Shown here one piece after another: positions 1-64,000 of a DNA stretch of 64,000 nucleotides. The first letter of the stretch is position 1. Each line of letters starts with the position of its first letter. The position numbers were made by a program, and so were the translations under genes. Under the pieces are notes generated by a model that had not been told where the DNA came from, did no database searches, and worked only from the letters and a program-made list of their open reading frames with translations. Origin of the DNA: Octopus sinensis. Lineage: Eukaryota. The DNA lies in the NCBI RefSeq assembly GCF_006345805.1, contig NC_043011.1:20968464-21032463 (forward strand), read 5' to 3'.

Positions 1-1970
1 GCTTAATGGGTGATATGCATGCTGGATAAAAAAGAAACAGCATAAGATTTTGGTAGAATTTACCTGTTGTGGAGGTAGTTTTTAAAGAAATATCTAGTTA
101 GGTCAGACATGGATAAAAAAAAAAAAAAAAAAAAAAACAGAGGCTTCTAAATGAAAAGTCACAAGATTGAGGCATATTTGAAAGGCATCAACATTTAGGA
201 AGATACAGTCTAAAGAGGGCTCTTATTCTAGGTTGAGAGTTTTTCAAAGAAGATCCATCTATCGTAGTTCTTCCTCAAGTGGCCACAACCGAAAGGCAAT
301 TTTACTATGCCAAGTTGAATGGTCTTCATCCTCTATTATGGTGCGAAAGTCTGCAAAATATAATATCTGACAGGATCTGGTGTTTAGCACAATAGCAGTG
401 GCCAGCAAAGATACCCATAAGTCGACTCTTAGGCCTAGGGATTACACCATGTTTTGAACCCTTATGAGAAACCTGAAACAGTTAATATCATAGAATAATT
501 TTGAATTAAATCTGATATCATCATCATGATCGTTTAACGTCTGCCTTCCATGCTGGCATGGGTGGGATGGTTTGACAGGAACTGGCCAGGCAGAAGCCTG
601 CACCAGACTTTTGTACCTGTTTTGGGATGATTTTTACAACTGGATGCCCTTCGTAACACCAAACACTCAGAAGAGTGGACTTTTATGTGGTACAAGCACA
701 GGCCAGGTCAGTTTTGGCAAGGTTTTTACAGCTAGATGCCCTTCCTAACACCAACACTTTACAATGTGGACTAGATGCTTTTTAAGTGGCACCTGCACTG
801 AAAGGGTCACCAAGTAACCTGCAAGACAAAAACCTTCCATATGGTAACGGATTTTGAATACAAACATTGTAGATCTAATGTGAGATGGTACACAAGATCA
901 GGGCTTCTCAACCATTTTTTATCTATGGATCCTTTTGATTACTATTCTATTCTGGTGGGCCCCCACAGCTATTCAATGTTTAAAAACTAGCTTTATGGAT
1001 ACTTTTTTCAAAATTCCTATTCCATTTTCCACACACTGTTTAGGTTGAACCATGTAAAATGTTAGAGAAAGAAACCTAACTGTTCATTGCAATACATACC
1101 AATATATCTAAAGCAGAAGTTTTTCATAGACCCTTAAAATACTATTGTGGATCCCCAGTTTACTATTTTGTTGCATGAACCCCATCAAAATTCTTATATG
1201 GATTCTCAGAGACCATTTGGATGTTGGCCGTTTTTGAATTTTCCCCAACAAGCCAAACATCCTACTGCAAACCAAGTGAGCAGCTATACAGTCAAACAAC
1301 ATGCAAGGCAAGCAGCCAAAATATCTCTCAAGTTACTTCCTACTGCTTTAAAAAAGGGATAATCTAGTCATAGGACAAGATTGCTCATGAATGAAAAACC
1401 TTGGATCATGGATCAACCTAGTCATAGTTGACCTGAGGTTCAACAATAACATTCTGAAGATGTCAGCATCTGAACAACCACCAAACTTTTCAGATAGACC
1501 AACCACAATAGTAAATGGAGTTTATGAGACAACCTCAAAGATTTCATTGCCAAAAACCAATTCCCTAAGGAGCAGCACTTTTTGTATTAGATTATGGGCT
1601 GGTTTCAGCTTACTTTTCACACCAGCATCTGTTTTTGACCCCTGTATCTATTGTTGAAGATGTTTATAAGATGCAGGAGTTTATAGTAGGTTTATTTAGT
1701 TGCCATTAATATTTAAGTGAAGTCAAGTGGTTGAAGATGTTAGGTAAGTGGGGTTTGCTCCCTTTAGTGGATTCAAAACAGAAGAGACATTGAAAACAAC
1801 TGAGATCTGAAGCATCTCAAAATGCATTTTGAACTGGTTACAAGATTAAGGAGAAATCACACACAAACACATGATTTAACTATTTAGCATATAGATTACT
1901 CTGTCAAATGCAATCCTTACTGATTCACATTGTTTTGAATTAATCTTGTAGCTTTGAGATTTTGAAGATA

Positions 1971-2542
1971 TCTCTTTTACACGTTTCAGTCATTTGGCTG
2001 TGGCCATGCTGGAGCACCGCATTTAGTCGAGCAAATCGACCCCAGGACTTATTCTTTGTAAGCCTAGTACTTGTTCTATTGGTCTCTTTTGCCAAACCGC
2101 TAAGTTACGGGGACGTAAACACACCAGCATCAGTTGTCAAGCGATGTTGGGGAGACAAACACAGTTACACAAACTATACACACACACACATATATATATA
2201 TCATCATCATCATCATCATCATTTAACGTCCGCTTTCCATGCTAGCATGGGTTGGACGGTTCAACTGGGGTCTGGGGAGCCCGAAAGCTGCACCAGTCCA
2301 GTCAGATCTGGCAGTGTTTCTACAGCTGGATGCCCTTCCTAACGCCAATATATATATATATATATATATAAATATATATGACGGGCTTCTTTCAGTTTCC
2401 GTCTACCAAATCCACTCACAAGGCTTTGGTCAGCCCGAGGCTATAGTAGAAGACACTTGCCCAAGGTGCCATGCAGTGGGACTGAACCTGGAACCATGTG
2501 GTTGGTAAGCAAGCTACTTACCACACAGCCACTTCTGCGCCT
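1971..2542 (-). mobile_element. SINE-A (tRNA-like head, internal (TA/CA)n), carrying a nested SINE-D fragment at 2201-2347
   Basis: Reverse complement of the head aggcgcaggagtggctgtgtggtaag...ggttcagtccc (A/B-box-like), then ccttgggcaag, and tail ...ctgaaacaagtaaaaga. More than 12 copies in the window. Confidence 0.9.
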
Positions 2543-3158
2543 ATGATTGATTATTTTTAGAATGACAATGTAGGGTAGGTGTGAGAGGCTGGATCTGACC
2601 TGTTTCAACATAAAACAGGTAGAATATTTGGGCCGGATATGGCCAGTTTAAATGCAAAAGGGTCAACCTCTATGTAGTGCAAGTCTTCTACACAGAAAAT
2701 AAGATTAATGTAAGAAGACAAAACGGCAGCAAGCTGACAAAATCATTAGCATGCCAAGCAAAATGCTTCATAGCATTACATCCGTCTTTGCATTCTGAGT
2801 TCAAATGTCACCAAGGTCAACTTTGCCTTTCATCCTTTCAGGGTCGATAAAATAAGTAGCAGTAGAGCACTGGGGCCGAATGTAATTAACTTAGCCCGCT
2901 CCTGAAATTACTGGCCTTGTGCCAAAAATTTGAAACCAATATAAGAAGACAAACATAAGTTGCAACATCACCTGCAGGAATCAAAAAACATATCTGCAAC
3001 AAACTGTGTGGGCATCATGCTAACAACATATCTACTATAAGTGAACAAACAGGACCTTAACTCCAGATGCATAACCCTATTTATACCTTACAGATAACAA
3101 AGCATGAATCAAATACTAAACACTTACAAAATAAAATGAAAATAACATATGTGTGTGT

Positions 3159-3463
3159 GGAGGCGCAATGGCCCAGTGGTTAGGGCAGCGGACTCGCGGT
3201 CGGAGGATCGTGGTATCGATTCCCAGAATGGGCGTTGTGTGTGTTTATTGAGCGAAAACACCTAAAGCTCCACGAGGCTCCGGCAGGGGGGTGGGGGGTG
3301 GCGAGCCCTGTTGTACTCTTTCGCCCCAACATTCTCTCACTCTCTCTTCCTGTTTCTTGAGTAATGCTGTGATGGACTGGCGTCCCATCCAGTTGGCGGG
3401 GACACACACATACACCACAGAAACCGGGCCCATGAGCCTGGCTAGGCTTGAAAAGGGCGAGAA
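3159..3463 (+). mobile_element. SINE-B (tRNA-like head)
   Basis: Head ggaggcgcaatggcccagtggttagggcagcggactcg...ggtatcgattccc with A/B-box-like motifs; related copies at 10707-11008 and 35328-35716. Confidence 0.85.
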
Positions 3464-3492
3464 AGAAAATATATATATATATATATATATAT

Positions 3493-3753
3493 ATCAATTA
3501 TAACCATGAAGACACTGTACCAGCATGGACTCAATCCAATATTAACTGGGGCACGTAAAAAGCATCTATTATACTCTTTGAGTGGTTGGCATTAGGAAGA
3601 GCACCCAGCCATAGAAACCATGACAAATCAGATTGGAACCAAGTGCAGCTCTCCAGCTTACCAATTTTATTCAAATGCTGGCATGGAAAGCAGATGCTAA
3701 TTGATGATGGTGATGATGTTGGTGAATATTACAAACATTATAATCTAAAGAAA

Positions 3754-3838
<85 letters not shown>

Positions 3839-4329
3839 TACATACACAAGAGTAATGTGTTTTATAGTCTGTCTGTGAGAAATACATCTACCTTAGATGC
3901 AAATTTGCGTGGATGTTTTAGGCTCCCCTCTACATACATATGTTTGTGCATATTATGTCAGTGTGTGTGTGCATTGTGATAGGATGAACTGGCAGTTTAC
4001 GAGTGATGTAATGGCCAGGAAGCTTGATAAAAAATGTATGAGATGCATCACACAATTCTGAATATAGCTTTCTTTAGATTATAATGTTCATAATATTCAC
4101 CAACATCATCACCATCATCAATTAGCATCTGCTTTCCATGCCAGCATTTGAATAAAATTGGTAAGCTGGAGAGCTGCACTTGGTTCCAATCTGATTTGTC
4201 ATGGTTTCTATGGCTGGGTGCTCTTCCTAATGCCAACCACTCAAAGAGTATAATAGATGCTTTTTATGTGCCCCAGTTAATGTTGGATTGAGTCCATACT
4301 GGTACAGTGTCTTCATGGTTATAATTGAT
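3493..4329. repeat. Near-perfect ~260 bp inverted duplication (arms 3493-3754 and 4068-4329)
   Basis: The arms are reverse complements with only a few mismatches; the ORF track shows nearly identical peptides on + (3586) and - (4236). Confidence 0.95.
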
Positions 4330-4670
4330 TATTTCTAGTACCTATTTTATCAACCTCTGTAGGATAAAAAACTACATCAAGACAGGAAGGTGAACTCAGA
4401 ACACAAAATGAAATCAAATACATGATTTTTGTCATACTCTTTACCAATTCTGGTTTAATGGATATTACTTATGTTAAAAAATTTCATATTCCATATCATC
4501 GTTGTATTTACATTCCCCACTCACTTTTTTTTTACCATGGAGGTAGGGTTGGATAAAATCTTGAGTCAGTATTTTACAAACAGATTCCTTTCATGATAGT
4601 AACTTTTACTTGTTTTTCAGGTACTGTAGTTTTCATCTTTGCATATCAAAATCACCAATTTGTTAGACCT

Positions 4671-4702
<32 letters not shown>

Positions 4703-5314
4703 CATAAACATCGTTACTGCTGTGCAAGCCATGTCAATGCAAAAATACATGTAGACACACAAACACACATTAATGGCAAGTATCCATACAGTTTCCATCA
4801 ACCAAATTTCACTAACAAGGAATTAGTGAACCTAGTGCCTATATTAAGACACCTACCAAAGTACAACACAATGGGAATGGATCCAAAAAACACAAAGTTG
4901 CAAATGAACTTCTGAACAACACAGGTATGATTGCATCTTAAATGTATACAAGTAACTACATGCCTACAGTCTGTGAGATATATCTACCATCCAATCCATG
5001 CCAGCATGGAAAACAGTGGTTAACTGACAATGATGATGATTATTATTATATATATATATATATATATATATAGAATAAAATGAATGTTAGGATGTGCACA
5101 AAAAATGTATTAGCTTGACACTTGGTAAAAGGAGAGAGTTAGACGTTTCGAGCCTAGCTCTTCATCGGAAAGGAGAACGGAAAAGTCCAAAGAAGGAAAA
5201 GAAATCACCAACAGCACACGTGTAGTTACATTGTAGTTACACACACATACACACACATTCATATATGTATGCATATATTTCGCTTAGGCATTGTAAGACT
5301 AATAACTTTTTTAA

Positions 5315-5660
5315 TTCAATTTTTATTGGCTCAAAAAGCAAAAGCAAGGCCATGTAGGGGGACAGGGAGTTATGTACAGGGAGGGTGGTCATACAAAGAG
5401 TTCAGGCCATTTCTGGTCAAGAGAGACTTTGAATCGAGCAGTTGTTGGCATCTTCACTATCTCGTCCAGCAGCTTATTCCATGGATCCGCAACCCAGACG
5501 GAGAAAGCCCCTCTCCTTCGATTGAAATGAAATCGTCATAATAGATAGAGCTTTTCAGAGTGACCCCGCAGCCCACACTCTGGAGCAGGAGTGAAGAACA
5601 GCTCTTTCGAGAGGTTACACTTTCCACTTATGATGTTGTGAGCGAGAATGATGTATAACT
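5315..5660 (-). mobile_element. CR1-clade LINE 3' fragment
   Basis: Minus strand reads ILAHNIISGKCNLSKELFFTPAPECGLRGHSEKLYL...RRRGAFSVWVADPWNKL...RFKVSLD, matching the 'LRGH..KL...FS.RV...WN.LP...FK..LD' C-terminus of CR1 ORF2. Confidence 0.8.
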
Positions 5661-6334
5661 TGACGTATAACCCAATAAACATATGCTTCAGAACAAAGTG
5701 TTAGATGAGTATAGAGTGGTAATAGGACAACAAAGTGCTACTCAAGCACTCAGCTGGTTCCACTGCATCATGAGCATTATCAACGTAATTAACAATTAAT
5801 TACATATGAAAATGAAAAACCTAACAGATTTAATTCTCTGTGTGCTTATCTCCACTGTTTGCCAAACTCCCACAATCACACACATTTGCAAGCCAACGAA
5901 GAAATGTCAATATGGTTACTTGACCTGCCAGAAATAGCAACTAAACCTTCCTGAAGTTACACTGTGCCATCCTAAAGAAAGAAAAAGTAAGGCCTCACAG
6001 GAAAATGTAAATTGAAGTTATATGGCAGCAAAACAGAAAAAATACAAAATGGTCACTGTTGGAATTTTTTTTTTTTTTCATAGAACTCGTAGATCAGAGC
6101 TGATCTCACCTAACAACTATATACATTCGTAACATTTCGCTGATATCCATAACATTAGCCATCACTGCCTTAAACAGTCTCCCTCAACAGATATCATCCT
6201 CAACCATCCCAGTAGGTAGGTACATAGGTATGCAGGTGCCACTTGTGTAAGGGTGTTGGCTGAAAGAATTTTTTCTCTAAGCATATCCACCTCATATTTG
6301 GAATTGTGTCTAAGGAACTTAACAACAGAATGTA

Positions 6335-6369
<35 letters not shown>

Positions 6370-6418
6370 CTTACAAGATGCTAGTCAGTAACTATCGCTT
6401 CATATATATATACATTAA

Positions 6419-6634
6419 TGAGAGGGTGTTGAAAAGTTCCTGGCTTTGAGTAAAAGAAAATACAGGAGGATCAGTTAATTATGATTTTATTCAACACTTC
6501 CATTCTCAGATTCACACACTTATTGCAGCAGTCCTTCAGTTTTTCTAAGCCCTGTAAAAGAACTAAAAAGGTTGGGCCTCCAACCAAGCTTTTCACAATG
6601 GCCTTAAAGCCAGGAACTTTTCAGCACCCCCTCA
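6419..6634. mobile_element. Mariner-type MITE
   Basis: ~30 bp TIRs: tgagagggtgttgaaaagttcctggcttt / aaagccaggaacttttcagcaccccctca. Confidence 0.8.
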
Positions 6635-6980
6635 CATATAAAGAGAATAGGGTTTGTCTTATTGCTACTCCATACACTAAAGAAAAAAACTATAATAATA
6701 CAGTATTACCTGTTCAAAAGAATACATATGTGCATATGTGTGCATGTATCCTCATTGTCATTTTACAGTTGCACTTCCATACACACACACACACAGAGGT
6801 AGATATGCATTAAATGAAAACAAACACTCCATAGAATATGGAGGTTTAATATATGTAACAACTCTGATTCCAATTAGACATTGATTTACAGGTATAAAAC
6901 TACAGGTAATGTAAGAGTTAAGCTGTTAATAGCTACACACACATACACACTTCGGAGCAAGGATTTTTTCTTGAGTAAAC

Positions 6981-7038
<58 letters not shown>

Positions 7039-7174
7039 CTGTAAATGTAATATGTGACAATTATTCGGCTACCGAATAACTGTCACATATTACATTTACA
7101 GATAAATTCCTCTATTTACATAATATCAAGGTCTCTTTCATTCTTTTGTTGTCTTACCATTTCTATCAAAATGT

Positions 7175-7366
7175 GACCTCATGTGTACCGTTGGCGATTT
7201 TTTTTCCTCTGTCTTCCCTTCTCTGGATCTTTCCTTCTATGTTTCCGATGAAGAGCTCCGCTCGAAATGTTAAACCCTCCTTCTTTCCTGAGCGTCCAAT
7301 AATACTATATTTGTTCCACATCCTCGCGTTGTTGTGTTTTTTTGTGCTTTCTTGTTTGAATTAACT
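7175..7366 (+). mobile_element. Penelope pseudo-LTR-like repeat with a hammerhead-like motif
   Basis: ccgatgaagagctccgctcgaaa at 7245-7267. A reverse-complement relative lies at 22455-22625 and a more distant one at ~5072-5235. Confidence 0.55.
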
Positions 7367-7382
7367 ATATATATATATATAT

Positions 7383-7597
7383 ACTCTCTTTTACGTTTTA
7401 CTCTTTTGTTTCAGTCATTTTACTGTGGCCATGCTGGAGCACCGCCTTTAGTCGAGCAAATCGACCCCAGGACTTATTCTTTGTAGGCCTAGTACTTATT
7501 CTATCGGTCTCTTATGCCGAACCGCTAAGTTACGGGGACGTAAACACACCAGCATCGGTTGTAAAACGATGTTGTGGGGACAAACACAGACACACAA

Positions 7598-7645
<48 letters not shown>

Positions 7646-7808
7646 GACGGGCTTCTTTCAGTTTCCGTCAACCAAATCCATTCAAAAAGGCTTTGGTCAG
7701 CCCGAGGCTATAGTAGAAGACACTTGCCAAGGTGCAACGCAGTGGGACTGAACCCGGAACCATGTGGTTGGTAAGCAAGCTACTTACCACACAGCCACTC
7801 CTGCCCCT
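7383..7808 (-). mobile_element. SINE-A, full length
   Basis: Collinear and near-identical to the other copies. Confidence 0.9.
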
Positions 7809-8469
7809 ATATATATATATATATATATATTTGTAAGTAATGATACACAGCTGTATATATTTTATTTATAAGTGTGTAGTCAACAGTCCAACCCATGTAT
7901 ATATGTGTATGCATGTCGGCTAATGTTTACATTCTCTGTGCTTTGCATGAAAAAAACCACTGCTGTACTACCAAGTTGAGAAGTTTTTTTGTCATTTCAT
8001 TATTTCACTATCAACAAATTGTGTGCTGGCTCTGTGTTTTTGCTAACATGCAGAATAAGAGATCCCTTGAGAAACAAGGGTAAGCTACAGGAAAGGCATC
8101 CAGCTGTAAAACAATGCCTTGATAATATATATTTATCTGATTGATGCTGGTAACAAAAACAGACATAAAAAAAAAACAAATGATACATATATATATATAC
8201 ATATACAAACACACACACAGAAAGAGAAAAAGTATGATATATGTGTGTGTGTATATATATATATGTATAACCTGTGCAGGTGGCACGTAAAAAACACCCA
8301 CTACACTCGCGGAGTGGTTGGCGTTGGGAAGGGCATCCAGCTGTAGAAACACTGCCAGACTAGACTGGAGCCTGGGGCAGTCCCTAGCTCCCCAGACCCC
8401 GGTCGAAACCGTCCAACCCGTGCTAGCGCGGAAAACGGACGTTAAACGATGATGATGATGATGATGATA

Positions 8470-8501
<32 letters not shown>

Positions 8502-9274
8502 CATATATATATATATAGCATATCTGGCCTTGACATTTATTTTATTCATATGGTGATGTTTCCTTTTTAAGATAGCAGGAAGTATAATTTGGCGGTAATT
8601 TAGCCAATTATATCTAAATTGAGCAGATTTGGCATGAAAGTATTCCATTCATCTCTGTATTTATTAGGGAGGACTACATTCACTAATATATCCTTCCATT
8701 TTTAAGGTTGAAGGATGTGATTTGTAGGAGTTCTGGCTGCTACATTTAACAGGCCAATTTACTGTACAGAGGCTCCCTGAGTAGCTCTGATTGACTGGAC
8801 TTGTGATAAAATGCATTCAAACCATGACCATCCTGCCTTGTTATCCAATGTTCTTTAATTTCTAAAATCATAGAGCATGTGATCAAAATCTGATTTGGTT
8901 GCTATTTCTAGAGTTTCAAGCAGCCATACAGAGATGTAACAGAGGTACTTCTAGGCGCAATAGTTTAGCCCAAGGTTAGATGTGATCAGACAGAAGTTAT
9001 GGTAAAAAGAGTTCCAGTGAGCACCAGATTTTTGCTGTAATCCTTTAGTGTTCAGATTGTTCTATCAAACGTAATGCTTATTTATTTAGAATTAATCATA
9101 CATTCTCTTGTAGCTTCAAGATTTCAATGCTACTCATGCCGGTGTTATGTAAAAAGCACCCAGCATACTCTATGAAGTGGTTGGTGTTAGGAAGGGCATC
9201 CAGCCATAGAAACCATGCCATAACAGATAATTGGAGTCTGGGCAGCTCCCATCTAACCAGCTCAATGTCAAACC

Positions 9275-9506
9275 TATTTCTTTACTACCCACAAGGGGCT
9301 AAACAAAGAGAAGACAAACATGGACAGACAAACGGATTAAGTCGATTATATCGACCCCAGTGCGTAACTGGTACTTATTTAATCGACCCCGAAAGGATGA
9401 AAGGCAAAGTCGTCCTCAGCGGAATTTGAACTCAGAACGTAACGGCAGACGAAATACAGCTATGCATTTCACCCGGCGTGCTAACGTTTCTGCCAGCTCG
9501 CCGCCT
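9275..9506 (-). mobile_element. SINE-C, full length, nested in SINE-D
   Basis: Head ggcggcgagctggcagaaacgttag...gagttcaaattcc; core gactttgcctttcatcctttcggggtcgat; 13 bp TSD tcaatgtcaaacc (9262-9274 / 9511-9523). Confidence 0.9.
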
Positions 9507-10317
9507 TTTGTCAATGTCAAACCATCCAACCCATGCCAGCATGGAAAGCAGACACTAAACGATGATGGAAATGATGTTTGTGTATTTTTAGAATGACTTA
9601 GTAGAGGTTGTGTGAGAGGTGTGAGAGGTAGGGTCTGGTCAGTTTTAACATAAAAAAAGTTGAATGTTTGGGCTGGAATGAATGAAACAAGTAAAAGATA
9701 AAGCAAATCCCAGCTGCTACAAAACATCATGATCTTGCATCAGTTTTGTCTGGCAGGATATTTTGCATCTGCCAGCCACATGGCAAGCAAAGATTACAAT
9801 GATGTAGATACTGGATGATGGAAAAAATAAGAAAAAGGTCAGCTTAAGAACTCGGGGAACTGAACATTCTAGGACACACCTGAAATTCACAAGGACTAAT
9901 TATTCAGAGCAAAGAGAACTGCAATAAGTACTGGAGAATTGCTGCTTATGAATGTGACAATACAAGAAGACTTAAGTAAAAAGTAAGAGGCCACATCAGG
10001 TTCCATAGTCTGTTTTGGTTTGGTTTCTATGGTTGGAAGCCCTTCCTAACACCAACCACTTTACAGAGTGTACTTGGTGCTTTTTACATGGTACCATCAC
10101 CAATGCTTTTTATGTGGCACCAGCACCAGTGCATTTTATGTGACACCATCATCAGTGCTTTTTACATGGCACCAGCATCCACACCAATCCTTTTTACATG
10201 GCACCTTGGGTTTAGGATCTCAATTCTGTTGTGGTGGGTGGGTCTTCTTGAGTACAGCAACACACCACATATCTCGGTCCTCTGTCATCTCCATCGTAAG
10301 TCTGATATCTTTTATCT

Positions 10318-10685
10318 TTTACTTGTTTCAGTCATTGGGCTGCAGCAATGCAGAGACGCTGTCTTGAAGGGTTTAATTGTACAAATCAACCCCAGTACTT
10401 ATTTTTAAGCCTAATCTAGTACTTATTCTATCAGTCACTTTTGCCAAACCTCTAAACTACGGGGATGTAAACGATCCAATATCAGTTGTTAAACAGTGCA
10501 AAGGTGACAAACAAACATACAAATACATATGATGGGCCTTCTACACATTTTTGTTCATTAAATTCACAAACCACTGATCAACCTGAGGCTTTAGTAGGAG
10601 ACATATAACCACATAGTGGGACTGAACCCGAAACCACCTGGTTGCAAAACAAGCTTCTTTATAACACAGCCAAATGTGCACCTGT
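10318..10685 (-). mobile_element. SINE-A, diverged
   Basis: Collinear with the family but with many substitutions. Confidence 0.75.
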
Positions 10686-10706
10686 AATTTCATGATTACA
10701 ATAGAA

Positions 10707-11008
10707 TTGTTTGTTCCTTCTCGAGCCATGCCTGGCTCATTAGGGCCGGTTTTCCGGTTTCTTGGCGTATAGGTTCTCCACCTGGATGGAACGCCGGTCC
10801 GTTGCAGGTGAGCTGCAAGATGCAGGAGGATAGAGTGAGAGAAAGTTGTGGCAAAAGAGTCAGCAGAAGTTCGCCATTACCTTCTGCCAGAGCCACATGG
10901 AGCTTAGGTGTTTTCGCTCATAAACACACACATCACCCGGTCTGAGATTGAACCCGCGATCCCTCGACCGCGAGTCCACTGCTCTAACCACTAGGCCATG
11001 TGCCTCCA
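10707..11008 (-). mobile_element. SINE-B
   Basis: Reverse-complement match to 3159-3463. Confidence 0.85.
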
Positions 11009-11650
11009 CAACAATGGAATTGATATTTATTAATTACTGTTGTTAATCCATCACTGTTTTCTTGCTTTCTGTTGAGAAGTTTTTCACTTTGGTTTCATAA
11101 AATAATAAGAGACTAGAAATGAATTCAAGTGGAATAACAGATTTTGCTATTATATGAATACTTAATTTGAAGACAGAAATAGTGTTAGTAATTAAGCTAG
11201 ACTTCTGAACAAAGGGAATTTTAAGACAGTCACCCTCTACTGGTGACAGAGTGAGGAAGGTATGTAGTTGTCAAATGTCATTTAATGGATATTACATTTT
11301 AAGTCTCAAAGTCAGAACAGTTACATAATCATAATGGTGTATAACTATGGAAAAAATATACAAGAATTTACTAAAAGAACTAGCACCCAGTACACTTTGT
11401 AGAGTGGTTGGCATCCAGCCATAGAAACCTTGCCAGAACAGACAATGGAGCCTGGTGTGGCCCCAAGCCTTACCAGTTCCAGTTAAACTGTCCAGCCTAC
11501 ACCAGCATGGAAAACGGACATTAAATGATGATGATGATAATAATAATAATAACAAACTAGCTGTTTTCTTTAATTGGCATATTATGCCAATGTTTCCAAC
11601 ATAATTTTGGATTAAGGTTCTTACATAAAATTAAGATGGAAGATTTCGAT

Positions 11651-11834
11651 TTAACCCTTTAACATTTTAAATGGCCATGTTCAGCCTCTCACACCTACCC
11701 TATAATGTCATTCTGAAAATAAACAATCACATCATCAAAATCTCAAAGCTATGCGATAACACACAATTAATTCAAAACAGTGTGGATAAATAAGCATTAC
11801 ATTTGACAGAGTAATCTGAATGATAAAGAGTTAG
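11651..11834. mobile_element. piggyBac-like MITE (uninterrupted copy)
   Basis: ttaa-cccttt ... aaagag-ttag ends. Related copies in the opposite orientation at 1876-2666 and ~9038-9680 are both interrupted by SINEs. Confidence 0.6.
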
Positions 11835-14052
11835 GGTTGGCTAATATGAACACTTAAATACACGCAGTTTTGTAGGTAAATAAAAAAAAAAGTAGTTTTG
11901 TATGAAAGAAAACCCAGAAGCAGTTTCATATACATTGGTATCAAAAGGGTTAGTAATTTGTTTCATAGATAAAGCTGAGCAAGCAAGACTGTCCACCCCA
12001 ACCATCAAATAACAAAGTAACAGTTCTTTTGTACAAAGACACGTAATAGAAAAATTTGTAGGTTAACATAATTAAAGAGCACAGAGTAGATAAAATGAAA
12101 GAAAATAGAAAACAAAAGTAAGAGTCTGTGCAATGAAAATGTGAGAGATAGGTTGTGTACTAGTAAATTAAATATTTAATATATACAAGAGAGACAACTG
12201 TGCTGATATGAAAAGAGATTGGATATATAGGAGTGAAAGAAGCTAATAGGCGTTGAAAATATATAGAAATTTAAATCTCGGAAGATGAAACAGAATGAAC
12301 TTCAGAATGGTAGCTCTAATAGAATGATGACAGAACCAAAAATAGAGAAAAAGCCATAATGCAAATATCAACGGGCATTAAAATGATGAACGACTGTTAG
12401 AGAAAGATTCCATTTGGCTAAAAACTAAACAAAGAAATGAGAATAGTATCTATTTTAGCTGGACAACAACAAAAAAAAAAAAGAAGAGGAATGTATCGTG
12501 TCAAGGGGGACAACAGAATAATTAAAACAAGTCAAGAAAAGCTTCTATGCAGTTAATTAACTAACTAGAAATAGCAGCCAAAATTTCAAAAGAAAGAGCA
12601 ACCCATCATCTTCAAAAACAAATGTGTTCTATATACATTGTTTAAATTTACACAGGATGCTCATATCTGGAATAGCTTTTAGCATAGAACTACTCAGTAT
12701 TGGGGGCAGATCTGGGACAAAAGAAGAATGTAATAGATTAAACACATGTCCATAGAGTCAGTTAATCCAGCTGCCAAGACTCAAAGTGTGTATGTGTGTA
12801 CATATATATGTGTGTGTGTGTTGTGTGTATTATCATCATCATCGTTTAACGTCCGCTTTCCATGCTAGCATGGGTTGGACGATTTTGACTGAGGGCTGGC
12901 GAACCAGATGGCTGCACCAGGCTCCAATCTTGATCTGGCGGAGTTTCTACAGCTGGCTGCCCTTCCTAACACCAACCACTCTGAGAGTGTAGTGGGTGCT
13001 TTTTATGTGCCACCGGCACGGGGGCCAGTCAGGCGGTACTGGCAACAACCTCGCTCGAATTCTTTTACACATGCCCCCAGCACAGGTGCCAGTAAGGTGA
13101 CTTTGGTAACGATCACGCTCGAATGGTGCTCTTTTACGTGCCATATATATTCATTATCATTTAATGTCTAGTTTTTCATGCTGGCATGAGTTGGACAGTT
13201 TGATGGGAGCTGCAGCAGGCTCGATTGTCGGTTTTGGAACAGTTTCTACAGCTGCATGCCCTTCCTAACACCAACCACTTAACATAATAAACTGGGTGTT
13301 TTTCATGTTACACCAATACCAGTGCTTTCTACATGGCACCATCTCTGACAGGGACACTGAGCAGCCTGCAAGAGAATAAAGCGAGAAATCCCTCAACTGG
13401 GAGGTGGGAATAATATTGAAGGTGTGAGGCTTTGTGCCAGTTAAGAGATTAAAGGTATACAGGGACACAAATAGGGGTCTTGCTGTAAAGTAAATACATG
13501 GATACTCCAGTTGGAGAACAAAGGAGAGCGAGATGGAGAGTAAGATGAAGAGTGATAGTAAGAGACTATGGCAAAAGTGTGTCAGGACAAACCCTGGGGG
13601 AAATTGGGGGTGGTGAGAATAGGCGAGGTGATGGAAGTTTAGACTGAGTGAGAGAAATACAAGAGAGGCTCAAGAACGAAGAGGGGAGTCGGCAGTAAAT
13701 ATGAGGACACTGTGAGTGATAGCAGATAAACAAGGTGTTAATGATGGAGAACAACACAGGTGAGAGAAGGTGTAGAAAGGAAATGATTGGTGGAGACAAT
13801 TTGTGGGACGGGGTGGGAGAGAAGATAATGGGAAATGAAAGTGGTTTGGGGTGGAGTAAGAAAGACAACTGAGAAAACCTGGGGTGGGGGTTAGTATGTG
13901 CCTATTCTGTTATCAGGTGAGAGAAGTGATGGGTGTTAGAAGGATGAAATGTGAGGTGGGGGTGAGGAGAAAAATAGATGGGACAGAGAGGATAGGGGTA
14001 TTAACATCATAAAAATTTATAAACTTTGAGAAAATGTTTCTTTTTTTTCTTT

Positions 14053-14236
14053 TATTCTTTTACTTGTTTCAGTCATTTGACTGTGGCCATGCTGGAGCAC
14101 CGCCTTTAGTTGAGCAAATCGCCCCCAGGACATATCCTATCGGTCTCTTTTGCCGAACTGCTAAGTTAGGGGGGAAATAAACACACCAGTATCAGTTTTC
14201 AAACAATGTTGGGGGTGGGACAAACACAGACACACA

Positions 14237-14316
<80 letters not shown>

Positions 14317-14489
14317 CATATATTCGACAGGCTTCTTTTCAGTTTCCATCTACCAAATCCACTCACAAGGCTTTGGTCGGCCCAAGGCTATAGTAGAAGA
14401 CACTTGCCCAAGGTGCCACACAGTGGGACTGAACCCGGAACTATGTGGTTCGTAAGCAAGCTACTTACCACACAGCCACTCTTACGCCT
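14053..14489 (-). mobile_element. SINE-A
   Basis: Collinear, with a small internal deletion and a long (TA)n. Confidence 0.9.
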
Positions 14490-15384
14490 ACATGTTAATT
14501 CTTTTTTTGGCAACTAGATCTCAAAGTACATATAAAGCTGTAAATAATCATTTCAAATTTTAACCCAACATCAGTAATTTCAGGTGAAGTTCCCAGTGCT
14601 CAACTGGTACTTCTTCTATCGACCCCACAAGGATAAAACATAAAGTTGACCTCGGCGGGATTCAAACCCAGAACGTAAATATGGACGATACATTGTATAA
14701 AGCTATAATAATAGTATGTAAATATTTTTTTTTTTTTGCCCACAAGGGGCTAAACATAGAGGGGACAAACAAGGATGGACAAACGGATTAAGTCAATTAC
14801 ATCAACCCCAGTGCGTAACTGGTACTTAATTTATCGACCCCGAAATGATGAAAGGCAAAGTCGACCTCGGCGGAATTTGAACTCAGAAAGGGTTGTAAAA
14901 CCCTTTTGAATAGAAAAGGTCAAAGACTACAGCTGGGGTTCAAACCCACATCTTCTGTAAATGTGGATTCAAGTCCTGTAAATGTGGATTCAATTGATCC
15001 AAATTGTCTTCAAAATGATGTTATGTGATTCTTTGATATTATAAACATACAAGCAGTGGTTTACAACACTTAGCAATCTTGAAAATGAGGCTTGCTTATT
15101 TCATTTAGGTGGCAAGCTGGCAGAATCACTAGCATGCCGGACAGAGTGTTTAGTGGCATTTCATTCATCCTCACATTCTGAGTTCAAATTCCACTGAGGT
15201 TGACTTTGCCTTTCATACTTTTGGGATTGATAAAATAAGCAGTAGTTGAGCACTGGGGTTGATGTAATCGACTTAACCCTTCAACCAAAATTGCTGGCAT
15301 TGTGCTAAAATTTGAAACCTATAGTAGTTGGAAGGCATTTACAGACTGGCATCTTTCCCCTGACCAGAATACTTCGTATTTTAA

Positions 15385-15845
15385 GGCGGCACGATGGCAG
15401 AAACGTTGGAAAGCCAGGCAAAATGCTTAGCCGTATTTCGTATACCGCTATATTCTGAGTTCAAATTCCGCCGAGGTCGACTTTGCCTTTCATCCTTTCG
15501 GGGTCGATTAAATAAGTACCTATTTCTTTACTACCCACAAGGGGCTAAACATAGAGGGGACAAACAAGGACAGACAGAGGTATTAAGTCGATTAAATCGA
15601 CCCCAGTGCGTAACTGGTACTTAGTTTATCGACCCCGAAAGGATGAAAGGCAAAGTTGTCCTCGGCGGAATTTGAACGCAGAACGTAACGGCAGACGAAA
15701 TACGGCTACACATTTCGCCTGGCGTGCTAATGTTTCTGCCAGCTCACCGATTAAATAAGTACCGGTTACAAACTGGGGTCGATATAATCGACTTAATCCG
15801 GTTGTCCCCTCTGTGTGGAGCCCCTTGTGGGCAGTAAAGAAATAA
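15385..15845. mobile_element. SINE-C (+) containing an inverted SINE-C (-, 15521-15748)
   Basis: Inner TSD gattaaataagtacc (15506-15520 / 15749-15763). Confidence 0.92.
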
Positions 15846-16504
15846 AAATACTCTGTATTTAAGTAGTTTCAACCTTTTCACTAATAGCATCCCCTAATAA
15901 TTAAACATGATAATCTCCAAGTCCCTGAAAGAATCCTATCAACTAATTATACCTAACATCAGCACTTCAAGCCAAATGAAGCTCAAACAGCTAGAAACAG
16001 CAGCTAACTCTGCAAATCACATGCTTTTACCATCTTAAAAAAAAAAGTATCAACATTTCTGGATAATACCCGAATGTCTATACATCAGAAAGTAAAACAA
16101 AATACCTAATGCGGTTAGAATGTCTTTAATCATAGGTCTGTCCAATTAGGGTTGACTTGCGATTCAACGAGAACACCAACTGACAATTAAACCAGTTTTA
16201 AAATAATTTCTGGTTCACGATTTGTTAGCACTGGACATTGTTTACATTGTTTTCTAGCCCAAGTGTACATGTAGCTCGTCTTCTGTTCATTTAAGTAGCG
16301 TTTATGCATGAGTGTTATCTCCCGCCAAAATAATACCAAGTTCAAGCAATAAATTCTCCGTAATTAGCTGCAATGTTATTTTGCTGTGGTTCTGTGTAAA
16401 TAATGATGTTTTAACTATGGAACGAAACTGAAGACGTAACCTACTAGACGCAAAGCATTTGCATAATTTGTAAGACAACTAGATGGTAAATATAAATGAA
16501 GTAT

Positions 16505-17114
16505 TATATATGTATCTATATATACATATATATGTATGTGTATGTATATTATTATATATATATATATTAATAATATATATATATAATATATACACATACA
16601 TAGATATATATACCTATATACATACATAGATATATATACCTATATACATGCATAGAGAAATATATACATATATACATACACATATACATACATGTATCCA
16701 TACATGCATATATATAAATATACATACACATACAACACACACATATATATATATATGCATACATATATATATACATACATTTATAAATAATATACATATA
16801 TATGCATACATATATATATACATACATTTATAAATATATACATATATATACATACATTTATAAATATATACATATATATACATACATTTATAAATATACA
16901 TATATATATATACACACACACACACATATACATACGTATACATACATATATATATACATACGTATACATACATATATATATACATACATAAATAAATATA
17001 AATATATATAGATACATATCTATATATATATATATACCTACATACAGACATATATACACATACAAAAATATACATACATATTAACTTCTTTGAGGTGATG
17101 AGTAAAAAGTATAA

Positions 17115-17145
<31 letters not shown>

Positions 17146-17222
17146 CATAGATGCATTTGTGAGTGTGCATATGGATTAATGCGTTTACACATGTACCTGT
17201 ATGTGTGTATATGCATATATAT

Positions 17223-17255
<33 letters not shown>

Positions 17256-18190
17256 GTGTGTGTACAGATATGTGTGTACGTGTCGATATATGTATATGTG
17301 TGTGTATATGCATGTGTTTGTGTATATATATGAAAATATGAATGCATATATGTGTGTATATGTATACATGCGTACTTGCATATATACAAATTTTCTTAAC
17401 TTTATTTATACATTATAAACGAATATTACATTCCTACCTTATTTATATTTAAATTTCCTCTATCATCTGTATTTAAGTTACTCATTCTTACTCTAATTCT
17501 ATTTACCTAATCTATCTTATCTCCAATCAACCAGCAAACCCCTTGCCTGAACATATAAAAATACAAATCATAAACAGTATCATTCAGTCTGCTACAATGA
17601 ATCCATAAACACATATAAAACACCCAAGGCTATATTTTTTTACCCCTTCTGAAGATATTATGCTCAGGTCAAATGCATTTAAAATTTAATTAATATTTAC
17701 TGAGTATTAATTGAAACAGCTGTAAGGAATGATCATTTATTTGCTGTTAATAGTAAGACAATTAGTGCCTTCCCAATCTCCGTTTTTTTCTCCTTTTATA
17801 TACATATATATATACATATATACACATATATATATACACATACACCTGCATATATATATACATACATATATATACACATACATATATATACACATACATA
17901 CATATATACACATATACATACAAATATACACATATACATACATATATATACATATACACACATATACATACATATATATAGATAAACAAATATAAACATA
18001 CATATACATACACATACACACGCATATACTTATATATACATATAGATACATATATGCATGTATATATATATACATGCATACATATACATACATATATATA
18101 CATATGGATATACATACAAGCACGCATACATACAAACATATATGCATACATACATACATACATACATACATACATGCATGTATGCATGCC
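16505..18190. repeat. Compound (TA)n/(CA)n/(TACA)n microsatellite fields
   Basis: Two low-complexity blocks (16505-17390, 17795-18190) that generate the Y/I/M/H-rich spurious ORFs. Confidence 0.95.
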
Positions 18191-18364
18191 TAATAGCCAA
18201 TGAGAATGCATCGTAGCTCTTAGCTCTGGCATTTGAAACTCTGAGTCCCATTATGACAACTTACTTATTGTAAACCACTGAAGCATTTACATTCTATACA
18301 TTGTGTTTGCAGGTATTCACAGAAGCGCTGACCTGCTGTAACTACCTGTATCCCTTTCATTTGC

Positions 18365-18406
<42 letters not shown>

Positions 18407-19278
18407 TATGTATATTAATGATTTTATTTTGTTATAGAATCCATAGTTCAGTAGACCAACTACTTTCATTCACATAAGATTGTTAGTTCAAGTTCAGCTA
18501 CATGCATTATTCTCTCATACAAAAATAAGGGTGTGCATGATGAAATTTGTTAAGGCAGAAACTAATAGATGTCTTCAAGATCATTACACACTCAAAACTG
18601 AAAACTTCTTGATGATAAACAGACAGCACTCAAGGCTGCCATACACTTTGAAGAGTTTAACAAAGAACATAGTTTTCAAAGATGCATTCTCTTAAGACTG
18701 CACCTTCTGTACTACGTTGTGAAATTGATGCCTTCTCAAAAATTAAAAAAATACCGTTTCAAAAGAAATTATGTATTTTATGGTTCCCTATTAACTTCTG
18801 ACAATCTTATATTTATCAAGATAACGGCAGGATTTCTACATGTACCTTAACTCAATTTCAATTCCAGGTAGAAGCTATTTACTTCATTTACATCACTTAG
18901 TGTTTTCAGATAGGGGAACCTTTATGCAGTCGTCTGACTTGTAATCTTTCAGTTTACGACCACAAAGTGAACGTGGTAAATTTGACTACAAATCTCCGTA
19001 AATCTTTGTATCATTCACAAATAAACCCCAGTCTGCACTTTGTGGCTCCCGACAATACACACAAACACTACAGAAGGTATGTGGAGCAGATCAAAAGACA
19101 AATATCTCACCATGTGTGGGACATCAAAAACTGTTTCTAACTCATCTATGAGAATTTGCTAGTACAGCAGTCATGAAAACAAACCACATATGCAATTTTT
19201 TAATTGTATTAGACATTATTACCCTACAGTACAAATACTTTTGTATTCAAATTTTAGTAATAACTCATATACTTTTAA

Positions 19279-19643
19279 TTTTACTTGCTTCAGTCACTTG
19301 ACTCCAGCCATGCTGGAGCACCACCTTTAGTTGAGCAAATCGACCCCAGGACTTATTCTTTGTAAGCCTAGTACTTACTCTATCGGTCTCTTCTGCCGAA
19401 CTGCTAAGTTACGGGGACGTAAACACACCAGCATCGGTTGTCAAGCGATGTTAGTGGGACAAACACAGACACATATATATGACGGGCTTCTTTCAGCTTC
19501 CGTCTACCAAATCCACTCACAAGGCTTTGGTCGGCCCGGGGCTATAGTAGAAGACACTTGCCCAAGGTGCCACACAGTGGGACTGAACCCAGAACTATGT
19601 GGTTGGTAAGCAAGCTACTTACCACACAGCCACTCCAGCGCCT
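19279..19643 (-). mobile_element. SINE-A
   Basis: Collinear, with a minimal internal microsatellite. Confidence 0.9.
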
Positions 19644-20395
19644 AATATACTGATTTTTATATCATAATAAATCAGGTAATGTTCATTTTCGTTTCATTAA
19701 TGTTTACTGCCGGTTGCCTTTCAACATCACCCTGTAATCTTCAACCGAAACGGTTCCTTCTTACTTTTACTTTGTGATCATAAACCGGAAGATTACCCAT
19801 TCAACCATTTTGACATAGCAAACCACATTTCCCTCAAATTACACCCCTAATCTTAGAGAAAAGACGGCACTGGATAATGTAGAGAGTATAGTCACAGCCT
19901 GAAATGTTTTTGATTACAGATCCAGATTGACCTTGGGTAAATAATAACAACAAATTATCCATATCTTCCAAAATATTGTGGAAAAAGAGGTGTAGGATGA
20001 ATGCAGAATTTGGCATTTCTCATTAAATGTGTTTTTCCTCTTCAAAAACACAATATCACTTTGGATTTCCAGATGGTGCAAATATATAGCAGAAGTTTAA
20101 ATTTTCTCAAGGTTAAGCAGAGTGTTGCCTAGTACGATACAAATTAAACACATACAGACACAATCATAAGTATACATACACAGGCTCTTTCTTTTTTTTT
20201 TTGTGAACAAATATACACAAAAGTAACGTATCGTTTACAAAAATGCTGAAAACTAGGTTAATTCTAAGTAAAAGTCGATAAATACATAGAAAATATCAAC
20301 AACGGTTAACATAATATCCGTAACCCTTTTCCAAAGGATTTAATAGAGCGGCTGCTGAACACTACACGTTGTTATACATATACGTACACATGTAC

Positions 20396-20438
<43 letters not shown>

Positions 20439-20769
20439 CGTATGTACATAAACACAAACAGCTCCTGGTAAACAGAAATACACGAATCTGACGTATCACT
20501 TACAAATACAACGAAAATCTAGGTTAATTCTAAGTAAAACTCCGTAAATATCGTAGAACATCGACATCGTTAATGTAATAAGCGTCAATCCAACTGCTTG
20601 CTACCAGTTTACAATCCCATCCTAAGGGACCTGGCAGGCTGGAAACGAATAACAAATGTACATTTACTGTATATTTGCATTTTAGTTGTTTCCTGCTAAC
20701 CGTTTTATCGACATTTCTGTTCTCATCTACTTTCGTTTACAGCATAATTGGGGCTCGAGATGTGCATGC

Positions 20770-20867
20770 AAATATATATGTATGTATGTATGTATCTATC
20801 TATCTATCATCTATCTATATATATATATACACATACAGACTATACACAAACACATACATGTGTGTAA

Positions 20868-20903
<36 letters not shown>

Positions 20904-20911
20904 GTGTGTAC

Positions 20912-20942
<31 letters not shown>

Positions 20943-22739
20943 ATGTACATATATATATACATACATATGTAGATATATGTATATAAATATACATACATAT
21001 CTATCTATATAAATATACATACTTATGTGTATATATATATATATAAAAGTATATACATACATAAATATGTATACATATATATATACATATGTATATATAT
21101 GTATATGCATCTATATATATATACATATATATGTATACATACATATGTATATATATAAACATATACACATACACACATATATATATATATATATATATAC
21201 ATGCCTATATATATACATACATATGTGTGTTTCTATATATACATATTTATATATAAACATAAACATACATAAACATGTTTATACATGCATACACATATAT
21301 ATAAACAAATGTATATATATATTTATACATGTATATATACGCCTACACACACCGAAGTAAGCACATAAATGTCAAACAAGGTGGAAATCTGCAGCTTTTC
21401 GAGAAAGTATATATATACATATAGATGCATATATCTATACACACACACACATGTATACATATATACATAAGCATATAAATACATATATATATACATATAC
21501 ATACATGTATGTGTATACATATATACATATACATACATATATATATATACATATACATACATATATATATATACATATACATACATATATATATACATAT
21601 ATACATACATATACATACATATATATATACATATATACATACATATACATACATATATATATACATATACATACATATATATATACATATATACATACAT
21701 ATACATACATATATATATACATATACATACATATATATATACATATATACATACATATACATACATATATATATACATATACATACATATATATATACAT
21801 ATACATACATATATATATACATATACATACATATATATATACATACATATACATAAATATATATATATATACATATATGTATATATATACATATATGTAT
21901 ACATATACATATATGTATACATAAACATAAATATATATATATATACATATATGTATATATATACATATATGTATACATATACATACATGTATACATAAAC
22001 ATAAATATATATATATATATACATATATGTATATATATACATATGTATACATATACATATATGTATACATAAACATATATGTATACATATGCATATATGT
22101 ATACATAAATATATATGTATACATATACATATATACACATATATATACGTATAAATACATATATATATATATATATATAAAAACACATATATATGTACAT
22201 ACATATATATATATACTACATATTATACATATCTGTACATACACATATATGTACATATATACATAGATATACAGATATATACTTATATATATACATATAT
22301 ATATATACACACACACATATATATGGATATATGTACACACATATACATACGTCTATATATATATATGGATATATATATATATACATACATATACAGATAT
22401 ATTTATACTTATTCATACATATACACATATACATACATATATATATACATGTATAAAGTTAATCCAAACAAGAAAACACAACAACGCGAGGAAGAGGAAC
22501 AAGTATGTTACTGGACACTCAGGAATGGAAGGAAAGAAGGAGTATTTAATGTTTCGAGCGGAGCTCATCGTCAGAAACATAGAAAAGGAGAGATCCATGG
22601 AACGGAAGACGGAGGAAAAAAATCACATATATACATGCATATATACAAACAAATATATACATGTTTATATATACATATAAATACTTTTATATATATATAT
22701 TCATATATACCTATATATGATGATGATCATATATATGTA

Positions 22740-22770
<31 letters not shown>

Positions 22771-22786
22771 TATTTATTTATATATA

Positions 22787-22825
<39 letters not shown>

Positions 22826-23249
22826 CCATATATGTGATATATATATGTATATATATGTATATATACATATATGTATATATAGATATATGTATATATATAT
22901 ATATCCATATATGTATATATACACATATGTATATATATATATATCCATATATGTATATATACACATATGTATATATATATGTATATATACACATATACAA
23001 ATATATACACATATTTATATACCTATATATATACATATTTATATACATATATATATACATATATATATACACATATATATACATATATATATACACATAT
23101 ATATACATATCACATATATATACATATTATATATATATATACATATTTATATATATATACACATAACTATATATATAATAATATATATATATATACACAT
23201 TTATATATATATATACCTATATATATATACACATAACTATATATTATAT

Positions 23250-23296
<47 letters not shown>

Positions 23297-23843
23297 GTAT
23301 ATATACACATATATATACATATATATACACATATAGACATATATATATATATACATATACACAGGTATATATACCATATATATACAATATATACACATAT
23401 AGACATATATATATATATACATATATGTATATTACTCTTTTATTTGTTTCAGTCACCTGACTGCGGCCATGCTGGAGCACCGCCTTTAGTCGAGCAACTC
23501 GACCCTGGACTTATTCTTTGTAATATGGAATGGATAGAAGAGGCTCTGAGAAGAACAGCGGAGGAGATAACATTTTGCCGAACCGCTAAGTGACGGGGAC
23601 ATAAACACACCAGCATCGTTGTCAAGCCATGCTAGGGGGACAAACACAGACACAGAAACATACACGCACATATATATAACATATATACGACGGGCTTCTT
23701 TCAGTTTCCGTCTACCAATCCACTCACAAGGCTTTGGTCGTCCCGAGGCTATAGTAAGTCACTTGCCCAAGGTACCACGCAGTGGGACTGAACCCGGAAC
23801 ATGTGGTTAGTAAGCTAAAAACTTACCACACAGCCACTCCTAC

Positions 23844-23886
<43 letters not shown>

Positions 23887-24346
23887 ATGCATATATGTTA
23901 TATACATATATACTAATCATCATCATCATGTAACGTCCGCTTCCCATGCTGGCATGGGTTACACGGTTTGACTGAGGACTGGTGAGCTATGGCTGCACCA
24001 GGGACAAGTTGAAACTCTGTTTGATTTATTTATGCAGCGTACAATTTTCATCATCCCTTTCTCATTCATAAACACAAGAGTATTATTACAGCAGATTAAC
24101 TCCGTAACTATGGGACCTGTGAAAAAATACAAAGCCCTGCATTACACTGGATCGTTCTACACATCTGTGTAATTTTTCTCACAATTCCACCCAGCTGTTT
24201 GACCGTGAATCCCAAGACAAGAAAGAACCACTCATATCAAATTTATACACAGACACACACATATATATATATATATATACACATATACATGTATACAAAT
24301 ACATATATATATACATATATATATATACACATGCGCATGTATACAA

Positions 24347-24377
<31 letters not shown>

Positions 24378-24750
24378 TACAAATATATATATATATATAC
24401 ACATATACATGTATACAAATATATATATATACACATATACGTGTATACAAATACACACATATATATATATACATATATATACACACATATATATATACAC
24501 ATATACATATATACAAATACATATATATATATACATGTATACAAGTACATATATATGGTACTCTGTAATTTTACCTATATATATATACACACATACAAAT
24601 ACGTATATATATATATACATACATATATACACATATACATATATACAGATATAAATATATATATACATAGATACAGATATAAATATATATATACATACAT
24701 ATACATACATACATATATGTATATATATATTTATATAGGTAAATTTTTTA

Positions 24751-24785
<35 letters not shown>

Positions 24786-24837
24786 TTATGTGTGTATATA
24801 TATATATATATTATATATACACACACTTAATAGATAG

Positions 24838-24925
<88 letters not shown>

Positions 24926-24945
24926 CAGATAGATAGATAGACAGG
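20770..24945. repeat. Multi-kb compound TA/CA microsatellite field ending in a long (GATA)n run
   Basis: Alternating purine-pyrimidine sequence interrupted by a few elements; (GATA)n at ~24831-24941. Confidence 0.95.
23433..23841 (-). mobile_element. SINE-A with a ~50 bp internal replacement
   Basis: Collinear except for unrelated sequence at ~23524-23572. Confidence 0.85.
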
Positions 24946-26937
24946 TAGGTAAGTAGGTGAATTACAGGGTGAGTAAAAGGTAAATGCGTGTTCCAAAGTC
25001 ATATTTTGAATTTCCCTGAACGAGAGAGGGCTACGGGTTACGTCATCGCTCTACATAGAAAGAAGGAGTAAAAACTGCGTGGCGTAGGTGTTAATGTGCG
25101 AGAGGGGCTACGATCACGGAAAGAGACACAGACAGAGAAAAAGAATATGAGTGTGTGTGTGTGTGTAAAATGATGTTCTTTTTCTGTCCAACTGTACGTA
25201 AGTGAGTTAACACGCCCAAGAGGTAAAGTGAGTGAGTGTGTGCGTAAAGAGAGAAAGAGTGAGGTTGGTCTATATGAGAATTGCTGTGTGTGAGCGAATG
25301 TCAGAAAAGAGCGAGTCTGTATATAGTTATGTGTTCTGAGTGAGAGAGAGAGAGAGAGAGAGTATCGGACAGAAAGAGCTTGTAAGAGAGAGAGAGAGAG
25401 CATGTTGTGTGTGAGTGTATCAACGTATGAATGTATGAGAATGAACATCTATTTTATTTGTTTTCCCACTCAGCAATATGTAGCTGTATATGAGAGCGAA
25501 TGGGGGTCTGTTCCGACTGACAGGCAGGCGTTAAATAACAATAACAGTCAAATCAGTCGACGTCAACAGACCATGTACACACAACCCAACTTAGATAAGC
25601 CATATACACATGTATATATATATATATATACACAGAAGAATGGCAAAAGATCACAGTTAATAATAATTACAAAAAATATATTTATATGTATATATACAAA
25701 TATATATACGTGCGTGTGTGTGTGTGTGTGTGTGTGCAATCGAGGGGCGAGGGTAAAGGTGGTAATTAGAACACCAGAGTTGGCAATTTTTTTTAATACT
25801 CCATTTCCTCTCAGTATTGATATTTCCCTGCAAGAGAGGCTTCAAATATAATAAAGCAGCAACTGTTCTAAGAAAAATAAGTTCATAGTTTCAGTTATAT
25901 AACTACATTTTCTTCACGATTAGTTTTATAAGACAGAAAGAAAACCAAAACGTGTATATAGATAGAATGCTCTTTTGTTTTACAGTAGACTTTTATCGGG
26001 GAACACAAATTCTCATATCATCATCGTATTTGTCATGCACTCCAACTGTCACCATAATCACTAGTGACATTTTAAATGTTTAGTAATAGCCTCTTTTGTT
26101 TTACGGTTATTATTTTGTGTATAGGCACAAGTTAAATTTTATAGGGTATATTCGAGTAAATTCAACTAATACATTCCAGATACATTTGTTTAATAGCAGA
26201 TTCCAGTATGATGGAGGGTTAAGTCGATTAGGGCGGGAATTGAACACCGAAACGCGTGACACTGTGCTTGATACCTGTGTAATATTTATCTAGTCTGGCT
26301 CATCGCTGTTTGTGCCACCACATCTATCGCCCTGGAATTAATTACTTTTCTTTTAATCTAAGACACAAAGCCAACTTTAAAAAGAATGGGAAGGGAGTAG
26401 AATACAATAAGCAAACGTCCACAGAGTATTACTGATACTTATATTATTAGACTTCAAAGGGCGGGGATAAAAGACTACATCAGCTCCAACAGAATTTGGA
26501 GACTAAATATTAAATACCACAAAGCATCTAATCTGGCTCGATGCAGTCTACGTCAACACAACTGTCCTAATAATGAAATACAAGTATGGGGGAGCACCAG
26601 CGAAAATGTATATTAAAATATATATATATATATATAATAGGAGATCGATCTCAATGAGAAAGTAGATGTAAATAATAAACACACACATGTAGAAAGGAAG
26701 AGAGGGTATTAAAAGCTGTTTTTTCATATAATTACAGAAATCTAGTCGTTCAGATAACGTACAACTGCAATATTCTTGGGCAAAAATAAAGCTTAGATTC
26801 TCCCACAATTTCTGAAAGATCGCAGGAAACAGTGGAAGCAGAACTTTAGAAATGCAAGTGCGACCCAGAAACTGTTTTGGCGTGGCAAGACTTTCTTTAT
26901 CATTTTCGTTTTAATTATCATTATTATTATTCATTAC

Positions 26938-26971
<34 letters not shown>

Positions 26972-27414
26972 TAACCATACGCGCCTACCTGTATCTAGAT
27001 CATATTTTTTTTTCTTTATATTTATATTTTTTTGCAGCCTGTTCTGTAACATAGCTTTAGAACACAGAAGAAAAAAACCCAGAAGGATTCGACAAGAAGG
27101 ATACCGTTTACGGGGGGAAATATTGGTACTAACATCGGGGATAACAATAAAGAGATGAAATATAAAGAAAATATCTTTCCTAGAAGTCAATTAAAAGCAA
27201 TAAAGATGACAACTCACCGACAACTCCGTGTGTTTACTTCGGCAAGACGGACATTTCGCGCGTAGGATTCAGTGCCCGGATGTTGGCAAGGTCGAGGTCG
27301 TTCTAACGGTGATGACTACTACTATTAACTGTTGGCTTAGAACGAAGCTATGTGGCGTACTGAATCCTGTGTATACGAATATGTGTACACGCGCGCGCAC
27401 ACGCAAACGCAAAC

Positions 27415-27557
27415 CATATATACACACAAACATATATGTATGTATATATGTGTGTGTATATATATATATATACATATTTGTATATATAGATATGTATATA
27501 TATATATAATATATATATATATATAAATATGTATATATATATATATAGATAGATACA

Positions 27558-27588
<31 letters not shown>

Positions 27589-27589
27589 G

Positions 27590-27633
<44 letters not shown>

Positions 27634-27663
27634 TATATAGATTATATATATATATATATATAT

Positions 27664-27712
<49 letters not shown>

Positions 27713-28000
27713 GATATATATGTATATATATATATAGATAGATATAGATATGTATTAATATGTGTATATATATATGTATATATTTGTGTGTATATAGATA
27801 TTTATGTAGATATATATATATATATATATATAATATATGTATATATATATGTATATATTTGTTTGTATATATATATATAGAGAGAGAGAAGATAGATAGA
27901 TAGATGAATACTTATACATACAACATATATACATAATATATACACATATATGCCTTATTTTATTGCCTTTTATGTGTATGAGTATGTGTGTATGTGTGAG

Positions 28001-28041
<41 letters not shown>

Positions 28042-28320
28042 ATGTATATATATACACACACATATATATATATATGTATGTATATATATATATATATATA
28101 TACATTCTTTTATCCTTTTACTTGTTTCAGTCATTTGACTGGAGCCATGCTGGAGCACAGCCTTATAGTCGAAGAAATCGACCCCTGAACTTATTCTTTG
28201 AAAGCCTGGTACTTATTCTATTGGCCGAACCTCTAGATAACGGGGACGTAAACACACTAACATCGGTTGTCGGACGATGGGGAGGAGGGAACAAACAGAG
28301 ACATAAAGACATACACATAA

Positions 28321-28356
<36 letters not shown>

Positions 28357-28469
28357 CGGGCTTCTTTCAGTTTCTGTCTACCAAATCTACTGAGAAGGCT
28401 ACTTCAGTGGACTGAACATGGTACCATGTTGTTGGGAAGCAAGTTTCTTACCACATAGCCATGCCTGCA

Positions 28470-28517
<48 letters not shown>

Positions 28518-28606
28518 CATGTAAATATATGTATGTATGTATAGATATGTAGTTATCTTTGCTTAGATAGATAGATAGATGGATGGATGGATGTGTGTAT
28601 ATATAT

Positions 28607-28637
<31 letters not shown>

Positions 28638-29624
28638 CTGTGTGTATGTGTGTGTATATATTATGTATATATGTTGTATGTATAAGTATTCATCTATCTA
28701 TCTATCCATCTATCTATTTATCTTTCTAAGCAAAGATAACTATATCTATCTATATACATACATATAGACATTTTAAGATCCACAAAAATCAGAATTTAAC
28801 TGCAGCTCTTGGTGGTCCAAATTGGATATTCTATCTATGTGGATATCTTTTCAAAACATTGTCTGGTTTAAAAAGCCACATCAGATGCCATGATGGTGCT
28901 AAGGTGTAAGTACAGGAGGGGGTCAAACTCTGCATAAGGAGTAGACAACCACCATATATATATATATATTATATGTGTATGTATGTATGTGTGTATGTAT
29001 GTATTCTTTTACTATTTTACTTGTTTCAGTCATTTCATTGCACCCATGCTGGAGCATCACCCTAAAGGGATTTTAGTCAAAGAAATTGATCCCATGACTT
29101 ATTCTTTGTAAGCCAACTACTTATTCTCTTGATTCTTTCGCTGAACCACTAAGTTACAGGGACATAAACACACCAGCATTGATCGGTGGAGATCACAGCC
29201 TTAGCCTATACCAGTGTCTCATAACCAGCCCATTTAAAAAGTACCTTTGAATCGTCAGGCAACACGCTGTGCATAAGAAGACTTATTGAGTCAAGTAAAA
29301 TCAAAATCACTATCAGAATCTCAATCAAATTGAAATCAAAATACACTTACATATATCAACACTCATGTATGTATGTACATAGGTATGTATATAGATATAT
29401 ATACAGGGAGAAAGAGAGAACAAACATGCGAATTTAGATATTAAATTTGAAATAGTGATTACAGTGCATTTTCTCATGTATGTATGTTTGTGTATGGCAG
29501 TATGTATGTAGGCATGTGTGTGTGTGTGTATATATGTATATACGCACACCAAACACACACATTTATGTATATATATGTGTGTATATATATAGAGCCATTC
29601 GCACTGAAAGCATATATATAAATG

Positions 29625-29704
<80 letters not shown>

Positions 29705-29851
29705 ATATATACTTATATATATGTATTATATATATACCGGAGTAAACACATAAATGTGAAACAAGGTGGAAAAAAGAGTACTCAAATACCAGTGGTAGAG
29801 TAATATGCTTTAGGTTTTGTTGAATTTTGTGCTGCTTTTAAATAAAGTATA

Positions 29852-29913
<62 letters not shown>

Positions 29914-30048
29914 CTCCACCTGCCTTCGTCTTTTGTTTATTTTCATAAACCTTCCCGTTATATATATATATATATATATAATATATATATATATAAAATA
30001 TATGTACACACACATATATATATATATTATATATATATATAATATATG
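27415..30048. repeat. (TA)n-rich microsatellite fields interspersed with SINE fragments
   Basis: Direct inspection. Confidence 0.9.
28105..28472 (-). mobile_element. SINE-A, internally deleted
   Basis: Collinear; lacks part of the core after gaaggct. Confidence 0.85.
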
Positions 30049-30369
30049 TTAAACTCTCTCACATTCCTTGTCTTGTGAGTTACTTGGTGACCCTGCCAGT
30101 GCTGGCGCCACGTAAAAATACATCCGGTCCACGCTATAAAGTGGCATTTGGAAGGGCATCCAGTTGTAAAAACCCTGCCAAACCAGACAGATTAGCATAG
30201 GGTAGTTTTTCTACCTGGCCAGCTCCTGTGATGGTGATGATGATGATGATGATTGTACCACTCTTCTCCTTTCCTTCTTTCTTTTCCCCCTCTCTTTCTA
30301 TTGATACTATTATTTAAGGAGAGATTATCATTATTAATATTATTGTTATTGCAGTTATTAAGTGAAACC

Positions 30370-31285
30370 CTTTTACCGTTAAGGATATAGTCTGCAGGAG
30401 GTTATTGGTGTCGGAGAAACCAATTCGGATACAATGAGCATTGAAAATAGAGTGGTACCTTGGAATTTGGGGAAATGTTCCTTTCAATGGTTTGACAAAA
30501 TAGGTAAGGAAGGTTACTTTTAATTTGTTTTCCAAATGGAATAATAAACCAAACAGTTTTACAAGGATCATGCGATTTATACGGAGATTTCTCATTAAAA
30601 AGCCTGAATTTTTTTTTAATTTTTACAGAAAATGAGTGGGGAAATACAGTTACCTCCCTTAGACTGTTTATTTTAAAGTTTACCAAAATTAGGTTCTGGC
30701 TATTTCGATATAAGGAGTTATTATCTGGGTTATTACCTATGGGAGAAACATTATTATTATTATTATTATTATTAGTATAACTACTAACAAACAGATTATT
30801 AGAGGTTAAACCAGGATCAAGCGGGTTATAATACTAAATTTGCTCCTTATATCCTGCCTTATATAGAAATTAACATTATTATTGCAAACGTCAATATTGG
30901 TGGATAATTTAGAGATTCTAAGCGATAGATTTTTAACCAATTTTTTTGTTGTATTAGTAGGATGATTGCTAAAAACGCTGATATAATTTAGATTGGTTGA
31001 AGGTTTATGGTATTGGAAATCTGAAGCTATATAAGTTGAGTGTAAGCTGGTTGAAGGTTTATGTATGGGAAATATAAAGCTATTTTTAAGTTGAGTGTAT
31101 TAACCTTTGTTTTATCATCATCAAAGGTAATACTCAGGCCCATATTACTAAGGAATTTAACTAGATTATTTTTAACATTTTGTAATTTTTGATTCGAGAT
31201 ATTTTGGAGATAAAGGAGACAATTGGGATGATATAAACCACTGAGGATATATGGGAATTGGTCAGTCATTTCTAAAACTAAATTC
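30370..31285 (-). mobile_element. Degenerate Penelope-like element, RT/linker coding fragment
   Basis: Minus-strand peptides 'NLVKFLSNMGLSITFDDDKTKVN-TLNL', 'KTVWFIIPFGKQIKSNL' and 'YHSIFNAHCIRIGFSDTNNLLQTI' follow, in order, the typical PLE motifs (GL.IT...VNFLD.TLNL; IIWFNPPF; IFN.NT.KISYSC..N). Cut off by SINE-A at 31289. Confidence 0.75.
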
Positions 31286-31288
31286 AAC

Positions 31289-31453
31289 AGGCGCAGGAGT
31301 GGCTGTGTGGTAAGTAGCTTACTTACCAACCACATGGTTCTGGGTTCAGTCCCACTGCGTGGCACCTTGGGTAACGTGTCTTCTACTATAGCCTCAGGCC
31401 GACCAAAGCCTTGTGAGTGGTTTTGGCAGACGGAAACTGAAAGAAGCCTGTCG

Positions 31454-31504
<51 letters not shown>

Positions 31505-31720
31505 GTGTGTATATGTTTGTGTGTTTGTGTTTGTCCCCCCAACATTGCTTGACAACCAATGCTGGTGTGTTAAACATTCCCATAACTTAGCGGTTCAGTG
31601 AAAGAGACCCACAGAATAAGTACTAGGCTTACAAAGAATAAGTCCTGGGTTCGATTTGTTCGACTAAAGGTGGTGCTCCAGCATGGCTGCAGTCAAATGA
31701 CTGAAACAAGTAAAAGAGTA
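31289..31720 (+). mobile_element. SINE-A, full length
   Basis: aggcgcaggagtggctgtgtggtaag...gggttcagtccc...ctgaaacaagtaaaagagta. Confidence 0.92.
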
Positions 31721-33656
31721 GTGTGTTCTTATCTCATTTGAGGCAACAGAATGTGATTTAGGAAAACAGCTGCTATTTCTAGTAGGTCAAGTGACTATAC
31801 AGAGGCTCCCTCATTTGCTTGTGTTTTTCTATATATATAATATGTAAATGTGGACCTTAGATAGATAAGACGTAAACAAAATTTTTAAAAACTGGTAACA
31901 ATAATCAAACAGTCCTTTGCATTTCTTATTTATAATTGCTACATTTACATACATAACATTAAACTATATTCTTTGAACATTCCTAGCTAAATAATTAATC
32001 AATTGTTTATACTGAACTGGTTAATTAAAGTCCAGAGTTAGATTCAATCAAAGAGTTTAGATATCTAATTGTTTAAGATATTGGACTATCAGCACATGTG
32101 TCTTTGACTTTAATTCCTTGTATCTAGACAAACAGGACATTTGATTACACATGTTTTACTTTACCTACTTCTTGGATGAAAGTACCATTTTTTTTAGGTA
32201 ATGGCACTTCTATCTCTCTCTTTTGGAGAGGCACTGAGCACCTACACGCACACATACACACACGGCAGTAACTTCCGCCTACCGAATTCAATCACAAAGC
32301 TTCGGTCGGCACGGGGCTATAGTAGAAGACACCTACCCAAAGTGCCACGCAGTGGGACTGAACCCGAAACCATATTGCTAGGAAGGAAGCTTCCTAACCA
32401 TGGGTGTGCTTTTGAAGATGAATACATATTACAGACAAATAATTCGGATATGTTTGCCTTTAATCTTTAACTTGTTTTGACATGGAACTGTGTTCATGCT
32501 GGGGCACCACCTTGAATGGTTTATTCAAGCAAACTATAACCCTGGGCTGCCCAATGATTTATGAATGAACTTATGAATTTGATAGACAAAATTTATGAAT
32601 TTGGTAGGCAGAAACTGTGTGGAAGCCATACCTGCCATCTCTGAAGAGCGCAAGGTTAGATAATTGGGCTGTTATCTAACATTCCATTGAACCCCTAGTG
32701 CGAAACTGATTGGTAAAATTGGTTGTAATGGAAATATAATACTGTACACTTAGATTAATATACATATACATTGTGTATATGTGTGTTTTTATTTGTCCAT
32801 TCCCTTGTTTGACAATCAATGATGTATTTTGCTGAACCTAGCAGTTCAGCAAAAGTGACTGACAGAATAAGTACCAAACTTAAAAAAATAAGTACTGACT
32901 TGAATGACTAAATCCAAGCTTCTCTGCCAGTTCCTCAACAATTATGATAGGAGTTTGTTTTACCAGGGTTTGCAGGACATTCTCATTGAGCTCTACAGAT
33001 CTTCCAGGACAAGGCTCATTTTCTAGGCCGTAGTTTCCGGTGGTGGCAATAGAACTATTGCCACCACCATCATCACTAGCAACAATAATTAAGGTGCTGA
33101 CAATGATGATGATGACAATTGAAATATAAAAATCTCTGACAAAGGCTATTTACAACATTTCTAAAAATAGCCCAACAATTGCTGCCTTGGCCAGGGTTAA
33201 GATACAGGACTCTTGACATGTTCAACAAAGCATGACGCCTAAACCAACCAATCAGCTTGAGTAATTCAGTGATGCTATACACTGATTGGTCAGAATACAG
33301 TTTGCAAAACCTAGCAATCTGGAGCCTACACAGCTGTATTTAACGCACAGATTCAATCATCTTGCTACAGTCAAAACTTGTGAAGCATGACTGTCACCAC
33401 TACTACATGAACCTGAAGATTGCAGAATTTAATGCATGAAAGTACTAGTTCAATCAGAATGAACATTTAACATTCTATTATTTTATTTTATTATATTATC
33501 TTATCTCATCATAAGATTGTAAATAAAACGTGAAAATCAGACAAGGTTGGAATTCCTTTTATTAATATATTCTTCTATACACAATCACACACACCCGTAT
33601 ATATATCTATCTATCTATCTATATATATATATATATATATATGCATATATATATAT

Positions 33657-34052
33657 CCCTTTTACTTGTTTCAGTCATTTGACTGTGGCCATACTGGAGC
33701 ACCGCCTTTAGTCAAGTAAATCGACCCCAGGACTTATTCTTTATAAGCCTAGTACTTATTCTATCAGTCTCTTTTGTTGAACTGCTAAGTTATGGGGACG
33801 TAAACACACCAGCATCGGTTGTCAAGCGATGTTGAGGGGACAAACACAGACACAGAAACATATACACACACATATATATACATATATACGACGGGCTTCT
33901 TTCAGTTTCCATCAACCAAATCCACTCACAAGGCTTTGATCGGCCCGAGGCTATAGTAGAAGGCACTTTCCCAAGGTGCCATGCAGTGGGACTGAACCTG
34001 GAACCATGTGGTTCGTAAGCAAGCTACTTACCACACAGCCACTCCTATGCCT
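33657..34052 (-). mobile_element. SINE-A
   Basis: Collinear with the family; a further head fragment lies at ~34561-34725. Confidence 0.9.
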
Positions 34053-34131
34053 ATGGAGCCTGGTACATCCCCCCGGGCTTGCCAGTCCTCATTCAAACCG
34101 CCCAACCCGTGCCAGCATGGAAAGCGGACGT

Positions 34132-34468
34132 TAGACAAAATGATGTGACATGCAGGAGACTGACTGGGAGAGCAATGCCTGTCATTGCCACAGATGGAAG
34201 AAGCAGATTAAGAAGTGGGGAGCCACACTTTTGAGAGAGCATGTATTCTGCATGAAGAACATAAGCGTGCTGCTCAAAAGCGCACTGCTGGTGTAGTGAA
34301 TGGGGAAAGCTTGGTTTGCAATGTTTGCAGTCGTGCATGCTTGTCAAGAGCAGGGCTCATTAGCCATCAATGGAGACACAAATGAAAAACTTTAAGTTAG
34401 TCCTAGAGCGCACAATGCTTCTGAAGGTCAGCAGAGGTCTTCCTTAGTTACGAGTGGACAGCCATCAT
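34132..34468 (+). mobile_element. RTE/BovB-like LINE 3' fragment
   Basis: Encodes CNVCSRACLSRAGLISHQWRH*, a terminal CCHH finger, followed by a short UTR ending ...gagtggacagccatcat. Confidence 0.7.
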
Positions 34469-34929
34469 ATATATATATATGTATGTGTGTGTGTATATAT
34501 ATATATATGTATGTATATGTATATATATATATGTATGTATGTATGTATATGTATATACATACGATAGGTTTCTTTCAGTTTCCATCTATCAAATCCACTC
34601 AGTAGGCTTTGGTTAGCTCATGGCTATAGTAGAAGACTCTTGCCCAAGGTGCCATGCAGTGGGACTGAACCTGGAACCATGTGGTTAGGAAGCAAGCTTT
34701 TTACCACACAGTCATGCCTGCATCTATATTGCTGAAAGAATTGATGCTAAGCATTTTGGCCATTGTGCTAACAATTCTGCCAGCATGCTACCATTTCCAG
34801 TTCTAAAAATTGTTTCTTAGATTGCTATGCTTCTCATAAATGTCAGTAGTTCAATTATTTGGTGAAAAAAATACCACCACAGCAACTTCAGCCATCCAAA
34901 GAACAGGTGTGTTTGCTAGTATACATATA

Positions 34930-35884
34930 TTGGGTTGTCTGGAAAGTTTGTGCCGATTTATAGTAGCTTACCTTTCGACTTATTTTAGAACATGGTTGAG
35001 TCCATAAAATAGGATATGTCTACACCTCCATTTAGAGCACAGTTTAAGCTATCTTTTCATGGAAGAAGGTTTATGTTCCTATAACCTGTTAATTCTGTAA
35101 CCCTTTAAAATGGAAGATAAGACAGTTCATTTTCACCACTTGATGTTTTGGAAACCAGACAAAAACTGCTGCAGCTCGGCTGAGATGTGTTACCCTACCC
35201 TCCATATTCACCAGATATTGCTCCTTCGGATTTCCACTTATTCAGGTCTCTGCAGAATAGTCTTAATGGTAAAAATTTCAATTCCTTGGATGACGTAAAA
35301 TGATGCCTTGATGAATTCTTTGCCATGATGATGGAAGCACTCCGTCGGGGTTACGACGATGAGGGTTCCGGTTGACCCGATCAACGGAACAGCCTGCTCG
35401 TGAAATTAACGTGTAAGTGGCTGAGCACTCCACAGACACGTGTACCCTTAACGTAGTTCTCGGAGATATTCAGCGTGACACAAAAAGTGACAAGGCCGGC
35501 CCTTTGAAATACAGGTACAACAGAAACAGGAAGTAAGAGTGAGAGAAAGTTGTGGTGAAAGAGTACAGCAGGAATCACCACCATCCCCTGCCGGAGCCTC
35601 ATGGAGCTTTAGGTGTTTTCGCTCAATAAACACTCACAATGCCCGGTCTGGGAATCGAAACTGCGATCCTACAACCGCGAGTCCGCTGCCCTAACCACTG
35701 GGCCATTGCGCCTCCATGAAACTCCCTGAATTCTGGGAAGAGGGTATTTTCAAGTTAAAGGAAAGATGGAGACACATTGTGTAACAAAACGATTCATATC
35801 TGGTTGATTAAAAATGTAATGGCAAGTATTTATTGACTTTTTTCTTTCCTTTAAAAATCGGCACAAACTTTTCAGACGACCCAA
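34930..35884 (+). mobile_element. Internally deleted mariner transposon, interrupted by SINE-B
   Basis: TA-flanked ~30 bp TIRs (ttgggttgtctggaaagtttgtgccgattt / aaatcggcacaaacttttcagacgacccaa). The N-terminus MEDKTVHFHHLM joins almost directly to PYSPDIAPSDFHLFRSLQNSL, the mariner YSPDLAPxD motif; the C-terminus GIFKLKERW resumes after the SINE. Confidence 0.9.
35328..35716 (-). mobile_element. SINE-B variant with a different 3' half, inserted in the mariner
   Basis: Same head and agcgaaaacacctaaagctcca core, different tail; ccatga repeated at both junctions. Confidence 0.85.
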
Positions 35885-36335
35885 TAATTTTGACTCAAGG
35901 CCTAAAATTTGGTGGGAAGTGGTTAGTTAATTAGATTGTCCCCTGTGACATGACTGGTATTTTATTTTATCACTTCTGAAATAAGGAAAGGCAAAGTTGA
36001 CATTGGTGGTGTTTGAATTAGAATGTAAAGAGCCAAAACAGATATCTCAAAGTATTTTGTTTGATGTTCTGCCAACCCGGACCCTTAAAAAGGAAATCAT
36101 ATATACAAGTACTTTGACTTTGAGGGTAGGTGGGTCTAATTGATTGCGTTGACCCTGTCACAGAAGGTTGACCTTGGTGGGGATTTGGTTTCTAATATAA
36201 AAACATGCAAGGGCTGGGGTGGGGGGAAAGCATTTAAACTGATTTCGGTATTTGACAACTACTACTACTACTACTGCCGCCACCACCACTACTACTACTA
36301 CTACTACTAATAATAATAATAATAATAATAATAAT

Positions 36336-39300
36336 CAATTCTTTTTTATTGGCCACAAGGGCTAACACGCATGATTACATAAAGGGACAAGACAGGACGA
36401 AAGGTTACAAAGGGTTTTGCCGTTTTTTAAAAACATCGAGTAAAAATCTTTATAACAACTTATAAAATTCAACAATGAAAAACTCCCAAAATGGGAGACG
36501 TCTCGAAATGTTCCCGGTGGAAAAAACCCTACAAAAGCCAACGGGAGCCTGGTCAAAAAAAGGGGGTGTAAGAGAGTCCCCTTTCTTCTCCTTTTACATT
36601 ACCTTTTTCTTTGAAATCACAGGCGAAACCTGAGAACTGGTCCATTTATACAGGCCAGTCTCGCACAATTCACCCACCTTTCATAAAACTTGCTATCGGA
36701 CAGCACTTTCCTCTCTAACCTCATCTTCCTTTTCAAGTGAAACTTGAAAAAGTTGATGAGGCCTTGACCAAGAGGAAAGTGTCTGACTTTAGCCCTTTCA
36801 AACGAGTCCACCACACACGACTTCTTTCGCGCCACAGCCACAAGGCACAAGAAAACGGCCTCGCCCTCCTTGTTAAAGGAGGTCGGCGGGGCAATCTTCA
36901 CTATGGATTCGGGCCGATAGTCGGATCCGTCCTACACGTGACAGTAGCTGTTCGACATAAACCCATATTTCAGCAATACTCGGGCACTGGACGAGTGCGT
37001 GCAGAACGGTTTCGTCGTCCTGGCAACACCTCGGGCAGGCCCGGCTGACGGCACTTCCGTGCCGGTAGAGTTTATCTCGAACAGGCAGAGCCCCTCGGTA
37101 GCACTGCCAGGCGAGAGACCTCTGGAAATTATCCATCGGCCCCGGCCCGAAAGTCCTCCCGAACAGACCGCTCAGTTCGTCGTCTTCAACGCCTAGAGTT
37201 TCCCCCGAGAACGTCGTCGCATTTTTCCTCCACTAACCCTCTATAGAACGCTAGAGTGGAGCTGTAACCGACCGCATTGCCCGCCTGGTGAGGGCGGAGA
37301 GGGCTTGACGGCACTCGAGGTGCCAAGCGCCCTTTCTCGGTCTACGTTTGATCCAGGTCTGCAGCTCCGTCAAAGAGACGAGCTGCGGAAAATCACGTCT
37401 GACAAAAGACGACCACACCTGTTCACCGTCTAGGAAGCGCTTGAGATGCCGCAGCCTGAGCGCATGTCTGCGCAACAGCAACCACGGCATTCCAAGGCCT
37501 CCGTTCAGCGGTCGTTGACAGCAGATGGATCGCCTGACCAGTGGCACCTGACCCTTCCACAAAAAGTCGAAGAGCAGGCGTACCAGCTTGGCCAACCAGC
37601 GGTCGGGACAAGGGACGACGGTCAAGCGGTAATAGATGACGGATGCGATGTACGCATTCGCCACCTCCGCTCGACCTTTCAGGGACAGCTTCCTCTCGGC
37701 CCATTTCTGGGTGAGACGTGCCACCCTGCTCGTCACCTCTCTTCCCAGTTCTTATCCACCTGGAGTCCGGACCGAACCAGACCCCGAGCAGTTTAACGGG
37801 TCCGTCTGTCCAGCGCCCTACGACGCTGTTGGACGGCATGGGCTTGCCTCTCCAGGTGCCCAGTTGCAAGCCCACAGACTTTTCCGCGTTAATCTTTGCC
37901 CCTGTCACCGCTTCGTACTGGTTTAGCGTCTCGCCAATCAGGCCAATGTGCCTGTGGCTCGACACCACCACGGTGACGTCGTCGGCATAAGCAGACACGC
38001 TGTTTCCGCCTCCTAGATCGCGCGGGATGCCCCTCAAAGCCTCCAACTTGCGCAGTAATGGCTCGAGAGTCAAAATGTACAAGAGGGAGGAGAGAGGGCA
38101 TCCTTGGCGGACCGAACGCGAGATGTCGAACGGTTCCGAAAGGTGACCGTTCACCCGTATCACCGAGCAGATGTTGCTGTATAAAGCAGCGATCCACCCG
38201 CGGAAGACTGGACCGAAGCCGGCTGCCTTGAGGACAGCTGCCAGGTACCGATGGTCGACCCTATCGAAGGCTTTACTCTGATCCAAGTTGATCAAAGCCC
38301 CACCCGCGCCAGCGTCGTTACCCACCCTCTCTATGATGTAGCGCATGAGATGGAGGTTGTCGTGTATCGACCTGGTCGGCACGGCGCATGTCTGCGTCCC
38401 GCCGACCAGCTTGTCCACGACAAGCGCCAATCTCTTGGCTAGCACCTTGGCCAAAATCTTCAACTCTGCATTGAGCAGAGTGATGGGCCGGAAATTCCCT
38501 ATAACGTCCCCCTTGTTTGGGTCCTTCTTTAGCAAAGCCACCACCCCTCGACAGACAAAAGCAGGAATTCTCCCGTTTTGCTGCCAGTTGCAGTAGACGT
38601 TTGCCAACAGGTCCGCAAACAAGTCTGGCATTGAAAAGTAAAGCTCGTAGGGCAGACCATCCAACCCGGCGATCTACCTCTCGTGCAACTCTTCATCGCT
38701 TCCTGTACTTCCCAGGCAGATATCGGTCCTTCGCAGCACTCTGCCTCGCTGTCCGAGAGTTGCGGCAGTCCGTCCAGGTACACACCGAAGTCTGTACCGT
38801 TGGTGTCCGTTCCACCGCTCGTCCCAAACAGTTGAGCAAAGTGCCGCTGAAGCACCGTACACATCTGCTTCGGTTGGGTAACCTCGCGCCCGTTCTGGTC
38901 CACCAAAGACCGAATGGTTGCTCTGTTGCCTCGCTTCGCCTCCGCCACGCGGGCCCATCGAGCGGCTCTAGTCCCCTCCCCGCTTAGCGAACGTGCCTTA
39001 GCTCTGACAACGCAGCCTTCGTGTTTGGCGTCGAAGTGTTGGTCGAGGGCCAACCTTGCCGCCAACACGTCGGTCGCGATGCCAGTGTCAAGAGCCTCGT
39101 CTAGTTTCTTAACTAAATCCCGCTCTCTCTTCCTACGTTCAATAGCTAGAGTCTTACTATACCTAATCGACTCTACTCTAATTGCTCTCTTGAGGGCAAA
39201 CCACCAGTTATTGTTGATGATTGCCCCCGTGAGCGCCCGCTTAACTAGTAAACTAATCCGGTCTCTGTAAGCTTTGCACGCCGTTAACGACGCGTTCAGC

Positions 39301-40300
39301 TTCCAGTAGCCGGGTCCCTGTCTATGTAGCCTATCTAAGTCGACCGTACAGATCACTAATTTGTGGTCCGTATATTCGACTAGGTGGAATTGTGGACACC
39401 CTACGCTGTCCTACAAAACACTCTATCTAAGTACGATCTAGACGACCCGATGCGGTTTGTCCAAGTCCACATTGGCACATTCGGGTTGTCTAGTCGAAAC
39501 CTGTCGGACAGCTGAAAGCGGCCGAGTAGGTTGGCGAGGCTCTTGCACCCTCCCCCTCTCCTATCAGACGCTCCCCTGCCCACCCGATCGAAACGTTCGT
39601 CTAAGACAGCGTTCCAATCCCCAACTAGTACTAGAGTGCGTGACGTTCCCAGGAAAACTTCCAGACGTTTGAAATAATCCGACTGCCCTGCTCCTGTCGG
39701 AGCGTAGGCAGCCAGCAGTCTGAAAGCACCGCCGTCACTACCGTCCACGTCGAGGACCACCAACTTACCTTCTGGATCCAAGAAGACTGTTCTTATTTTC
39801 AGGTCCAGGCCTTCCGAAACAACACCGCAGTACCACCACCGCCCGCTCCCGGCCGACACGGAGATAGAAATATCTCGTATCCGCCGAAAAGGGCTGCGAG
39901 TTCCTGCGGGTCGGAGAGCCTGGTTTCACTGATGGCTGCTACATCCACATCATGAAACCTCAGGTCGTTTAACAGGTGACCCGAGGCCTCTCACATTCAA
40001 GCAACCGATTCTAAGATTTGCCATGTTTCAAAAGTTAGGGGAAAAAAAGGAGAAAAAAGGCTCTACTTACTGTTGTTGGTGGTGGGGGTGGCTCCCTTGT
40101 GCTTTTGCACGGGTGCTTTAATAATATTTTTGTAAAGTTTCTGAGAGAAACTTTTCCCTAACGATCCCACATCGTTAGGGAATATTTGTTTTATTTCGTT
40201 GTAAACTGTTTTGTTTATTTTAATTGTGAGAATGTGTGCTGGTGGTGTGTTGTGTGTAGGTATTATGAAATCTGTAATGTTTGTGCTTGTTTTGTTTTTC
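36336..40300 (-). mobile_element. L1/Tx1-clade non-LTR retrotransposon, 5'-truncated (end of probable ORF1, full-length frameshifted ORF2, 3' UTR)
   Basis: GC-rich block flanked on both sides by (AAT)n. An ORF2 with endonuclease, RT and cysteine-rich domains spans 40024-36617. AATAAA lies near the 3' end on the - strand. Confidence 0.93.
36617..40024 (-). pseudogene. LINE ORF2 (APE endonuclease + reverse transcriptase + CCHC zinc knuckle), split by several frameshifts
   Basis: Starts MANLRIGCLNVRGLG at 40024. APE motifs 'AYAP', 'GDWN', 'SYLDR'; 'GPGYWKLN'; RT motifs 'NFRPITLLN', 'DQSKAFDRV', 'RQGCPLS', 'YADD' (37978-37989); 'CPRC...ETVLHALVQC'. Confidence 0.92.
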
Positions 40301-40735
40301 AATAATAATAATAATAATAATCCTTTCTACTATAGGCACAAGGCTTGAAATTTGGGGGAGGGGACTAGTCGATTACATCAACACCCAGTGCTTCACTGAT
40401 ACTTAATTCCTTGACCCCGAAAGGATGAAAGGCAAAGTCGACATCGGCGGAATTTGAACTCGTAATAATAACAACTATTTGAAATAATAATTGTTTCAGA
40501 AGGCCAGCAATTTTAGCGTGAGGGGAAATTGTTGATTACATCGACCTCATTACCGAGCAGTACTTTATTTCATCGACTTCAAAGGCTAAAGTTAGCCCCA
40601 AATAAATTATTTCTTTATTTAACACAAGAATAACACAAATAAAAACAGGACAACACCGCTGCAGGGTAAGATAAATAAGTAAAAAAAGGATTGCGTTGTA
40701 ACATAAGCTTATGTATAATATGGAAAAAATATAAT

Positions 40736-40958
40736 GGATCTTTTCGGTTTGAACGGCAGTTTTTTCTAGCGGTGTCATATGAAATTGTCACCCATAATTA
40801 TGACCCTAGTATCGATCTATTGCATTTCAATCTGTTTTAGGGTTAGGGTTAAGATCCAAAGATGTTTTATAAACACATTCTACCAGTATACGAATTTTAA
40901 AAGTGTTTAGTTACGTGGAAATTATTTTTAAAAACTGCCGTTCAAACCGAAAAGATCC
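40736..40958. mobile_element. MITE with ~29 bp TIRs, internal TTAGGG units and 8 bp TSD
   Basis: ggatcttttcggtttgaacggcagttttt ... aaaaactgccgttcaaaccgaaaagatcc, with aatataat on both sides. Confidence 0.85.
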
Positions 40959-41451
40959 AATATAATATAAAAATAATAGAGATTAATAAGTGGCATTAAT
41001 TTCAAGAGAATTAATTGATATTAACAGGTGGATCTTCGTATATTATCCTGTGACTTGGCCACATCCGAAAAGAATAGATAACCACGTAAATAGGTTCGCT
41101 GAAGTTTCACTGTGACAGAAAGTTTTTCAGTCTAAGGGAAGCAACTCTTACTGTTTTTGCTGTGTCTGGGGAGGGTCATTTTCTTTTTGTCTTATAATGT
41201 AATACACTCCACCGGTAAAATTTCCACATTTCTTATTTTTATTTTCCTAAAATTTTCGTTACGTCTTGCAACCTTTTCAATAGTCTTGACTCTTACTATT
41301 TTGTTAGACGGAAAGTATTTTACTTTACCCAAGGTTTTCAAAGATGTTTTACTCTAACAATCCACATGGAAACAGTGAGTCCATGCTAGGTTGTAACTTT
41401 ACATTTAGGAGTGGAACTTACAAGTCCCTGTAAGTCAGACAGCCTTCTAGT

Positions 41452-41600
41452 TCCAGCAGACAAAAGAAAAAGGTGCTGTCCTGGATGATGGCGAGGGAGA
41501 TGCGGTACTTCAATAGTTACTCTGACTCACAGGGCCCGCACCTGCCAACAGCCATATCCGTCCCAATAGCGGTGAGCAAAGATATAGTCCGGGGGCCAAG
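41452..41600 (-). mobile_element. Second, more decayed CRE-like 3' fragment
   Basis: Reads GPRTISLLTAIGTDMAV...ESE*LLKYRISLAII and is similar at DNA level to 42880-43008. Confidence 0.55.
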
Positions 41601-42130
41601 AATGCCCCCGGACTATATCTTCATATTCTTCACACATTACAGGTTTTACCCAGAACCTAAGCAGGGGTAGACCCAAAGGAGCGATGGCTGGGGGATGAGG
41701 GGCACGCCCCCACCCCCACTCAAGAAAAGTAGTGTGCCCTTCTAAATAATGTTATTACGCCCTTTTCTCCTGGAATTGTATTCCCTTCTGATCTTGTGCC
41801 CTCCCTTCAAAATGTTCCCGGGACCACATCTGCTAAGAAAAAAAAAAATTATTTGAGAAAGCAGCGCTATTAAAACTTATATATGACTGGGGTTAAGAAG
41901 CCAGCCCTGCAAACGGGTGATTTTGGATTCAGTCCTTCAGTGCAGCATCTAGGACAAATGTCTTATACTAAAGTCCCGAGCCCAATGCCTTGTGAGTGAA
42001 TATGGTAGACGGAAACTGTTTGGAAGCCCGTCATCTGTGTATGTGCATGTGTGATTGTGTGTGTGTGTGCGTGCGTGCGCGTGTTTTAATCCCACGGCCC
42101 TTGGAAAGAACTTTCTGGGGACGCTACTTT

Positions 42131-42446
42131 AATAATAATGAAATTATTGTATACAGTGCTCAGGTGCACCACAACTTGTCAGAAAGTGCGTATAAAGTAT
42201 ATGCAGTAATGTACAAATGTCTGGAAAGCGAACAATGTATGAGTCAGATACATGCTTGTGTGTGTATTGAGGGGAGGTGTAGTGTTGGCGAATCTCAGGA
42301 AGCATGGACGTTTTGAAGGATGCAGTGCTCCGACAACTAACAACTGATGCCGGTAGTTTGTTCCATGCTTCAGCAACTCTTAGCGTGAAAAAATGTTTCC
42401 GAAAGTCATGGGAGCTGTGCTGTTTTCTGACTTTGTAAACATGTGT
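42131..42446 (-). mobile_element. CR1-clade LINE 3' fragment (second family) with a short (TTA)n tail
   Basis: Minus strand reads HVYKVRKQHSSHDFRKHFFTLRVAEAWNKLPASVVSCRSTASFKTSM, followed by a 3' UTR and aataataat. Confidence 0.8.
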
Positions 42447-42829
42447 TTATCAGGCCAACCTCCCGTGTTTTTTTAACCTTTTAGTTCAATCTCCTGTGAT
42501 GTGTTGGTGGCCTCTGACATCTGAAGAACCAAAACAAATCCTGACGTCATAGCCTCTTGACACTGGACGATCCTGTGGAGTTTCATCTTCACGTCACACC
42601 TATGTCAGTAGTTGTAAGTTTTATCCCTAAGGACATTGTTACTGAAACTTGAAATTAATGAATGTAGAATACAGTTACACGTTTAACTAATGAAATATTT
42701 TGCCTAATATATCAGAAATGAGCGTGCATTTATGCAACTCATATGTTGAAAACTGGAAGTCATGGTGGGTATGATGAAGTGTTTTGTTAGATACAGACTA
42801 ACTACGGGTAGTAAACTACGAAATTCTTA

Positions 42830-43060
42830 TATTCTCTCGATTTCCTGCAATTCAGACGGCCTCATGGTCCCAGCAGACAAAATGGAAAAGGCGTAGGCGT
42901 TTCCGCGGAGGATGGCGAGAGAAATGCACTGGAAGAGCCACTCTGACTTGTAGATAGCTGTCTCCGTTTCGATAGCGATAATCAGGGATATGGTCCTGGG
43001 GGCGGCCAAGAGGTCTCTACTGCCACAGGCTCGACCATTAACCTATCAGAGAGCGACCGA
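42830..43060 (-). mobile_element. CRE-like (restriction-endonuclease-type) non-LTR retrotransposon 3' fragment
   Basis: Reads VEPVAVETS / PRTISLIIAI...SEWLFQCISLAILRGNA, resembling the 'P.A.ET.G ... QR.S.AI.RGNA' C-terminus of CRE-clade proteins. Confidence 0.65.
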
Positions 43061-43959
43061 TACTTTGACCGTTTGCTCTTCCCAACCAGACGTCAAAGTC
43101 AAAGTTGAATCAAGGATCATTGCCCCAAATCTAATTATTATGATATATTCTTGTCACACGCTGATACTGTATGTTTTGGCATAGACAAAACAAAAATTAA
43201 ACTACGTTTAAGTTACGAATAACAATTTTGTTTATAATAATGTTTTCTTTTTACACATTCTACCAGTATACGAAGTTTCAAATTTTTTAGTTAACTAGGA
43301 AAATCTGGCCTTCAAAATGAAAAGATCCCATATAATTGCTTCATGAACTTCTTATACGACACAGCAACATCATCCTCATAAAACACATAGAGTCTACGAT
43401 TGTCTATTTGCAGGCTACTGTCATTTATATATTGCAATGGCAAATTTATGTGTTGTTTTCGTTTTATTATGAGAGTGTTATTTCATTGCTTGCTTATTAA
43501 GTTTGTTTAGAAAGGCAATCATAGATATTTTTCTGGTTAGGAATACCATGGAAAAGAAACACACAAGAAGAATCTATCTGGGTAGGACAGAGAGAAAAGG
43601 AGTGAAGTTGCAAATCGAAAGAAAAAATCGTCAAAATGTCAAAGATTGAACGCCAACGTTTCATTCGGCAAACACACGAGGTCTACTGTTCCCCTAGAGG
43701 TGGAACGCTCTGTAGACTTACTAGCTACCAACACCCCAGGTGATGGATACGGTGCCCGATCCGTAATGGTTGCTCCTGAAATGGAACCTTCTAAAGACGT
43801 GGGGTGACCGGTGACAAAACTCAGGCTGCTGTGGATGCACAGGGTGTGGAATTGGGTCCCCTAGAAAACGTAAACCCTTCTGCAAACGATAGTCCAGAGG
43901 ACGAGGATAACAAAGTAAAACTATGTGCTACCATTGACTCATCTATGGAATACCCAACA

Positions 43960-44250
43960 GATTCACACCTGCTTCGTGAAACACCTGTAACACCTAATCA
44001 CGTACGTGCTCTTCTTGAGTAAGGCCCTTGTCGGCCTGATCTTAAAGATAATTTTGACAGTTTTACGAACGATGAAACGGGACGTCATTTCAGCGGAACT
44101 TGGTACAAAAAACAAGTTAAAAGTGATTATGAAACAGACAGGCACTGGCTGGTTTACTCAACAAGAGCAAACATTATGATTTGTTTGCTTTCCTTTCTTT
44201 CTTTTTTTTGTGCAAATCGGTCGGAGGGTTGGAGCGATACTGGAAACACT
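43960..44250 (+). pseudogene. Decayed hAT transposase N-terminal (TTF-type zinc finger) fragment
   Basis: Reads VRALLE*GPCRPDL... and GRHFSGTWYKKQVKSDYETDRHWLVYSTRANIMICL...WSDTG, matching the 'GP.QP...R.F...WY...R.WL.YS.....C..C...W...G' pattern. Confidence 0.6.
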
Positions 44251-44369
44251 AAGTGTACTTATGAATTCTTAGTCTTTCTTGTATTTTAGAACAAGGTGCT
44301 AGTCGAGGCTTTCACTTTTTCCCCATATTTACAGAAAAGTAGTCTAGATCTGGTAATAACCTCTCAGTT

Positions 44370-44571
44370 ACTCTTTTACATGTTTCAGTCATTTGACTGC
44401 GGCCATGCTGGAGCACCGCCTTTAGTCGAGCAAATCGACCCCGGGACTTATTCTTTGTAAGCCCAGTACTTATTCTATCGGTCTTTTGCCGAACCGCTAA
44501 GTGACGGGGACGTAAACACACCAGCATCGGTTGTCAAGCAATGCTAGGGGGACAAACACAGACACACAAAT

Positions 44572-44616
<45 letters not shown>

Positions 44617-44768
44617 TACGACAGGCTTCTTTCAGTTTCCGTCTACCAAATCCACTCACAAGGCATTGGTCGGCCCGGGGCTATAGCAGAAGACACTTGC
44701 CCAAGATGCCACGCAGTGGGACTGAACCCGGAACCATGTGGTTGGTTAGCAAGCTACTTACCACACAG
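44370..44768 (-). mobile_element. SINE-A
   Basis: Collinear; lacks the first few head nucleotides. Confidence 0.9.
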
Positions 44769-44999
44769 TTTGAGTCAGATATTTGAAAAAGAAATGACAG
44801 ATATGCAAAATCAGTATGGATCTTAGTTCAAACAGACTGATAATGAGGCAAATGAATTGGCTCAAAAATGTGTTATTAGTACGGAATATAGGCAGCACAG
44901 CGTAGAGGGAAAATATTCCATAATGAAATTTATGTGCCCGTTACTTTGCGGTTCAGCAAAAGAGACTGATGGGATAAGTACCAGGCTTTAAAAAAAAAG

Positions 45000-45403
45000 G
45001 GATCTTTTCGGTTTGAACGGCAGTTTTTAACATAATTTCTAGGTAACTAAAATATTTTAAACTTCGTATACTGGTAGAATGTGTTTATAAAACATCTTTT
45101 TCTCTTAGCTTTATTGAGAAAATTCTATAGTTTGTAAGATATTTGTTGTTTTTCTTCAATTTCAACCAATCAATGACTTCTATTGAGTTAAAAAACATTC
45201 TGTGTCGTATGAATATGTCCCTCATTTAACAAACAGATTGGGTTTATTTACATTTGTGAAGAAAAAAAGATACCCTTCCCCCACCCCCAACCCTAACCCT
45301 AAAAGAGATTGAAATGCAATAGATCGATACTACGGTCATAATTATGGGTGACAATTTCATATGACACCGCTAGAAAAAACTGCCGTTCAAACCGAAAAGA
45401 TCC
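45000..45403. mobile_element. Longer copy of the same MITE, opposite orientation, inserted in a SINE-A tail
   Basis: Same TIRs; 9 bp direct repeat aaaaaaaag on both sides; contains ccctaaccctaa. SINE-A tail sequence continues on both flanks (44930-44999, 45404-45496). Partial copies lie at ~43250-43328 and ~48270-48450. Confidence 0.85.
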
Positions 45404-46517
45404 AAAAAAAAGTCCTGATGTCGATTTGCTCGACTAAAAACCCTTCAAGGCGGTACTCCAGCATTGCCGCAGTCAAATAACTGAAACAAGAAAAGATGCA
45501 GTACATCCAGTTACACGGATGCACCCTACTATTTGTATTTTCATTGTCTTGTTTCCTACGTCTGCGCATACTCAGCTCGCTTTTCCTGATTCAGCACACC
45601 TCAGATGTCTTTTTTGAAATATAGAACGCAGACTATGCTTACTGCACCTTCGCTCCCAGATGCACCCCACTTACCTGTATACAACCCCAGTTTGGTCGCA
45701 ACATATATTTGCTACATAAACATCGTGCAAGAATGAGCACGTAATCGTTACAATTTTGGTGATCCCATCCTTACACATACACAGTTTCTTGGTTGTAGAG
45801 CCTAATGAAAACAAGCAAATAAATCGGCAGCAACGAAGGAAAATTCAGATAACGTACAACTATGGGGTGTCGAAGGTAGGCAGCAGGTTTACTTCCGTTG
45901 AAATAGCCCAAAAGGGACTCCCAAACCAGGCGACACCAATACAGCGCAGTCGAATAGAGTTGCCGCACCTCCAAACTTTTAACATACATAACCAGAAGTT
46001 CTGACACCTTTAAATATGGATACATAGTGAAAGTTTAAGTCAGTTTGACTGCCTGTTTAGATATAAATTAATTTTCTCTCCCTTGTAGGTGCAATATGGT
46101 CGAATGGTAAAGAGATTTGCCATCCAATCACAAGGTCCCGAGGTCAATTCTACAGCATAGCAAATGCAATTTTCTATAGATTCGGGCCAACCAAAACCTC
46201 GCTAGTAAAACTGAGTGGATGGAATCTACATAGAAGCCCACCAGAGGAATTGTCCTGCTAACTCAAAGGTTCGGCCTTGGTTCAACGTGTCACGCTGATT
46301 CCGTCTGGGGGTTACATTAAAGGCACATATACATTTCTGGGGAATACCCAGCTACTTACACACTGATTAACTGAACTTTGTAATTCCTTTGGTCGTACAA
46401 CTGAACACTCGTTATCGGAAATTCCGACCAAACTCCGCTTGTTATTTATTTTTTCTCTTGATAGTATTTTGTACTGACCTGTAAGCTTTCGTCATTTTTA
46501 CTTTTTATTTGTAGAAC

Positions 46518-46663
46518 AGGCATAAGGCAACCGGTTTCAGTGAATGGGCCGCCGTATGAGCCAAGGTTGATCATCAGGTGAGCTGCATTACTAAAGAAAT
46601 TAAAAGTAATTCTTCGTTGGCATGCCATTCAAAGTCCCGCGAGCCGCAGTTTGCCCATGCTTG
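46518..46663. mobile_element. Probable decayed hAT MITE
   Basis: caggcataaggcaac ... gccgcagtttgcccatgcttg; flanks ttgtagaa / ttgtagtg resemble an 8 bp TSD. Confidence 0.5.
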
Positions 46664-47030
46664 TTGTAGTGGAAGCGTTGTAGTTCCAGCATGGATGCCG
46701 TCTTAAGAGATTGGCACCCGGGAGTCGAAATGTCTAAGATCCCAATGTTAATCAATACATTTTTTTATGCGCCCTTTTCAAGCCTACCCAGGCTCATGGG
46801 CCCGGTTTCCTGGTTTCTGTGGCGTATGTGTCCCCGCAACAGCTGAACGGGACGCCAGTCCATCGCAGTAATCAATACATGCTGTACCATATTATTTGAA
46901 AAGGGTAGATAGTTTTCTCACATCAGTAAAATGTACGCGATTACTGTTCTCAAACAGTTGAAAGTCGATGGATACACTAGAATTTCGAAATGCAGACCCG
47001 TCACCATACTTTGGTGGCTGAGGTGCTGCG

Positions 47031-48000
47031 TTAGCATGCGGTCTACTGCAGTATCCTGCCTACGCTGTGAAATTACTTTTAGCGTGCTGTCTACCTTTTC
47101 TTACCCTTTTACACTTTAGCGTGCGATCTACCTCCACTATAAGAACTTTATACCACAAGATGATAAAAACAAATTGAATAATGTTGAATAATGATTTACT
47201 AATAACTTACACTTAAATCTTAATTGACGATATGCACTTCGTACATCATTTAGGAATGCCATAAACAAATCTGCTGCATCTCTTCCTAAACCTTTTCCAA
47301 CAAAAGTGATCAAGGTGTGTTTGGAAAAGCTCACTACTAACGCCTCATTTTCTTTCAAATAGTTGCTTTGGAATCCGACCATGATCTCTCAGTAAAAATG
47401 CAACTGCTGTTTCCTCTGTAAATGTATACGTCTATAGAAATCCTTTAAAAAAAAAAACGGATCGTGTGAACTTTCCGGCAGTTCTCTCCCCTCCCCTTCA
47501 GAAAACAGTTTTCCTACAAATTTCTTTATAATCGTAATCTATGCTGTTTGACAGACGTTTCTGTAAAATTTCATTAAAAGTTATTCATTTTCCTGAAAGT
47601 TATGAGGGGAAAAACGGATCATGCGAATTTTCCGACAGTCCTCTCCCCCCCCCCCGGAAAAAATTTTCCCCAGAAATTTCTTTATAATCGTAATTTGTGC
47701 CATTTGAACGGTATTTCTATAAAATTTCATCAATGTATATCCATTTTCCTGAAAGTTATGAGGGAAAAATCGGATCTTGTGATTTTTCCAAAAGTCCTCT
47801 CCCCACCCACGTTCGTTTGCGCAATTTTTTTTTCATATTCGTTTTCTTCACAGTTTTTATACCTAGTAGGCTGGGTTTTTTTTTGTTTCCGTTAATGGGT
47901 CTTAAACTTTATATTGACAAGTTAAGAGGGTAAGAAAAGGTGCACGCTAAAAGTAATTTCATGGCTTAGGCAAGATACTGCGGTAGACCGCACGTTAAAG
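47031..48000. mobile_element. Unclassified non-autonomous DNA transposon with long imperfect TIRs
   Basis: 47031-47106 is an imperfect inverted copy of 47928-48000 (tgcggtctac...aaattacttttagcgtgc...ccttttcttaccc). Internal ~155 bp tandem repeats start near 47455, 47610 and 47765. Confidence 0.65.
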
Positions 48001-50318
48001 TTGCACCGAATATTGTGGGTCGGCACTAATTTGTAACAATGTTAAAGTGGAATTTCGAAATAAGTGTACCACTGTAAATATGAGGTTACCCCCAATGGAT
48101 AGTGAGGGGACAGTGCCGTCCAGTACACCCCCTTAGCGACGTGCATGTATGTCCAAAGGACCGACTTCTATGATATATGGGTTGTTATAGTTGATATTTC
48201 TCTGATGTCATTAAAATGGTCCAACTTCGTGTATAGCATCAGTGGCAGAGGTAAATATACTGACATCTTGATCTTTTCGGTTTGAACGGCAGTTTTTTAA
48301 AAAATAATTTCTATGTAACTAAAAAAATTTTAACTTCGTTTACTGGTAGAATGTGTTTATAAAACATCTTTTTCTCTTGGCTTTATTGAGAAAATTCTAT
48401 AGTTTGTAAGATATTTGGTCTTTAATTTCTTGCATTTCGGCAATTTCGAAAAAATCCTGACATCTCGCTTCGACATATTTACATCAGTTAAATATTTCTA
48501 TTCATAATTTTCAATCCTTTGTTTTATTTTCCATTTCATGAATTGTTTCACCTCATTGTTTCAGTAAGAAATCGAATTTCAAATATCGCTTTTATAATGT
48601 AATAAAAAAAGGTTAAAAGTTTTTATAAATTTATTTGGAGGTTAATTATTTACTTTCAACCGCTTGTTTTATAAAGTTCCGTTTCTAATTAAGAATCTAA
48701 ATAAACAGTAAAAGATTGTATTATTCCACGTGGTCAAGGTAAGAACGGGAGGTAACTCTACGAATCAATTTAGAAATTCTCATCTCTCCACCGTAGACAG
48801 GAGTGGGACGAATATTGTTTTGGTTATTATTTAAATGATTTCTATAACATGTTTAGAAATTTTAATTTAACATCGAGACCTTGATATAGATGGATGTCAA
48901 TATGTTATTTCCAGTGTATATGAAAACAAAACGAAACAAAAAAGAAATAACAATAAAGAACCACGCCGGCTGAGGTTGAGTATTTTGCTTTCTATGAATT
49001 ATATTACGATATTTTTTTAATATTTAAAGTTTGCGAAAAATGTATTTAAAAAAAAATATATCACTTTTTGAATATTTATTCCATTAGTATTATGCAAGAG
49101 AAAAGATAGAAACATAATTTTATAGTGTGAAAATTACATATGAGAAAACAAAAAGTCGGTGATATTAGGCACAGTTTTGATTTATAGGTAAGATGATGTA
49201 AGCTAATTACCTGGTGTTTGAAAATTTTGTGTACCTCTGGTAGCATGTTCCAAATACTATGGGAATGCAGGGAAAACAAAAAATTCTTATGATGCCGTTT
49301 CATTTAGGATCGGTTGTAGTTCTGGAGGTAAATAGTCACACGTGTAGAAATTTGTACATGGTTATCATTTAACGATAAAAATATGACAACCTATAATGAT
49401 ACTTTTGCGAGAAAGAAGAGAATGGAAATGATATAATTTCAATGTTTTCTATCTATGTACGATATGTAGATGATCAAACAGCTGATATTTAAAAAAAAAG
49501 AGAAATGCATAAAGGAACGACAGCAGAAATGAATGATTTTTTTCGTTTTTTGTGTGTACCTTCGCAGCTCTTGAGGTTTATGTAATAATAATATTTTTAT
49601 TCAGAATTTCGGAAAACGAATGAATATGACCGCACCCATTGTGTGCTCTTACTTAATTCAGTAGCCTTAAATCCTTTGTTATAAAATTCATCCGAGTAAC
49701 CACTCACAAGTTTTATTTAAATCGCTTTATATTTTACTGTCGATAATCTTCGATCGACGTAAGTTTCGACCAAATAGAGATAATTAGTTCGGTCGGTATG
49801 ATTTTTATTTCTCTCCCATTCTTTCTATATTCTTGAAGGACATCAACCAAGAACACGTTATCTTATTAGTCAACAACTTCTCGGGCTTAATTCATTTTAA
49901 TCCAACATTTTATACAAATATATAAAAACTGTATTTATCGTCAATTTTCTTGAAAGATGTAATTGCTTATCTTATTTCTGAACTTAGGACATTTTAGTAC
50001 TAAGTGATACGCTTCTTTATAGCATCGTAAACACATCTACAAACATAAACTAAGCTGTATCACATTAAATAATTCATAATATTCTTCTGTAAATATATTT
50101 CGTTTATCTTATGAAACGTGTTGTATCAGGTGTGTGTATATATATGCATTGTTTTCGCTTCTTGCTCATATTTGAGGAAAATCTTTATTTTGAGACTTAT
50201 CTGTAGCGCAGAATTTTTAATTTTTGAAGAAAGATTTCTAACAAAGTTGCTTATCTCTCTCGTATTAAAGTTTACAAAGATAGAAGTTTTAACTCCTTGT
50301 CACGTTACTATAAAAATA

Positions 50319-50683
50319 GTGTGGTAAGTAGCTTGCTTACGAACCACATGGTTCCAGGTTCAGTCCCACTGCGTGGTACCTTGGGCAAGTGTCTTCTACT
50401 ATAGCCTCGGGCCGACCAAAGCCTTGAGAGTGGATTTGGTAGACGGAAACTGAAAGAAGCCCGTTGTATATATATATATGTTTGTATGTCTGTGTTTGTA
50501 CCCCCAACATCGCTTGACAACCAATGCTGGTGTGTTTACGTCTCTGTAAATTAGCGGTTCGGCAAAAGAGACCGATAGAATAGGTACTTGGCTTACAAAG
50601 AATAAGTCCTGGGGTCGATTTGGTCAACTAAAGGCAGTGCTCCAGCATGGCCACATTCAAATGACTGAAGCAAGTAAAAGAGT
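50319..50683 (+). mobile_element. SINE-A
   Basis: Collinear with the family. Confidence 0.9.
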
Positions 50684-51026
50684 ATTAAGGATTAACTCTG
50701 GGGATTAGCTTTGTTGATTAACCGCATATTACATTTTCAACTCTATCCAAAATATTCAACGACACGGATCCATTTCATTAAACTAACGAACACATGTCAT
50801 AACACGATTTCCTATTGCCGTTGGAATTACAAACGTGTTAAGACTTTCAGAAAAATTGGCATTTCTTGTTGAAATTTTCTACAAAATCACGTCAGATGGT
50901 ATTGATTTCGATTATATTGGACTGTGTTGTGAAAATTTTTTTCCTGGGACAATAGCAGGGAGTTTCGGATAATTTGCAAGATTCAGCTTTGTTTCAGAAC
51001 AATGGATTGCATTTTTCTATCTTTTT

Positions 51027-51400
51027 TTTACTTGTTTCAGTCATTTGACTGCAGCCATGCTGGAGCACCGCCTTGAGGAGTTTTAGTCGAACAAATCGAC
51101 TCCTGGACTTATTTTTAAAGCCTAGTACTTACTCTATCAGTATCTTTTGCTGAATCGCTAAGTTACAGGGAAGCAAACACACCAACACTGGTTGTCAAAC
51201 GATGCTGGGGGACAAAGACATACACACACACACACACACATATATAAGACAGGCTTCTTCCAGTTTCCATCTACCAAATCCACTCACAAGGCTTTGGTTG
51301 GCCTAAGGCTACAGTAGAAGACACTTGCCCAAGGTACTACACAGTGGGCTTGAACCTGGAACCATGTGGTTGGGATGCAAGCTTCTTACCACACAGCCAC
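51027..51400 (-). mobile_element. SINE-A
   Basis: Collinear; tail-to-tail with the copy at 50319-50683. Confidence 0.88.
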
Positions 51401-52965
51401 ACCTTGTATGAAATTTTCTACAAATTTCTTCCAGGTTGTGTAGATTATGGTTAGATCGGAATTTAATACAAAAAATAAAAATAAAACAATAGTTGGACAA
51501 GCACACAGGTGTACTGACACATTGGAATTGTTTTCAAAATTTCAAGTTTCATTTTGTAAATATATGTCATGTGTGACAGTATGAACCCACCAATGTCTTT
51601 CTTTCTCATTTTTAAATTCTGTTCTGCACAATCTGAAAGGTATTTCGTAGAATATTTCATTAAAAAAAAAAAAAAAAAAAGGTTACTTCTCTGAAGGAAT
51701 GAGGAACAAAGTCAACTCATGTGAATTTATGTAGATATGGGGGCCTAGGTTGAGTTCCAGATCAGCCTTGACTGTCATCAGCCAGGTTTTTCGTTGTCCA
51801 CCACGTTGCTTTCGCCAACCCTGAAAGGGAGCTGGGGCAATTGCTTTGTAGATGAATTCTCCTGGTTGACGACAGAGGGCATGACCCAGCCAACGCAGAC
51901 GTCTCGTTAGGATGACTTGTCGGAGAGAGGTGATTCTGCACTGGTATGCCTATATATATATATAAAGTCATAAATGACAGAAATAGTTTAATGAAATTCT
52001 ATTTAAATAAAATTTCATCAACCTATTTCTCTGACATACATGACTTCATACATTCCTTATCGTTTTCTCTTGTATCATACTATATAGTCTATACATTTTG
52101 TAGAATGATACATTAAGGAGCTATTTTTTATGAGTACTACTGCATTACTGGAATCCATATATTGTGAAACACACACACACATGGTCTGATCAATAAGCAT
52201 CCGGATTGTTGCTATAGTAATGAGGTTAAAGCATGCACAGTGACCTTAAATTCTGCTGTGCATGTGTACTAAGTTTTAACACTCTAGCTCACTTCTGCTG
52301 TTTGAAGGTGGTGCCCCAGTATGGCCGCAGTCCAATGACTGAAACAAATAAAAGATGAGTTATGTTTATATATACATATATGTTCATATATATATATATA
52401 CATACATATCATCATCATCATTTAGCATCCGTTTTCCATGCTAGCATGGGTTGGACGGTTCAACTGGGGTCTGTGAAGCCAGAAGACTGCATCAGGCCCA
52501 GTTGATCTGGCAGTGTTTCTACGGCTGGATACCCTTCCTAACGCCAACCACTCCGCGAGTGTAGTGGGTGCTTTTTACGTGCCACCCGCACAGGTGCCAG
52601 ACGGTGCTGGCAAACGGCCACGAACGGATCGTGCTTTTACGTGCCATGGTCACGGGGGCCAGGCGAGGCTGGCAACGGACATGAACGGATGGTGCTTTTA
52701 CGTACCACCGGCACAGAGGCACTGGTATCACAGCCACAATTTCCATTGATGTTGATCGACTTCGATTTTGGTTCTACTTTCTGATATCTGATTTGATTTT
52801 GATTTTTTGATTTTCACTTGCCTCAACAGGTCTTCACAAGTGGAGTTTTGTGTCCCAAGAAGGAAAGGTATGTATAAGTCGACTGGCTACATACCAGGTA
52901 GAGGCCACGGGTTATGGCCTCACTAGTCTTGCCAGGTCTTCTCACGCACAGCATACTTCCATAGG

Positions 52966-53031
<66 letters not shown>

Positions 53032-53604
53032 TATATATAAAATGCTCATATATCTATATGTTTACATATCTATATATGCTTATATATATATATGTTTGTA
53101 TATGTTTATATACATATGCTTATATATATATATATTTATATATATATATATATGTTTATATATATATATATGCTTATATATATATATATATATTTATATA
53201 TAGATGTATAAGAATTTTCTCCTCATCAGCGATAAATACGCTAAGAAATAAATGAAATACTTATACCCATGGAAGAAGTGTCTCGAGGTGTGCTGGAGAA
53301 TTTCTATTTGGATATATTTGGGGTACTTAGGTGTGCTCATGACTTAGTGTTTGCTTCTTCCATGTGTATAAGTAAGTAATTCATTTATTTCTTACCCTAT
53401 TTATCGCTGACAAGGAGAAAATTCTTATGAGTTAACTCTGAAATTGGGACCAATATGATGATAATGGAATTTTTTAGAAATTTCTGTCAGCTTACTTCGA
53501 GATGCGTGCTTATAGTGATAAATTACATAGTTGTTGACGATTTGTCTATTTTCGACATATTTGGCATTAGAATTTTTTCCTTTTGCCCTTGTTTATAAGT
53601 TGTG

Positions 53605-53642
<38 letters not shown>

Positions 53643-54014
53643 TATATATCATCATCATCATCATCATCGTTTAGCGTCCGTTTTCCATGCTAGCATGGGT
53701 TGGACGGTTCTACTGGGGTCTGTGAAGCCAGAAGGCTTCATCGGGCCCAGTCAAATCTGGCAGTGTTTCTACGGCTGGATGCCCTTCCTAACGCCAACCA
53801 CTCTGTGAGTGTAGTGGGTGCTTTTTACGTGCCACCCGCACAGGTGCCAGACAGAGCTGGCAAACGGCCACGAACGGACGGTGCTTTTTATGTGCTACTG
53901 GCACGAGGGCCAGGCGAGGCTGGCAACGGACACGAAACGGGGCGGTGCTGGCAACGGTCGCGAAACGGAAGGTTCTCTTTCTGATTCTGATATATATATA
54001 CACACACACACACA

Positions 54015-54143
<129 letters not shown>

Positions 54144-54409
54144 TATATATATACACACCTGTGTTTAACTCCATTTATTTATTTATATATATTATACAAA
54201 ATACTTCACATCAACCCGGAGTTTCTACCTTTACAAACAGGGTGTTAAGTCCATATTACTGTGTGATTTTTTGCTACCCTGGTGACTGTTTATCTATTTT
54301 TCCCGTGTTAATTGTAAACAAGGGTAAAATACACACATCTATTTATATATATTTTATAATTCTCTAATTTTCTCTCATTTCAGCTGGAAATAAACTTGCT
54401 GCTGTGATA

Positions 54410-54581
54410 ATGGTTGACGTCGTAGCATTAGCAGTTGTAGTTGTGGCATATGCTTTTGTCTTTGTTACAGGTCTTTTGTTAGTGAAATTCACTCGACGCA
54501 ACCAAGAATGTACGCAACTGGAGTTCGAGTTAGTTGCTGGAAGAAACCTTTCTGTTTTCCTTGGAATTTCTACTATGACAG
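54410..54581 (+). CDS. SLC5A7: SLC5A7/CHT1-like sodium:solute symporter, coding exon 1
   Basis: Pyrimidine tract and CAG acceptor end at 54383; ATG at 54410. Reads MVDVVALAVVVVAYAFVFVTGLLLVKF...LVAGRNLSVFLGISTMT, resembling CHT1 TM1 and its 'VGGRDIGLLVGGFTMT' motif. GT donor at 54582, phase 1. Confidence 0.9.
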
Positions 54582-55098
54582 GTGTGTGCTCTCTGTCTTA
54601 AGTTTTAAGTAGGTGTGAACTAGTCAGGGGTATTGTTTTGTTATTTTCCTTCAGTCATGACTATTTACCATTTTCTAGTACTTTTTAAAACTATTTTTGC
54701 TCTGAATATCTTTAATTATTTAGCTCCTAATTAAGTTCTTTCATTTTTCACCTAAAAACTTAATTTGCAGTCCATTCCATTTCGTAACAAAATCATTGTT
54801 AAAGTTGCTGACCAGTCTTTGTTAAAGTTGCCACAGATCTGAACATCATCATCATCATCGTTTAACGTCCGCTTTCCATGCTAGCATGGGTTGGACAGTT
54901 CGACTGGGGTCTGGGAAGCCAGGAGGCTGCACCAGGCCCAGTCTGATCAGCATTTCTTGCTCAACCCAGTCCCTCCTAAGAAAAAAGTCTCAAAACTTAT
55001 GGAATGCACTTCATAGCTTAGAAATTATGTTAAAACAATTTATTCTTTCGCAATTTCTCTTTTATACCAAACTGATATGTTGTATTTCTCATTTTTAG

Positions 55099-55206
55099 CT
55101 ACCATTGTTGGCGGAGGGTTTTTAAATGGTACTGCTGAGTCTGTGGCCACTTATGGTTTAGTCTGGACATTAGCCCCTGTAGGAATCCTCTTTGGCTTAA
55201 TATTTG
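55099..55206 (+). CDS. SLC5A7: SLC5A7/CHT1-like, coding exon 2 (not in the ORF track)
   Basis: ttttag acceptor and gtaagt donor; 108 nt, phase 1-1. Reads ATIVGGGFLNGTAESVATYGLVWTLAPVGILFGLIF versus CHT1 [38 protein letters not shown]. Confidence 0.93.
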
Positions 55207-55311
55207 GTAAGTATTTGTTTATCTTGACCATTATAAATGTCAGTTTTAATTAGACAAAAGAAACAGGCTTACAGAGAGGCCTCAAACTATTGGTTAAACT
55301 CATCATTAATT

Positions 55312-55566
55312 GCAGCGTGGAAGGTGTTTATAAGCCATTTAAGAAACACACAAAAACCGTTAGATTTACTTCAACATTTAAATTTAATTTGTCAAAATAT
55401 TTTCGTCGCTTTGAGACCGCGACCTGTTCAGCACAAAGTTTTGCCAGTGAACAGGTCGCGGTCTCAAAGCGACGAAAATATTTCAACAAATTAAATTTAA
55501 ATGTTGAAGTTAATCTAATGGTTTTTGTGTGTTTCTTAAATGGCTTATAAACACCTTCCATGCTGC
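55312..55566. repeat. Long palindrome (119 bp arms, 17 nt loop) in intron 2 of the transporter gene
   Basis: 55312-55430 is the reverse complement of 55448-55566 with a handful of mismatches. Confidence 0.95.
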
Positions 55567-56510
55567 TTTTATTTTCGTTCCAGCACACGATCTCAGATCA
55601 AGTCACTCGCTATGCAAGTACATCTCCGTAATCATCATTAATTATTCTCTCCAATTATTAATTTAAATCTATTTTTTGGAACTGTTTTGTTTTTGATTGC
55701 TTCTTTCAACATCCATACACTTTCTCCTTTATCTCTTACCTCTCTTTCTGTCCATGACAAAATCCCAGACTACACATGGTCACAAAAACTCAAATTTCAC
55801 AACTTGTGAAGTAAACACAGTGATATCACTCAGCACACTGCCCCGTGAAGGTCACTGTTAGCTCTCACTGTACATGCAACCGTGTGCTGCCATTTGTTGG
55901 TGCTCTACAGAACTAGTCTGGGAGCTTTTTGAAACCACCCCATATATGTATATATATGTATGTATGCATGCATACACATACACACAAAAGCATATACATA
56001 TAAGATTCTCTTTTCACCTCATGCTCTAGGTTCCTTAGAGCATTTCATTTGAATAGCAATAACAATCAAAATGTATTTCAAGATAGTAATTTTTTTCTAA
56101 CCTAGGCACAAGGCTAGAACAACCCTTTCTTGATTGTTACTTTCAATTCACAAAGGATGAAAGACAATGTTAGCTTCAGCAGGATTTGAACTCAGAACTT
56201 AACCATAACAACAACACTAACACAAGGCATTTCATCCAATGCTCAGCCATTCCATCCTCTTTTATGATAATAATTCTTTCTAACATTGACACTAGACCAG
56301 TAATTCTGAAGAAGGCGTAAGTCAATTACACCAACCCCCAGTGCTCAGTTGGTACTTTATTGACCCTTAACAGATAAGAGGCAAAGTTGACCACAGCAGT
56401 ATTTGAACTCGGAATGCCACTAAGTGTTTTGTCTGGTAATGTAATGATTTTACTATTTTGCCATCCTTTTAAGATAATTACAACTATTCTTAACTATTTT
56501 TTTTTTGCAG

Positions 56511-56666
56511 GTGGACTCATATTTGCCAAAAAGATGCGTGAATGTAAATATATGACGATGTTGGATCCATTTCACAAAAAGTATGGCTCTCTGATGGTTA
56601 TTCTGATTTACCTAATAGCCCTGTTTGGAGATCTTCTGTGGTCAGCTTCCATTCTTATTGCACTTG
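56511..56666 (+). CDS. SLC5A7: SLC5A7/CHT1-like, coding exon 3
   Basis: polyT-gcag acceptor and gtaagt donor; 156 nt, phase 1-1. Reads GGLIFAKKMRECKYMTMLDPFHKKYGSLMVILIYLIALFGDLLWSASILIAL versus CHT1 [26 protein letters not shown]. Confidence 0.95.
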
Positions 56667-56792
56667 GTAAGTTAACAAAATATGAAAGGAATTTTTTTTA
56701 TTATAACATTAACCTTGGCTCGTAGAGTGACCCGCTGTTCTTGAGGGGACCTAATGAATCAAGTACATCAACATCAAAATAAAAATTCAAAT

Positions 56793-57123
56793 GGAAATTG
56801 CAGTTAAGACACCCGTGCCGGTGACACGTAAAAAGCACCGTCCAAACGTGGCAGATGCCAGCGCCGCCTGACTGGCGTCTGTCGGTGACACGTAAAAGCA
56901 CCAACTGATCGTGGCTGTTTGCCAGCCTAATCTGGCCCCTGTGCCGGTGGCACGTAAAAAGCCACCCACTACACTCACGGAGTGGTTGGCATTAGGAAGG
57001 GCATCCAGCTGTAGAAACACTGTCAAATCAGACTAGAGCCTGGTGCAGCCTCCATGGCTTCCAGACCCCGGTCGAACCGTCCAATCCATGCTAGCGTGGA
57101 AAACGGACGTTAAATGATGATGA
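56793..57123 (+). mobile_element. SINE-D-type repeat with (ATG)n tail and internal tandem units
   Basis: (gtgccggtggcacgtaaaaagcacc-unit)n...ggcattaggaagggcatccagctgtagaaac...ggaaaacggacgttaaatgatgatgat. Other copies lie at ~517-830, 8270-8468, 11382-11537, 12833-13145, 52408-52965, 53648-53970, 57765-58326 and 60763-61230. Confidence 0.8.
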
Positions 57124-57507
57124 TATACTCTTTCTTCTTTTACGTGTTTCCTTCATGTGTCTGTGGTCAAGCTGGAGCACTGTTTTGAAAAGTTTGAATT
57201 GATCACGACCTCAGTGCTTGTTTTTTCAATCTGGTACTTATCTATCAGTTTCTGTATGTAGGACATGTCTGGTTATCAAGAAATATTACCTTGCTTGGAA
57301 ACAGGTGAGGTTTGACTATTTGAAGGGCATCTCTCTATAGAAAATATGTCTCAATAAATTCCATTTGACTCATGCAAGCATAAAAAAGTGCACTTTAAAA
57401 TTTTGATATGAAAATAAAACTGTAAAAACAAAAAAAAAGCTTGAAAATACAAATTTTTTTGTCTGTTTTAATTTTCCTTTGACCCTGGTTTATGTATTGT
57501 TTTTCAG

Positions 57508-57656
57508 GAACCAGTCTGGGAATAATGACCGGCATTAATACAAACGTAGCAATTGTGATATCAGCCCTTGTAACTATTGTTTATTCTGTCAGTGGTCAGA
57601 TGTTTGCAATTGTTTATACAGATGTTATTCAGCTGGGATTTATTATTATTGGAATG
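57508..57656 (+). CDS. SLC5A7: SLC5A7/CHT1-like, coding exon 4
   Basis: ttttcag acceptor and gtaagt donor; 149 nt, phase 1-0. Reads GTSLGIMTGINTNVAIVISALVTIVYSVSGQMFAIVYTDVIQLGFIIIGM, with the SSS-family 'YTDxxQ' motif. Confidence 0.95.
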
Positions 57657-58598
57657 GTAAGTACAATTATACTTGGGAGCCAGTTGGGGATATACTTCAT
57701 GTCTTCTCTTGTTCCCTTTCCTTTTATATTTTACAGGGTTCATTTATTTCTTTTTTTTTTGTATTCGTGGCTGATGCCAGTGCTGCCTTGACTGGCTTCC
57801 ATGCCGGTGGCACATAAAAAGCACCAACCGTTCGTGGCCATTGCCAGCCTACCCTGGCACAGGTGCCGGTGGCACGTAAAAAGCACCATCCATATATGGC
57901 CGATGCCAGTGCCGCCTTGACTGGCTTCCATGCCGGTGGCACATAAAAAGCACCAACTGATCGTGGCCATTGCCAGCCTCCCCTGGCATGTAAAAAACGC
58001 CCACTACACTCACGCAGTGGTTGGCGTTAGGAAGGGCATCCAGCTGTAGAAACACTGCCAGATCAGACTGGCAATGGTCACGGAAAACTTTTTTTTTTAC
58101 ATGTCACCTGCACACCGGCACAAGTGCCAGTAAGGTGACGCTGGTAACGGTGAAATGTAGAAAGCACCCAGCACACTCTGTTAAGTGGTTGGCATTAGGA
58201 AGAGCATCCAGTCGTAGAAACCGGGCCACAACAGATAGCTGGAGTCTGGACAGCTCCATATCAAACCGTCCAACCCATGCCAGCATGGTGAAAAGACGTT
58301 AAATGCTGCTGCTGACGATGATGATGGTTGAATAAAGACTTGTGAGTGAAATTTGGTAGACAGATACTATATAAAAGCCTGTTAGAGTTATAATTTCTCC
58401 ATTCATGGGTGTGTAGACTTAATCCATCACTTGGTTCAATGCTACCACCAGGATTTTTAGATGCCCTTATTGCATCCTACATTGTTGCAAGTACCCGGGC
58501 CAAGTTTTCATGTCTGGGGATCTTCCTCTTTTCCTTTCTACCAATTATGAATACCTTGAAAAGGGCCATGGGTGCTGTTCTTCCTTCTCTGATTAAAC

Positions 58599-58799
58599 CA
58601 GTGCTTTTCAAACTTTTTGCTGTAGCGGAACCCCAAAGAAACATTTCACCGGCTCGAGGAACCCCTGTGCAATAATTTAATTGTCTTATGCACACATATC
58701 TGCACAGGAGAATTAAAAATTACTGCCGATTTTAGCAGTTTTGTAACTTTTTACGGAAACCCTGGACTGTACTGGCGGGACCCTGGTTGAAAATCACTG
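58599..58799. mobile_element. hAT (Charlie-like) MITE
   Basis: TIRs cagtgcttttcaa / ttgaaaatcactg; 8 bp TSD gattaaac / gattaaat. Confidence 0.8.
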
Positions 58800-59944
58800 G
58801 ATTAAATCCTTGATAACAATTACCCATTAAGCAGTCAGAAGCAAGCAGAGTTACATACCTTGCCCAGATATAAAATAATGGCTGTAGAGAATAAGCAACT
58901 GAACATGCGGTCTATTGTTTACTCCTTTCTATTCTCAGTCGTTATTATGACTTCTTTAACTGTTATTAAAACTAAACTTTTAAATATGTTGAAGTACATT
59001 CAGTTAATGATGATGAGACTAAATAACATGACTATACTTTGCTCCTTGCATTTAGTATGTTAACATTAACGTACCTGATGTCTTATTATGCATATATGTA
59101 TGAATGCATGTGTATGTGTGTGTATTTGTGTATGAGCTAACAAGGGTAACTTTTATATGGTAGCTGGAGAGGGTAGAAATCTCCCTGACGTCTTCCTCTA
59201 CTGTCTTGTGTATGTATGGCCCAATAAGGGAAACATCTGCATGGTAAGTAATAGAAATAGCAGCCAAATCTTCCCCAGATCACATCCTATTGTTTTTATG
59301 TGTGTATGCATATGTATGAGCTAACAAGGGAGACCTTCACATGGTAGTTAGATCTATTAGAAATAGCAACCAAATTTCCCTCAAAGCAATGAGAGACGCT
59401 ACTGCGTAATAACTAGACCTGAGAGAAATAACTACAAAATCTTCCTCAAATCAAGAAAGATGGAAAACGAACATTAAATGATTATGATGATTGGTGGGAG
59501 AGCATGCAGACGTTTGCCAACACTATTTCTGCCAATTGTCACTTGCTTTACACTCTGTTCGTACTTTTCTTCCATCTTACCACCCGTACTGGTTTCAGTT
59601 GTTGAAGCATGGCCATACTGGGGCACTGTCTGCTAGTGTATTATTGAATACATCAACCCAGTACTTATTTTAATGACCTTGGAAGGATGAAAGACAAAGT
59701 TAGCTTGGACAGGATTTGAACTCAGATTGTAAAGTATCATAACCAAATACCACATGGCATTTTAGTACATTGTCCTAGCTATTCCATTATCTACCTATTG
59801 ACTATGACCAAGCAGTTCCATGCCATTGTTCAGTTGCTTTCTCTTTGATTATATACTTGCTATCTTTATGTCCATTCTGGTCTGTTATATTTGTCACATT
59901 CTCTTGAATATATTTTTCGTATCACATCCTACTGAATATATTAC

Positions 59945-60130
59945 CTGGATTGGCCAGGCTCCATTCCCCCTTGTGCTCTTGCCATTCTCCTCTGCGTTGT
60001 TCCAAACATTTTCCTTGAATCATCTTCCCACCTGATTAGAGCTCTTCTGAGTGGTCTCTTATGCTTGTACGGGTACCACTCGACAACTGCATAGCTCCAC
60101 CGATTGTCTGTGAACCTTGTGACATGTACT
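59945..60130 (-). mobile_element. RTE-like LINE C-terminal fragment (intronic)
   Basis: Reads HVTRFTDNRWSYAVVEWYPYKHKRPLRRALIRWEDD, matching the 'GH..R..D.RW....W.P...KRP.GRP..RW.D' motif. Confidence 0.75.
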
Positions 60131-60274
60131 GGAATTGACTTCATTTTTTTATTTGCAAACTGCCCAAATCATGAATGTTATTTGCTTCATTAATGTAACA
60201 TCATATGTTTATGTGTTAGCAATATTAACAATTAAATATTTATTCATTTTCTTTTCAAATTTTTTTTTTAACAG

Positions 60275-60400
60275 TCTGTGTGTACTCCATTTATACTTTT
60301 GGATGAAAGAGTAGCCAGCATCTCTTCAACAAAGAACAAATGGCTTGGTTCTGTATCAAAAGATGAAATTGGTGTTTGGACTGATCTTTTCATCACTATG
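60275..60400 (+). CDS. SLC5A7: SLC5A7/CHT1-like, coding exon 5 (gene apparently continues beyond the window)
   Basis: polyT-aacag acceptor and gtaatt donor; 126 nt, phase 0-0. Reads SVCTPFILLDERVASISSTKNKWLGSVSKDEIGVWTDLFITM versus CHT1 ...[22 protein letters not shown]. The expected next exon (LGGIPWQ) was not found before 64000. Confidence 0.9.
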
Positions 60401-60538
60401 GTAATTTTGTGTATTTGTGTGTATGTCATATATGTGTATATATGGTGCAGGCATAGTGAACGGTTTAGAAAATTGCTTTGTTCTGGCTGTACTCCCTTCA
60501 GCCATCCCACACTTACTTATATGTGTTGAATATATCTG

Positions 60539-60762
60539 TTTCTTTATTACCCACAAGGGGCTAAACATAGAGGGGACAAACAAGGACAGATAAACAGATT
60601 AAGTCGATTACATCGACCCCAGTGCGTAACTGGTACTTAATTTATCGACCCCAAAAGGATGAAAGACAAAGTCGACCTCGGCTGAATTTGAACTCAGAAC
60701 GTAACGGCAGACGAAATACGGCTCCACATTTTGCTCAGCGTGCTAACGTTTCTGCCAGCTCA
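60539..60762 (-). mobile_element. SINE-C
   Basis: Collinear with 9275-9506. Other copies or tail variants lie at ~2725-2942 (+), 14545-14690 (-), 14735-14888 (-), 15107-15325 (+) and 40301-40462 (-). Confidence 0.88.
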
Positions 60763-61539
60763 TCATCATCATCATTATTGTTTAACGTCTGTCTTCCATG
60801 CTGGCATGGGTTGGATGGTTTGACAGGAGCTGGCCAGGCAGACGACTGCACCAGACTTCTGTGTTTGTTTTGGCATGGTTTTTATGGCTAAGTGCCTTTT
60901 CCAACACCAGCCACCTCATAGAGTATATATGTATGCGTATGTGAGTATATAAGGCTTACATGCATAGGTATGTCCCCTGCATCCCTCTTCAGCTGAGCAA
61001 TCCTAATCTTGTAGGTTTGTGGGTGCTGGTGCCATTTAAAAGCAACTGTGCCAGTTCTGTGTAAAAACACCCAGTACACTCTGTAAAGTAGTTGATGTTA
61101 GGAAGGGCATCCAGCTGTAGAAACTATGCCAAAACAGACATTGAGCCCAGGCAGCTCTTCAGCTGCCAGTTACTGTCAAACCGTCCAACCTATGCCAGCA
61201 TGGAAAACGAACATTAAATGATTATGATGATTGGTGGGAGAGTATGCAGACGTTTGCCAACACTATTTCTGCCAATTGTCACTTGCTTTACACTCTGTTT
61301 GTACACCACCCGTACCTGTTTTCGCTTTCTGCCCCCTTTTTTTCTTCTCCTCTCCTTGTGAGGATCAAAGGTGTGAAATGTTTGAAATTGTTAGACAGTG
61401 TATTCTGAGAAATCAAGATTTTTTAGGTGAGAAGTGTGTGTGTGAATGTATAATGGTACACTTACACTCAGTGATTCTGAAAAGAAAGAAGCATTGAAAT
61501 GCTACCATAAAAGGTTATTAAATGTGGATAATGTGTGAG

Positions 61540-61986
61540 AGACAGAGGGTCTTCCCAAAGTGGACCAGCTATCCTAGTTGACAGCCGTATGATAGATAAA
61601 ACAGTTTAGGATATGAAGTCAAGGAAAGCTCCTAGTCCATCAGAAATCACTGCTGTGATGCTTAAAATATCTGGTGAAGTAGGATACAGCCTAGTCAGTT
61701 CGTGCAGGAAGGAGTCATATCTAATGACTGGTATACCAGCATTTAGTCAACTGTTGCAAGGGTAAAGGAGACACCTTGAACAGAAGTAAGTACAGAGGTA
61801 TCAAATTGCTGGACCAGGCTGTGGAAATTACAGAAAGAGTTGTGGCCCATTTAATTAGGGAAGAGAATTAGTCTAGATGAGATGCAGTTTGGTTTTGTGC
61901 CAGGATGGAGTACTACTGATACTCCCTTTCTAGTGAGGCAACTGCAAAAGTATTTAGCTAAAAGTTAGTCATTATAGTTAGCTTTT
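61540..61986 (+). mobile_element. RTE-clade LINE RT fragment, decayed (intronic)
   Basis: Reads MKSRKAPSPSEITAVMLK...KGKGDTLNRSKYRGIKLLDQAVEITERV...LDEMQFGFVPGWSTTD..FLVRQLQ across frameshifts and stops. Confidence 0.85.
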
Positions 61987-62957
61987 AATTTTGTGAGTTA
62001 ACAGGCTTTCAAATTCATGCATATGTATGCATTATTAGCGCATAAAATGTACTATTTCTTAGTTATGTAGCTTGAAGTTAGAGTTATGTACCATGATCAG
62101 AAAATGTAAGGGAGATGACTCGGAGTTTCATTATGTATCCTGTTGAGATGGCGACTTATCAAGAGTCGTTACAAGTTCAGGCAGAATGTTTTACAGTGTT
62201 TGTTTTCGTCCTCTGTGCTCTGAATTCGAAAGTCTACGAAGTCATTTTTATTTTTCATCCTTTTTGAGATCGATAAATAAAATATCGGTCACTGTACTGG
62301 AAACGATTCTTCTTTCACAGTCTCCCTGTGTTCAGACCTCGATAGGGAAGGACTCCATCAGGTTTATAATACTGAATATTATAAATACTGAATCCTGCCC
62401 TCCCGCACAAACACTGAATGGTTAATGAAATTTGTTTCTGGAGCAGGGACAGACCCTTGAAACTGCAGGCTCTTGTAGACTGGTGAGATTGACATGACTA
62501 ATGCACCACCAAAAAGCATCTATCAGTAAATGTTTGCAAAAGTGATCTCTGCTGCTTAAAGGCACATAAGAACCAGGAAGTGGTGTTAGAAATCTCATAT
62601 GCTTGTAAAATATACTTAACTAAAAGTACCAAGGCAGTTTAGGCTGTTAACTCATTCATCATTGCCTTCCGTGACAAGTCCTACTTCACTTAACATTTAT
62701 TTCAAGAAGGAGATGCAGTACCTAAAATTTAACAGGCATCCTAGACTCATAACACTCATGGCCTCTGCTGGTCCTTTGGATTAGTAACACCCATAACTTT
62801 TGTAAGCCTTCTCAATAGCTGCCATAACCTTTGGAGGCTTCCTGGATTAATAGTTTCCTTAGCTTTTCTTTCTAGAATGATGAGGTTGGTTGATGCTAAT
62901 GGGGTGTGGTGGAGCAAATGTGGACAGTAGGAAGTGAGTTATAGAGATTTGATGTAG

Positions 62958-63440
62958 GGCGGCGAGCTGACAGAATTGTTAGCACGCCGGGCGGAATGCT
63001 TAGTGGTATTTCGTCTGCCGTTGCATTCTGAGTTCAAGTTCTGCCGAGGTCGACTTTGCCTTTCATCCTTTCAGGGTCGATGAAGTAAGTACCTATTTCT
63101 ATTTCTTTACTACCCACTAGGGGCTAATCACAGAGGGGACAAACAAGGACAGATAAACAGATTAAGTCGATTACATTGACCCCAGTGCGTAACTGGTACT
63201 TAATTTATCGACCCCGAAAGGATGAAAGGCAAAGTCGACCTTGGCGGAATTTGAACTCAGAATGTAGTGGCAGACGAAATACCACTAAGCATTTTGCTCG
63301 GCACGCTAACATTTCTGCAAGCTCGCCGCCTTTAAATAAGTACCAGTTACGCACTGGGGTCAATGCAATTGACTTAATCTCTTTGTCTGTCCTTGTTTGT
63401 CCCCTCTGCGTTTAGCCCCTTGTGGGCAATAAAGAAAAAT
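62958..63440. mobile_element. SINE-C (+) containing an inverted SINE-C (-, 63094-63331)
   Basis: Inner TSD tgaagtaagtacc / ttaaataagtacc (63081-63093 / 63332-63344). Confidence 0.92.
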
Positions 63441-64000
63441 ATATAGGGAGTTGATGCTCTGAAAAGGAGGAACTTGGCAAACTTTGATGAAGTAAGTTAA
63501 AGTACTAATAAAGGGGAAGAATAGGTTCAGGTAGTTTGCAGCTTCTTATTTTAGAGCAACAAAAGTTGTAAAAGTTGTACACAAGGCAGAGAGAGGACAC
63601 GGTGTTGTGTAGTTTTGTTTTCGTGGCATGTTTGGTGGAATTGTCAATAAGTGAGATGGTGCTGTCTGGATTGGGTTTTTGTTTACCGAAATCCGCTCAC
63701 AAGAGTTTGGTTGACCTGGGTCTGTAGTAGAATGAGACTTGCCCAAGTGTCACACAGTGGGACTGAACTCAAGACTACTACATAGTTGGAAAGCAAGCTT
63801 CTTAACCACATAATCGCATTTGCATAACACAGAAAAGCCAATCTCTGGGAGATTTGGTCCCATAGAAACTATACACATGGTCACTAAGAAGAAAAACTAA
63901 TTGAAAATTGTAAAGGAAGGATGGTTGTCTACAACTGTTTTTATGACTTTAAAGAGGCTGAAAGTGAATTCAGTAGGAATAAGAGTTGATAGAGATATTG

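Follow-up and report, generated by a model that had tools for sequence, protein, structure and literature searches.

Antisense SINE nests in an octopus genome are the visible tip of a strong, lineage-specific self-insertion system

The 64,000-nucleotide stretch of Octopus sinensis DNA that was analysed here (hereafter, the window) contains two loci at which a SINE is interrupted by an antisense copy of itself. All element positions are given in the numbering of a single full-length copy of 233 nt on the reverse strand (9275–9507). At the first locus, the 5′ part of the host SINE (positions 1–138; 15383–15520, forward strand) ends in ...TAAGTACC and is followed by an inner SINE that entered the host at position 138 in antisense (15521–15748, reverse strand; positions ~6–233). 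The 3′ part of the host (15749–15844, forward strand) opens with the right copy of the inner target duplication and carries the tail of a lineage designated C221. The inner duplication is an exact 15-bp repeat (15506–15520 and 15749–15763, forward strand), or 16 bp with a shared C, and a probable outer duplication of the host (15366–15381 and 15845–15860, forward strand; 13/16 match) has the AG-type start expected for a C221 copy. At the second locus, the host (positions 3–138; 62958–63093, forward strand) is followed by a full-length inner SINE with a doubled 6-nt tail unit (63094–63332, reverse strand) and by the host 3′ part (63333–63439, forward strand), which likewise opens with the right copy of the inner duplication (63082–63093 and 63333–63344; 10/12 match). 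The probable outer duplication of this second host (62940–62954 and 63442–63456, forward strand; 13/15 match) has a TA-type start. Divergence between the two inner copies amounts to 13.5% of sites.

An earlier note, made from the letters of the window alone, had described a SINE nested antisense in itself at the same nucleotide at both loci, and the cut indeed falls after host position 138 twice. Its further observations were confirmed as well: the target duplications are separate and differ in length (15 bp versus about 12 bp), the inner tail unit occurs once at the first locus and twice at the second, the outer flanks are distinct, each host SINE having its own outer duplication, and the copy at 9275 also follows ACC, its 13-bp duplication (9262–9274 and 9511–9523) ending in ACC and, in the element sense, starting with GGT. 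Further SINE copies lie in the window at 14728–14888, 60533–60762, 2725–2893 and 15107–15279; among them, one is 5′-truncated, one is full length with a mutated tail and two are older with other tails.

SINEBase defines SINEs as interspersed elements of <1 kb with at least 100 copies, and refers to at least 60% identity to tRNA, 5S or 7SL RNA over 60 nt (PMC3531059). The present element has the size and copy number of a SINE (233 nt; at least 115,353 exact tail matches genome-wide), as well as target duplications (11–28 bp in 88 cases) and truncated inserts, which are traits of LINE-mobilised SINEs. At the level of description, it resembles abundant short tRNA-like repeats of octopods, namely OK, OR1, OR2 and the MetaSINEs (PMC4824008, PMC4758252); in MetaSINEs, the tRNA head is followed by a Meta domain of 66 bp (PMC4824008), and octopus SINEs reportedly amount to about 11.6% of a genome (PMC13282606). 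The element contains A-box-like and B-box-like motifs, as judged by eye only, and an Rfam scan of positions 9200–9600 gave no match at E ≤ 1. Presumably, it bears some resemblance to the Meta domain.

The nested structure is not peculiar to the window. An exact 27-nt antisense junction occurs 266 times genome-wide (2.72 Gb) versus 0 times for a reversed control, and the 17-nt tail followed by 11 nt of the position-138 site gives 724 matches, which places the number of antisense position-138 junctions at 724 at least. On an estimate from these 724 matches, about 0.02–0.05 are expected per 64-kb window, against two here; because many windows of the genome would hold two, the pair needs no special cause. 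Duplication length ranges from 11 to 28 bp in 33 nested cases, and across 30 nested loci the duplication length, the 5′ end and the host family all vary. The hosts belong to several subfamilies, some of them with a different tail (B), and the inner copies at position 138 fall into three lineages of 22, 15 and 10. The trees of inner copies that the note had proposed were built: on a 220-row tree, the 38 inner-copy rows are scattered, needing 33 changes versus a shuffled mean of 35.4, and a single clade of inner copies was rejected (approximately unbiased (AU) test, p=0.006; 25/38 inner copies versus 35 others).

Because the junction recurs genome-wide and the inner copies do not form one clade, the two loci in the window are independent antisense insertions, as the note had supposed. 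The alternative, that one composite was amplified as a unit, draws on the alignment of the two loci over most of their length, but nested copies vary in duplication length, in truncation point, in host family and in the lineage of the inner copy, and the distance between inner copies (0.081) is similar to that between other copies. With the single clade also rejected, we consider this alternative exceedingly improbable.

Antisense self-insertions were then counted per consensus position by searching for the tail followed, within a set interval, by an antisense SINE anchor. The profile covered positions 21–66, 87–122, 118–148 and 144–188; sites within the lists were tallied by eye, and the anchors differ in conservation, so that the counts are only roughly comparable. 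Positions 118–148 gave 526 matches, and 94 of the first 100 lie at 138 ± 1. By comparison, 74 matches were found for 144–188 (about 40 at 161), 60 for 87–122 (25 at 87) and 17, scattered, for 21–66. An even spread is thus rejected for the four intervals covered, and the count per consensus position that the note had called for yields a sharp hotspot at a single register. No antisense GGT other than that at position 138 occurs in the SINE consensus.

The sharpness of this hotspot, together with a residual enrichment, is what favours the note's version of events, in which a dedicated system finds its ACC on the opposite strand of the SINE core and antisense self-insertion is actively promoted. 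The rate at which the site is used argues otherwise. In 464 kb not chosen for such events, SINE cores already supply 73/464 GGTAC sites (about 16%) and 73/117 GGTACTT sites. A search for the tail followed by GGTAC, in a pattern whose last letter excluded the canonical position-138 cases, gave 1,769 matches; the first 100 comprise 14 position-50 variants, 7–10 decayed position-138 cases and 76–79 insertions outside SINEs. Extrapolated, external GGTAC insertions number ~1,700, compared with 724 at position 138. SINE cores therefore receive about 30% of GGTAC insertions (odds ratio near 2.3); for GGTACTT the share is about 72% against the 73/117 of sites supplied, an enrichment near 1.6-fold. Because the core share of insertions is only about twice the core share of sites, motif and abundance account for most of the antisense hotspot: GGTA(T/C) sites are used anywhere, with an enrichment in cores of only about twofold. 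A sense site described below is, moreover, used 38 times more often. The dedicated antisense system was thus not borne out; it is already largely refuted, and we regard it as very unlikely. On contig C1, several SINE insertions have the common target GGTACTGG(C/T)A, which suggests a hotspot in another repeat family, and one insertion of the tail before GGTAC lies antisense in a B tail.

The main route of self-insertion, overlooked in the earlier note, is in sense at position 50. Its exact junction occurs 27,854 times genome-wide, 38 times the antisense position-138 count, and a position-50 joint was also present in contigs of three other sequencing runs. Position 50 in sense directly follows 39 of the first 100 tails listed genome-wide, 7/34 tails near the window and 7/11 in random stretches; position 17 in sense follows 6 of the first 100 listed tails. 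SINE heads supply 21–30 of 664 GGTAT sites yet take 30/37 GGTAT junctions among those first 100 tails, which corresponds to an enrichment of roughly 60–90-fold, the range depending on whether arrays count once. This is an upper-side estimate because tandem duplication, of which there are signs in identical units (L160, L029 and R317) and in six-unit arrays, makes part of the junction count. At the second GGTA of the element (position 219), sense insertions were found after 0/334 tails, and homology in sense is therefore insufficient on its own.

Copies joined in this way form head-to-tail arrays with the structure [1–233][50–end]n inside one outer duplication, the old one of the host, and the position-50 insertions are usually seamless at the 5′ side. 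In 43 arrays, the divergence of the head correlates with the last unit's (rho 0.47, p=0.0016) but not with the first body's (rho −0.02); in 114 monomers, it follows the body (rho 0.27). The last unit is older than the first body in 25 arrays versus 13 with the reverse (p=0.026) and often carries the older B tail. In 12 arrays with an old host, positions 16–49 are diverged (0.10–0.16) and positions 51–100 are young (0.04–0.05). Truncated inserts retain a visible duplication (for example, L023), and two full-length inserts retain a doubled head. The arrays are read as insertions into an older copy in which the new cDNA would have annealed to the host head.

Most of the arrays could instead have been made by template jumping within a single insertion, by the copying of read-through RNA that spans several units, or by tandem duplication at a later time. 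Such routes would fit the single outer duplication around whole arrays, the young or identical units in some of them (L026, L160 and L029) and the alleles at positions 45/50, which in several arrays go with the first body rather than with the last unit. They do not fit the age order of the units, last units of an older family with another tail, or a head whose age follows the last unit, and retained head fragments with visible duplications exist (L023, L177 and one near the window). We judge it improbable that they account for most arrays and retain insertion into an older copy as the preferred reading. Multiply nested insertions were seen together with satellite-like arrays that have a period of about 184 nt and five or six units (L004/L005, L029 and L160; contig C1:15416804–15417758 and 16064910–16065673), which suggests later tandem duplication.

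The landing motif directly after the tail differs by SINE lineage, being GGTAT, TATA or AGAAAC. From 358 tails in all, rows with a mutated tail or an unassignable lineage were dropped, and 122 external sites were used for a table of lineage against target. In the TAY lineage, 15/19 external targets start with GG versus 0/46 in C221 (p=2e-11), the targets of which are mostly AG and TA. Two lineages that are both about 93% identical to the consensus also differ: TG-T197 has 13 GG and 1 TA external targets, versus 7 GG and 18 TA for TG-C197 (p=1e-4). The target class clusters on the tree (35 changes for GG versus 65.3 when shuffled; 0/500), and a small independent replication sample (24 tails, 12 external) pointed in the same direction. 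Over 129 external sites, the stepwise match of the targets is significant through five letters of GGTAT and through six of AGAAAC, with no significant match beyond 5–6 nt.

Both of these motifs are found in sense in the SINE itself, GGTAT at position 50 and AGAAAC at position 17, and these are the commonest landing places of the GG lineages and the C221 lineage, respectively. The self-insertions agree: those at position 17 are C221 in 9/9 cases and those at position 138 in 0/47. The target duplication starts at +1, directly after the tail GAAATA and without overlap into it; at 39 external sites, the match into the tail is 0.21 at −1 and 0.15 at −2, and the base at −1 is a pyrimidine in 28/39. 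Ordinary in themselves, the antisense nests are what shows at the surface of a lineage-specific self-insertion system of unusual strength.

A candidate for the enzyme source lies in the window itself: a 5′-truncated, frameshifted LINE of L1/Tx1 type (36336–40300, reverse strand), in which Pfam searches of window pieces identified endonuclease, reverse transcriptase and zf-RVT domains. Its insertion site is the (ATT)n end of an older, related SINE with a B tail (40321–40461, reverse strand). With an APE endonuclease, a reverse transcriptase and a C-terminal zinc motif, it has the features of an L1-group ORF2; an intact natural copy of the family encodes an ORF2 of 1,145 amino acids, and the best match to a solved structure is L1 ORF2p (E=2e-51), compared with E=2e-22 for R2. 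The Tx1 label is provisional and rests on an upstream CCHC knuckle and microsatellite targeting. Among 120 listed homologues of the protein, the best named one is from Argonauta (71%), and none is a named Tx1 reference. The LINE terminus aligns with the SINE tail (score 43 versus a shuffle maximum of 37), and a hairpin with a CTTGT loop is predicted in the LINE, the A tail and the B tail, with differing stems. A second L1/Tx1-type LINE (L168–L170; contig C1, about 8.28 Mb) has in its 3′ untranslated region a stretch identical to the SINE tail body at 28/30 nt (score 57 versus 42), without the hairpin. The 3′ end that the SINE has in common with LINEs is hence the terminal hairpin region for the LINE in the window and the tail body for the second LINE. 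These similarities make the L1/Tx1-type clade the likely partner, as a candidate at clade level. CR1-like and RTE-like families among the best RVT_1 matches were rejected as partners, being without tail similarity.

Several observations were made alongside. Copies of the window LINE family are strung head to tail in tandem, with a repeat unit of about 5.8 kb and short (ATT)n stretches at the joints; among 150 listed matches, ten or more pairs of this kind can be made out, and several copies have open frames of over 1,100 amino acids (L301–L314). The second LINE terminates within a different abundant repeat, close to a site that the SINE has entered as well (L111). B-tail SINEs retain the CTTGT loop on a complementary stem of different sequence (40321–40461 in the window; L143, L060 and L084), older copies ending in (ATT)n and younger ones in mixed targets. 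A young CR1-like family (L226–L240; copies 95–99% identical, 958-amino-acid ORF) also ends in (ATT)n, and RTE-like families end differently.

The pattern of targets in the genome agrees with priming by read-through RNA, and we consider it probable that RNA extending past the SINE tail primes reverse transcription, so that daughters inherit the landing motif of their parent. In this scheme, an L1/Tx1-type enzyme would bind the SINE 3′ hairpin and start at a fixed base, and the nicked DNA end would prime by pairing with the RNA letters read through from the flank of the source copy. Source copies at position 50 or 17 of another copy would be transcribed into the next unit, giving RNA that ends in GGUAU(UU) or AGAAAC, and these copies, or those in (TA)n, would pass the motif on; the SINE consensus contains no run of four T. 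Because the RNA of the source would carry the flanking letters of the parent's landing site, daughters would inherit the target and the loop would reinforce itself. Position 138, as the sole antisense GGT, could be used at about the rate given by motif and copy number because its GGTACTT would pair with GGUAUUU with one G–U wobble. The extra 60–90-fold at the sense sites would then be likely to come from homology that helps to complete the 5′ join as well. The note's proposal of priming on ACC accordingly stands in substance for the GG lineages, whereas the RNA pairing that it invoked is, here too, only deduced. Pairing of read-through RNA and 4-nt priming by L1 have precedents (PMC6530143 and PMC3649969, respectively).

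Traces of the RNA in the inserts themselves are equivocal. Position 50 is C in 0/94 downstream units versus 24% of host copies, which would fit a G supplied by the RNA but is ambiguous because the use of G50 hosts alone fits equally well. Mismatches in the duplications that point in the RNA direction are few, with about 4 toward G and 1 away. Four loci that appeared to be possible long RNA trailers turned out to be deletions or rearrangements.

The main rival to this scheme holds that several L1/Tx1-type LINE lineages, each with the preference of its own endonuclease, mobilise different SINE lineages without any RNA trailer. Tx1-clade LINEs do include site-specific families (PMC6007223, PMC4494074), and L1/Tx1-type 3′ ends here precede (ATT)n, (TATC)n or (AAT)n-like sequence and, in one case, lie in another repeat. 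The parts of the SINE tail found in the two LINEs are not the same, and the lineage markers lie in that LINE-like tail, so positions 197, 221 and 223 could also select LINE partners; the LINE candidates that were scored were the best 150 of 19,432. Yet the sequence that follows the 3′ ends of the window LINE family is AT-rich, mostly of (ATT)n type, and never GGTA (100 listed of 511 ends), and none of these ends, of 26 further ends or of 9 others had GGTA, AGAAAC or TATA after it. Two SINE lineages of the same age, told apart by one tail base, have sharply different targets, and the match of both motifs to the SINE's own sense head over 5–6 nt would have to be a coincidence (about 2%, on a rough count). 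We therefore rate the several-endonuclease account as unlikely, though a serious competitor, and prefer priming by read-through RNA. A broader statement, that target specificity resides in inherited RNA outside the element, that self-insertion turns the element's own head into the guide, that one LINE enzyme is retargeted by lineage (GGTAT, AGAAAC, TATA) and that ~1/4–1/3 of >100,000 copies are seamless, homology-joined self-insertions, is put forward tentatively, as a possibility that we would not yet favour.

Comparison with known systems places the octopus SINE beside several of them. Self-inserting Alu elements likewise have one dominant position in their own family, mostly in sense, a pattern explained by endonuclease sites together with RNA 3′-end pairing (Levy et al. 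2010, PMC2836564). Alu pairs through its own poly(A), whereas the octopus SINE has neither poly(A) nor a repeat tail and enters mixed-sequence, lineage-specific targets; it differs further in its sharp antisense site and in the loss of the duplicated head in sense insertions. In crocodilians, SINEU and Tx1-Mar also show a target preference within a repeat, tandem insertions and a Tx1-type partner (Kojima 2015, PMC4494074), but there the SINE and the LINE have one common Mariner target; the octopus SINE targets itself, and its targets differ from the (ATT)n of the candidate LINE and between SINE lineages. In SINEs mobilised by RTE, such as AfroSINEs, the terminal repeat predicts the first duplicated base, and near-identical lineages in one genome have different target starts, attributed to RNA 3′-end pairing (Nishiyama and Ohshima 2018, PMC6007223). 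The AfroSINE guide is a terminal microsatellite inside the element with a 1–2-nt match, whereas the putative guide of the octopus SINE lies beyond the element end, matches 5–6 nt and equals the element's own head sequence. The route proposed here is also similar to that of R2Ol and R1Bm, for which the RNA includes sequence from downstream in the target, and insertion becomes more efficient when this stretch pairs with the target (PMC6530143; R1Bm via PMC6007223); those elements are autonomous with a fixed endonuclease target in rDNA, and the octopus SINE is non-autonomous with a target that would change by lineage. In the passages of PMC4824008 and PMC4758252 that were consulted, OK, OR1, OR2 and the MetaSINEs are described with neither a partner LINE nor a target rule nor any self-insertion, and none of these was found for octopus SINEs in a literature search with Repbase and most subscription journals outside its scope.

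The tens of thousands of events constitute a natural experiment on the roles of the endonuclease and of RNA–DNA pairing in target choice by non-LTR elements, and they bear on whether 5′ homology completes integration. If the read-through scheme is correct, this would be a natural, RNA-programmed and self-reinforcing system of retrotransposon targeting, in which 5–6 RNA letters steer an L1/Tx1-type enzyme to mixed-sequence sites, and such an enzyme would bear on retrotransposon-based gene insertion. The arrays and chimeras would be mis-annotated in octopod genomes as many separate SINE families or dimers, and through the seamless head joins, SINE families can exchange their tails.

RNA reads of a related species, organism G, extend the picture beyond O. 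sinensis. About 0.2% of these reads carry the SINE (query, 9240–9540 of the window), and the C221/A223 tail is dominant among them. In two runs of one study, which are unstranded, lack defined ends and do not measure DNA copy number, position-17 joints outnumber position-50 joints by 709:60 and 411:51, which speaks for landing sites that follow the lineage. With another dominant lineage and mostly position-17 joints in organism G, hotspot use differs between related species.
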